Shown here: piece after piece, positions 1 to 64,000 of the stretch
How positions within the stretch are numbered: position 1 is the stretch's first letter
How the letters are laid out: every line of letters begins with the position of its first letter
NCBI GenBank assembly: GCA_965645245.1
Contig: OZ287080.1
Location: forward strand, 372,001 to 436,000
From: Massalongia carnosa
Lineage: Eukaryota
Direction: 5' to 3'
DNA: 64,000 nt
Position numbers and translations under genes: made by a program
Notes under the pieces: model-generated
What the model saw: the letters and a program-made list of their open reading frames with translations, nothing else
Database searches by the model: none
What the model was told of the DNA's origin: nothing

Positions 1-1106
1 CGTTCGAAAAGGAAGCGAGCTGGGGCATCCATCACCGAATTCTGGCCCCATTGCTCACCCCATCGGCGGTAGCACACTGTTTCTCCGAAGTGCGTGCTTG
101 TGCGTCTGAACTGACGGACAATTGGCGCGCCTCGAGCGGCGATTCTCCTGTGTCTGCCATTGATGAATTGAACCGGTTGGACTTGGAAACGACCACCCTC
201 TGCTTTTATGGCAGGAAGCTCAACGGCCTGACTGGACCGCCATCCCCGATGATCAACGCCATGGACGGAGCCACAGGGGAGGCGGTCAAGCGACCAACTC
301 GACTGCGACTCATCAATTGGCTCTTCTATCAGTCCAAATTCGAGAGTGACTCGAAAGCCATGCGCCAGTACGCGAGTGAGTGTCTCGACTATCGAAAGGC
401 CAATCCAACGGACCGAAAGGACATGCTGTATTCGATGATGAATGCAAAGGACCCTGAAACTGGCAAATTCCTTACCGAGCCGCAGATAATCGACGAGATG
501 GTGACCATGCCCATCGGATCAAGTACGGCTCCCTGCGTCATCGCAAGTGCAATCTACTATCTCCTCAAGAATCCCGAATGCATTCGAAAAGCTCGTGAAG
601 AGATCGACTCGGTCATCAGCGGTGGCGAGTTCACCCATGATCAGCTGGACAAGATGCCCTACTGCGCCGGAATCGTTCGAGAATCTCTGCGTCTCTCAGC
701 AGCGGCACCGGGGTTCAACATCCAGCCCTTGCCAGACACGCAAGGGCCCGTCCTGCTAGGCGGAGGCAAGTATCAGATCTCCCCCACGCAGACCATGATC
801 ATCGTGCTCCATGGAGTGAACCGTGACCCGGCCGTCTTCGACGAGCCAGACGCGTTCAAGCCCGAACGAATGATCGGCGAAGCGTTCGAGAAACTCCCCG
901 AAGGCGCCAAGAAATGGTTCGGGAACGGCAAGCGCGTATGCATTGGTCAGCATTATGCCTGGATGTGGAACATGATTACGGTTATTACGTTGTTGAGGGA
1001 TGTGGATTTTGAAATGGCGGATCCGAGCTATCGGTTGAGACAGGATGGCTGGTTTAATCTCCGACCTGTGGATTTCTGTATCAAAGTTAAGTCAAGGGCC
1101 AAGTAG
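1..1106 (+). CDS. Cytochrome P450, CYP505/CYP102-like heme domain only (5' end outside window)
   Basis: Frame open from the window start (FEKEASWGIHHRILAPL, resembling the BM3/P450foxy W..AH.IL motif); ExxR (ESLR), PER motif (FKPERM), heme motif FGNGKRVCIG; TAG at 1104-1106. Confidence 0.9.
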   Translation, partial: FEKEASWGIHHRILAPLLTPSAVAHCFSEVRACASELTDNWRASSGDSPVSAIDELNRLDLETTTLCFYGRKLNGLTGPPSPMINAMDGATGEAVKRPTRLRLINWLFYQSKFESDSKAMRQYASECLDYRKANPTDRKDMLYSMMNAKDPETGKFLTEPQIIDEMVTMPIGSSTAPCVIASAIYYLLKNPECIRKAREEIDSVISGGEFTHDQLDKMPYCAGIVRESLRLSAAAPGFNIQPLPDTQGPVLLGGGKYQISPTQTMIIVLHGVNRDPAVFDEPDAFKPERMIGEAFEKLPEGAKKWFGNGKRVCIGQHYAWMWNMITVITLLRDVDFEMADPSYRLRQDGWFNLRPVDFCIKVKSRAK

Positions 1107-1281
1107 GAAAGGTTTTTAGAGAAGCTGGCAACCGTTTGAACGCATCTGAAAACACACAGATTTTGCATTGAAGAAATTCGAGCGAAAGTTTTCGAATAGT
1201 GAAAAACAAGACAACCTGTTATAATTCATCAAATAATAAATTTAAAAAAAATTAATCAGAAAAAACGATGCGACGAAACGT

Positions 1282-1463
1282 TATTAAAGAATCAAAGCAG
1301 TTATTAAAATAGGTATATGACTATGGCTATATAGCTATGATAAAAATGGTATGTATGACCGTGATGTTAGGGATGAAGAGTGCTGTTCAGCAGTCTTTGT
1401 CTCATAACCTCTGGTCCGTAGGTGCTATGTTCATTGATCTTGGTAGGAGTTGCATATTCAACA
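1282..1463 (-). repeat. 3' LTR of copia-1 (distal boundary approximate)
   Basis: Plus strand ends ...TTCAACA at 1463 next to the PPT; distal end probably TATTAAA at 1282 (TGTTGAA with two G>A changes), although a second TATTAAA lies at 1302. Confidence 0.6.
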
Positions 1464-1981
1464 CCCCCCCTCAAGTCCTGCCCGTACTTGTTTGCCTGTA
1501 GGTTCAACTGTGATTGACTTGTTATTCATGTGTAAGAACTTAACATGAGTGAGAGGTTTTGTCAGTCCGTCTGCTATCTTGTCTTCTGTTGAGACATAGG
1601 TGAGGTCGATTCGTTCCTCGAGGACCTCGTTCCGGATGAAGTGATGCTGAATGTCTATGTACTTAGTCCTAGCGTGTAAGAAAGACAGGATTGTTGGCAA
1701 GGGCTATGACGCTTTGATTGTCGCCTTTTAATGCGATGATGCCTTCTCCTCTTAACACATTTATCGTTGTGGATTCGTTGTCCATAGTCATCAATCCGAG
1801 TTCGATCATCAGTAAACGTAGCCATGTGGCCTCCTTTGCTGCTAAGGTAAGTGCCATATACTCTGCTTCAATTGATGATAATGCGACGGTTGTTTGTGTT
1901 GACTTGCGTTCTTCCTTGTCTCCGGCTCAGTCGGAATCGGAATATCCTTGTATTGTCAGGTCTCCTCCGCCGAAGGTGATA

Positions 1982-4266
1982 CAGTCAAACCTTCCTATAA
2001 CGATAGGGTTTGTCCACGCCGGCCAATCGTTATAGCCAGATTATCGTTATAGCCAGAATATATTATTTATAAGTTAAACATAACGGTTATGTGTGATGAT
2101 GAGATTCATAGACCTAAGAATCTATATAGCATGAAAATAAGTCTGAATAGACTGTTGCTGCAACTCCTGTGTGCCTCTGCCTCTGATATCCCGTCGATAA
2201 CGTGTCAAACATCGCAAAACCTCGCTGTTACCGTTGGCTTGTTGCTCCTCGTAGAGACAGAGTCTATTCAAAGCAGTAATAGCTTCTGCACTGCTCACTT
2301 TTGCCATCATCTCTTGCTCCTCATCTGTCTCATGGTCTCGTTCAATCAAAGGGTGACTATAACTGTCCAGAATCTGTTCAAATATCTCCTCCTCGTTGTC
2401 TTCCACCACCTCATCCACGAGATCCAAGAAATGATCTATCTTCATCGCCTCTGTGATGTGATTTTTGTCTTGTAGAGTCCGTATTGTAGCGTCCATCTGC
2501 TTGATCATCTCTCGCTGCTTGACATCATCTGCATCAGACTGCTCCTTCCACCCCAATTGTATAGCCACACTTTCCGAAACAGGTCCGTACTTTGGACCCA
2601 AAACTTTGGATTTCAACCAGCAATTGGCAATTGTAGTAGAAGAAACGTCTTCTTGCCAAGCAGCTACACTCCATCGAAGAGCTTGTAGAATATGAATTGA
2701 CTTTAACGGATCGCGATCCAAATCATATTCCGAACAGATGTAATTCAACCAATGCCGACGATAATGAGCTTTAAAGGCCTTGATGATGCCTTGATCAAGA
2801 GGTTGACAGACGCTTGTGGCGTTGGCAGGTAAGAAAAGTACCTAAAAAGTTGATTAATCGACGCTCTTGAAAATACACATCAGTCTAACGTACCTTGACG
2901 TTGTTCAGAGCAGTTTCATCTGCTTCTAAAAGCTTCAATCCGGCGTGATGGGATGAAAACCCATCTACTAGAAGCACTACATTGCGATCTGCGGTCAAAG
3001 CGTTGAACCATAGAAGATACTCTTTGAATATCTTGCCTGTCATCCATGCTTTTTTGTTATGACGCCAAGTCATCGGTAGGTTTTCTATCTTGACGCCAGA
3101 TCGAGCAAAACAGCGAGGCTTTGCTGCCGTTCCAATAAACCAGGGATCCATCTTGTGACCCACGACATTACAACAAAGATTGATGGTGATTCTAGACTTA
3201 TTCAACTTAACACCAGCTGAATCAGACACTGCCAAGGTACGATCCGGCGTCATTTTCCAGTATAGAGCTGATTCGTCCATGTTATAGATGTCTTCATTAG
3301 GATACGACTTTAGTTCTTCCCTGAGATTCACGAGTTCAAGCTCCACTGTTGCTTGATCTACCGCAGCAGCTTCGCCATGACGAACTACTCTATGAATCTT
3401 ATACCGCTTCTTGAAGCCGTCCAACCAGCCTGTTGAGAATTTGGGCTCCTCAACGCCTTGATATTGCGGCATTCGAGCCCAGAATCTTTTGGCCATGGCC
3501 TTCAATATATCACCTGTTATGGTGGCATGCTTGAGCTCCTGTTTCTGCTGCCATTCGTACAACGCCATCTCCAGATCTTCCCAATTTGCTGGCTGTCTCT
3601 TCTTTGATTGCGGATGAATGAGTCTTGAATCATCCAGATGATCATACTGATGAGACAAACAGACAGAAACCGTGGATTGAGACAGCTTACGACCAAACTG
3701 ATTTAGAAACCAGGCTATTAAGGAGTTGGAATTGGGCTTGGGATGATCCGCCTGATTATAGTGAGCTCGCAAGGCCTTTCTCTCAGCGTCAGTAATAGCT
3801 CGTCGTCGCTTGACGCCGGCGGAGGAGCTAATAGGTCTATTCAAGATGGACGACATGATGTTGTGAATACTCGGCGAATATCTTGGAAGTAGAAGGCTAG
3901 GTTATCAAATGGTAATACAACAAACGGGAACGACTTGGCTAATCAGCTTAACCAGAGCTTGATTTGTGACTGCTTCTATTACTACCTCTAGTAAAGAGTG
4001 ATTCTATGAAAATATAGCAGAATAGGCTCCCTATATATATACCTATCAAAAAACTACACTGCATTATTTAAGCAGGAAGTTCGGTCGAGGTGCAACCTGG
4101 CTTCTATGTATGTATAACGATACCCTACAAAAATTTTGAGATTTACTAACGATATCGTAATAGGGAGATTATCGTTATTTTGCACCTAAAATTGCCGGAT
4201 TTCTCCAACCAATCGTTGTGGAGCGATTATCGTTATAACCAAAATCGTTATAGGAAGGTTTGACTG
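1982..4266 (-). mobile_element. pogo/Tigger-like DNA transposon (Tc1/mariner superfamily), apparently complete
   Basis: 23-bp TIRs CAGTCAAACCTTCCTATAACGAT (1982-2004; reverse complement 4244-4266), TA duplication (1980-1981, 4267-4268); removing it restores host copia RT ...KDRGI|TFGG. Confidence 0.95.
2122..3856 (-). CDS. pogo/Tigger-type transposase (CENP-B-type HTH plus DDE_1), about 560 aa; exons 3856-2894 and 2841-2122
   Basis: HTH region (FSTGWLDGFKKRY), catalytic motifs YNMDES, LLVDGFSSH, QPLDQGII; a 52-nt GTACGT...TAG phase-0 intron joins the two ORF-track fragments without stops. Confidence 0.92.
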
Positions 4267-4649
4267 TACCTCTGTCCTTGGTAGCGCTAAGATATCTGAG
4301 AATGTGTTTGATCACTTTCATGTGTGTCCTGCTTGGATTTTTCGAAGGTCGACTGACTGGAGATGTTGCAAAAGCAATGTCGGGTCTTGTTTCTACATAT
4401 CATCACGAACATGATGAATGCAACAATGATTTGATATTGTCTAATGTCTTTGTCGGAGGCTTGGGATTCATTGGTGAAAAGACATTCTTCTCGCATGAGA
4501 GTATTGGCTGATTTTGCATTTTGCATATGAAATCTTTCTAGCACTTTCTCAATATAGGTTGGTTGAGATAGCTTGATGATTCTTTTAACTCGATCTCGTT
4601 CGACCTTGAGACCTAAGTAGTAACTGATCGGTCTCATGTCTATCAATTA

Positions 4650-4974
4650 TGTTGATTCATACTGTCTTGGCGTTATTTGGTTTTGCCACTATACCGAGGT
4701 TAATTGTCTTACCCGATATGACTTCACCTTACAATTGCATGGAACATTCTATGGGGATCTATAATTCCGCTATTACCGCACGACAAGGTCCCTGCTTTCA
4801 CGAAGACTCCATGACAGCCATATTCGGTGTATATATTTGGGCAAATAATCCCACCTCTTTCTTTCTTAGAAAGTTCAGTTAGTTAAGTTCAATTTAGTTA
4901 TAGAGCTTCAAGCGCAGCATATCAGCCTTTTCATTGATTCAGTGCAGCTCCCTCAGCCCCCATTTATTTCAACA
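4650..4974. mobile_element. Solo LTR inserted in the copia-1 RT region
   Basis: TGTTGA...TCAACA inverted ends; removing it rejoins LKLAFK to IDMRPISYYLG; degenerate 5-bp TSD (AATTA / ATTTT). Confidence 0.75.
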
Positions 4975-5382
4975 ATTTTGAATGCTAGCTTGAGTTGTCT
5001 CTTGACTTCGATGATCATTGGGGATCCCTTTGGATCTATCTATGATGTTCAGATCATCAACGAAAGAAGTAACGATGGGATCTTTTATGCCTTGAGGTGT
5101 GGCGAAGATTCTCGAGTCCTAATTTTTGCAGCAGAAAGGCAGAAAGTCGTTCATATCAGAGGCGAGGAGACCGTTTTAGATCATACAGGGCCTTGTTCAG
5201 TTTACATATCATGCGGGGTACGTCATAATCTATTGACATGTGAACATAGACGAATTGATCAATGAAGCCATTGAGGAAAGCTGTTATTATATCGAGTTGT
5301 TCGATATCAAGTCATGATAAGCAGCTAACGCGAATATCAGACGAAAAGTCATCGGCTTGATCACAGAAGCGAAGGTTTGATC

Positions 5383-5617
5383 CTTTGACTACAGGAGGCT
5401 TAGTAGCAGACTGAAGGCTTTGAAAAGGTGATTATATTGATGCTATCTAGAAGGAAGGAAGTTCGAGGGGGTCCTTCCTAGGACCTTATTGACCAGATTT
5501 TTTGCTATAGCAAACACCTCCTTAACCACCTTACCGCATTAGGATTCAGGGGGGCGGCCTATTGTAAGGCCGGCCTCCGATAAGGCTAGGTGGACCGTCG
5601 CTATTGTCAATCCAAAG
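5383..5617 (-). repeat. copia-2 3' LTR (235 bp)
   Basis: Direct repeat of 10184-10414; by eye about 9 substitutions and 2 indels; ends CTTTG...CAAAG. Confidence 0.92.
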
Positions 5618-8600
5618 CTCCCTCACAATAGGAAGGTTCCAACCTCCAGAAGTTTGAACCAACCTCATTCATTTGATGCCTCAGGGGCAGTGGTCATATT
5701 CATCTGATCGATGAACCTTCGAAAGGAGGTCCACGGTAGAGGCTTGGTTAGTCCATCAGCTATCATATCCTTAGTGGGCACATAGCTAATTTGAATAGCT
5801 TCCTCAGCGATCAACTCCCTCGTCTTATGATACTGGATATCGATGTGTTTGGCGCGAGGATGATTGATGGGGTTGTCGGCTAGCTTTATAGCCGCCTTAT
5901 TGTCAGCTTTCAGGGGGACGGGCCATTGACACCATATCCCAGGATTTCAAGGCATTCGCCAAGAAGACAGCCTCCTTGCCAGCATGGCACTCCCCCGTAT
6001 ACTCAGCCTCAGCTGTGGACGTGGCCACCGGGGCCTGGCGTTTCGTTGACCAGCTGATTGGTCCGCTGTTCAGGAGGAAGACATAGGCGGAAGTGGATCT
6101 CCTAGTGTCCAGACAGTCTCCATAAGAGGCATCAGTATAACCGATTAAATCGGTGTGAATACCCTCATAGGAGGATCCAAAACATAGGCCTAGGTCCCTT
6201 GTTCCAGCCAAATATCGAATGATTCTTTTTAAGATTGCGCCTTAATAGGGGGTAGGATTGATTGAATATCTACTGCAGCGATTCACCGAGTAAGCACGGC
6301 CGAGTCATACATGCTAACCACAATAGAGATCCAATAAGCATTTGGTATGCCTTGATCTCTCTATTTGTGGCCTCGTATATCTTGCCTTTATAGTAATTCT
6401 TGACCAGAAGAAGATTGGTCTCCATGGGTGTTTTGACGGATTTGCAATCGGACATGTCGACTGCATCGATGACCCGCCTAATGTGCGCCGATTGATGAAC
6501 ATATATTCTTCTATTTGGCCGGTCCCGAGTGACGTGCATCCCTAAATAGAAATTAATTGGTCCGAGATCCTTGATCCGGAATCGGTGAGACAATTCAGTC
6601 TTCAAGAGACTGATGTCCGAAAGAGAGGGTCCGATGAGAATTAGATCATCCACATAAATCGCTATTATGATGCCATTTTGCTGATGAATATAGACCGAAT
6701 GGTCCTCATCTACTCTCCTATAGCCTATGGTGATAAGATAGTCAGTGAGGGTGGAATACCATTCACGGGGGGCCTGCTTGAGACCATACAAGGCCTTCTT
6801 CAAGTGACAGGCATATCCCCCTGGTTTGACAAACCCATGGGGTTGTTCCATCCAGACCTCCTCTTTTAGAGGGGCCTCAAGGAAAGCGGTGACCACGTCG
6901 ATCTGTTCGACCTCCAGGTCATATCTAGCCGCTATAGCCAGCAGGGCTTTCCATGTCATTGATTTGACCACGCTAGCATAGGTTTATTATAGTCAATGCC
7001 TTCTATCTGGCAAAAACCTTTACCTACCCATCGGGCCTTATATCGAGATATTTCCCCATCCGGACCGAGTTTGGTGGTATAAACCCATCTACCAGGGAGG
7101 ATCTTCCTACCAGGTGGTGGAATTTCCAGGTCCCAGGTCCCGTTGATGGAATGAGATTCAACCTCCTCCTCTGATGCTCGGATCCATTCGGTAGCCTCTG
7201 AAGACTGAATGGCCTCCTTGTAGGTGCTGGGGACGGTGAGGTGGTTTAAGGAGGCCTTAAGAGCTCTCAATGCGAATCCCTTGTTACCTCCTTTCTTAGA
7301 CCATGAATCAGCTAATTTAGCATAATCGGGTCGAGAGGTGTTTCGAGATGGTCGGGATGATGATGTAGGTGGAGGTGGTGGTCTAGGTTCCTGAGGTACC
7401 TGTCCTGGTGCGGATTTGATCGACTGCTCGGAATTACTAGTAAATTGGCCTGTTAAAGGAGCAGTTGATGACCCAGAGGTCAGGTCGGCTACTTGTGAGT
7501 CCTCGGAATTTTCTGAACTTTCTGATTTATCATCGTCCTCTCTCCCGGTTCCTTCATCTGCAAATTCCGGTTCTAAAGGCCGTTTAGGGGGTTCCTCATT
7601 AACGAGTTCCTCCTCTTCATTGGCATAAATTATCACCCCTGATGTGTCCACCTCGTCGTCACCATTTCGGTAGAAGAATTGTAAGAAGCCATAGTCGTCG
7701 TCGTCACCATCCCCCGATTCTTCAACTGAAAATGATGCGGTCTCGTCCCATAGCACGTGTGCCGGAATGATGAGTTTCTTGGAGGTGAGGTCCCAAAGGC
7801 GATACTTGTTGTTGCCTTGGAGGCCAAGAAATCTGCATTTGATGCTTCTGTCGTCCAGCTTCTTCTTCTGAGGGTCAACATTGTAAGAGTATGCTACACA
7901 CCCGAAGATACGAACACCCGACAAGTCTGGCTGTCTGCCATACATCAGTTCGAAGGGTGTTTTATCACCATGCCTTGGACTCCTGTTTTTCAGGTAAGTA
8001 ACGTAGGAAATAGCCTCCCCCCATTGATTAGAAGGCATTCCACTGTCACTAAGAATCGCACGGGTTCGCTCGAAGAGGGTGCGAAAGCACCTCTCGACTA
8101 CCCCACTCTGATTCGGATTGTGTGGTGCTGTCGCATCCCACTCGATGTCATTGTCCTTCAAAATTTGTAAGGTCTGATGGCCAGCATACTCCCCTCCGTT
8201 GCCACTGTGCATAAGTTTGACCGGGTGTCCTCGTGTCTTCATCCATGCTAAATAGTCCTTTAAGACCTCTTTTAATTCGGATTTTTTCTTCAGAAGGTAA
8301 ATCACCGTCCAGTCAGTAAAATCGTCAATAAAGGAGGCAGCATACTTGACTCCCCCAATTGTCTGAGGTATGTCCCCCCGCCAGCAATGTCGGTATGTAC
8401 GATTTCACCGATGTTGGTGGCCTTTAGTCATTGAATTCTAACTGGATTTCGATGTTTTTTTCCTATTGCACATGATGGACACACGTTGATTTTAGGTTCT
8501 GCTGATTCACATTTATCAGCCTTAATTGCATCAATCCCAGTGGAGAGTTTAGCTAAAATCTTGACGTCCTTCATGTTGAGGTGGGCTAATCGTCGGTGCC

Positions 8601-10183
8601 ACACCGTCCACGAGGCATTGTCAGAGGATTTATAAGAGGTATGTAAGGTCTTTGATTGGTCCAGGTCGATCGAGTGTGTGGATCCAGAAGACTGACGAGT
8701 ACCAGTAAGACAGAGTTCTCAGTCAGGGGCAAAACATTCAGTTCTTCCTTTCCCTACTCGAAATTCGAATCCTTTCGACTCAATAACACCTACAGAAAAC
8801 AGATTGTATCCTGACTCGGGTACGTGATGGACATCCTTTAGGCACATAGCCTTTGATTCACCATCCACGTCTAGATATAGGGTAACAGATCCTATTCCTT
8901 CAATAATCATGTCAGTGGAGTTGGCCGTTTTTATGACCTTCCCTCTAATTAGTTGATAGTCATCAAATAGGTCTTTGTCATAGCAAATATGGACATCGGA
9001 AGCCGAGTCTATCCACCAGGTACGATCCTTATTTTGAGACTTATGGACGTTAGTAAAGAGGCTCTTGGTTATCATTGATCTTGGAACGAAGGCTGATTTG
9101 GACGAGGGATTAGATTTCTTCTTGTCCTTATCCTCCTTCTTATTCTTCACCAAGTTTTCCTTAGATGGGGCCGGTTTCCAGTTATCGGGCCGGTTGGTTG
9201 CATTCAGATAATAGCAATTGGTCTTGTTGTGGCCAGGACCGTCACAGTATTCACATTTTGACGAATTGGTATTTTTCTCCTTTTTCTCCTTTTTGCTCTT
9301 CTTATCTTCTTTCTTTTCCTTCCTGTTGAACTTAGCCGTCAGTGCCTTGTTGGATTCCTCTAAGTTATGTTGGCGGTTATCATGATCTATTGAGGCCATC
9401 ATCATCTCGTCAACGTCTAACTCCCTCATGTTTGCTCTTGCAGCCTCTACGAGACTGAAGATATAAGGTTCCAGGTCCGGTTTAAGACCAAGTCGGAACG
9501 AGATAGAGAGAACCCAGTCTGGTAACTTGTGACCGAGTTGTATCAACTGGGAGTGGGCCTTCTTTAGGTGTTCGGCGTACTCCTGAATGGATTTGAAATC
9601 TGATTGGCTAGCACGAAGTTGAAGGAAGGCCAGGTCTCTAGTGGCCAGACTTGTTGCTTTGTAATGCTTTTACAGTACATCCCAAATCTCTTTTGGGTCT
9701 TCCAGACCCTCTATATGGACTCGAGGGCCTGTTCCACAGTTTAAGTATATCTTGGTAGCTGCTTTACCCTTCGCTTGTCCCATTTCTTCTGTTTGTCCTC
9801 GAAGGCCTCCAGTTTGTCCTCCCACCGCTCAATAGTGCTTTGTGTCACTACTATGGCCGGGGTGGTGACTCCATCCTCTATCTTAGAAAGGGAGTCCACT
9901 GGTCGAGGCGGAGCATTAAGGGGTCGTAGTTCTTCCCCTTTAACTATATCCCACAGTTCGTCTAAACTAAGGAGGCCTTTCACCTCCTTCCATACATTGT
10001 AGTTCTTTTCACCTACCAATGGCTTTATCTGATAGGTTTCTAGTCCCATTGTTGAAGACTAAGCACCGACAGCTGAGGAGGTTCTTTGAGGCTTGATAAT
10101 TGGCCTACAAGGAAGAGGACTAGATATGTAGGAAGAGAAGAGATTATATAGCACTTCCCTAGCGTCTAGCCGGGCTCATAACC

Positions 10184-10414
10184 CTTTGAGTACAGGAGGC
10201 TTAGTAGCAGACTGAAGGCTTTGAAAGGTGATTATATTGATGCTATCTAGAAGGAAGGAAGTTCGAGGGGGTCCTCCCGAGGGCCTTATTGACCAGATTG
10301 TTTGCTATAGCAAACACCTCCTTGACCACCTTACCGGATTAGGATTCAGGGGGGCGTATCGTAAGGCCGGCCTCCGATAAGGCTAGGTGGACCGTCGCTA
10401 TTGTCGATCCAAAG
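10184..10414 (-). repeat. copia-2 5' LTR (231 bp)
   Basis: Direct repeat of 5383-5617; immediately followed on the minus strand by the PBS. Confidence 0.92.
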
Positions 10415-12090
10415 AGGTGCACATAGCACACAAAGGGTGGAAGGTTTGCATTCGTTGATAAAGAATGTGACAAATAGACATAATCGTCGGCCTCGCTTAG
10501 CTGCCTCCATACGAGTGTACCACCTCTAATACACCTCGTATGGAGGCAGCTAAGCGAGGCCGACGATTACACCTATTAAGGACTTGGTGCGGAAAATATG
10601 CGAAACAGTGCAAAGGGTTCAGGTTGATTACAAAACATCAATCAATCATCAACGAATCAACAATCCCCGGCTAATGAATAGAAGTGCGTTCAAAGACCTT
10701 ATAGGTTTAATAACTCATCATGCTATTGCCCTCATATCTAGAGGGTTGAATGCAGCTAAACTTTTAGTCGAAGATTTCAAGCAACAGGTTTCTTTTGGAG
10801 TTGAAGGGACTGCATTAATCGAATCAATCGGTGAGGATTGTATGCATGATTGTGATTTGTCTTCACGATACGGTCTTTCGTGCAGATGCTGATTGTATCA
10901 TTGCGTCATTGATGTTATCTTCATATCTATCTTCCTCATTCATCCCCGCTGGCTTTTCGATGGCCCGCCTTTTGTGATCTCGTGGAGAATGGTTTTCGAC
11001 CTCATCATAAGTTTCGCTGAGATGCTTCGGAGAGCAACTCACAGGAAGACAATAGAAGAGCAGGATGAAGAGGCGGATGAGGGGGGGAATGCTCAACAAA
11101 GACAAGAATATGAGTCGGAAGAGGAGATCGAGAAGGCAGTTGACAATAATACTGAGGATAGATTTCGTCGCGGGGGTATTGATTTGCTGCATGCGGCCGC
11201 ACATCAATCTATTGCTTTTCATAAATCAATATAAAATATTCATAGAAGGGAGGGATACGCTCGTGAATTCGCCAAATTCACTGCTATTTTCAATAAAAAA
11301 TGGCAGGATAAGGAGCTGGCGAGGTCACTTATTCCTACAACTTTCCTCGACGAAATCCGACCGAAGGACAACCTCATGTATAAAAAGAGTGAGAGTCGCC
11401 GGCGGGCTTACACTGGCCGTGAGGCAGCTGAGGCAGATGAAGCTAAGCAGCGACGTGCTAAACGTAAGGACTCGATTGAAGAAGGGAGGAGAGGAAGGCA
11501 TGAGAATGAATTGCGGACAGGCGATGAAGACAAGGATATGATTGATGATAAAAAACCCACGATGTCAACAAATCGATCGATGTAACGCGGCTAATATTCG
11601 GTATAGATTCCGGAGATGCTATCATCGTATCTGACGACGATGACCTGCAATATATAGCAACTCAGCCTATCCCCGATCCTCCACTTCCTCTGAATGAGAA
11701 TGATAATTTTATTCCTTCATCCCCGGCATCTTCTTTCGATTCATTTGAAGATATTGATGAAGTGCTGACGAAACATAGTCAAAAGGCCAAACGATTCCCT
11801 CCCCAAAAGCTTCTTTCCTTTATAGCCTCAGTCAAAAAAACATCCGCGCTAGCCAGCTATCATCCACATCGTCTGCAACAACAACACGAGGGTCACGGGG
11901 TGTGTTAGCCAAAAAACCGAAGGCTCGGTTGGAGTTAAAGTCTCAGCAGAGGGCCAATCAAGCGGCCAAACAAGCAAGGGCTGTGGGGAAAAATGCAGCT
12001 GCAAGAAAGGTTGCTAAGACTATGAAGCCTAGAAAGGATGATGTTTCGCAATTGAGTGATGCATTTTCGGAATTGAGATCATCGCAATGA
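10415..12090 (+). pseudogene. Mutator-like (MULE) transposase relic, C-terminal part
   Basis: GAHSTQRVEGLHSLIK (MULE catalytic-Glu motif, T.RVEG.H..[IL]K), SWIM-like CMHDCDLSSRYGLSCRC*LYHC, then charged low-complexity tail; stops present. 3' limit uncertain. Confidence 0.7.
10483..10567. mobile_element. 85-bp MITE with TA target duplication
   Basis: 33-bp perfect TIRs (ATCGTCGGCCTCGCTTAGCTGCCTCCATACGAG) around a 19-nt spacer, TA on both sides; excision restores the MULE frame N-R-H-T-P-I-K-D-L. Confidence 0.85.
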
Positions 12091-12772
12091 GTGGTAGGAG
12101 AGTAGTAGTATGAATAGATGAGGATTTTTCAGAATGCGGGGCTAAGCTAAATCAGCTAGAGGAAGCTTGCGGAGAGACGGTGGACGTGCACATATTTAGT
12201 AACTATGGGGAGGTGGCTTGTAGCTAGTCCTAATTTAATGATTTTCGCTGGGGGGGACTGTCCCGAGTCTTTCTCGGTGATTGAGAACCAACTGTACATC
12301 AAAATCACATCGTGAAAACCACTAGTGTAAAAACCTCGTATCATAAACTTAAGTAGATTGCATATGTACGAAGTACGGGTAATGAATAAATTAAAAAATC
12401 AAAAATCAAAAATCTTACTCGACATGCGTGAATGAGACACGTTCGATGTCATGTCTCATTTAAGACCAGAACAGTGCTCGAATGCTGAAATAACAAAACG
12501 CTTTATTCGTCTACTTTCGCAATTTTTTTTTAGTTTCTTTACATTCATATTGTTGAATAAACATGTTTCTGTCTGATGATTCATCCGGTGTGATTAATTA
12601 TAATCAAAGAGGTTGCGAAAGGAGGTACATTGAAGGTAAATAGGGGTGCTGATCGCCTCATTATTTTTGCGCCCACATATCTTAAAGCTTTAAGTTCGGC
12701 CAATCATTTTACATAGAAGTGTATACACAAGATGGCCGCCTTTCACGCCTTTCACTAGCTCGAAAATTATTC

Positions 12773-14694
12773 TTAAACAGTAGCCTCATGCTTCAGGTTT
12801 GATTCTCGGATCGGTACCATCTCCTCCATGCTCCCGCCTTCCCCGCTGTCCTTTTTGGAGGGCACCGCGCTGGCATACCACTTCCGGTGTTTCCACGGCC
12901 CCACCTCAGCTTCTCCACCAGGAGACACATTCTCAAGCCCGCGCACGCTGGAACTCATGGTCCCTCGGTTGCCGGGGGTGTTGCTATGGTCTGCAAGGCG
13001 GACGGAGCCTTTGAGATTGCCATGGTGGGAGTTGTTCGAGTTGGTGAACCGGGCTTGAACAGAACTCGAGATGTACTTACGAAGGAGCGGTCGCAGGTTC
13101 GGGAGGCAAACGCAGACTATGCCGAGACTACACTCATCGTTCAGCCAGAAGCCAGGTTCGACGAGACTCCCTGTTGGAGCGATCAGTTCTAGGCCGATGG
13201 GTAACTGAAGATAGAGCGGTTCGTACATGTGACATCGGGAAACTCCAATTTACCGATAAAGATGAGGCGAAGAATTCCTGCAACGCAAACGCTTGGAGGG
13301 CAAAGAGTAAGTGAGCGTAAATTAACCATGCTACAGGAGGCTTTTCTCGTTTCACTTACAACCCACCCATGAAAAACGTCGCAATCAGGGCTAACCGTTT
13401 AGACATGTTATCAAGCTGTATGGGCTAATGTGCAATATGAGTGAAAAGGAGTGGTGTGTATTGATCTATGGGAGGTCTAGGCTAGCTAACTGAGGGATAT
13501 CTCATAGGGGTTCGTGGGTCATGTGACCCCTAATCGCCTGACACATGTTCATCTGAAGGCCCCACAACCAGGGCAATGGCAGAATCAACATGAGGGCATC
13601 TGTGAACGTACTCGTGCCAGCAAAGGCAAAATACTCCATTTTGAGGTCATTGCAATGGGTGTTGGGAATCGTTTTGTCCCATGCAGCCTTGATAGGCGTG
13701 CAAATGAAGATGCTCGCGAAAAGGAATGTAATCAGCCAGGCGATCATCACAGCTCCGATGGCCATGGACATGCGGTGGAAGGTCCGTGCGCGAAACAAAC
13801 GATTGTAGGTACAGAGCAGGGAGACTTTGGAAGCGGTAATAGAAAGCGCGAAACACAACTCGCTGGTGATAATCAGCTGAAAGCATGCACGTTAGACATA
13901 GCCATTTTCGAATTGGAGCCATATATCACCTTATTAAATTGCGTAAACTCATAAACAGAAACAAACAACTGATGTTTCCCAAACCCGTACCGCGTAGCTA
14001 GAGGTTTGCAGTTGGATTAGCTTGACAAGTCGCGGATACGAAACGAACGAAAAGAACCAACCTGTCGATTCCAAGACGTTGAATGTTGTCTGGAAAACCT
14101 AACTTCATATAAGCAAGACGTTTGACACAGTTCGTTCCATATTTCCCTTACCAACGCAATCAGGATGAGAAAGTCGTCCCATCCATATGAGGCAGCGGAT
14201 ATCCTACGCGATATGACTCGTAGGATAATGGCTAGATATGCGAGTAGAGTTAAGACCAGGCACGTCGTGAGAATCTCATGGGCTCTAGAGTTTCCCAGCG
14301 AAGGAACAAGGTCGAGGCAGGTGTGGACAAAAAATTTTTCGGTGGCTATTGTAATATTCTTATCAGTTGAATCGGAGGATATAACGATTCTTTGTGCGTG
14401 TGGTGCTCAAGAGAGGTGGAGATCAATGAAGACAGACTCACCATCCTGGTCGGTAGAACTACACGTTGTGGTTATGGCGCCACCAACAAATAAAATGAGG
14501 CTAAATCCATTCGTCTCGCACACGCAAGTTAGATCACCACCACATCTCGCTTTTTCGATGCTTTGGGCGACAAGGAGTGCAGGACCTTGCTGAGGCACAT
14601 TAGTTGGCGCAATAAAGATTCCAAATGACTCCAGGGAACATACAGCACACGATGGCAATCCCGCCAAGCTGTCTGGGAATGTCGCATTGGCCAT
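12773..14694 (-). pseudogene. CFEM-domain PTH11-like GPCR (rhodopsin-domain integral membrane protein), disrupted by a solo LTR
   Basis: Degenerate CFEM (LAGLPSCA...C..DLTCVC...TTCSSTDQ), YGWDDFLILIAL, KVSLL..YNRLF, FICTPIKAAWD, TDALMLILPLP, LGIVCVCLPNLRPL; multi-exon; insertion at 13409-13543 brings an in-frame stop. Confidence 0.8.
13409..13543. mobile_element. 135-bp solo LTR
   Basis: Perfect 5-bp TSD CATGT (13404-13408, 13544-13548); ends TATCA (mutated TGTCA)...TGACA. Confidence 0.85.
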
Positions 14695-15856
14695 GGCTGT
14701 AGCAACTCCTCCAACTTTATGTTGGTCTTTTACCGAATTGTGAAAACAAGAATGTCATGTATCACGGCTAGTTGTGGTGTTTTGTCAGTCGCCTCTCTTT
14801 CCTGTGGTTCTTACATACGTTGGACAATTAGCGACTGGCTAGATGGTCAGCGTTCCAGTTCTTCGTAGTCCGGTCAGTCATTGGTTTGTCTTCTTGCCGC
14901 TCGTTGGCACCGGTTGTGTAACCAATGATTTGGCTCGAATCCAAGCAGTCGAAGGTGGTTATCGAAAACTCGCGGCCTAAAATTCCGGACAGCAGGATGG
15001 TTATAGGTCATTTCCGCTACTCGAGAGGATAACAATGGAACGGAGGTTCCAAGTGCTTGGAGATGCTAAGACGCCAAGATCAATCCGGTGGCGTTTTAGG
15101 ATCAATGAGAATGGGAGGGTCGCCAGGGCAGGTACTCGTACACAGTAGAGTCTGTGCCCATTAGCTCTCGGCTCGCCATCGAAAGATCTTCATCGCTTTC
15201 AAGCGCGGTCCCTGTTTCCATGTGCGACCCTGTCCTCGAATCTCACATCTACGTCGATATCCCCGCAAAGTGGCACGATTAGGGGTTCTCGCCAAGGATA
15301 AGGAAGAGCCCCTAAGATCCCCCCACTTACGACGAGGTTATGCCTTTGAATGATGGGTCAACTAGACCCTCCACCAGACCTCAAGCTAGAGGAATACCCT
15401 GCTCGGAGCAGACTTTGTGCCGTCTGCCACGTTGAGCTGCGAATAATGATCCAGAGACTAGGCCCTCGGGAAAGCATCTACTGACGCGGACTGGTTCCTG
15501 GGGTTTCAGGGTCTCACTGCGGCTTGTCGAGATCGAGTGATTTCTAGAAATAACATTTTGACACCGAACGACCCTCGGACTTGCAAAAGGATTCAGCATC
15601 CCGCTGCCGCAGGTTGACCTAAGCTCCGATATTTTGATCGAAACCCTTATACACCGTAGTCCGTACTCCGTAGTCCAGTTCGTGAGGTAGGAAACCAAGA
15701 TCGAAAAGGTTCGTTAAGCGACCAGACCCAGATCCTGTTTCACCCGAACGCAGGGGTGCAAGGATACAAAGTAAGTTTTAGGGTTCCCCATCAAAGCTAA
15801 TCGTAATGTATCAAAAAGCACCGTTTGCGGGGTTTGGAAAGATTATAAGATCATTA

Positions 15857-15908
15857 TATTACATACCATATTACATACCATATTACATACCATATTACAT
15901 ACCATATT
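15857..15908 (+). repeat. Tandem repeat (TATTACATACCA) x4.3
   Basis: Directly visible. Confidence 0.95.
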
Positions 15909-18804
15909 TTCCTTCGTGCTTGACATTATCAATCACCTCCTTTCTCGCTGGCTATGCTGCTCCGTCCAACAATGAGTTCCCTAGCTTAGCCGATTTGTGG
16001 TGTAAACTATCCTTGGAGGTGGAAAGGATTGAAATCCTTACAAGGCGAAAGAGATTTTGGAGAATCGTGGGGTGGCCAAGCGTGGAGGTAACTATCTGGG
16101 ACCGACGCCACTCAAACCATGTCATCCACCGCTCTCGAGTTTAATAATGAGATGAACGTGAGCATTTAGTTCAATCTCGATTAATCGATAGGTTCGATGG
16201 TGATTGGCGCTGGTGGAAAGACCGGTTGCATTTTTCCTTCTAACCTGCAGATGATATATACTAAAAGGCTGCTAAAGTGTTGTGTTAACGCCCTCGAAAT
16301 CCTGGAGTCTTGGCAAACTCCCCTCCCTGCCAAGACCCTCGTAATCGAAGCGAGTTAGTCGGCGACTCGCTTCGATTCTTGACTCGATTATTTGCTTTCT
16401 TCATCTAGGATCCGGTCGACATCAGACGTTCATCTCGTTCCACTTCTCCCATCGGCGTCGGCTTAAATCCTCTAAAACTTAGGGTTCAAAGTTCATGGCT
16501 TTATCTTAATCTTTAGTGGCTTTTACAAGTGACATACGCGAGATTCGTCACAGTGTTCCTATGCTTCAATCCATGTAGTCAAAGTGTCGCCGACGTGCTT
16601 CGAGTGTCAAGTATCTCAATATGTAATAAGATCGCACGATGCGTTGAAGGTCTGCTTTATGATTGTTCCTCGATTCCTATTTGCTCCTGCAGCAGCCCCG
16701 TTAAGTTTCCCTTTAGGAACTCCTCTACTCTTGTTAATACCATCTTCTTTTCTCCTATTTTTTCTCTAAAAACTACGAGCTCTCTAGAGGCTATGTATTA
16801 CAGCCTCGTCCTCCACAGCCTTTACATCACTTGAATAGCTCGACTGGATCATTATTAGTTCCTCATGTAGTATTATCTGCGGCGGTTTGAAGTAGAGCAG
16901 CTCGCTATGGGCCATGACTAGAAGTCGATAGAAATGAAAAAAAGAAACATCATGTTCTGGTTTACTAGGGCGAGTCAAACAACTATTGTCATCCTATCGG
17001 GCTTAATCCGTTTATAAATCCCATTTGCTAGCTGCCTTGAATGTATTACGCTTCGTAAGATCTAAGACCGAACGGCGGGGAACCTTAACACTTCAACTCT
17101 CGTTGGCTGAGTCGTTCACGTCGCAAGTAACCGTTTTAAGATCGTAGGCTGCGGATACGAGGGGCCTGGTTGTCATTTACGTCTAGACTGCGTTCCAACT
17201 GCTGGAGCTTTCTTCACGCTTTCCGGTACGCCAACATACTCCATTCATCGTGCATCCGTAAATCAAGCTATATGTATCTCAATGCTGTTGATTTCATATT
17301 TACTTTATCTCGCTCAAACGGGTTCCGTTAAGCGAATATCGTTTAGAGTCCTGAGCAACAACAGGTCTCACATCTGTGGTGTTTCTTCATATGTCTTTCT
17401 TCTCTTGGCAGAAAGCATGGAGTATATCTGAAAGTTTCTGACTCTTGTCAGTTTCTTCCTTGTGCGTTTTCTACTATAGGAACCCACGGAAGAGGTGGTG
17501 AATTATATCAAAGCTTGATAGATTCTCCTTTCCAAACAGGATAATTGATTAATATAGGAAACTACTCTTTACTTATTAGACAAGCTAACGAGGCGTTCTA
17601 TCGAGCAATAGCCAGCATGACATCCGGAGTTAAGACTAGTAACACATTTGAAGGTGGCGGCTACGATATACCACGCGTATTTCATGTTCAAGGAGTTTTC
17701 AAATTGAAATAGAGTAAAAATGTATGGGAATGAGAAGCAGATGAAACGAGGCAAAGCATCATAGGACAACTTCCGCCAGATCTCCATACGGCTATCTTAA
17801 TCCAACAAAAAATCAATGAGTATAACAAGTAGAGGGCACGGATAGCTTGACCTACCCCATTGAGAACCCTATCTCTTTAATCTTCATGAACCGCTGGGAC
17901 TACTCCTCATGTTGATTGACTTGCATTCTCCATCCTTCATTCTCCATATTCATCGGTGTCGAATTGAGGACACTGGCCAAAAACCGTGATTTTAGATAGG
18001 GGGAGAAGAAAAGGGGGGGCTATAGGTAGCGAAGTGAACGGATCGACCCTTCGATGCAGCCTCATGCACCTCGCGAGAGGAATGTTTATTCAAGATGCAT
18101 GAGTCTCATGTACTCGTACGTTGTACGTATCTGATACTCTAGCGATATCTTATGGCGTCGGTATGCATGATCTATTCCCTGTAGGTGGCTTTGCTTAATC
18201 TAATGAAGCAAGAGGGCAAAGAAAAGATCGCGTAAAGTGGATAACTGGGCCTACAACTCACACATCTCGTACTTCTCAATAGGTCGTCTTAAACCTTTGA
18301 GTGCACAGGAGTAAAAATCTAAATATCGAGTGTAATGAACATAAAGTAGATCGTCTCTGATATATTTTTTGGCAGCGACTTTAAGGGTTATATTATGCGG
18401 TTGACCTACGGATGTCTCTACGTAGCGTAGAAAGCATGTAGATATCCTCTGTCGAACTATGAAAGCAGAATGAGTGAAAACTGTTCAACTGCAACAGCCA
18501 GCATGAAATGTGAGATCTCAGTATCCTCGCCGGCCTTCGGATAGTGTATATTCTCTGAACAAAATCGGCCCAAACTCTTCGAATGACATCAAGCGCATAC
18601 AGGCTCACAGCTGAAAACTGTCGACTGGCATCCACACGTTTCAAGCTTGGAGAAAATATATATCGTACCGCTTGACCCACTAAGATCACCATCCTTGTGG
18701 ACCCAGCAAAATCGAGACCCATTTCTCCTATTTACCATACTTTAGTCGGTAAACGTCGTCGAATTCTGGTGGAAAGAGCACACATGCAGGCCAATCTGAT
18801 AAAC

Positions 18805-19398
18805 TCAAGAGATATCATTTCTTGAGCGCGGAATTTCACCAGAAGCTGACGCATATCCCAAATCTTCTCCAAGCTTTTTGCCGTTGACCATGATCGCTTG
18901 ACAGTCTTGCAGAACAAAAAGCATCCTCGCCCATTCCTTGTCGCTTGGATTCTTCCAGGCGTGCATCGTACCTCGTTGTACCGCCACATCTCCTCTATGC
19001 ATCAGTTTAGACTCCCCAGAGTCCAGGAGCATCTCCATTGTCCCTTCGAGCACCACGCCATAATCAAGGCTCTGAGTGCGATGCATCAAAGGCTTGGATC
19101 CCGGGCCGAAGTCGACCATGCGGCATACGGTACCGGTTTGATTCACCAAGCCAATTGTGCCGGCAGCCATGAGCTCATCGTGAGTGCTTATGTCTTGGTC
19201 ATCTTTGAGCGAGGCTGGAAAGCCGGAGGTGGTATAGACGACATTAAAGCCGACTGTATCCTCCGCAATACTGGTCCATGAACCTTCTCGCGTGGACCGC
19301 ACCACCGCTTTGCCCGTCTCATTGTGGCCAGTTAAATAGTGCGTCACTCCTGGCAGATCCGACACCTGGCCCGGATTTGAGGGACGAGCACTTGGCAT
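18805..19398 (-). CDS. Cupin-domain protein, single exon
   Basis: Metal-binding cupin motifs MHRTQSLDYGVVLEG and GDVAVQRGTMHAWKN. Confidence 0.9.
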   Translation of the reverse strand: MPSARPSNPGQVSDLPGVTHYLTGHNETGKAVVRSTREGSWTSIAEDTVGFNVVYTTSGFPASLKDDQDISTHDELMAAGTIGLVNQTGTVCRMVDFGPGSKPLMHRTQSLDYGVVLEGTMEMLLDSGESKLMHRGDVAVQRGTMHAWKNPSDKEWARMLFVLQDCQAIMVNGKKLGEDLGYASASGEIPRSRNDIS

Positions 19399-20215
19399 GA
19401 TGTAGACACTGGATGGCCGGTTAATTTTCGATGTGGAGATATTGCGAAAAGCCTTGGTGGAAGATTTGGGGGATTGTTATCTCAGCAGGAAATTTTTAAC
19501 GCCAAGCAGCATCCGTGCTCAACAAATCGCTCGGATTGCGCTGCATAAACGGTTGAGTGGCTCGCATACAGAGTATCGGAAGGTTTATCTGATCCATAAC
19601 GTAAGAAACGATCTTTCTGGCCCAACGAACCCCGCTCACCATTCCAGGGGCGCGACCCTAGAGCGCCGTGGAGAGATCATGGAGTATAGAGCACTATGTG
19701 CTTCGTAGAAGTCGTACACTGTACTCTGTACAGTGTACAAAAGATTCTTCCATGCCTTATCGTCTTCTAGAGTATAGGCATCTCGCCAAATGCCTCCCAA
19801 CCAAAGACTTTTCATACTATTATTGATTGGCTAGGCTTGATGGTGATGACCCGAGGTCTATCACCAGGATCGACACACACCAGTTGTTCGGAAGTCAGTG
19901 CTTTCAATCTTCCAATCCACTCAACCCCGAGAAACGGGAGAGAAGCGGGAGAAATGTCAGGAACAGAGCGAATGGCTTCCCCATGCGTATCCTCTCTAAT
20001 TGGTTAGTTAAACCCTTCGTTAGGCCGCACGAATAGTTGGCTTTGCTTAGTCTCCATCGCATTGTTGGCAAAGGCGGGGTTGAGATCGAGCAATAAAAAG
20101 AAAGAATGATAGCCTCGAAAACACTCATAACGGGAACCATGGACCGGCATCTCTACCAATTACCTCTCTCACTTGACTCACCTCTCGCTGCGACGGTCGC
20201 GGAACATTCAACATC

Positions 20216-21784
20216 ATGGACAAGGCCAAGATGAAAGCACTCATCGGCGAAATGTCCGGAATGAAGCCTCCTCCAGGAGTGATTCAGAACTTGGAGCATC
20301 CGCCGACCATGCAGAACTGGAATCTATTGTGCCAAGTCATCTGTCTGTCGTTGAGTACGATCTGCGTTTTGATCCGCATGTACACCAAGATTTTTATCAC
20401 CAAATCTCACGGATGGGAAGACTGTATGCTCCGGGGGCTTCGTTTGACCATCTCATGCTGGAACTAACAGGGAATCAGATACTTGCTTTGTCGCATGGGT
20501 GAGCGAAGCTCCTAGAGGGACGGGTCTTATCTCAAAACCTGCTTACATGTGGAATCTGCCTTAGCTAGGCCTCTTGGCCTATTCTGGAATGCAACTCTTG
20601 CCTATATTTACACGGTTTCCCGGTGTCCACCTATGGAACGTCAAGATAAAGTACCTTGAAGAATGGGGCAGGGTGAGTCTTGATGAAACCCCCCCGACCT
20701 TGAGAACTTCAAGTGCTGACACTAATACGCCGATGCCATAGTTGTCAAGTATAATTGAAATCCTTTACACCCCCACCATCTTCCTCGCCAAGCTATCCAT
20801 TCTCCTGTTGTACCTCCGAATCTTCGTCACAGCCTATCGGTCGAAAACGTATTATGCCATTCATTTCATCATTTGGACCAATCTCCTCTTCTATCTAGCC
20901 AACTTACCCGCGGAGATCTGGGCATGCGTACCCCGAGAGAAGATCTGGGATCTCACCGTTGACGGCCACTGCATCAATAACGAGGCGCTAATCGTGACGG
21001 GGGGTGTCATTAACGTCGTCTCGGATTTTGGGATCTTACTTATTCCAATCGTATCAATCGGCCGGCTTCAAATGCCCCTGATCAAAAAAATGGGTATATC
21101 CGCGGTGTTCGCAACGGGCTTCTTGCAAGTGCTCCGTCTCTCGGGTCTAAACAAGTAATAAATAGCTGATTCTCTCCAGCGCTTGCATCTCCAGCGTCAT
21201 GCACCTTGTGACTGCAGTGCAAATGATGGGCAACGCCGACATCACTTACTATTTGTTCCCTCTTGCGTTATGGACGTAAGAAACCCCCTTTTCCGCTTTC
21301 GTGACCAAAATGGGACCTTTCGTGCTCACAGCGCCTAAGCACCGCCGAACTCGCCTCCGGCGTTATCTGCAGCTCTCTCCTTACCATGCCGCATTTCTTC
21401 CGCCACATCGCACCCAAAATCGCCAGCAAGCTCTCCTCCAGCCGGAAAACCCCCAGCGGCGGCAGCGGCTCCAACAGATTTGTGGCCTTCGCTCCCGGAA
21501 CCGCAGGAGCGGCGGGGGCCAGACGGGCTTCGAAACCACCACCCCACTGGCACGATTTGTACGATACGACCACCAGCCGGCAAGACACGTACACAGAGCT
21601 GAGCGATAGCAACGACTGGCATACACCGCCCACGACGACGATTCATGGTGGGGCGCAGACGGCCGGCGCTGTGGAGAAAGGGGCATGGGGAGCGCCGGTG
21701 GTGGTGATGTCGGACGAGAAGGCGATGGAGGCGGGCATCGTGAAGACGGTAAGGGTGGAGCAGTGTCCTGTCTCGCGCGTTTAG
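20216..21784 (+). CDS. PTH11-like integral membrane protein (rhodopsin domain, no CFEM), multi-exon
   Basis: PPPGV..N..HP N-terminus, LIRMYTK...GWED, AKLSILLLYLRIF, WACVPREKIWD, NVVSDFGILLIP, ELASGVICSSL; GT-AG introns. Confidence 0.85.
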
Positions 21785-22343
21785 GTTCATAGGACGGAAT
21801 GGTGTCAGGGGTCCGGTGTTTTGGGGGAAAAAAGGGGGTCGGGAAGATCGAGTTTCTGTCTTTTCGGAGTTTCGTTTGAGATACCACGTGGAAGAGAGAA
21901 AAGTACACGACGGCATGAGGCCGGAGTTATAGTTGTACAATATACTAGATAGTGAAAGTAACAACAGCACGAATGGTAGAGTCCTACTTATGCTCCTATC
22001 CAGCCAATTTCTGAGCAAAACAGTCGAAAATACCATCGCCCTATGTTTTGTAACCCCTTCCACACCCCATCTTTCCCTCCTCTCCCGGACCCCCCCCTTC
22101 ACACCTAAGTATCTCGCCTATACCCCACCAAAAGAAACCATCAGCAGCCCTAGATTGCACGAGGACTTTCTTTTTCTTGTTTTTCTTGTCGAAACTATTA
22201 TCCGTCTACTTCGCCGTCTGGCTGACTTAAGCCGCGATGGTGCAAATGATTGGTGATTGAGGGGGTGGGTGGAAAAAGACGGGAAGGGTTTTTTTTGTTG
22301 GATACATGGTATTGGGAGTTTGCTTATTTCTTTATTTTACATT

Positions 22344-22426
22344 ATATGTATGTATTTATGTATGTATGTATGTATGTATGTATGTATGTATGTATGTATG
22401 TATGTATGTATGTGTGTGTATGTGTA
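22344..22426 (+). repeat. (TATG)n microsatellite grading into (TG)n
   Basis: Directly visible. Confidence 0.95.
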
Positions 22427-23985
22427 TCTGCAGAGCAAATATGTCTCGGGAGGGGGGGGGATTCTCTTGGAGGAAACGGCCCACCAGGCTTCTACGAGGG
22501 TTGGGGGGGTGTACTATCTTCATGAAGCCCGTCTTTGCGTTGGAGTTGGACTGTTGAGTGTGGAGAAAGGGGAAATGGAGGTGAATTAGACATGCCCCCG
22601 GCCGTGGAGGCTAAGGCTACGGGGGGTTGGTCGACGGATAGGCTGGGTTAGGTGGTTTAAGTATGTTGTATAGTATCGGTGGCTGGGATATGGTGTATAT
22701 ATATATGATTAACTGACGATGAGGTCGGTACTGATGCTCGTGCTGGTGTTACAGCTAGGGACTGAAAGATCGGAATGATGATAACAAGATCGTATGTATA
22801 TTCCGTTGAAAAAGGGGTTTTTTTAAATTGTTGTTAATAAAAGGATAGGGGTTGGATGAAATGGGAGCAGAAGCCATTTAAACGAAGATCGGGAGAAAGA
22901 GCTGGCTCTTTGGGGGTATGTATGTACACCTATACCCCCCCCGCTTATTATTTTATTTGTATCACCTTTAAAATAAAAAATAAAAAAATAGATGGCCCAC
23001 CAGGCACAATCGTCACGAGAAAAGAACAGCTCACGCCAGCGCCATCAGCCAAGCCGGAAAACTGAAGAGGACCAGAAGCAGAAAACTTAATGTTAGGTTG
23101 TTTCATGACACGCCTAACAACTTCCGCTCTCCCCCGAACCCGAAACCGAAATCGAGACCGAATCGCAGTTGGTTTCAACACGTGTAGAATAATTTCACAC
23201 ACACGGCATGCAAACAGCGCAGGGGGGAAGTGCAGGATAGATAGCGCTAGCCGAGGTCTCCGTAAACGGGAGAACTCAGATAGACAGATCAGAAAGACCA
23301 AGAACGAACGAGGAAGAACCCATCTAGCAGCGAGATCTACAAGTGCCGGTGCGCCCAAGCCACGTACTCGGAAAAATGGGGGTTCTGGAGATTGGTAGTT
23401 GGGTGGGCGAGGGGATCTGAATTTTAGGTTTATTTACACGAGTTCGTTGAGGGGAACGATGAAGTAGCCTTGCCCTCCTACCCTGGTTCACTCCGCTGGG
23501 GCAGGCGCGCAGAATAGATTACAGGCTTGCTTAATAGAATAGACTAGGCGGGGCTGGCAGGGTGAGCTGAGCTGAGGTTATGGGCTCGGAGAGATATAGA
23601 ATACATAGGGGGGCTCTCGTGCGGGAGAAGAGACTGCTGTTCAGGACTGGTGGATGTTGCTTTGTCCGGGTGCTTTGGAATTCGGGCGGTTGCGAGGTGT
23701 TAAGTTTTTATCGTCGTGAGATATGCCGTCCAAAAGGGGGGGGGCGGGGGGAAAGGGGGTTGGTTGGCTCGCTAGATAACACACTAGTCACACAATCGTG
23801 GCCCTGAGCCTTTCGGTCTAGAGAATACGGGGACCGTCTTCTGTTATTTGGGCATGTTTGGGGGAGCGACAATGGGATTTTGCACAGAGCGGCAAACAGG
23901 TTGCCTAGTTCTCTAGAGGCGATAGGTTATCTAATGCGGAAAATATATTCGCGGGACTTGACACTTTCCAGAGAGAGAGAATAGT

Positions 23986-24981
23986 CTACTTCTTTTCAAA
24001 CCCTGCCCGCCATGCATTGGCGTACACGTCCACCCCTTGCAAAAACCCTCTCCGCGACGGTGCCCATCCCAACAACGTCTTGGCCTTCCCCGAATCCCCC
24101 ACCACGCTCGCTCCCACCGCCTCGCTGACCACATCTCCCTCCTTGGGCCCTACTAACTCGACCTTCCCGTGGAACCCAAACACCCTCGCCGCACCCTCGA
24201 TGATGGCGCGCACACTCTCGACCTGGCTCACAATGTCGAAGACGGGGTAGACGCCCGTTCCAGCCAATTGTGGGAGCTTCTCGATCACGGCCTGAATGCC
24301 TGACGCTATGTCATCCACGTGGGCGAGGCCAACGGTGCCGAGGGGGTCCAGGTGGATTTTTACTTTTTCCGGCTGAGGCTGGGCAGTCGCAGCATGAAGT
24401 GCGGTGGACAAAGGCCCTGTCCAGATACCCGCGACTCCGCCGAAGGTAAGAGCAGCGCGCACAACCGCCGTGTCGAGCACGGTCTGGATATCGCGCGAGA
24501 GCACCAAACGTTCGATTTCCGGGCGCCAGCTCACCATGGTGACGGGCGGGTTTTTGGCCTCGGAGGTACCGACAAATGGATCCTGATCGCTGACAGCCGC
24601 GTGGCTGGACCCATGGAGCCACATACCGCTGACATAGACATAACCAAGCTTAGGGCCCGCGGGCACGCCCACCTTGCTGTATTTTTCCAGGCGCTTTTTG
24701 GCCGCATCGGCGATGAGATGGAGCAAATTGGCACTGTCACCATAGACGGCGGCGGCGTCGACGACGACGCTGATCTCGGGGTGGTGATCGAGGAGATCGA
24801 GGAAGGCTTTGGGGTCTTGGACGGAGCCTAGGACAGGGATAATTTCCTGAACAGCGAGGGATTGGGCTTTTGCAGACGAGCGAGCAAGGCCGTAGACAGT
24901 ATGATTGCCGCTGCGTACGAGAGACTGAGCCAGTGCGTTACCAATGGTACCTGTGGCGCCAAGGACGAGGATATGAGGCAT
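23986..24981 (-). CDS. NAD(P)-dependent epimerase/dehydratase family protein (extended SDR)
   Basis: N-terminal Rossmann motif ILVLGATGTIG, GLARS, YVSGMWLHG, HVDDIA, KAKTLLGWAP; 331-aa single ORF. Confidence 0.88.
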   Translation of the reverse strand: MPHILVLGATGTIGNALAQSLVRSGNHTVYGLARSSAKAQSLAVQEIIPVLGSVQDPKAFLDLLDHHPEISVVVDAAAVYGDSANLLHLIADAAKKRLEKYSKVGVPAGPKLGYVYVSGMWLHGSSHAAVSDQDPFVGTSEAKNPPVTMVSWRPEIERLVLSRDIQTVLDTAVVRAALTFGGVAGIWTGPLSTALHAATAQPQPEKVKIHLDPLGTVGLAHVDDIASGIQAVIEKLPQLAGTGVYPVFDIVSQVESVRAIIEGAARVFGFHGKVELVGPKEGDVVSEAVGASVVGDSGKAKTLLGWAPSRRGFLQGVDVYANAWRAGFEKK

Positions 24982-27900
24982 GATGGGCTGGGTGTGGCTG
25001 GAGATTGGACGTGAAATATAGAGATGCTATCTGCAATGCCTCAGTTAGGTAATGTAGGTCGAGCGGGTTGGAGGAGACTTGTAATGGCGCGTGCCTGCCC
25101 TCCTTATATTCACTACGCTCAGCAGCTCAGAAAATCCCCCCACTTCATTTTCAAGCCCTGCCTCTTCCGCGGTATCCCGAGCCGCGAAAAATTCACGTCA
25201 TCCTGTGGCTGCCTTGCTCTAACAGAAGAAGCACACTATGCAAAGATGGGACCAGATGGACCGTTTTGCATGAGCCATGAGCTTTGGTGCATTATGTACG
25301 TAAGAATAGTCTTTGGCTGATATCAATGTTGGATTTCCTAATGGCCGGGACATCCCGACTGGAAGCGACCTCTAGACTATCTTTATGCTAGCTTAATAAA
25401 GCGAACCTATAGCAGTTAGCTAGAGAGTTAGGCTCTGTCGGTTAAGCAGTCACGGCAGTTTAAGCCGATCGGTGTTTTATGAAAGCGAAGCTCCGCGAGT
25501 TTCTAAGCCACGCTAACGATAGCTCGTTCCGTGGCTCCGTCTTCCGAGTTGCGTTTACACTCGGTGCTTAAGAGCCAGGTACGCCCGTAAGTTCATAACC
25601 TTCTAGTCAATCTGTATAGATCACAACATTCTAGAGTAGCTTTCCGAGAATGCCAAAGCAGATTCTACAGACCGTTTCTCCGTGGATCTTGTCTAAAACC
25701 TTTAGGGTACAACTTATAAATGCAGCCAAGCGTCACCCGCCATCAATATCAATTCGTACTTTAGCTTGAGTTCGGCAATGAAGCGAGCTGAGTGGCCACG
25801 AGGAACTTTTTCGTAGAGAAATCGTTAGCATTGTCAATGTCTTCACGGATAGAGTTGGTGGGGTGCCTCATCGTTCAGCTTTGGTGGCAGACTTTAAGAC
25901 AGTTCAAGACTGACCAGATGGAAGAACCCAACTTTGCAACAGCGCCATTGCCACCACATCAACGATGATAGCATAATATGAAGCCCGCAATAGCTGCATG
26001 CCTCCTTTAAAACAGTGTTGGTATTCTTATCAGGCCATAAAGGCTAACTAGGCTGCAAGTCAATGGCCTCTTTGCAATCTTTCTTTTGAGCCGTGGAAGG
26101 AAAAATTTTAATTTCAACCGTCTGATTCTCTAATCCACTGTATTTTTGAAGATCAAATGTCTCTTTACATTGACACATGTTACAGCAGCTTTGAACGTGG
26201 AAAAAATGGACAATCCTTGAGTTGTTGGTTCTATTAACAAACGAAGCAGACATATTCCTTCAAGGTTATATTCTGCCACCCTATGAAGCAGGACTATGGC
26301 GGCCTGCAGGGTTTGGAGCCAACACGTATGTTCAATAACCGTTCAAACAAAAGTCCGATCATCGTTCGTTATTAGTCTTCTCATCAAACGGCTGAGGGTC
26401 AGCTGTCTTGACATCTGAAGGCGTCGTGTGACATTGCATGGTTCTTGCTTCATGGCCATAAGAAGATCCGAGCATTCAAGTTTAGATTTCTATTCCTCTA
26501 ACGTTGTATCGAGCTACACGCGCTAGACGCCCATACACGTGATGTTAATTTTCAAAACTTATGAGTTGAAAGTCTCATCAATTAATGCATAGGACTAATC
26601 AAGACTCGTGGCCCTGCAGCTACAAAAGGTGTCTCAGACTCTTACAGCGCCTGATTGAAGCACAGAACTCGCAGGGTCGGTGGAGGTAAGTAGAGTGGTT
26701 GTTGAAAGGTTGAAACTCCTACCTTATCAGGGTTAGCCAGGTCTAGATTTCTTATTATACCACAAACTTGAAGCGGGATGGGCAAGAAACTCACCATCGG
26801 CGGTTTAATGCTGGCATTTAATAGGCAATTATCTGTAAGTGAGTCGGTGAAGGGCCTTTCAACCTTACATCAACACTTTGGAGAAACAACAGAACATGGC
26901 GACCTTATACTGCAAGCTCAGACATTTAAATGCACAATCGTTTTCGCTATACAAAATTATACCGATCCACTTGGCGTTCCATCTCGTACTTACTCACCCA
27001 CCGTGTTTGAACCTTGGAGTCTTTTGTGAGTATGAATCCATTCCACCGCTCTAAGCACATATAAAGTTGTAAAGATCATTCCCCGCAGTGCATCAGAAAA
27101 AATGCCTCAGGAACCAGCCTAGGACTTATTCACTGGCGTTGCGTTGGCATTTGTCATGTCTTGCAATGCCATCGAAGAAATCCTGTACCTTTAAGATACG
27201 ATCCAGTCTACAAAATGTACAATGCCTTCTGTTCAGTTCTCAGGCGGCGAAGATATCAATGTATTTGGGTGATACAGGTTTTAACGGAGACTAAACATGC
27301 GAACAGCATTAAAGAAAAAGTCTAAGTTACCCGGTTCTCTTCCTGCGTCGCCAAAAAGACCACCAACGTTTAAATGTCGGAAGATGTATCGAATGAAATC
27401 ATGCCACTGAAAAAAATTAAAATAAAAACTGGGTCACACCTGAACAGCAAAAGGGCACTGAAACACTCGCCCTTAAGGAATTGAAACCCCGAGCAGGTAC
27501 GGCACGTCTAGTGATCGCCTCAGTGTTAAAAACTGGCTTCATGACCACTAGACCACCTCATTCGGCTGTCAATATCACTTTAAGCACAATTATAGTATAT
27601 ATTCTCTGATAATCTGTTTTCGAAATAGAACTAGGTAATCATGGGTATATTCTAAGTGTTTGAATGGTGAACAAATCTGAAGTGACCAGGACCCCGATTA
27701 AATCTAGCTTACCAGCATTCCGATATCCACAACGAGCTTAAGTAGAGGGCGCTCGTCTGCCTTTATACACATAGTCATACATACATACACGGAACCACGG
27801 AATGCTTCCTGGTTAACTGAAGGAAGAATAACCGGAACGGATCCAGGTATACTTATGTGTTTGCACGTTTCAGAAGGAAGAAAGCGGAGATGGGAAGTAA

Positions 27901-28408
27901 CTAGGGGTTCCGGATCTACCGACGCAGAAGGGTGGGGGGGGTGTTAATACTGAGGAATGGGGGGTTTGAACTACTATGGGGAGATATTCCCCCTTTTTCC
28001 AACAGGGGGTTGGGCAGAGGGGCAAGCGGGGGTAGGAATGGACTGGAAGGAGGGGCGGGCGAGGTTCGGTTCTTCGTTGAAACCGGTGGGAGCATTGGAG
28101 ACGGTACAAAGCGATGTGGTTGCTGACAACAAAGTCAATAAGTTAAGTCAAGGATTCCTAAGCAAATCACTGCGCTAAGAGGTCAAAAGATAGCGTGGTT
28201 ATTGGCAGCAAGGATCTGCATATACAATCATGATCATCTCTTTCATCTACGCTATCGCGAAAATCTCCGGTTGAGGCTGGAGAAGGCTCATGGTACAGCG
28301 TGATATCTCGTCCCTTTGATTCTCAATTCTTATATTGAATCAAGAACTCAAGGGGTATAGATTTACGTCGTTCGACGGAGTAGTACGGATATCCACTGAA
28401 TAGATCGT

Positions 28409-29505
28409 CTAAATAGAATCTCCTGGCGTCGCTTCTATACCGGTCTGGGTGTCACTTGCGGCGACAGGCTGGTCAAGCGGACCATATCCGGCGCTTTGTT
28501 GTGGGATAATATTATCAGCGCTTGCTTGGATGAGCGGTGACATATCTGTTTCGGGTCCGAATTGATCAAGTAAATAGTCGCCGCTGTTGCCTAGCAGATT
28601 ATCCCAGTTCTTTCCCGCATTCGCTTCCGTACGTATATCCGGGAACAGAGAGTCTTTTCCTCCGTTTGCTTGAAGGTCGCTAGGAAGAGCTCCGAGCTCT
28701 AGCGCTTGGCCTGGCATGCTGTCTCCTGCGTTCCCCTGATCCTTACAATACCCATTACTGTCTTCGCGGTGTGAGCTCGCTGATACTTCGGTGGGTGACT
28801 GTAAATCAGTAAACGCGTCACTGCTTCTTTTCTCGTTGTTGCCTGGGACAGGGCATTCCTCTTGGGACGAGGGGACTTTTGGCTGCGAGGGGGCATAGAT
28901 CTTTTGAATCTCTTCGCGGGCTCGATCGATTCCTCCACGGACTTGTTCGATGATGGAGGAATCTGTTGGAGTTTCCTCTTGGCTGGCCTCTGGAGAGCGA
29001 CATCCTCTTCCTTTATCTAAGGCTGGAAATCTCGGATGTAGCTCCTTCATGTATGTTGTCAGTCTTCCATTGCGCGTGACGGGAATTTGCGATTCCGATG
29101 CGAGAATAGGTAAATAGCCTAACATAAGCATGCAAAACTTACAATCGCCTTGCAACAATATAGTCGATATTTTCCTTGCTGATAACAAACATAGTCGAAA
29201 ATCTTGAAGGTTTGAAGCCTGGAGACTGCATATAGTTTAGTTTCTAATTGCGATTACCTCTTTCAGGTGCCTCTGGCTAGAAGAAATCCTGACGTACAAT
29301 CGTAGCAGCCCACGGCAATGCCTCCCTCCTCATCGATCATGTTCGTGCAGCAAGTTTTACGCAAACCGTACGCACATGCATACTCTGGTATCTTTTGGGC
29401 TACAGGCACATCTTGCGGAAGATGACCTCTCCGCGCAAGTATGTGATTTTCAGGGAGGGAGCTGGCTGTTGCGACAATTATAATACACAGTAACAAAACA
29501 TTCAT
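28409..29505 (-). CDS. Secreted protein with 8-Cys hydrophobin-like N-terminal domain and long acidic tail, about 308 aa; exons 29505-29298, 29225-29143, 29044-28409
   Basis: Signal peptide MNVLLLCIIIVATASS; introns GTACGT..CAG and GTAAGT..CTGAC..AAG join in frame; Cys spacing C-X7-CC-X13-C-X15-C-X9-CC-X17-C. Confidence 0.7.
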
Positions 29506-30501
29506 CTTGAAGGATTTGGCCACTCCAAGGAAGAACCAGGTTCACACACTCGAAAGAAGAACACTCCTTCAACTCGGTGTTTCAGGCCTTGATTATGCAG
29601 GATGCCGTTGACAAAACGGCAGGAAACACATGACAAACGTAACCAATCCCGCAACGGGAATATAGTCCAAGACTTATCAAAAGAAACTGAACAAAAGAAA
29701 GTAGAAGATGATATCCGGTTGAGTGCCCTGCTGCAATGTGGAATGAAAGAATGTACGGAGTACCAGGTTGGTTTTTGAAGCTATTTCCTACCCGTTTCTA
29801 AGTTATGTAATTACTTGACTTGTTTCGATTGGTCGCTTAACTCAAGCATCCACATCCATTTTTGACATCCCTTTGCCTCCCAGCTGCTGCACATAAATAC
29901 TCCAGGATCACCTTATCACATCGTCATCGGATATTGACTGCCGATAAACAGCCACACAATACCAAAAAGAGCCCGCGATTTTTTTTTAAAAAAAAATGTG
30001 ACGTCACAAAGTCTAATCGAATAAGGTTCTTCAGTTATTCAATGCGCATGAATCTTGGCTCTCTCGCAAAGTCCCAGAAATCATGCGTTTCCAAGGTATC
30101 TGAAGCGGATTCTCCAGCCCTGGATGTCGGTCATGCATGAAACGATAAACCTTGGCGATCAATAACAACCTGCCGTGCTGCGGCGCATTGATTATTGGGA
30201 CGACAAGCTTCCTTCTCGGAAACATCACGATGATGTTCACAACGCTTGCCTGATGTCTCTGTCTGCTATCGTCCGAGGAGGTGGATGATAGAGGCTATAA
30301 GACTTCAATGTAAAGCTTTTTGATGTTCATGCAGAGCGTTTCACAAGCGACAAAGCCATCATGAGGAGGACGTATATAACCTACGAGGAATACCCGACTT
30401 CGTAAACCAGATTCCACAGCTTTCCTTACCTCATTCAGCAGAGACAAATCAAGCAATCACTACTTCGCTTCTATCGCTTTTTTTCAGCAGCCATCACAAC
30501 A

Positions 30502-31065
30502 ATGCGTACCGCAACCCTTCTCTCCACCCTAGCAGTCCTCATGCTCGCCCTTCCAGCCTACAGCCTTCCCCAAATGCTCAACGCAGCGATTCTGAAAAGG
30601 GCGCTCGCCAGCCGCGGCAACGGGTCCAACGCACTCAAATCCCGACACCCAGACGTGAGCCTTGCCCAGCGCGAGGCCTCGCCCATCGGGGCCCTTTGCC
30701 GTAATCACGCGGAGGAGTATCCCGAGCTCTGCGCGTGGTCGGACCCGGTGGACGAGGCAGAAGAGGATAGCAGCTTCGGTGATGATCGGCTCTACAACGA
30801 TCAGACGGGATATGACGCGCGCCGATCGGTGCGCGCGAAGGCGCGTAGACGAGTTGCTATAGGCGGTTGTGGAGGCTGGGGATCGTTATTAGTGTGCTTT
30901 GGGTGTGAAGGAGGAGGCTGGAAAAGAAGGTTAAAGGGCTTGATGGAGAGTGACGCGTTCGATATAAAGGCTGGCGAAGAGAGCGGGCAGGATGAGTCTT
31001 TGAGTTGGCTAAGGGGTGGTATTGGGGTTGCAGAGGGGAGGCGTAGCCAACCCCACTCAGTGTAA
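30502..31065 (+). CDS. Small secreted protein or propeptide-containing precursor
   Basis: Good start context (ACAACAATG), signal peptide MRTATLLSTLAVLMLALPAYS, KR and R-EA-SP sites; possible in-frame intron 30829-30969. Confidence 0.65.
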   Translation: MRTATLLSTLAVLMLALPAYSLPQMLNAAILKRALASRGNGSNALKSRHPDVSLAQREASPIGALCRNHAEEYPELCAWSDPVDEAEEDSSFGDDRLYNDQTGYDARRSVRAKARRRVAIGGCGGWGSLLVCFGCEGGGWKRRLKGLMESDAFDIKAGEESGQDESLSWLRGGIGVAEGRRSQPHSV

Positions 31066-32269
31066 ATCTAGAAATCACAGAATCCATTGGGGTTGGTTTT
31101 ATGCGATTGGGTACATACCTATCCGAGTCGTTCACATCCACTTGTTAATCTGTTTGGAAAGATCTTATACACATGCATGTAAGCTGCGCGGATCATACTA
31201 GGGCCTGAAAACTCCCCCGCATAATCTAAAAGCTCCCGCTCAGTTCTATTCATACAGGAATATCTACCTCAGCGTCCATGGCGTAATGAACGAATAACGC
31301 ACTACCTAGCTCAGGCCTTGGGAAATTTTCGAGGTTATCGACGACGCCAGTTCCGGTCTGGGTTTCATTCAGTAGGGATTCTCGGAGAACGCCATACATG
31401 GAATTGCAACAGGGGACTATCCTTTGCTGTGTTTCATGTCAGTCAAATGGAATAGAACTGCAGTCTATGAAGGATATAGTAAAGATTCTCATTTTAGGCC
31501 GGCTACGTACAACTCCTTGAGATCTCTTGCTCTCCCTGGATATTTAGTCCTATGACGCGGAGCGATATTATTAGCGTAGTATAGCTGGATTTACAAAAAA
31601 GGCTCCACCTACACAGTGTCTACTGCAATAGATTCGGCACTGGCTATCAATGTTGTTCTAACAAGTAACAATTTTCGTCAGACATCGGTAATTTAGATTA
31701 AAAGTGCAACAATGCCTCTTACGCAGGAATGAGCTCTCGTCTGGTACCCCCAGGGTATCAAAAAGTAGGACTTGTCGATGCAGTAATTGTAACAGGGGCA
31801 ATTTTTGTCTCGGCATTCGTACGTACGGACAGTATCTCTGGTCATTCATCCGTTGTTGCGGGCTTGAAGAACAGTATTGGCCGTCTTGGGCCTTCGCTGG
31901 GACAGGCAGGGCAGCCAAGACTTAGATATTGAAGCCTGTGCTTTGCAACAGGTGTAGACAGCCAACAGTAATCCAGACAATTTTTGTTCATGTAAGTACA
32001 GGAAGAATAAACTGCCAGCCAATATCTTTTTCGCTTCTCTTGTTTCGCTAGAGTGATAAGGGATCTAAACCCTGACTAATTTCTAGGTTTGATGCTTTTA
32101 ACTCGAAAAAATGCTGGTTCATGATCGTCGTCAGTGCTATTCTTAGATACAACTTATAACTCTGGTAGTCACACACATTATTCTACGTTAAGGCTTACAG
32201 CTTTGAGGGTGTTTATTCTATGCATATAAATTAGCCCCCTAGCCTGTGAAGCAAACCCCGAAACTCAGA

Positions 32270-32700
32270 AGATGCATCTCATACAGTTATCACTAATTGG
32301 GGCACAATTGCCGTCAGTGCATCAGCCACAGACACCCTTGACACAGTACTCATAACGGAAAGACCCATTGTCAAATATTTGTTTTGGGCAAAGCGTAACA
32401 CAAATCTTCGTCCCAGCATTGTTCACAGAAGTCCCGGTCATGACATGTATATTTACCGGTTTGTGTATTGCAGTCACAGTTCTGACATGCATCAATAGGG
32501 ACTACAACTTTCTTAAGCGGTCTGCATGCTATCAACTTAAGAACAGCACAGATGATGAAGTTGTAAGTAAGAAGGTGCATTATTATAAAAGACTTCTCAA
32601 GTATATAAATGCAATCCGTGCTAGCAATAATGTATTTATACCAAACGAAAAGGTATGCAACGGAGAATACCCGTGTGTGTACCCGCCTCGGCAACATAAG
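32270..32700 (-). pseudogene. Degenerate gene fragment with Cys-rich, ZZ zinc-finger-like remnants
   Basis: DACQNCDCNTQTGKYTCHDRDFCEQC followed by stops and a further LCQGC motif. Confidence 0.3.
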
Positions 32701-33699
32701 CTTGAAAATACAAGTGAGCAGCTAAGCAGCTAGGTTAAACTTAGCTCGTTCGCGGATTCAAAGAGACCTTCTGTCTGAAAGACTAGCGCGAACATTTAAT
32801 TGACTGAAAACAAGGAAGAATTCCCGTGGTGCCACGGCCTGGCACTTCTCGCGCCTCGAAAAATGGATGTGGGTAAGATCATTTCTTCAGCATAGTAAGT
32901 GGATCTTAAATTCCAAGAAGAAAAGAATTTTTGGTAACGGGAACATACAGAATGATCAAAGATGGAAACATGACGACAAAAACTTTGTGAACAAGCATGA
33001 ACCATAACTTCTTCGACATCTGTGGTTTCTGTCGTCGTACCCTGTACCGACTGTGGTGCTTGATTGAAGACAGAACAGGACGAATGCACCCAGTCACTAG
33101 GTAAGCGAGGATGCGAATCACTCTTGCTTTAAGTCCAAAACTTTTCGGTTGTAGACTTGTCAAAGTTTGAGCAAAAACAGTAGGATGAGCATACTACTCT
33201 CTAGTACTTGTCACATAGCCTCATAACCTCGCCTCCTGAAGGGCGAAAGCCATGTTTCTGGACAAATTTCTTATATTATTCTGCGTGACTCTAGGAGCTG
33301 CTAGAGTGGTTTTGATATTCATACAAACGAAGATCACGGGTATAAAAAGGAGCAGGCTCTGGAACCTGAAGTCCGAGGTAACATTAGGGAAGATTGAGCG
33401 CTGATATTTCTACCTTAATTGCGGCTAGACTCTTATCGATCGGCCCGTTTGGAGAAATATATTCAACATCGGAGTTCCGGCGGAGATACTGGGATTCATT
33501 TTGTCAGATAGAGTTGGGCAAAGGGCAATAGAAAATCTGTTGCTAATAGCCATTCTTGAAAATTCTCGTACAAGATTTCTAGTAGATTAGACTATAACTT
33601 CCTAAACATGATGAGCACCGAAATACTAACTAATATCTGAAATTCATTTGGGCTAATTCGTATAATTTGCCTCAAGGCTCGTTAGCGACTGGCATCAAT

Positions 33700-35625
33700 G
33701 TGGTGAGGTGTATATCCTATACTATAGAATTTTCCATCAGCATCCATTCAAGTAGCTCCTCATCCAGGGAATTCAAACCTCCTAAATTCGTGATAGTAGC
33801 TGCAACATGCTGCCAGAAGCCGCACCTACTCTTACAAGTCAAATCGTCGGTTATAGATATAAACCCTTAATCAGTTGCATCCAAAACATTAGTCAGCGCA
33901 TCCCATGTATTCTCTGACCGCAGTCAAGTAATAGCTGGCGGAATGTTGTTTTCTTATATCGGCTGTGATCATCCGTTCTGGTGTGAGAAATCAAATTGGA
34001 CTGATACGCTTGCGCGAAAGATCCAAAACCTGGACTTATCGGAATCGAGACAGCGCACCCAAGAAACAACAGGTTCACATTGAGATTTCAAAATCTTGAA
34101 ATATCGGTACCGTGAAGACCCGGCGTAGCTGAATACTGCATGTTCCAGTTCTTGCCCTCCGGAAAGCTAGCGAACATTTCATTGAAAAGACGAATCGCCT
34201 TCGAAGTCTATAAATCTGTCCCTCTCAGTCAAGTATTTACGATTTGTACCGCCGAAGATCGGGGGGTACTGTGCTTCAATCGTCGAGTTAACGCCTGCAG
34301 CTGTAGCGTATGCAGGCAAGCTCTCGTCAATGAAGTCATTATAGACTTGGTCTGGAACAATGGTACTATTGACAAATATATCTGCCTCTTGTGATACGAT
34401 GCTAAGGATGACTGAGCTTAGGCCTTTCCAATGGTTTCCTGTTAAGAGGTAGCAGCAACCAGAGGAACATCCATTAGCACGTGCAGAAAAAAGGTCTCCA
34501 TGAGTACCTATGCACCGCCTGTTTCGCAAAGGAGAAGAGCATCCTTGGCTGATTGATTTCAGATTACCGGTCAAGCCCCAATAGCCAAGCTGACCGAACA
34601 CAAACGAAACGCGAAATCTGGACATAACAGAAGCAAATTTAAGGCTTGCCAGCTATCGCACGAATTTCCCATCAGCCACAGGCCTGGCGTATGAGCCCCT
34701 TATGGAGTTTTATTATTTAGAGCTATATTGGCGGATTCAAGCGTGGCCATGCTGGCTACTCGGAGATAGGCCGCGCCCTGCCTAGCCAGCACATCCGGCC
34801 AGGGCTGCAAACTTCTGGAAAGTTTTCTCCAGGCTCCCTTCATGATCAAATTTAGGTTGAATGCTGGGCTCTGCAACATAGCTTTTGAGAAAAGAGGATC
34901 CTGTGTACCGCCGAAAGCAGTAAGCTGGTGAAAAATGAAGCCTGCTCCGACTGATTCGCCCCAAGCGCTAACCTGGCCATTGTCGCCACCTACTAGGTGA
35001 ACGTAGTCTTGGATCCATTGAAGCGCTGCCCTTTGATCGTATAAACTTACTTTTGGGAGCCCTTGGACTTCCATAGTTGTGCCAGCTAGGAACCTATAAG
35101 CCCTGAGCTTTAAACTTATTAGCTGTGAAGCAATTTAAGCTTACTCTATAGTTACTAGCAACGAATATAATGTTCCCTTTCGATACTTCGATCAACTCTT
35201 TGCCGTTTTAGCAAAAGCAGAAGAGGCTCAAATTGATCCTTGTCTCCAAATACATACCCTCCTTCGTAGAACCATGATATAATAGGTAACTATATAGCGC
35301 TGATTACTTTAGGGAAGATCTAGGTTTTTTCATGTCCAATGAAACCAAACCTTCGGAACTCGGACGAAAGAGGGAATATGAAATGTCCTGGATCAAAGAT
35401 CCGTCAACTGGTGGAGCAGGCTTAGCCCACCTTGAATCCCCAATAGGCGGAGCCCCGAAGCGAATATTTTGAATGCGTAGAGCTGCAGGGGATTCACAGT
35501 TATTCAGGATGAGTAATAGGAGAAGCGTGGTTGCACGCCAAGTCCTGTAGGGTAAAGTTAGTGTAGGAAAACTACTTACACGTCTTTCAAAATTGATTCC
35601 AAACTCCAAAGAGGCTGCTATGCAT
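33700..35625 (-). pseudogene. Type-B carboxylesterase/lipase pseudogene
   Basis: NIRFGAPPIGDSRWAKP, GGYVFGDK, FVASNYR, LYDQRAALQWIQDYVHLVGGD, catalytic GESVG, FSKAMLQSPAF; fragments in different frames with stops. Limits approximate. Confidence 0.8.
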
Positions 35626-36900
35626 TTTTAGATATGATAAAAGAGCTAAGAGCAACAACATATTCTTTGAAGCTTGATATCAGCAACTGAGGGTTTTCGA
35701 GAAGCAAAAGATAGAGCACGATATCGATACTTCAAGCTAAAGTTTCCAGGGAAAGCCTACAGGGTAGTGGTTGAATATATATTGGCAACCCCCAAAGCTA
35801 AGTTAATCGGCGGAGATTTTGATCACGCAGAGCATCCCACAAATCCAATGATGATAGGTGATCTGGACTGTTTCGGGTGCCTTTTCTGCGTTCTAGAATC
35901 CGGCTCAATGTCAAAGTGGGGCCATTATCGCCCGCACATAAGCCTTCAAAACCATCGACGACGTTTCGACGGAACAGATAAGATGCAATAGCTATTATAT
36001 AATGTCATCCAGAATTTCATACTAATCTTGTCGCCATGAGGCATCCGCACCTCAATCCAAGTATATATTTGTGAACTAATCCTTCTTGCAAACGATATTG
36101 AGATTCGGGCATTGCCAACTCGAAAAGTTATTTCGCTTATGAGCTGGTGACAACCTACATCGTCCCATGCTTTCACAGCTATTAGTTAGTCAATCGGTCA
36201 CTTTTCATGCACCTGTTACCTCTCAAGAAGTTACAAAGGGTTTCCAAGTAACATACGAAGTACTCCGTACTCTTTCCTGCAACTAGACCAAGCCGTGCGT
36301 CGGTGACAAAGGAAACACCTGCCGGGGTCGTTGTCAGATGGATTAAAAACATAGGCGCAAATAGATATCCCTGTACTGCTGGGGACGGCCCCTTGTGTTA
36401 AGCACTCTGTGCATTTGTCAGCCATCATTATGATGAACTCCCGTGACTCTGGAAAGTGTTCGGCACGGATTGCCTATAGGCCTTCCTCCACCCATCCTAG
36501 CCACCCGCCTTAACTTGCCCCATGGTCCGAGCGTCTTGTCCGCGATACCATTTGTAGCTAGTCGTGTGGCGTGCATGCTGCCTCCAGATGAATTTTGCCC
36601 CACAACAATATTCTCGATATAATGTAACTCTTCAACATCCTTCAGAACCTAAACACTTATCTCTATTAGTTCTTTCTTCTATCGTACCAAATTCTTTCAG
36701 CAGCTCTCCAGTTTTTCTCTTCTTTGATCCAAGTGTATCGATCCATCATTAGAGGTTGGCTACCGGCTCACCCAAAGCTCCAGTACTTGCGGTCAACAAT
36801 CGTCCCTGGATCTCCAAGCCAGCGACTTCTCCAGCTTCTTCAACCATTGTCAACTTATCTTAAGAAATGGCTCCTGCCTAGGGCTCCTCTGCCATGCTAG

Positions 36901-39900
36901 ATGATGGCAGAAATTGGGGTTTCCTTGCCACCTGCGCCAGGTGAAATTTCATTTGAGTTCTCCGGGCTTGACATGAACATAGAAGAGCACCTTGATACGC
37001 AAGGAAGACGGGATGGTGGGGTGTCAAATGAAGAAGAAAAGGGAGACACATTTGTTGACGAGCTCCACGAAACCTCGGAGGACGAAACGTTTGATGGAAG
37101 ACAGGCCAATGACCAAGAACAAACAAATGATTGTAACACTCAGTCTCGTCGCCGCAAAGTACTGCTAGACTGCATGAATGAGTTATTTGACGAAGACCGT
37201 TCCAAATATGAACGATTACAAGAGATGGACACCTCGTCTGGAGAGCAGACATCGGAGGATGAAGACCAAGAAGAAGACAATATCCCTGAGCATCTGGCCT
37301 CTCGAAAGGCAGAGCTGGAGGCTGCAGAAGAGGCTGCAGCATTTGAAAGGTACACAGCTCTATCAGTGATATGGAGCTCCGACCTCAATCCTCCTGAGGG
37401 CACCTCATACAGGTCCAATACCGACGAATCTCATCCTGTCCCAAGTTTTATCTCTTCCCTCTGTGTGAAGGACGATGCTTCGTCCAAACCGAACGAAGGA
37501 CGCCATCAGAGCTGTATTGAGCGCTCTTCCGCCTATAGTTCTTCTCAGCTTCGTAGCTCGAGGAGGCAAGGATTTCAAGATTCGTTGCTCATGCGAAGCC
37601 TAGCCGATCAACCGAACCCGTCCCTACAAGCGAAGCTAGGCATTTCAGATACGGCGATTCGTGGCGCGGTTCGTACCTCTCTCCACGCTCAAGGCTTTTT
37701 GAGGTCAAACACTCGTTCTACCCACTGGGTCAACAAAGATACTCATCCAGCGGCCGGAGCCTCCTCTCAGTCTGTTTCTGCAAATCAGCTTTTATCCTTG
37801 GGACCACTTCATCAACCATGGGAACAACGAGTAGCAGCAGGGCCTTCCATAAACCGTAAGCGAAGATACAGCCCAAGTAAGGTTGCCCCGTTAGCAAACA
37901 AATCGCTGCTGGCAACCAAAACCCCCTCAAATCAGACTCATGTTAAAGGTTCGTACCAATTTCGAACCCCGATAACGTGGGTTTACTTCTCACTGTTCAT
38001 TATAGCATCAAATAATTATGGGCAACGCACCATACGGGTTGGATCAGACAGAGGTCTTAACGATTTTAGCAATCCTTTAGGAGCGAACACACTTATCGCT
38101 AAGCCAAAATCGGTCTGCGGGCTACTAACCGAGCACTATGGGCCTTTGTCGCCATCCCTGATATCTGAGGTTTCTCAACTTCATCCTACATTGTATGTTT
38201 ACACAGCGAGTCTAATTCCATCTTCGTTTCTTCGAGGTCGAGTGCTAGAGGTGTTAAGAATTTTCCGCTGGTACGATATGCCAATGCTTATCACTATAGA
38301 TACCAGCCAGCAGCCGCAACAGCTGTTTAGTCATTTGGACGTTCGTTGGCTAACAAGCGGAACCACCAAAAATCTAGCGCCTCACACAAGTATTCCACTG
38401 GGCAAGGATGGTCAAGGTTGGCCTAGAGGTAAGATTCCTGTCGAAACAGTCGAGCGTATTGCGTGGAATCTTTCAAGGGTGGATATTGCAAACCTGCGGC
38501 TTGTGTGTCGCGAACTGGAAAAGATGGTCTCAAGTCTAGCCTTTAAAACTGTTGTCGTGCCGTTTCGACCTGAAATCTACGGTATGATGGCTCATGATGA
38601 AGAGATAAGGACCAAGGTACCGGACAACGGTAAAGGGAAGGGCAAAGCCATCATGGGCAAAGACGATCATCGCTTGGGTCCAAATGCGCGTTATTTAAGA
38701 GTTGATAAGGAGGGCATATATGATGGGATGAAAGTGTTTCAGGCATGGGGACCTCATATCCGGAAATTTGCGATGACTTTTGATGTAGATGAAGGTAAGA
38801 GACCCTTGGTTTTATTACAATGTCTCGAAAACTTCATGAGTCTTCATTCTGAAAACCGTGGCTTTGCAAGTTTTGTAATATGAAGAGCAATTGGCACCCC
38901 TCTTATTGCTTCAGATGAAAGACGTTACGCTAAGTGTCATCTAGCTATCCTTCAAAATCCCCCATTCAAGGGTCGATTCGAGACCTTCCACACATTCTGG
39001 GGACAGTACGCTTGGCCACTCCCGCATTATACTCGCTATGAGTCTTGCGAGAACTTGGAGAAGAAAGCAGACGAGACCAGTTTGATGACATCCGCCCTCT
39101 CTAACCTCAAACATGTGTTAGAACTAGCTTTATCGGTGGATGGCGGCCTAGGTTGGATCACTGGCCCAGATTTGTCCGATCGAGCAAAGATATTCGGCCA
39201 TAAACCAGAGGTGTTTGGCTCGCGGTTTGAACATTCAACCGCTGAAACTCGCTCTCGTTATCAGACATGGAGCGCCCTTACTGCTCATGTCCACCCGAAT
39301 GTCGTTCGAGCTGATCCTGGTCTAATCTCTTTAAGAACTAGGTCTTCCCGAACGTTCTTCCCGCCCCTTATATTTAGTGGCCTGGATCTTGAGTCTATGA
39401 TTGCTAGCACTGGCGGAGGGGCATCGATTACGACCAATACCCTCATACCTAATAGGTTGACATCGGCCCAACAAGAGTGGCTATTGGAGACATATTGGGC
39501 GCAAGATGCCTTCTTGACAAGTTGGTTCATGGCGGTTGTCGATAATTCAGATCTTTTCAGCAACGTGCATACATTGACCATCTCATGTTTATCCAGCAGA
39601 TATTTGAAAACGCTGAAACGGAAGGATATCTGGATGACGCTGAAGACTCTTAGCAGCTTAACCATCATGGTATCGCCAGACTGGCGCGACGTAGTTAAGC
39701 CCAATGATCGTCCAGTCGAAACGCCTTTTATACATCCGTCCTTTGCTGCTAACCATTTTTTCGACTTCCTTGAGCAGAGCATTGGGAATGTTGAAAAGCT
39801 TGCAACACTAAAGATTGGATATGTGGGCGGAGGTGAACGAGCGCAAGGGCTTTTTGCACGCAACAAGCATGTGCTTCCGGCCCCAATCGTGCTCTTTGAT

Positions 39901-40791
39901 CGCAGCCGTATGACCGTTGACAGAGTCACTAAATCGTTAACGCTCCCGCATGTTAAGCATCTAACTTTGAGTAACTGCTGGGTTACCCCCGATACAATAA
40001 CACTGTTTATCGACAAAATGCAGAAAATGAATCTACATACGTTGGTACTAGACTCAGTGTCATTGACAGCTCAGCCAGGGATCGACCGCTCTAATTTCAC
40101 TCCAGCAGACCCAATTCTACGAGAAGTGCCTACTCCGCCTGTGGCTTCAGCAATGGCTGCTATGGTGGCCGCAAACCCTATCTTAGCCGGTGCTAGCCCG
40201 GTAGTACAGTTGCAAATGATTCAAGATATTCAAGAGAGTCAGGGGGAGTCGTCCTTCGACCCATTTCCCGAAACCCTTCGTGATTGGATTGGTGTTACAT
40301 ATAGGAAAGGATCCTGGCCAGAAGTTATCAACAATATCACACCAGGCAAGACCTTAGATCAAATGCGGTTTAAGTATGGCTTTACAAGTGATGAGCCCAG
40401 CCCACGTTCAGCACGATCCCTTCGCGACATTGATTTCATCTCATGCGGATATATCCGCTTCCCTGATATGACGAATTTCTTACAGGATGTTCTGGGTTCG
40501 GTAGAGATCAATACTGTTGAATGTCTTCAAACACGGGTATTCGAGTTGGAGCGCGTGATGATGGGTACGAACGATCAATACCTTGGCCAGATTGTACCTT
40601 CGATGGACTACAATGAGATGATGCTCTTGGAGACTTCTTTTGGTATGACGAATGGTTGGGGGAATGACGTTGCTAAATGGGAGACTCGCGAAGATGGTCA
40701 GCCTATGGGAGGTTCTGGTCGATTCTCTGGATCCTTGAAAGAGACTGTGAATGGGGAGCACAACGAAAAACATCAGTCAACTAATCCATAG
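36901..40791 (+). CDS. Fungal F-box domain protein, multi-exon
   Basis: F-box motif IPVETVERIAWNLSRVDIANLRLVCRELE; intron from about 38794 to 38944 links to the 578-aa ORF; probable additional intron 37949-38299. Confidence 0.8.
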
Positions 40792-41870
40792 TGGTCGATG
40801 AACACTTTGATGTTCATGCTAAGCTTTCAATGCCATTTTCATGACCACTTCTACACGTCAGACATGATCACGCAAGTACGACCCATGACTACGGCTTTAG
40901 GAAGCGTTTTCCAAAGATCGCCTAATTCTCGCTGCAAAGAGCCTAAACCTGGGTCATTAATTTTCTCCTGCTATTTGAGGCTCTAATCCTCCTAACTGTA
41001 AAAGTTCGTCGACCAGCGTTCTGTTCTCGGTCTCAGCCGCACGCAGACGCCCTAAATTTTTCTACCTATTATCGATGCTACCGCCTTCACATCCCTTCAA
41101 CTCGCATTCGCAACGCTTTGCGTCTCCTCGCTCTATGCAGGGGGTCCTTGCCTTGTGTTCTCATTGCCGCAGTTCCTGAGGGCGGCAAGGGACTCTAGAG
41201 GGGTACTTTTGTACATATATTTTCAAAGAACTGGAGGAAGCGAGTCGCCAGCCATTACGTTCGATTCTGCTTTCCCAGTGAAACTTGGCGAACGCTCAAC
41301 TCCCTTACTGTATTAGATAAGACCAGCCTACGCCGCAAGCACGGAAAAACACCTTGATTGGTGCTGTTATCGCTGTGAAGGAGACCGAGAGGAGATTTTA
41401 AAGGAAGGTGGATGAATAGCTTTGAAAGCCATTTCGTTTTGTAAATAGCTCAGCTTGTGCGAGGCAGCATGTGATGTAGATGAAATCCGATCCATTGTAA
41501 ATCTGAACCCTTATGCTGATGGGTTCCTTGTGCACGTGCATGATGGAAATCCTCATGTAGGAAGTTCGCTCCTATAGTGAAGAGGCGTAGGAGACGAGGC
41601 AAGGCTTAAGATACAAGGTATTTTTCTCATAGTTTAAAGGCAGACAGCTAACGAGTTGACTAAAGGAGAAACACATCCTAGTAATAAGATTGTATTCTTC
41701 CCCTCCAGTTGCAACTCCCGCCGTCTAACCCACTCTCCAGATGCTCCCCTCCCGCCTCCTTTCCACCAACCTCCGAACCACTTTCCCCCAGCCTCTCCTC
41801 ACCCTTTCCCTACATTTCGCAGCCCCCCCCCCACTTGAAAAAACAGCATTTCCCGCAACACGCGAAGCGC

Positions 41871-42905
41871 CTAAGAAGCAGTGATTGCCCTATGAACCCT
41901 CACGCCACGTTGTCGGGAGCTCAGGTGCGCACGCTCACGCTCAACGATCTGAGGGCCTTTTTGCACGACTTCTTCGCCTTCGGTGAGGATGAGCTCGATA
42001 TGACACGGATTGGACATGTAAGGGTTTATCTAGGGTATTTAGGGGAGGGGATCAGTTTCCTTTCTTTTAGTTGGCTTAGGTGCGAGAGGGACAGATAAAA
42101 AAAGGCAAGGAGGATGAAGGGGGAAAATGCGGGACATGTGCCGGATTCATAGAAATTGGGGGAAAGGAAAGTGGGAAGGCGAAAAGAACGAAAGAGGTCG
42201 GGAAAGACTTACGCGACCGTGAGCGCGGTAAGTGCGGCGGCGCTGCTTAGGTGCTTGGTTCACTTGGATATGCTTGACGATCAGGTTTCCCGTGTCAAGG
42301 CCCTTGGTGTCGGCGTTTGCCTCCGCGTTCTTCAGGAGACCAAGAAGAAATTCGGCGGATTTGACGGGCCAGCGAGCGCGGGAGACGCCGAATTGTTTTC
42401 CTAACGAGAGAAAGGGTATTAGTAGCGTTGTGCGCTTCCTCGTAGCGTTTGACCAAAGGGAGAATGGGAAGAGCATGATAATCCCATTTCCATGCTCTCA
42501 TGCTATCCTTCATCGAAAATACAGTCTTGAAAACCATGAGAAGAATCTCACCCTGCGCGCTTCGACCTGTGCTTCCAGCATACCGCCTCATCGGCACGGC
42601 CTCCTTATGCGCGATAACATTATCCAGATATGTGACTGCGCGCTGCAGTTTCCACCCGTTGATCGCCTGTGCCGTTTCACGGGTGTTTTTGAAGGAAACG
42701 CGGAGGTAGGCACCGCGAGCTCGAGCGGATTTGCCGGATTCGATTGTTGTTGCTGCGTAGCGGACCTGGGAAGAGGGGATGATTGTTAGTTTGAGGGACC
42801 CAAGGGGGAGATAGGAAAGTTGATTCAGGGGGGGAGGAGGATGGGAGATGAGGGGTGAGGAGAATTGAGGGCGTTCGTCATGAATTTTTTAAAAGAGCTT
42901 ACCAT
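41871..42905 (-). CDS. RPL17: 60S ribosomal protein L17 (uL22), 187 aa; exons 42905-42903, 42765-42552, 42400-42213, 42029-41871
   Basis: MVRYA...[65 protein letters not shown]; exons sum to 564 nt with canonical introns. Confidence 0.97.
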
Positions 42906-43214
42906 CTTATAAGTGGTGATGGGATGATTCGGTATCCGTTGTTTTGTCTGTCTATCTGTCCGCTGTCGATGAAGTAGTTGAATATGCGAAATCTAAGCGA
43001 GTGTGCGGAAACCCGAGCTAGGCTATTGAAAGTTAGGGCATCTTTGAATTTCGAACTGGAATCCCAAAATTCAAGCTTTTGCTAACGAATCGCAGACCCT
43101 CACTCTAATTTTCCTTAGAAAACATTAAAGCTCCGACGACATGACATTCAGTATGTATTCCCTGATTGTTTTAATCAACTGCAAAGGCTTACGCTAATTT
43201 CTATGTTTGCGCAG

Positions 43215-43353
43215 TTTGGAAATCCTATGCGCACTTTCTCTAGCAAGGGAGCTGTCTTATCTACAAATCAAGCCCTACGAGATTATTTAGACCTGGCCGC
43301 TACTTAATCGTGGACGCAAAACAGTAACAGGCTCGATTGAATGATCTACACAT
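43215..43353 (+). ncRNA. Candidate box H/ACA snoRNA-like element in the spliced leader upstream of fibrillarin
   Basis: Hairpin - AAATCA (ANANNA, 43265-43270) - hairpin (AGATTATTT/GAATGATCT lower stem, CCTG/CAGG upper stem) - ACA at 43348; preceded by canonical intron 43151-43214. Confidence 0.4.
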
Positions 43354-43376
43354 AAAATAATACCTCGCTACAACAA

Positions 43377-44623
43377 ATGGCATTTACGCCTCGAGGTCGT
43401 GGGGGAGGAGACCGCGGAGGCTTCAGAGGTGGATCCCGAGGTACTCCAAGAGGTGGGAGCAGAGGGGGAAGTAGGGGTTAGTCTCACAATTCTATATCTT
43501 CGGTTCCAGTGCGGAGTGGACAATGCTCTATCTAAGCTGTAGATCGAGCAACGTTCCTGACACCTCACAGGCGGATTCGGGGATCGTGGGGGTTTTGGCG
43601 ACCGCGGGAGTAGAGGCGGACGTGGTCGTGGCGCACCAAGAGGAGCAGGAGGACGAGGGGGCCGTGGAGCACCACGAGGTGGTCGGGGTGGCGGAGCAAG
43701 AGGAGGCGCAAAAACCATAATAGTATGTTCCCAGCCATTTCAGCTCCCAAGGCCTTACATGTACAAGGCTCCCCTTTTAAACACTAACAATCCTAGGAAC
43801 CCCACCGACACCCCGGCGTCTTCGTCGCGCGAGGGAAAGAAGATCTTCTTATCACCAAAAACCTCAAACCCGGCGAATCCGTCTACGGCGAAAAACGCAT
43901 CTCCGTCGAAAACAGCCTCGCCCCTCCCGCTTCCGACGATTCCACCCCAATCGCTGCTACAAAAACCGAATACCGTGTCTGGAATCCCTTCCGCAGCAAG
44001 CTCGCGGCCGGTATTCTTGGCGGCCTAGACGAGATCTTCATTCGCCCGGGAAGCAAAGTGCTCTATCTCGGCGCCGCAAGCGGGACGTCGGTCAGCCATG
44101 TCGCCGACATCGTGGGACCCAAGGGCATCGTGTTCGCGGTCGAGTTTTCACACCGTAGCGGTCGAGACCTAATAAACATGGCCACGCACCGCACCAACGT
44201 CATCCCGATCATCGAGGACGCACGCCACCCGCTGCGCTACCGGATGCTGGTGTCGATGGTAGATGTGATTTTCGCGGACGTGGCGCAGCCAGATCAGGCG
44301 CGTATTGTGGGCTTGAACGCGCATAGCTACTTGAAGGTTGGAGGGGGGGTAGTGGTGAGCGTGAAGGCGAACTGCATCGATAGCACCGCGGCGCCGGAGC
44401 AGGTATTCGCACGCGAAGTGCAGAAAATGAAGGAGGAAAAGATCAAGCCGTTTGAGCAATTGACTTTAGAGCCGTACGAGAGGGGTGAGTCCATTTGTTT
44501 CCTTTTCGTGCTAAAACTGTTGGCGTTCCCAAATCTAGAAATTGGCTGACTGAAATGTCGTGGCTCGCAGACCATTGCATCGTGACCGGCTACTACATCC
44601 GCTCGCCCAAAGACAAATCCTAA
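43377..44623 (+). CDS. NOP1: Fibrillarin, rRNA 2'-O-methyltransferase; exons 43377-43476, 43571-43722, 43797-44484, 44571-44623
   Basis: N-terminal GAR/RGG domain, [72 protein letters not shown]. Confidence 0.97.
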
Positions 44624-45164
44624 GTCTCAATCAATCAATCAATTCATCTCCCATTTCGTTCAGGATTTTCTCCCCATGCTGTATCTACATATCTGCCGAT
44701 CCAGAGAGTTCTTGGTTCGGAATCACGTAAAGGATGTTCGAAAGAAAATTTCATGGTTTGGGTTGGTTGATTGGTTGTTTAGCTACCTTGTGCAGAATTC
44801 TTTTCTCGCCGGTTCGGCTTAAGGATTCATCTTTTCGAAATGCCCCAAAAAACCAGTTGTTAGCAAGTCTACCCTAAATCCCCACCTCACCCTAAGCAAT
44901 GCGTAAACAACCAACCAACTCTCTCACATAACTACTTCTTCATATCTCTCTCGCCCTTCCTCCTTTCACCCCTTCACCACTCCCTCCAAGTCCCTAGCCA
45001 AATCCCCTCCTTAATCTCACCACCCGCTACTCCCACAACCTCCCGAACCCTTCCATCCAACCCCCCTGATACGCAGTTATCCGCGGAAAGGAAGTTCTTC
45101 TCATATGTTGTGTTGTTTTGTTTAGGGGATTAGTTAGTTGGTTTATTATTTAATTCATTGATTT

Positions 45165-45240
45165 ACTGATGATGATGATGATGATAGCGAGAGTTTTTTT
45201 TTTAAAAAAAAATAAAAATAAAAATAAAAATAAAAAAAAA
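45165..45240 (+). repeat. (GAT)n, poly(T)/poly(A) and (AAAAT)n low-complexity tract
   Basis: Directly visible. Confidence 0.85.
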
Positions 45241-45926
45241 CTCGTTATATCCACATATCACCTATTCGTCCACCCATCCATCCATCCACATTAAAAGCCC
45301 CGGAGACGCGAGGAAATGAAACGAGAGATTAACAGGCTACATAGAGCATACATTACACATACACATACATGCTTTTCGAACAATCCCATGAACGAACAAG
45401 AAAAAAACAAAGGCCAAAAATATAGGATGATAAGAGACAGAAAGATAAAAAGACAAAAAAACCTAACTGACACGGAGACTCGCACAGTGAGCTAGTGATT
45501 ACGAGGTTGCGAGGATGAGGAGAAGGACCAAAAAAAAAAGCCTTTAGCGTGTCTCCTTTCCACCGGCATTCTCCTGTTGTTTGTAGAACAATCTACTTGA
45601 CTTGGGCTGTTTTGTTGGTAATCGCTTGATTAACTGAGTTGTTAGCTGATAAGGAGGCTCTGAGTAGATGGGGTGACCAATGTGCCTGGAATGCCTTTTT
45701 TACAAGGAACCAATTGGTTGGTAGAGGGAAGGACGGATAGAGGGGGAGGAACACAAGTAGACGGAAAGAAAAAGATTTTGGGAATTGATTGAACGGCCAC
45801 TGGGCCGGGAGATTGATTGTATTTGCTTGAGAGACTAACTAATCGCTAGCTAGAAAAAATTCGCTGTGGGATAGGAACGTTCTTGGTTCCCAACATGCTG
45901 TTTGATATAGCTTGAAAAAACACCTC

Positions 45927-48651
45927 CTACACCCCCTCAAAAACCGCAACGGTCGAGCAAAAATTATTGTGGTTATTAACCTGCGGCACTAATCTCCTCC
46001 CATCAATCGTGAGCATGTTAGTGCTGGCCTTGGTGGTCAGACCCCAGATCAAGACGTCAGCAGAGCAGTCGACAGCAAGGATATGTTCTTGGCAAGACTC
46101 GGTGGCAAGGCAGGTTTGAGCGTAGTTGTCGAAGAAGGAGTAGAGACTGTTCCCCAGGGAAAGGTTTGTTAGCATGTAGTTCTCTCCTTCTCTCGCCGAT
46201 GAGTAAGGATAGGGTTGATTCTAGATCTTTGATTGAAAGGGAACAAAAGACATACCCGGCACCGAAGACCACAATATCCGAGGAATCTACGACTCGGAGA
46301 CCCCATGATTTGCGGCATGAGGCGGTGGTGCAGATGGAAAAGTCTGGGTCGGAGAAGGCGACCTGGGGAGCGAAAGGAGTGAGAGCGTCCGGGTTGGATT
46401 GCATGTATCTGGATATCCGTTAGTCAATCCGCTGAAACAAGGAGAAAGACGTTGACACTGAAAATGACGTACGGTGTTTCCGTCTGGATGAGAGCCATGT
46501 AGACGTTCTTCGCATTAGCGACTTGATAATTGTACAACTGGCTATGCTCCGAACTCGTACCGTACATCCATACTGGCCCTTGACTCTCGATGAGGACGCC
46601 ACGGCCATTGTAGATGTTGGTTTGCTTGTGGTCAACACGATCGAGCTCGTGGTCTGCAACCCAGAACCAGTTGTTTTCAAGGTAGATGGATGCTTTGGCC
46701 GTCACATGGAGGAGTAAGAACGCGCCTTCGCAAGCGGGATTCGCTGGCGCAGTGACGTTTTCATTCTTAGCGCAAATATCGCTTTGAAGGTTCGTTCCAG
46801 CTGCACCGCCGATCCGCATGTGGACATCCCACATCCCTGAAGATGCTTGTTGGCCGACTGGTTCGGCCAGGTTCCACTCTACCAAGATAGCGCCAGGTTG
46901 AGGACCTTTGGTTCCAAAGATAAGATCGCTCATCTCCACGCACCCTTCATCTCCAGGTTGGCCGACCTGGAAGACTGGGGCTGGTTTGGTTTGGTCGGAG
47001 AATGTGGTGCCAGAAGCCATGATGAGGGGCCAGATTTCACCTGTAATTCTGACGTTTTGGGGGACTTTGACTGTGTTTGAGATTATGTATGCTCCGTGAT
47101 CGAAGTAGATAATCTGTTCGGACGTAGCCGAATCGAAAACTGCTTGGACGGCTGCCGTATCATCAGTCTTTCCGTCTCCCTTGGCACCTTTGGATTTAAC
47201 GCTAACAAATGCTGAGGAGGGGATATTTTCATATTGCGGTTTTGAACGTTCAACCACAGCCCCTTGCGCGTTCAGAAGAGAAGCAGGTTTCGCTGGTGCT
47301 GTAAGCGATCCTTGAATGCTCGTGCTCGACGGTGCCCCACACGTTGCATTTGAAGCGCCGTCGCTTCCCGTGGTATATGCATGCCCCTGAGCCCAGGAAG
47401 TAATCTTCGAGCCCCCGGCAAGAATGGCCTTCCCTTGGGGATCAGCCACCGCGGCCCCACATCCTGTAAAGTCCACGTTGTCAATCACCAGGGTACCGTT
47501 CGTTGCCAGGGCGCTACTAGATCCATGAGATGTGACAATTCCTTTCGGGGTGCTTCTGAATGTACTATCTTGAACCAAGATCGAGCCTACGGTTTGCGAG
47601 ACTCCCCCGCTAGTCATATCTATCCCAACACCGCAGTTATTGATCGATAAAGATTTAAATACCCACAGCCAGTTCCAGTTCATAAAGATGGCTGTTTGTA
47701 CGTCGTTGAAGGTCAGATTTCGGGTGGTAAACTGTTGATTCCCCAAGAAAGCGCCATAGTGCCCGCCGTTGAAGACCAAATCCGTCATAAAGCCTCCGGA
47801 ACCATTTTCCATGAATATTCCTTGCTGCTTATTATCATCGCCCCCTTTGATCATTTCGAAACGGATGTTCTGCAAACTCGTAGCCTACGGTTGATTAATA
47901 TATGAGGCTCCATCTTTGCGAGTAGCCATACCTGTGCAACTTGCCAATGAATACCAGCCCCGCTAGAAGCATTCATAGCCGTTAGGTCGATGACAAAGTT
48001 TCTGACTTGTCGGAAGAAATTATTTTGGTTGGTATACCAATTGCCTCCCTTGTCGTCATAAGGGTTTGAGTCGATCACTGCAACGCCCTGGAAAGAAGAG
48101 GCGGCTTTGATGGTAGGGACAGTAATGGCGTCGCCGACGAGTTGTGTGTAGTAAAGCTGTACGAGAGGCTTGCAGACGAGATAGGTGCCTGGAGGAAAAT
48201 ACACCAGCGCTGGGCTAATCGTAGAGGAGTCGCAGCCTTGACCGCATCGAGCGCCGTCAGAGATGGCTTTGTTGATAGCATCGGTATCATCAGTGATCCC
48301 GTCGCCTAGATTCGATATGTAAGCATAGCCAAAGTCAAAACTTTAAGGCCTAGCTGGCGTTGTTCGAGATAGGGCAATCCAAACGACAAGCTAGCTGGCG
48401 CGATCCCACGTACCGGTAGCACCATAATCTTGCACATTTCGATACACTTTGAATGAGGAATCGCCAAAGGCAACAGCCCCCTGTCGTTTGATGGCTGAAA
48501 GCCAGTAAGAAGATACGGCCAGCGCACCGACCGGGTTTGTTGAATTCGAACTTGAAGAAAGTGGCACGGCTTCCACCATCGAAGTCGGCGCAAAAAGAAA
48601 GAGAAGTCGCAGGGTTACGAAAGCCACGGCTGCAGGGAAAGTGAGCATCAT
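45927..48651 (-). CDS. Glycoside hydrolase family 55 exo-beta-1,3-glucanase, secreted, multi-exon
   Basis: Signal peptide; YRNVQDYGA..DGITDDTDAIN, YFPPGTY, NQNNFFRQVRN, IHWQVAQ, FMENGSGG, second beta-helix GAKGDGKTDDT, WVADHELD, EHSQLYNYQ, IQTETPY. Confidence 0.95.
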
Positions 48652-50237
48652 GATAGGATTTCCAGAACCTAATTATGATGAAAAAAGAATGTGCGAGCTG
48701 GATTTTAAAACGATGCAGTGATCCGGCACTGGCACTGATGAAAGCTATGGATTGAAAGAATGATAAGGAAGGTTGGCATTTGAAGCTGGTGGATGCTTCC
48801 AGTGCACTGAAGAGGTGCGGATATAACGAATGAAGCCGGTAATAGTAACGAATGGCTAGGAGTAACCATTCACCGTTCCGATAATAGCAGAACAGGCTCT
48901 CCACCGATGAACTTCTTCCGAGATAGAAAATTGGTCTAAAGTACTGGTGATGAAGGTAGAATGGAAACGATAGAATTAGGATCACGGGCTTACGAGAGGA
49001 TTTGTGAAGTGCAGAGAAATGAATGACGGAATTGAAGTTCACCGGATATTACAACGGTCTTTCTGACGCCTTGCCCTTGGCCTTCATTGTGGAGATCTTT
49101 TTGCTTGGGCAAGGTATCTACCTATATTAAGGAAAGGGGAATGGAACCCGCAGTCGAGTTCCCGATGCGCATGTTTAGTGAAGGTATGCTGCGCATAGTC
49201 TCATGGCTATGGCCATGGCCATGGCCGTGGTGCTTCCAGCATGGCTATCTGGTGGCCAGGAGTGAAAGTGGAAAACCGACGACGAACGTTGGAATGAACC
49301 AATCATTTCCTTTAGGAAAGAAGGGAGAAGGAATGGACGTTGATGGAGAGGCGGTTTAGCGGCTTTGCTTGGCGAGAAACTCCACGTCACAGAATGGAAT
49401 GAACGAAACCAAAACCCGAAACAAGCGGCAATTCGCTCCTTGACCACATCATCACCTCCAACCTTGCCTTGCGACCCATCACCGGCCCTGTCTTCCCCCA
49501 GACATGAAACAATCAGGTTCTTCACGTGGAAGACGATGATACAGTGCGCTATGGAACTGCTATGCTGATTGGTCTTGGGTATGCAAGTCATCCGTTTCCA
49601 AAGTCGCGGCTTCTAATGAAGGAACAAGGCGCTTGAGGGTTGGCTGAATCTAAACTAAAGAGCTCCCAGCTTGATGCTAGTCTGTATGTATCTCGGAGGT
49701 AGTTAACAGGTTAGATGCATAGGTACCTATATTTAAATTAATAATCACATGGCTTGATGCCCGTTCGAACCTTCCAGTGAAATCATCGCGCAAGATGAGT
49801 TCAGCGGTTAGAGAATGCAAATATCAACGCTTTTTATTCGTTTCGTGGATTGATAGCACGCCTAATTCTCTTCAATGATAGGCAAGCCATGAGCAGAGTT
49901 CTACAAAACACTCATTCTATGGCTAACTCTACAACGCTGGGTTGATTTTCGATCAAAAGAGACGGCACGAGTAGGAACCCACCGAAATCTGTTTCTGGGC
50001 CCTATGCGAATGTCAACTGCGTCTTCATGTATCTTTATGGAGGGAAGTATCTTAAACCATGTGCATCCGGCAAACCAGCATTTGTTAACAATGACTTTGT
50101 ATTTCTCATCGTAGCACTATGTTCGAGTCAATGGTTCTTTGAACTTCAATAATTAAATCAATAATCTGCCATTCTGCCTTCATCATCAATCACTGCTATA
50201 CCATAGATATATATCAACTGCACAGGATAAGGGGAAA

Positions 50238-51725
50238 ATGACTACACTCGAACAATCAAACGCGCTCTCGAGAGCGCACAGCGAAAGGAGGAAAGGTTTG
50301 CACGTAAAGATCAAGGAGTATCTTGATCGAGTGGGCACCGTTGGTGACCCGGAGGCGTTGCAGTTGCTGAGAAACTCAGCGGAAATTTTGCAAGCGCAAA
50401 ATCTAGTCGATGACAAAGTTGCAGAAACTCCCAACAACATAGGTGACACATTACAGGCAATCCAACAATCATTGACACGCATAGAGCGCAATGAGACCAC
50501 TCCTCGCAGCTATGCCGCTGCTGCCACAGGGCAAGGCCGAGATGAGCCCGCACCCCCAAAGAACCAAAACATCAAGCCTCAACAGGCCCGCAAAGAACAA
50601 GCACCCACACCAAGAGAAGCGCGACGTGCCGGGGAAATCACCGTTCACATCACGGAGGATGCGGATAAGGAAAAAATGAAGCTAATGCCAACCAAGGAGT
50701 TGGTAGAAACACTACAAAATGGAGCTGAAGGAATAAGGGGAGTGTCGCGTTTGTTAAACGGCGACATCAGGATTCACGCAGAGTCATTGGAAGCAAAGAA
50801 GACCCTGCAGGAGAAGACCGATTGGACCCGCATGGTGGCCGCCTCAGCTGCGGTGCACACCCGCACCTTCACCGTAAGAGCGAATGGAATCAGGGTGGAA
50901 AACATCAAAGTGGCCAATCAATCAACAGCCATCACCTACCTTCAGGCCGCTAACGCACGCCTGCACCCTAACTTGAAGATCGTTAAAGTAGCCTGGTCAA
51001 TCAAGGCCATCAGAGAGAAAAAAGCGTACTCGACGCTTCATATACAGGTCGCCACCGCCGAGATGGCTAACCGGCTCATCACCGAGGGCCTAATGGAAAG
51101 CTACGAAATAAAGGACTGCGAGCGCTTTACACGTGGTTGCACCATGACTCAATGCTTCAACTGCCAAAAATACGGACACATCGGTAGATCATGCCGCAAT
51201 CCCGCCGCCTGTGGTCACTGCGCCGGTGGATATCAAAGCAAAGAATGCAATCTGGAGACAACGGGGCAATACCGCTGTTGCGTCGTATGCGGAGAGAAGG
51301 GACACGAAGCATGGTCTACAGCATGCAAAGTCCGAAAAGCTGAAAAGCGAAAAACTGAAATAGCAATGCAAAACCGCGCCCCCCTCTATGCAATCGAATT
51401 ACAACCGCCCTCATTTCAATTTCAACTTCAACGAGAGTCAACACCCACAGTCACACAAACGGACGAAATTCTGTCAACGTGGAAGATAGTAAACGGCAAG
51501 AGAAGAAAAATACACAACGCTACGCCCTCATCCGGCACACCCCCGGGCCCTCATTGGGGAGACGACGCACCCACCTGGGCTAATATAGGCATCTTGAATC
51601 CTGAAAATATGGTAAAGGCCTTAGCAAAACCAGTGCTGGGTAGGCCTCGTGCAGATTCCGTAGCATTAACGGCAGGAACTCAGTTCACATCGAACACAGC
51701 GGCCGAAACGATGGAAATCCTATGA
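50238..51725 (+). CDS. LINE ORF1 gag-like protein with Cys-His zinc knuckles
   Basis: QCFNCQKYGHIGRSC, CGHCAGGY...C, CVVCGEKGH...C; intact 495 aa. Confidence 0.9.
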   Translation: MTTLEQSNALSRAHSERRKGLHVKIKEYLDRVGTVGDPEALQLLRNSAEILQAQNLVDDKVAETPNNIGDTLQAIQQSLTRIERNETTPRSYAAAATGQGRDEPAPPKNQNIKPQQARKEQAPTPREARRAGEITVHITEDADKEKMKLMPTKELVETLQNGAEGIRGVSRLLNGDIRIHAESLEAKKTLQEKTDWTRMVAASAAVHTRTFTVRANGIRVENIKVANQSTAITYLQAANARLHPNLKIVKVAWSIKAIREKKAYSTLHIQVATAEMANRLITEGLMESYEIKDCERFTRGCTMTQCFNCQKYGHIGRSCRNPAACGHCAGGYQSKECNLETTGQYRCCVVCGEKGHEAWSTACKVRKAEKRKTEIAMQNRAPLYAIELQPPSFQFQLQRESTPTVTQTDEILSTWKIVNGKRRKIHNATPSSGTPPGPHWGDDAPTWANIGILNPENMVKALAKPVLGRPRADSVALTAGTQFTSNTAAETMEIL

Positions 51726-54700
51726 GGGACACAAAATCCCTCTCTATATTGCAGTATAATGTCAGAAATGACAGAGTGAGTACTATGATACCCCTCTTAG
51801 CAGACGCAAACACCCAGGACTATGATATTATTGCAATACAGGAACCGTGGCGCAATCCATCCGCCCCCACATCGCTTAGTTCTCATCAAAGCGGCTTTCA
51901 CCTCCTATACCGCCCAGGAGGTGACACCAGAGTGTGCTTTTATGTCAACGACCTAATAGACACTGACAGCTGGGAGGTGGAATTCACCTCGGCCGACATG
52001 TGCACTTTGAAAATAAAGACCTACCCCGAAGGCGTTTTGGAAACAATTCACGTCCATAATGTGTATAACCCCTCTCCCGCCTCCTATTCATCCACTGACA
52101 TTCCCACGACCTTACCGGCGGCTCGGAGCATGCTTACCGCCGATGCGCATCACATACTACTTGGAGATTTCAACCTGCATCATCCCTTTTGGAATGGTCC
52201 CTCAAGACCCACACAACACGCTGCTGCTGATCAATTACTAGAAATAATCGATGACCATAATCTTTCGTTGACACTGCCGAAAGGCACCGTAACATGGGAA
52301 GCAAGAAACACGTCTAGCACGATAGATTTGGTTTTCATGTCAGAATATCTAGTCGAAAGACTCGAACACTGCATGTCCAGACCAGAATTGAATCAATCGT
52401 CCGATCACGTACCGATATCAACCCGCATCCTACTCGGAAGCGAGCCGCAACCGAAAATCAAACGCAGAGCATGGAAACTTCTAAACCTGGAAAAATTAAG
52501 GGAGGCCGAACGACACGCCCCTATACCAGAGTCTCCCCGCACCACTGCCGAGATTGATGCGTACACGGAATCGATTCAAAAATTTCTACAAAATGTCATC
52601 AACGAAGCAGTTCCATGGGCAAAATCTAGCGAATATGCTAAGCTATTCTGGACAGAAGAATGCAGCATTGCCACCAAAGCAACAAGGAAACTACTCCGCA
52701 TATGGTCCAGCACGTTAGACCTAACGGACTGGTCTAACTATATGAAATCCAATGATAAAAAACAGAAAATCATTCAAAAGGCAAAGAGAACAAACTTTCG
52801 TCAAGAAATCAGTAAGGCCATCGAAACGCCTCAGGGACTATGGCGGCTAGCGAAATGGGCCAAAGACAAAAGTCATCTATCTAGAGAAGTATCCAAAATG
52901 CCGATGCTAAAATTCAATGACCAAGTAGCAGACACGTTTGACCAAAAAGCCGAAATGCTGAAAGGTGTCTTCTTTCCCGCACAACCACCGGCCGACCTAA
53001 GCGACATAGAAGGATCCTTCTATCCTACATCGCCGCACTGCCCAATAATTATCACCAAGTCAGAAGTATCGACGGCCCTGAGTCGGCTCAAGTCCGATAA
53101 GGTACCGGGCCCAGACGGCATATCTAACAGAATACTCAAAGCATGCAGCGAAAAACTTGTCGAACTACTAACACCTCTGTTTCAGGCATGCGTCACACAC
53201 TCGTACCACCCGCGGGCTTTCAAAATGGCAAACACAATAGCGCTGAAAAAAATAGGCAAAGGAGACTATACCACGCCGAAAGCCTACCGACCAATTGCAC
53301 TGCTCAACACGCTCAGTAAGGTTATGGAATCCATCATTGGATCGAAAATAACCTATCTAGCGGAAACACACCGGCTCCTACCCAACACACAGATGGGAGC
53401 AAGGAAGGGCAGATCCACAGAGTCAGCACTGGAACTGCTAACTGAACAGGTTCACACGATTTGGGGACAGGGAAAAGACAAAGTAGCCACACTGCTAAGC
53501 ATGGACGTCGCCGGCGCGTTCGATACGGTATCACATCAACGACTAACGCACAACCTACGGAAAAGAAAATTTCCAAAATGGATCACCGACTGGTTAAACA
53601 GCTTTCTGAGCGATCGAAGCACCACTTTAGCAATAAATCGAAAAGTCACCGGGCGGTTTGCGGTAAGAACGGGTATCCCGCAGGGCTCTCCCCTGTCATC
53701 CATTCTTTACCTATTTTACAATGCAGATCTATTGGAAATATGTGATCGACCAGGCAAAAACACAAGTGCCATAGGATTCGTAGACGATGCAAACATTTTG
53801 GCATATGGAAAAAGCACCGAGGAAAACTGCAAAACTCTAGAGGCAATACACAGACAATGTGAGACGTGGGCTTCCCGGCACGGATCCGTATTTGCTCCGA
53901 CGAAGTACGAACTCATACACTTGTCCAGAAACCCCAAAAGATTCAACATGACTGCATCTATCAATATTGCTAGCACCGAAATTGAACCAAAAACGGACAT
54001 CAGAGTATTGGGCCTACAAATCGACACCAAATTGAAATGGGGACCGCACGTTCGCAAAACGCAAGAGAAAATGGTCAAACAATCCATGGCATTGACAAAA
54101 ATTTCCACATCAACCTGGGTGCCACCTTCGCCAAGGCAAGGCAAGTTTACAGTGCCGTGGTGCGTCCGGCCATGACATATGGGTCAACCGTATGACACAT
54201 GCCCAAGGAAGTCAAAAAGTCAAAAACGTCAACAAGCAAGCTCTCCGTCATGCAAAACAATTGCCTTCGCACCATAGCCGGTGCCTTTAAAGCCACTCCC
54301 ATCTCAGTACTAGAACCAGAGACATTCATAGCGCCCATAGACACGCATCTCGACATGCTACAAGCACAGGCAAGGCACCGGCTCCGAGCCGGAGGCCAAT
54401 TGAAGATCATCTCCTCCGCATGCAACAAAATAGCTGAAAAACTTCGAGGCAAGGCAGGTCGCAAACGACTTCAAAAGCCCACCCCGGGAGAGCTGAAACA
54501 CATCTGGGCCAAAAGCCTACTGATCGACTCAAAAATAGTTCAACCACCAAAGGCACACCCACCATGGTTCGAAGTCTACCCGGCGTGGCACCGCGAAGCT
54601 ACCGTTGCGGCAACGGCCCGACACAAGCAGATGCAAACAATTAAAGCACGACAAATGAAGGTCTGGAACGACTCGTGGTGCGCATATCAAAATCGCGTCA

Positions 54701-55086
54701 TCGAACCCTCCATAGCACAATCAGTCCCACTGAACAAAAAACGGCTGAAAATACACACGCAACTAAAAAAGGCAGAAAGCGCTCTAACAACACAAATCCG
54801 CACTGGCAAAATCGGGTTAGCTGACTTCCTCTACAAGCAACGGGTGCCCTCCGTCACCTCACCGGCCTGCTCATGTGGCTGGCACAGACAAACTCCAGAA
54901 CATGTAATCATGTTCTGCAGACTTATTGGCAATAGAGAACAGATGCTTCGCGCCGCCGGCACGAGCGACTATCAGCAGCTGACCGAATCATCAAAAACTC
55001 TGAAGATACTAACTGCTTGGCTAATGAAAACAGGCTTATTGAATCAGTTCTCACTAGCATCAACATTATTGTACAATCAACAGTAG
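51722..55086 (+). pseudogene. LINE ORF2 (AP endonuclease, reverse transcriptase, C-terminal CCHC) with one frameshift and one nonsense codon
   Basis: ILQYNV, IAIQEPW, LGDFNLHH, SDH; PGPDGI, YRPIALLN, GIPQGSPLS, FVDD; 1-nt loss near 54118; TGA at 54193-54195 at a Trp position; CSCG...HVIMFC. Confidence 0.92.
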
Positions 55087-57790
55087 TTGAACCTTTATTT
55101 CTTTCTTCTCTTTTCACAAGGCATTACAGTTCCCACACGTCTTTTGCACTGCGTCTCCCGCCCGACGTCGACCTGTAGTCACATCGGACGGGTATCATGG
55201 GATATGGTTTTTACACCTGTGAAAGGTTTTCCATGTAACATAACTTAGATAGCTTTGCCCGCATGGGCCGGCCTACGGCCGGTGTCATATCGGAGTATGA
55301 ATACATCATCATGTTCGAGTCGATGGAGCTCCATGTCTAAACACTATATCCAAGTTGGCAAACAATGAATTGAAAAATCCGTCGAAGTTGGGGATCTCTA
55401 CATTCAAGTCGACATTCTCAGACCATTGATTGAAGACTGCATCGGACTTGACAATTGAGAAATTAGTGGACCAGTATCACAACTCGAAGGAGCTATCTTA
55501 GAAAGTAGTTTAGATGCCTTCACGCAGGCTTCTAGATTTCCACGTCAACACGTTGCAGTGGCTACGTATGTGAAGAAAAACACACTGCGGTGGTAGATTG
55601 AAAACTTTATTAAGGCATCGCTGGTCTGATTAAAGAGCTGGTAGGCAAGAAAACAACATAGTTATTGAAGGGTTCGCGAATAAGAATTTTTCACCTCAAG
55701 CCGTGAACAGCTCAGGATAATAAAGCAATAAGGACTCCAGGTAACTACATTCTTGTACAGCCGGTGATTGATTCCAGGTTTTTTCAGACCAGCTCTTGAG
55801 GGCTGAAATCCAAAGGACTTCGGTCGATTTGCTAGAAGGGTTTCAAAACCTTGGACTAACGCTGGCGAGATTGTGATTTTCTGGTTCCTAGCGTAAATGA
55901 TAACGACTTGGGAAGTTTTCGATTATTTGCAAAAATATCGGTTGACGACATCAAGGAAAGCCTTCTAGAGAACCAATTGCCTAATTAGTATCTTACAACC
56001 ATCCTCCAACAAACATAGGGCTGTCATACCTTTTCATAATCAGAATATATTGCGTTGTCTTTCAGTACCTCCGAGCATAGAAACATTGTGTTAATGAGGA
56101 GCAAATACGGTAAGAACACAAGATGAAGTTCGAATCCGCTGATTCTAAAGCTCCCTTTTCCATGGTTTGTTATTAAGAGGGGGGCTTCTTGGACTACTGT
56201 TTTTGATTCCAAACCTAGATTTTCCGTGACATGCCAATGAAACTGAGGTTTTTTGGAAAAACCCGCAGACTTTAAATCCCTTCTTTCCTTAACGTGTTAA
56301 AGGATCAGGGAGACTTTGCATTGGCGGCTGAAGTATTATCAATCATTTGTCAATCATTTCGACGAAGACGAAGCACAGCGATCCTTACTGAAACGCCGAT
56401 AGATGGACAGTCTTTTGTCGATCGGTTCTTGTTGTATAACCTTGCTATCGCTACGCAATATGACTAAGCGCATGATTATTGCTTCCTTACGAAATGTGTT
56501 AATGATGGCTTAAATATCTCAAGGCCCGTTACTTCAACTGGAAGAACTATGTGATCCCCGAGATGCACCCTTCGAATGATAGGTAGGAAATCCTAGAAGG
56601 AAATTATTGTGGACTTTTTCCAGGTCATGAATGCCAGTATGACTTCTTTTGCTAGTGGGCCTGGCGCCAAGTTAGGGGTTTCGGGATGGTGGTGGGGTGA
56701 TGATGCTTGGGCTGGGCCTGGAGTGTAGGTATATTGGTCAAGGGTGTGCAGGAGAGGTTATTTATTTATCAAATAGGTATCCACTTTTGAGAGAATTTAG
56801 GATCGATTTAAATTATGTTTTAAAAAAAAAACAACACCCCTTGTTTCCCGCTTGAAGTGTAGAAATGCTAACGAATCCGGAATTTATTACTAATTAAAGC
56901 TACCAAGAAGGAAAACAGTAGTTGCGTCCCTGCCCCAACGCGGAGTAAACAGGGCGAGTGATGAGGATAGGATAGAAACGGCGGATGGAGGTTCTCCAAG
57001 GGGAAAATAAAGAAATAAGCAAATTTGATGTCGAAAATCAGACAGGTAAGGAAGGAGTAGAATGCGGATTTACGATTGCTCATGCATCACAGCAGTTTTT
57101 CTTGTTTTTTTTTATAAAAAATTTATTTTATCTTCAAACGTTTTCTCTGTAGGTGATATCATCAACCCGTGAACCTCTCCCTATGTAGCACACCGTTTCC
57201 TAGACACAAGCCTTGGCCGATTGAAATCAAACCTTCCCCTCATGCCAGCCTAAACTGTGCATGATTGATTAAACCGGTCCACATGTAAATAAATCTAGAG
57301 GGCTTCTCGGGCATGCTCTTTAATAACCAAAACGAAGCCTTTTGTAAGAAAACGCATGGATAAAAACTACAGTCTTGTAAAACCGGGGCATTTCTTGCCT
57401 AGACCAATTAGCGGGAGGTGGGTTTCAGGCGGTCTGATAGGTTGTTATCTATCAGGAAAGGTCATTTGATTCGTTGAGTGCACGGAGTTTCTAAGAGATA
57501 GGCGAAAGATAAAAGACGATCCATCTGCTCACTTCATCTAGGACCGCACCCTTTTTGTAGAGGCCATTATTTCACTTAAGTTACATAGAGAGATGATGGA
57601 GGAGCGTGAAATTGCTGCATGAAAGTTAGCGTTGAAGAGAAATTTATTTCTGTTCCCACTAACTGAATTAGTTAAGTTACATACAGGGTACTCTAGCTTC
57701 TGTAACAAACCAGGCTATCGGATCACAACCCTAAGCGCCGAGAAATTTCTCTTTCTACAACGTCATAAACCGTCCTATCGATTCCCCGAG

Positions 57791-58330
57791 ATGGCCAGCG
57801 AGACAAACCGTGTTCACTTGACGGATACGAAATCCAAGGTTCGGTCAAAGCTAGGTGTGCAGTATCCGGAAAAGGATGAAGAATGGGCAAAATTCGAAGT
57901 AACTACTGCTTGCTACTACTGCTTGGTTCCCTTCACCCGAGTAAACTAAGACATGCGTTGACCCTTTAGCGACGAGCCGAGATTATATACAGGTTCAAAT
58001 GCCGGTTTGATCCTAAATCCTCATGGGGAGAGATGGGGTCGGCGAGAAATACAGCACAGGCTATGATTGTAGACGAATGCAAGGATTTGAGCTTGGGAGA
58101 CATGCAGGTTCTTGCGGAGTGGAAGTTGTATCAAGTGCATAAAACCGCTGGGAAGACGGATAAGAATCGAAGGCTCAAACGAAGTAGCATTGGTAGGCAG
58201 GCACTCATCGCTGTCTGACGACTGATCACGAGCTAGGTAATAACTTTTGTCATCAGCTGCCGGATCCTCGATGAACAATTCTGGCCCCTCGGCCTCAATA
58301 CCGGAATCAGGGCCATCGGTGATCTATGAC
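57791..58330 (+). CDS. Possible small hypothetical protein (intron-containing)
   Basis: MASETNRVHL...EEWAKFE followed by a GTAACT donor-like site and a coding-like downstream ORF; no recognisable domain; end uncertain. Confidence 0.25.
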
Positions 58331-58894
58331 CCGGTAAGAGATATGACACGGGTGATTGAGTAAAGTGTATGGACCGCCATATCCTGTGATTTAGGCTATA
58401 GCTATCAATAGGTATTAATTATTGCGCGCTGCTTCTGCCGTTACAGTTTGCGTCAAAGATCCCTCTGCCTACATAATCCTTGATGCTGGATCAGCATGTC
58501 CTTGATAAGCCTTTCGAGATATCGATAAATAAACACTTGGAAGTTTTCAAGGTGCCGAAGGTCTGCTAACTTTGAATAAGAATGAGTATACCCATGCATC
58601 TAGATAAGTACTGTAGGTACGGAGTATAGGTAGATTTAAATGTCCAGCAAGAAGTCTCTTTCATATAATTTGATAGGGACAAACCCAAGTTGTTGGGAAA
58701 TCTATAGCGAGGTATCTATCACACGGTAGACAAGTGTTGCCAAGGAGGCACGACTTGCAAAGGGTAGCTCCATCTCGAAGCGTCAAAATATCAACCAACA
58801 CTTTGGTAGGGCGTTATTCCTAATTTGGGTTTCAATGTTTGGAGTCGTACGAGGCCTCCGGTCGCAAAATTGATCGCAAATTTTATCATTTTCG

Positions 58895-60358
58895 TCAGTT
58901 TGGGGGAATGCGAAGAGCACATATCGGTTGCACAACAGGCTGTTGCATCCGTTGAATCACCTTTCCTAATCGCTCAATGCCTTCGGACAGCATGTTTTCG
59001 CTCTCATACGAGAAACATACTCTGATACCACCATCGAGACCTTGTCCCTTGATATCGCCATGAACTCCAAAGAGCGATCCTTGCGCGACAGTGAGCATCT
59101 CTTCTTCTTGGGCCCGCGAAGCAACATGGTCTGCATGCAGTCCAGGAGGCAACAGCAGCCATATAAAGTATCCACCAACAATATCCCGATCTACTTGCGG
59201 TAACTTGACGCCTAGAGGGAGGAGATATTGGTGTATGGCAGAGATCATAATTCGATATCGGCGTTCGTATGCGGGCTGTAAGATGTGGGATATATGCGTT
59301 TGGAATTCGCCCGATTCCATGAGACAAGCCATAATGGTTGCTGTGAACTGCGATGGAGCTCCACCGGATTTTGTTGATCCTCTGTGATCTAGTTTTAGCG
59401 TCGACGGCCCCAATCGCAGGAGCGCCATCTTACCCCTGTGATAGCCCATATGCAAATTTATCTGTGCCTTCAATCCAACCTGTTCGACAGCCCGGACCCA
59501 CAATCTTGCTGAAGGTACCATTGCTAACGGAGTTACCAAAACCATCAGCGCCATTCCTTCCCGTCCCACCTTCAAAATATCTATCAATATCGACAATGCG
59601 AGGTGTTCCCGCGTATTCGAGGCTGAACTGAGAGGTACCGGGTCTATCGGGCCATTGAAGCTGATCATATACATCATCGGTGATGATCAAAGCATCATGC
59701 GCTCGAGCAACAGCAACTAGCTGCTGACGTCGCTGTCGACTCATGGTTTTTGAAGATGGGTTGGAGAACGTGGGAACAGCGTAGATGAGATGACGGTATA
59801 TTTTGGCCCATGGTCGCAGCAATTTAAATGTCTATCGCGCTTTTAATGGACATCATGAGGATATCGTGACCAATGGTCACGCCGTGCTTCTCATACCGGC
59901 TCTGTGTTTCCTTCCTCACTCACTTTCTCGTCGAATTTTCGCAAAGCTTCCCTTAAATAGCCAATATCAAGTCCTTCCTCATCTTCCGGAACAGCCCGTA
60001 GATCATGAAAGCCACTGTCCTGAAATATCCTGCAGGCAAGAAAGTATGTTGGAGATACCATCCACGCCTTGCTGTATCCCGGATCTGAAAAGACTTGTAG
60101 AATGCGAGCGAGGTTTTGAGACGCTCCACCTGAAATGCATATTCGCGACGGCTTAATCGGTTCTGGTGGTCGATAGAAGTGCGTTAGCCAGCTTGACAGT
60201 TGGGTTCGCAGGGGCTCATATCCCAGGTCAGGCCCATAAGAAAGGCCTTGGTGGGCTATCTCCAAATCTGACAGGGCCCTATCGGAAGCTTTCCTTATTT
60301 GGGCTACAGGGAGCAAATCTGGATGCGGGTGGCCACGTAGCAGATTGATCAAAGCCAT
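58895..60358 (-). CDS. PLP-dependent aminotransferase class I/II (YER152C/MocR-like); exons 60358-59897, 59831-59434, 59381-58895
   Basis: INLLRGHP, YGPDLG, ISGGASQNL, PTYFLA, YAVPTFSNPS, ITDDVYD, PLP lysine in TFSKIVGPGCRTGW, GGYFIWL; introns join in frame. Confidence 0.92.
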
Positions 60359-61275
60359 CGACGGGACCTGCATAGCAAAGGGGCAGGGCAGAGTGTAACC
60401 AGGGCCTAAAAGAGACGCTCAGGCTACGTTAGTGATGTTTCACCGAGCTTTGCGCAAGAAAAATCGTAGAAGTGTTCCCATATTCCGTGGAATCAGGTGG
60501 TGTAAGTTGAAGAGCTACCTTGACTTGCACTTCTATTGGGTATATAGAGAGAGTGAGAGAGAGAGGGAGGGACGAGAGGAAACAGTCACTACGCTGTGCT
60601 CCGTACTTCCTGGACTCCTCCCGGATGACGCCATCTCCAGCCCCTATAGGTCCCTAATCTAGGTACATAATTATAACTCCTCAGGTATCTCCATTGTATC
60701 TCCTTTGTGGATCCCACCTCCTAGTTAGGTCTCAGCCTCAGCGCATTTCATTTCCTTATGCTTTATTTCAGAGACCAACGTGAAATCCTTCCAAGCCGAA
60801 TGGATATGAGTGGATAATGGCTTACACACTATCTTCGTTCCCAACCGATGATCGCCTTGCGGCTTCGGCATGGATAGGGCAAATGTCCGTCGCAAATTTT
60901 TCCTCTGCACAACGTCCTGTGCAGAACACGCGGTACTAGTTACAGAGTACCCTCTACAAAGTACAGAGTACCGTTAATAACGATGAACCATCGTTTCGTG
61001 CCTCACGTCACCTGCTTCTTCTGATTCATCTTGTTTCCGTTTGCTGCACCTTGTGTGCTCCTTGTGCTGTCAGGCAAATGTTGATTGATTTCTCAGCCTC
61101 CGGATTATGACCTGCTCTTAAAAGACCGACCTGATTGACAAGACTCACGCTCAATCCGACACGAACCCTACAACCCCCCACCTGAGCTTCTTGCCAAGGC
61201 ATAGCTTGCATACTACATACTACCTGTGCCCGACGTATACATACCGATAGAGCATTCCCTACAACTCGCTCGCCG

Positions 61276-64000
61276 ATGGCGACCAAACGTGCCACGCGTA
61301 TCTCCTCGCTTTTTTCACTACGCAGTAATTCCTCGGAGAAGAGTAACGATTCTTTTCATTCACAGCCATTGCCTCAGAGCCCTCCGGTAACCATGCAGTC
61401 CAGTTCTCCCATGGCTCCTGAACCTTCACCACCTATACAACCCACAGAGCAAAATTCCATTTCAGCATCTAGCTCACAACTTCCCTACCCAAGTGTATCC
61501 TTGTATACCCCGCCAGCAGATCAGTATGACCAGGCGCCAGGACAGTCCCCTCTCAGAGATGGCTCACTATCACCCCCACAGATGCTCTCCCCGGTGCTCG
61601 AAATATCAGATTTGCCGATGGCGTATAGACCAAGAAGTCATACGGAGAGCAATTTTGGGAGTTACGATTTGATCGAGGGACCAAGTAGGCCTGCGAGTCG
61701 GCTTGACAGCCGACCTGGCAGTAGAGCGTTAAGCCAGGCAGGCAGCAGGTCTAGAGGTAGACCAAGTTCGCCCACGAAGCTGCACCGACCCCCAAATGCC
61801 TCTGAGCCTAAGCTATCTAGACGAAGAAGCTGGTTACCGATAAAATCAAAAGCGGGGCCAGAAATAGAAGGAGATGGGCTCAGAACGTGGTTTCTCCATC
61901 CGGAAACACGAGTACCATATGATGCCACGTCCTTGGTACGATTTCAAAAGGTTGGTGCGCTACCGTATGGCACATGGATGGAGGACCAACATTGATTTGG
62001 CTTTCTAGGTACCTGAACTGTGGCAGGATAATGGCGATGCAACAATATTTCTTCACGCGGGGACGACCAGGCATGGACCTTCTTTCAAGCTCGACTCAGC
62101 TTACTTTTCCTCTTCACGCAAACTGAGCTCGTTGGTCAGTAGTAGATCGTCAAACCCCCGGGAACAGAGTCAAAGTCGAAACAGGGATCTGCCCCTTGAG
62201 GATCAGACTCAAAATCTGTCGTTGAATCTTCCACCAAACTCGCGTACTGGGTCGCCACAAATGGGGTCATCCACCACCGGCAGCTCTCAAGGGTATCGGA
62301 CCGTCAGCGACTTATTTGATGAAGGGGTAAGAGAGGTCTCGGTACACGTACCGCTCCCTTTACAAGGAGACCTCACAAACTCCGAACCAACTCTTACCCC
62401 CGATGATTTCGAGCTGCTTGTGGCTATACGAAACGTCTTTGCATTTTTAACGGGGGTGCCGCTTGTTGCCACATCCAGGCATTCTACAATTTTTGAGGTT
62501 TTTCTTCGGATCGCGGACGTTTTGCAACGATATGAGTTCACAAATCTTGATGGCTCAACATTTGGAGAAGAGCCTGCGGGTAATTTTAGACGCTATATGA
62601 AAGATTTTAAGCTGGCGGATGTTAGAACAAGCCGAGAAAAGACAATTGAGGCCATCGTTCTCGGTGAGCGAATGAGATGCTTCGAGCTATACAATGAAGG
62701 GTTTGTGCACGGTGTTGGTAAATACGACGATATCATCAAACTCCAGAGCCCCAAATTTCATCTGATTTCGGAGATCACTCGTCAAAGACTTGAACGCGCA
62801 ACGATTGATTTAAGTGCTCGGTTGAACACTGTTCGCGCTAGGCTGAAGGACTTTGAGTTTCCTTCGCTTTTCTCGGGGATTGCCAACTCTACCAATAGCA
62901 CGGAGAGCAAAATGGTCCGGTTCAAGGAATGGAGACTTGCATTTCTCTCCATGCGCAGGCATGTCATGTCCTTTTATAGACATCGATATGGGGCGTGGCC
63001 TCCGAGCGCGAGGTCCAAGAAGAACTCGTTTGAAGAAAGCGGTTTGAATCGAATTCTTCTACTTGAACTCTACCACGATTTCTCCCACCTTTACGATGTG
63101 CTTGTTAGCCGCTCTTGCCTCACAACACGAACCGCTGAATTCCCTTCGGAGCCAACTTCATCACCCATGGACCCTGATGATTTCGCACCTGCTTTAAGGA
63201 GGGTCATGGGAGAATTTGATCATAGTTCTCCGCCTGTTCAGCCACCCATACCATTCGATACTCCTCTGTTGCCGTCTTTGATTTCAACGAGGAGAAATTT
63301 CAAGTCTCTAGACGGGAAGCGACAGAGAAAGGAGCGTATGAAGCCGCTGCAAGACGACGAGATCAACAAAGCTCTCATGCAATCCTACAATCGGGATTCC
63401 ATCAAGGCGACACAATTTCTTGAATCCTTTATGTTCTTTGAGAGAAAGCAAGCACATGGCAAATCGATTGACGAGATGATGGACCTTAGGATTGGTCAAT
63501 GGATGTTCTTGTACGCCGTTCTTCAGTCCTTGCCTTTGGTTGTGATTGATGCACCGAATATCAAATGGACCGATGGAGTGGAATACTTTCTCTGTGAAGT
63601 CCCCAAAGGCACGGCGCCATGGTATCATGATGATTACAGCCGCAAGATGAGCTGGTATGGCATATCTGGAAGGTCCGGTTTTGTCAACCTCCCGGCGGAA
63701 CTTGTTGAGCATGGTGTGGACGGCATCTATCATCGGAGTCATTGCTGGAAAGTTGCGGAGAAATGGATAGGCGTCACTGCCGAGGATACGGAAATCCAAA
63801 TGTCCGAATCCCCCCAAACAGCTGGAACACCCACCCTGGAACTACCCCCGACGTTCGATATGCCGGGATCTAGATCCAGTTCGCCGGGTCGATTAAACCA
63901 GCGCAACACCATATATATTGGACTCGAGGCATTACCGCTGCCTGCGGGGGTTGCGCCGATTGGAGCTAAGCACACCTCGCACCGAGACCCACAAAGGAGC
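61276..64000 (+). CDS. Conserved-looking fungal hypothetical protein, Ser/Pro-rich N-terminus; 3' end beyond window
   Basis: 239-aa ORF, intron from about 61951 to 62009, then long open frame (PELWQDNGD, AIRNVFAFL, LYNEGFVHGVG, DFEFPSLFSG, RYGAWPP, GQWMFLYAVLQSLP). Confidence 0.8.

Follow-up and report, generated by a model that had tools for sequence, protein, structure and literature searches.

In the lichen-forming ascomycete Massalongia carnosa, a dead member of a multi-copy Ty1/copia family indicates that the family probably integrates with CT...AG termini (5'-CTTTG...CAAAG-3'), a reading drawn from sequence. The copy, a defective element of 5032 bp recognized by its LTR pair and Pfam domains, lies on the minus strand at 5383..10414 of the 64-kb stretch of DNA that we analysed (the window). 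The evidence comes from one DNA copy and two protein-level copies for the 5' end, and from one junction and an argument from the reading frame of the host sequence for the 3' end.

The element has a coding region enclosed by the long terminal direct repeats that characterize the Pseudoviridae, and the tRNA-complementary primer-binding site (PBS) beside the 5' LTR and polypurine tract (PPT) beside the 3' LTR expected of Ty1/copia elements (Table 1). The TG...CA termini of this group are absent, with CTTTG...CAAAG at all four LTR boundaries. TG...CA termini are a usual rather than a strictly defining feature of Ty1/copia, and exceptions are on record. The two LTRs are 94.5% identical over 236 columns (E 4e-100), nine substitutions and two indels apart when aligned on the minus strand, and are the sole long repeat pair in the whole 64 kb; self-BLAST, word-7 blastn and nhmmer found no further LTR copies in the window.

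Table 1. Features of the element and its flanks (window coordinates)
Feature	Position	Strand	Basis or remarks
Flank: older, decayed copia (host copia-1), 3' part	4217..5382	-	RT frame begins at 5382
3' LTR	5383..5617	-	235 nt; start CTTTGGATTG, end TAGTCAAAG
Polypurine tract GAGGGAG	5618..5624	-	flush with 3' LTR, direct reading
RNase H region, two frames	5626..6295	-	tblastn of P0013 residues 328-548
Reverse transcriptase	6270..6983	-	RVT_2 positions 55-243, E 8e-45; 96% identical to P0013
Integrase core, SH3-like domain, linker, RT start	6956..8404	-	rve, SH3_retrovirus, RVT_2 positions 1-53
Integrase N-terminal zinc-binding region	8428..8718	-	gag_pre-integrs, E 3e-9
Gag C-terminal part with CCHC knuckle, and protease-region beta-barrel	8719..9669	-	Pol_BBD, E 4e-19
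Gag, N-terminal ORF piece	9741..10058	-	ORF listing; no Pfam match
Primer-binding site GGTTATGAGCCCGG	10170..10183	-	flush with 5' LTR
5' LTR	10184..10414	-	231 nt; start CTTTGGATCG, end TACTCAAAG
Flank opposite host copia-1	10415..10446	.	unrelated to host copia-1 by search

Pfam domains on the minus strand follow the Ty1/copia order (Pol_BBD, gag_pre-integrs, rve, SH3_retrovirus, RVT_2), and the coding region is broken into seven ORF pieces by six or more stops or changes of frame. The relatives P0003 and P0007 cover 9765-8353 by tblastn, and the CCHC knuckle in the translation of the second gag piece reads CEYCDGPGHNKTNC. P0013 is 96-97% identical to the element over most of the RT-RNase H region and 88% at the C-terminal end; it represents a cluster of 32 member sequences, and the family is therefore multi-copy. 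The second catalytic Asp of the integrase is replaced by Gly in this copy and is retained by all eight aligned relatives; judged from these residues, the integrase of this copy is broken. RIP was ruled out as the cause of decay, with TpA/ApT of 0.60-0.79 and (CpA+TpG)/(ApC+GpT) of 1.12-1.48 in four transposon segments.

An earlier note on this DNA, made from the sequence alone, had described LTR copies that are common from CTTTG to CAAAG, and both the minus-strand alignment and the reading of the junctions bear this out. Similarity at the LTR start begins exactly at CTTTGG, the outer junction being GCACCTCTTTGGATCG (LTR from base 7) and the inner one GTGAGGGAGCTTTGGATTG (LTR from base 10). At the 3' end it stops at CAAAG plus one more common G, the inner junction being TACTCAAAGGGTTATGAGCCCGGC and the outer TAGTCAAAGGATCAAACCTTC, with the LTR running through base 9 of each. 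CTT and AAG are thus retained at the two outer junctions of this copy, while TG and CA lie three bases inside both ends. The chance of three additional common bases at each outer junction is about 1/4096, if equal base use is assumed.

Direct reading also upheld the placing of the PBS directly after CAAAG and of the PPT directly before CTTTG. Bases 10183..10172 (GGTTATGAGCCC) adjoin CAAAG, and the 14 bases 10185..10172 (AGGGTTATGAGCCC) perfectly match the 3' end of oPA1732, an antisense probe for initiator tRNA-Met of yeast rather than of the fungus itself (PMC11230868). By this match, the PBS corresponds to the anticodon region of initiator tRNA-Met rather than to the tRNA 3' end. The window holds no tRNA genes, including any tRNA-Met with which the PBS could be compared. 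In host copia-1, the PPT GAGGGGGGG is directly followed by a canonical TGTTGAAT, providing an internal control for the flush PPT-to-LTR geometry.

The flanks bear on both the history of this copy and the identity of its 3' end. The note held that the RT of host copia-1 resumes at the outer edge of the element. GAT CAA ACC does open its RT frame (DQTFASVIKPMT..., beginning DQTF) at 5382, but the frame cannot be said to resume, as the host lies to the left of the element alone: in tblastn of the whole window and Pfam searches of 89 ORFs between 10.3 and 25 kb, no copia sequence appeared right of 10414, ruling out a continuation of host copia-1 there. The flank on that side contains a second copy of the 9-mer GAAGGTTTG. 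Residue 95 of P0013 aligns to the Asp codon at 5382-5380 and is preceded by Tyr. The motif is present in 30 of 95 copia matches, with Tyr or Phe just before it in all 30; since a TG...CA model would put Lys (AAG) at this site of the host RT, AAG is excluded as host sequence.

No target-site duplication was detected when exact matches of 5-9 bp were sought with the boundaries shifted by up to 8 in either direction, and matches of 3-4 bases between the flanks were at the level expected by chance for 2023 comparisons. Given the missing duplication and a host that flanks just one end, recombination between two insertions probably produced this copy. Because its flanks belong to different sequences, the lack of a duplication here is uninformative for the family.

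Other copies were sought in protein databases as short ORFs running from a flank into the LTR start; at the 3' end, LTR-coded peptides are only 16-22 residues long. P0217 and P0218 read from flank into LTR and end HYVLEVPFFGLTIATVHLALSEAGLTISRPPES and VEYSKVMFFGLTIETVHLALSEAGFTIGRPPES, respectively, and the window's own flank-to-LTR ORF ends FVCYVHLFGSTIATVHLALSEAGLTIRPPES; the three flanks are mutually unrelated. The flanks of P0217 and P0218 next to the LTR are not purine-rich, which identifies these as outer junctions. Phe (TTT) is retained in each; were the LTR to begin at TG, this would be expected by chance at about 1/16 per copy. The preceding codon is Phe (TTY) in both and can end in C, although the two are known as protein alone and are thus only compatible with the first C. 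A third sequence, P0219 (GEVLVREFRLTLLPPACHLALSEAGLTIGRPPES), follows a stretch rich in purine codons and looks like the inner PPT junction of a decayed copy, an ambiguous case; its frame implies one base fewer between PPT and TTT, so that the C before TTT would not be universal. Variable sequence in place of CTT, which the note had named as evidence against its reading, was found at the 5' end in neither of the two informative copies, P0217 and P0218, at the protein level. The exact 21-base LTR pattern had no match in a bacterial and archaeal DNA collection, and a profile scan of that collection for integrase relatives gave 25 pattern matches, none of them confirmed.

These junctions could also be accounted for without joined CT...AG ends. 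The family might be a canonical TG...CA family whose three-base spacers, one from PPT to TG and one from CA to PBS, are normally trimmed by the integrase, this copy being an unprocessed cDNA that end joining captured at a chromosome break. The position of TG and CA three bases inside both ends fits such a spacer, retroviral integrases are described as removing di- or trinucleotides to expose CA (PMC3395085), and capture would also explain why there is no target-site duplication, why the flanks come from different sequences and why the 5' half of the host is lost. We nonetheless consider it unlikely, since P0217 and P0218 keep TTT at the outer 5' junction next to unrelated flanks, so that capture would have had to occur repeatedly, and since both ends of the copy are complete to the last base. 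End joining usually nibbles ends, and in half-tRNA-primed elements such as copia the PBS is flush with the LTR, both of which count against capture. End processing of Tnt1 is reportedly treated by Feuerbach et al. (1997), and the Ty5 primer is said to be treated by Ke et al. (1999).

Alternatively, the true ends could be TTTG...CAAA, the outermost C and G being flank or spacer bases that are common by chance. The frame of P0219 implies no C between PPT and TTT, protein-level data cannot separate C from T before TTT, and the G may be part of the PBS, which has three Gs before TTATGAG. We regard these shorter ends as slightly less probable even than capture: C and G stand at both outer junctions in the window (about 1/16 by chance), the Tyr or Phe codon expected in the host cannot end in the G that precedes GAT, and without C and G the 5-base inverted repeat is incomplete. 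Very improbable, in our view, is an ordinary TG...CA element whose outer CTT and AAG reflect chance flank matches or a target-site preference. A single genomic copy is visible as DNA, and the T that precedes the LTR in three of three outer junctions hints at such a preference. However, to the chance of about 1/4096 for the window copy must be added a further 1/16 each for P0217 and P0218, and AAG would place Lys at a host RT site that is invariably Tyr or Phe (30/30). In addition, a single insertion flanked by a 5-bp duplication cannot show ...CTT upstream together with AAG... downstream, as C and G would then fall on the same middle base. The CT...AG copia lineage proposed in the note thus gains partial support: the outer junctions keep CTT and AAG, P0217 and P0218 keep TTT, and the host RT frame excludes AAG.

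If the family does integrate with CT...AG ends, minus-strand synthesis would start from a cleaved half initiator tRNA, in the manner of Drosophila copia and yeast Ty5, and plus-strand synthesis from the purine tract adjoining the first LTR base. Priming flush with the LTR on both strands could then yield a finished blunt cDNA ending CT...AG. The integrase would join the terminal AG-3'-OH at both ends with no trimming to the CA three bases inside, which could explain why CTT and AAG survive at the outer junctions. Two family members most likely recombined, deleting the sequence between them to give the present copy, in which case its two outer junctions derive from two separate insertions.

The DNA ends joined by the family integrase are thus probably unusual. 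The integrase core can be aligned with the Ty1 integrase chain 7z0h_W (E 1e-13), and the motif that follows the catalytic Glu reads ERCFRT. Phe or Tyr occupies the site three residues past this Glu in the element and its 11 closest motif-bearing relatives, and Asn occupies it in Ty1 (ERLNRT) and in 34 of 35 more distant copia integrases. This aromatic residue is the sole lead to a possibly altered specificity. As the cited work on Ty1 describes it, the integrase requires a terminal CA under physiological conditions, and AC ends lower activity more than 100-fold (PMC8487063, PMC2939329), so that an AG end would demand a real change in the enzyme. The element resembles Ty1 in that blunt cDNA ends would be joined without 3' processing, as described for Ty1 (PMC8487063), but differs in having Phe in place of the Asn of Ty1 and, on the present reading, AG ends in place of CA. 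It is conceivable, though on balance doubtful, that the whole fungal branch with Phe or Tyr for Asn (the element and its closest relatives) has switched from CA-3' to AG-3' at both cDNA ends.

The element shares its superfamily and domain order with Drosophila copia and yeast Ty5. The ends of both are TG...CA within TGTTG...CAACA. Of Ty1-like terminal repeats, this one is reported to be the most conserved (PMC4139406). The inverted repeat of the element is equally 5 bases long, and only the two outermost positions at each end differ, complementarily (CT and AG). Its PBS, flush with the 5' LTR, resembles those of copia and Ty5 in being complementary to the anticodon region of initiator tRNA-Met, a likeness of complementarity only; copia is reported to use a "half-tRNA" and Ty5 an internal cleavage product (PMC5371799).

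Non-canonical termini have been reported for plant Copia elements, including Tos17 (TG..GA), TARE1 (TA..CA), AtRE1 (TA..TA) and Rosaceae families with TGTT and AACA (10.1101/137141, PMC5659011). Such elements are described as having short LTRs (272 bp on average) and as neglected by TGCA-based annotation (10.1101/137141, PMC5659011); LTR_retriever handles seven non-TGCA motifs, of which, according to its authors, only the first T is invariable (10.1101/137141). The present element is likewise small (5.0 kb), with short LTRs (231/235 bp) and termini other than TG...CA. In contrast to the plant elements, which retain one or more of the canonical halves or bases and have documented duplications of 4-6 bp, it differs at all four terminal bases, has C as its first base and G as the joined 3' base, is changed symmetrically at both ends, resides in a fungus, and is known from one copy without a duplication. 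Among titles and abstracts on the terminal dinucleotides of fungal copia LTR retrotransposons, we found no report of CT...AG ends, and literature listings showed no paper on fungal non-TGCA elements as a topic.

Since the copy is dead, little of practical consequence follows for this locus. The probable CT...AG family is an addition to the non-TG/CA kinds of copia already known from plants. No feature common to retroviral and LTR-retrotransposon DNA ends is more conserved than the terminal CA, and Ty1 integrase is reported to depend on it both in the test tube and in yeast (PMC8487063, PMC2939329). If our reading is right, the list of non-canonical termini would extend beyond plants and beyond the never-varying first T (10.1101/137141), and boundary refinement anchored on TG/CA would shift each end of such elements by three bases and then fail the duplication check. 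Should the switch be branch-wide, every member would be mis-bounded by TG/CA-based annotation, and the branch would be unprecedented among LTR retrotransposon lineages in keeping none of the four canonical terminal bases. An amplified copia family that joins AG-3' ends would also be a natural enzyme/substrate pair for finding the integrase residues that read the DNA end.

We think it likely that the family of the defective Ty1/copia retrotransposon at 5383..10414 (minus strand) integrates with CT...AG ends, the best explanation of its boundaries. A direct-repeat search and self-BLAST turned up a single long repeat pair across the 64 kb, the 3´ LTR at 5383-5617 and the 5´ LTR at 10184-10414 (94.5% identity, E 4e-100), and more sensitive searches with either LTR as query added no further copy within the window. 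The two LTRs, read on the minus strand, are 9 substitutions and 2 indels apart. Their likeness starts precisely at CTTTGG (outer junction GCACCTCTTTGGATCG, inner junction GTGAGGGAGCTTTGGATTG); in the inner sequence, the purine tract GAGGGAG (7 bases) directly abuts the LTR. It stops at CAAAG plus one common G (inner junction TACTCAAAGGGTTATGAGCCCGGC, outer junction TAGTCAAAGGATCAAACCTTC), and the first and last five bases of the LTR form a perfect inverted repeat. The repeat pair, the CTTTG/CAAAG edges and the flush purine tract, all pointed out in an earlier note, are real, and their coordinates exact. Each LTR also holds a perfect palindrome of 16-18 bases around GTTTGCTATAGCAAAC (10299-10316 and 5501-5516). 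The PBS stretch AGGGTTATGAGCCC (14 bases, 10185..10172) matches, base for base, the 3´ end of oPA1732, a published antisense probe for yeast initiator tRNA-Met (PMC11230868). Because this probe extends 5´ into the T-arm side of the tRNA, the match is to the anticodon region and not to the tRNA 3´ end; the cited passage of another study describes a 'half-tRNA' priming Drosophila copia and an internally cleaved initiator tRNA priming Ty5 (PMC5371799).

Between the LTRs, Pfam matches on the minus strand run through Pol_BBD (protease region), gag_pre-integrs, rve, SH3_retrovirus and RVT_2, a succession in Ty1/copia order, and a CCHC knuckle is legible in the translated gag piece. The coding sequence is broken up into seven ORF pieces. 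Alignment with P0013, an intact RT-RNase H from another copy that is mostly 96-97% identical (88% at the C-terminal end), reveals three frame changes in the element, and in its integrase a Gly replaces the second catalytic Asp, which 8/8 aligned relatives have. The window copy is therefore dead.

No DNA copies of the element were found in the prokaryote collection, and gene-caller ORFs in protein databases served as a stand-in for the DNA of other copies. One minus-strand frame enters the window 5´ LTR from the flank, reading ...FVCYVHLFGSTIATVHLALSEAGLTIRPPES and then a stop; its boundary codons are CTC TTT GGA, so that the third position of the first codon is the C of CTTTG, and the next codon, TTT, encodes Phe. 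Such flank-to-LTR ORFs are impossible at the inner junction, since a TGA lies just upstream. A word-indexed search for such ORFs gave one match at E ≤ 10, the database protein P0217, among three candidates, and a profile search of 1.84 billion representatives, with P0217 itself as a row of the query, gave P0217, P0218 and P0219 at E ≤ 0.001. P0217 ends HYVLEVPFFGLTIATVHLALSEAGLTISRPPES and P0218 ends VEYSKVMFFGLTIETVHLALSEAGFTIGRPPES, and their upstream parts show no kinship with each other or with the window flank. The residues adjoining the LTR are Val-Pro-Phe and Val-Met-Phe, respectively; as these codons are not purine-rich, the two proteins mark outer junctions, belonging to 5´ or solo LTRs. 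The Phe (TTT) is retained in both, with a chance of about 1/16 each if the LTR started at TG, and in both the codon before it is Phe (TTY), compatible with a final C. The base directly before the LTR is T, and the second base before it a pyrimidine, in 3/3 outer junctions (window 10415-10416, P0217, P0218), which may reflect a target preference or chance. P0219 ends GEVLVREFRLTLLPPACHLALSEAGLTIGRPPES; just upstream come successive codons for Glu, Lys, Gly and Asp, corresponding to purine-rich DNA, and its Val-Arg-Glu fits GTG AGG GAG. We read it as the inner PPT junction of a putative decayed copy with several frame changes, which would be uninformative on the outer ends. In its frame the purine tract and TTT would be one base closer together, and thus the C of CTTTG is not universal.

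The 3´ end can be read at a single junction, the window's own, against host copia-1, the older decayed copia adjoining the element at left. The host frame opening at 5382, DQTFASVIKPMTFRL..., matches a copia-type RT before decaying into many stops. Residue 95 of P0013 (Asn, in GIDYNQTYASV) aligns with the host Asp at 5382, so host copia-1 lacks the preceding Tyr. The motif T[FY][AS].. occurs in 30/95 copia relatives (in the other 65 it was not covered or not matched), and the residue three before its Thr is aromatic in 30/30 (Tyr 17, Phe 13). If the integrated ends were instead the TG and CA three bases inside, AAG would be host sequence and place a Lys at this position, and a lone G is impossible too, since neither Tyr nor Phe has a codon ending in G; AAG is thus part of the element. 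That TG...CA reading would put CTT and AAG in both outer flanks by chance, a very improbable coincidence expected about once in 4096, and a single insertion with a 5-bp duplication is incompatible with both, as this would require its middle base to be both C and G.

A serious alternative is that the integrase, retrovirus-like, trims three extra cDNA bases per end, and that the window copy is untrimmed cDNA captured at a break. Retroviral integrases, according to the cited passage, take off di- or trinucleotides (PMC3395085), and such capture would account both for the absent duplication (none at boundary offsets of ±8 bases and lengths of 5-9) and for the lost half of host copia-1. However, at least TTT is kept in 2/2 informative extra junctions, which makes repeated capture unlikely. 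The earlier note's proposal of a lineage with CT...AG ends is supported, by the TTT kept in other copies and by an AAG excluded from the host frame; for the first C, the protein sequences of P0217 and P0218 are compatible with it, and the 3´ end comes from one junction. Its statement that host copia-1 resumes at the outer edge was wrong, as there is no copia sequence right of 10414: in tblastn of the whole window, the seven ORF pieces matched there at E > 0.5 only, and Pfam on 89 ORFs at 10.3-25 kb found only fungal-rhodopsin-domain, cupin and epimerase matches. The 5´ half of the host is therefore lost, and the element is flanked by two different sequences. Recombination between two insertions probably produced the window copy. 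RIP is not invoked, since RIP indices are unremarkable.

The flanks hold several further features. The 9-mer GAAGGTTTG lies in both, at 5373-5381 and 10438-10446 (3 bases from the left end, 23 from the right; estimated chance roughly 0.01). Read on the minus strand, the right flank has MQTFHPLCAMCT, a very short stretch resembling the RT motif QTF.P at the start of the left flank; tblastn of the window did not detect this likeness. A near-perfect 105-base palindrome (10473-10577, about 60 bases from the element) would fold as single-stranded DNA into a hairpin whose stem spans 39 bp (-50.6 kcal/mol, z -16.3; 0/200 shuffles as good). The plus-strand ORF 10554-10889 has no Pfam match; in its nearest ESM Atlas cluster (score 0.94, only 148 shared features), 53% of members have a SWIM zinc finger, a weak lead to a Mutator-like transposase remnant. 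The element, host copia-1 and the Tc5/pogo-like transposon within host copia-1 form a nest of three next to a P450 gene; among the 120 P450 relatives listed of 867, all named ones are lichen-forming Lecanoromycetes (72-81% identity). At its own end (minus strand, ~1472-1453), host copia-1 has the purine tract GAGGGGGGG followed directly by TGTTGAATATG, a canonical Ty1-like LTR start flush with the tract, this LTR being known from its start alone.

Features neighbouring the element (window positions)
Feature	Position	Strand	Remarks
Cytochrome P450 gene	3-1106		867 relatives at E ≤ 1e-30
Host copia-1 RNase H part	1464-1896		beyond RT part
Tc5/pogo-like DDE transposon	2122-3901	minus	HTH_ABP1_N, HTH_Tnp_Tc5, DDE_1 over two ORFs; inside host copia-1
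Fungal rhodopsin domain gene or gene piece	12776-14406	minus	PF20684, E 8e-29
Cupin ORF	18808-19476		between the two PF20684 genes or pieces
Fungal rhodopsin domain gene or gene piece	20742-21155	plus	PF20684, E 7e-32
Epimerase-family ORF	23989-25026		beyond both PF20684 genes or pieces

For Ty1 integrase, the cited passages report that a terminal CA is required at physiological metal concentrations, that activity on AC ends is reportedly more than 100-fold lower in vitro, and that in vivo, three sequenced clones from AC-ended fragments had no junctions of the integrase type (PMC8487063, PMC2939329). A changed integrase is therefore to be expected in a family that amplifies with AG-3´ ends, and the altered end recognition put forward in the earlier note is plausible as a putative trait of this family. 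The motif after the catalytic Glu is ER-x-F/Y-RT in the window and in 11/11 closest motif-bearing relatives (among P0001-P0014, matched database proteins; 10 Phe, 1 Tyr), and the same position is Asn in 34 and Ile in 1 of the 35 more distant motif-bearing matches; the count covers 46 proteins of 95, with four spurious second matches dropped (P0007, P0046, P0050, P0066). In a clade profile, the aromatic position falls on Asn in the ERLNRT of Ty1 integrase (7z0h_W, E 1e-13) and on a His in the second match, 3kkr ('Integrase', E 6e-6), which we take to be a lentiviral integrase entry. The position presumably corresponds to HIV-1 Asn155, near the terminal nucleotide. The possible tie between Phe/Tyr and changed end recognition is a lead, not evidence.

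Non-TG/CA termini are known, mostly from plant Copia elements with short LTRs: the cited part of one study lists Tos17 (TG..GA), TARE1 (TA..CA) and AtRE1 (TA..TA), with seven such motifs in 42/50 plant genomes (89% Copia, mean LTR 272 bp), and its authors, those of LTR_retriever, give the first T as the sole invariable base (10.1101/137141). Rosaceae have TG..TT and AA..CA families, as the cited passage states (PMC5659011). Unlike these plant examples, as far as the cited parts list them, the element has all four bases changed and a final G. Non-TG/CA Copia elements as such are thus already known, and what would set this family apart is the four-base change with the final G. The most conserved Ty1-like terminal repeat is given as TGTTG...CAACA (PMC4139406, cited passage); CTTTG...CAAAG is of equal length and differs only in the outer two positions per end, complementarily. 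A complementary change at both ends has the look of a symmetric enzyme-substrate pair under selection, and not of decay.
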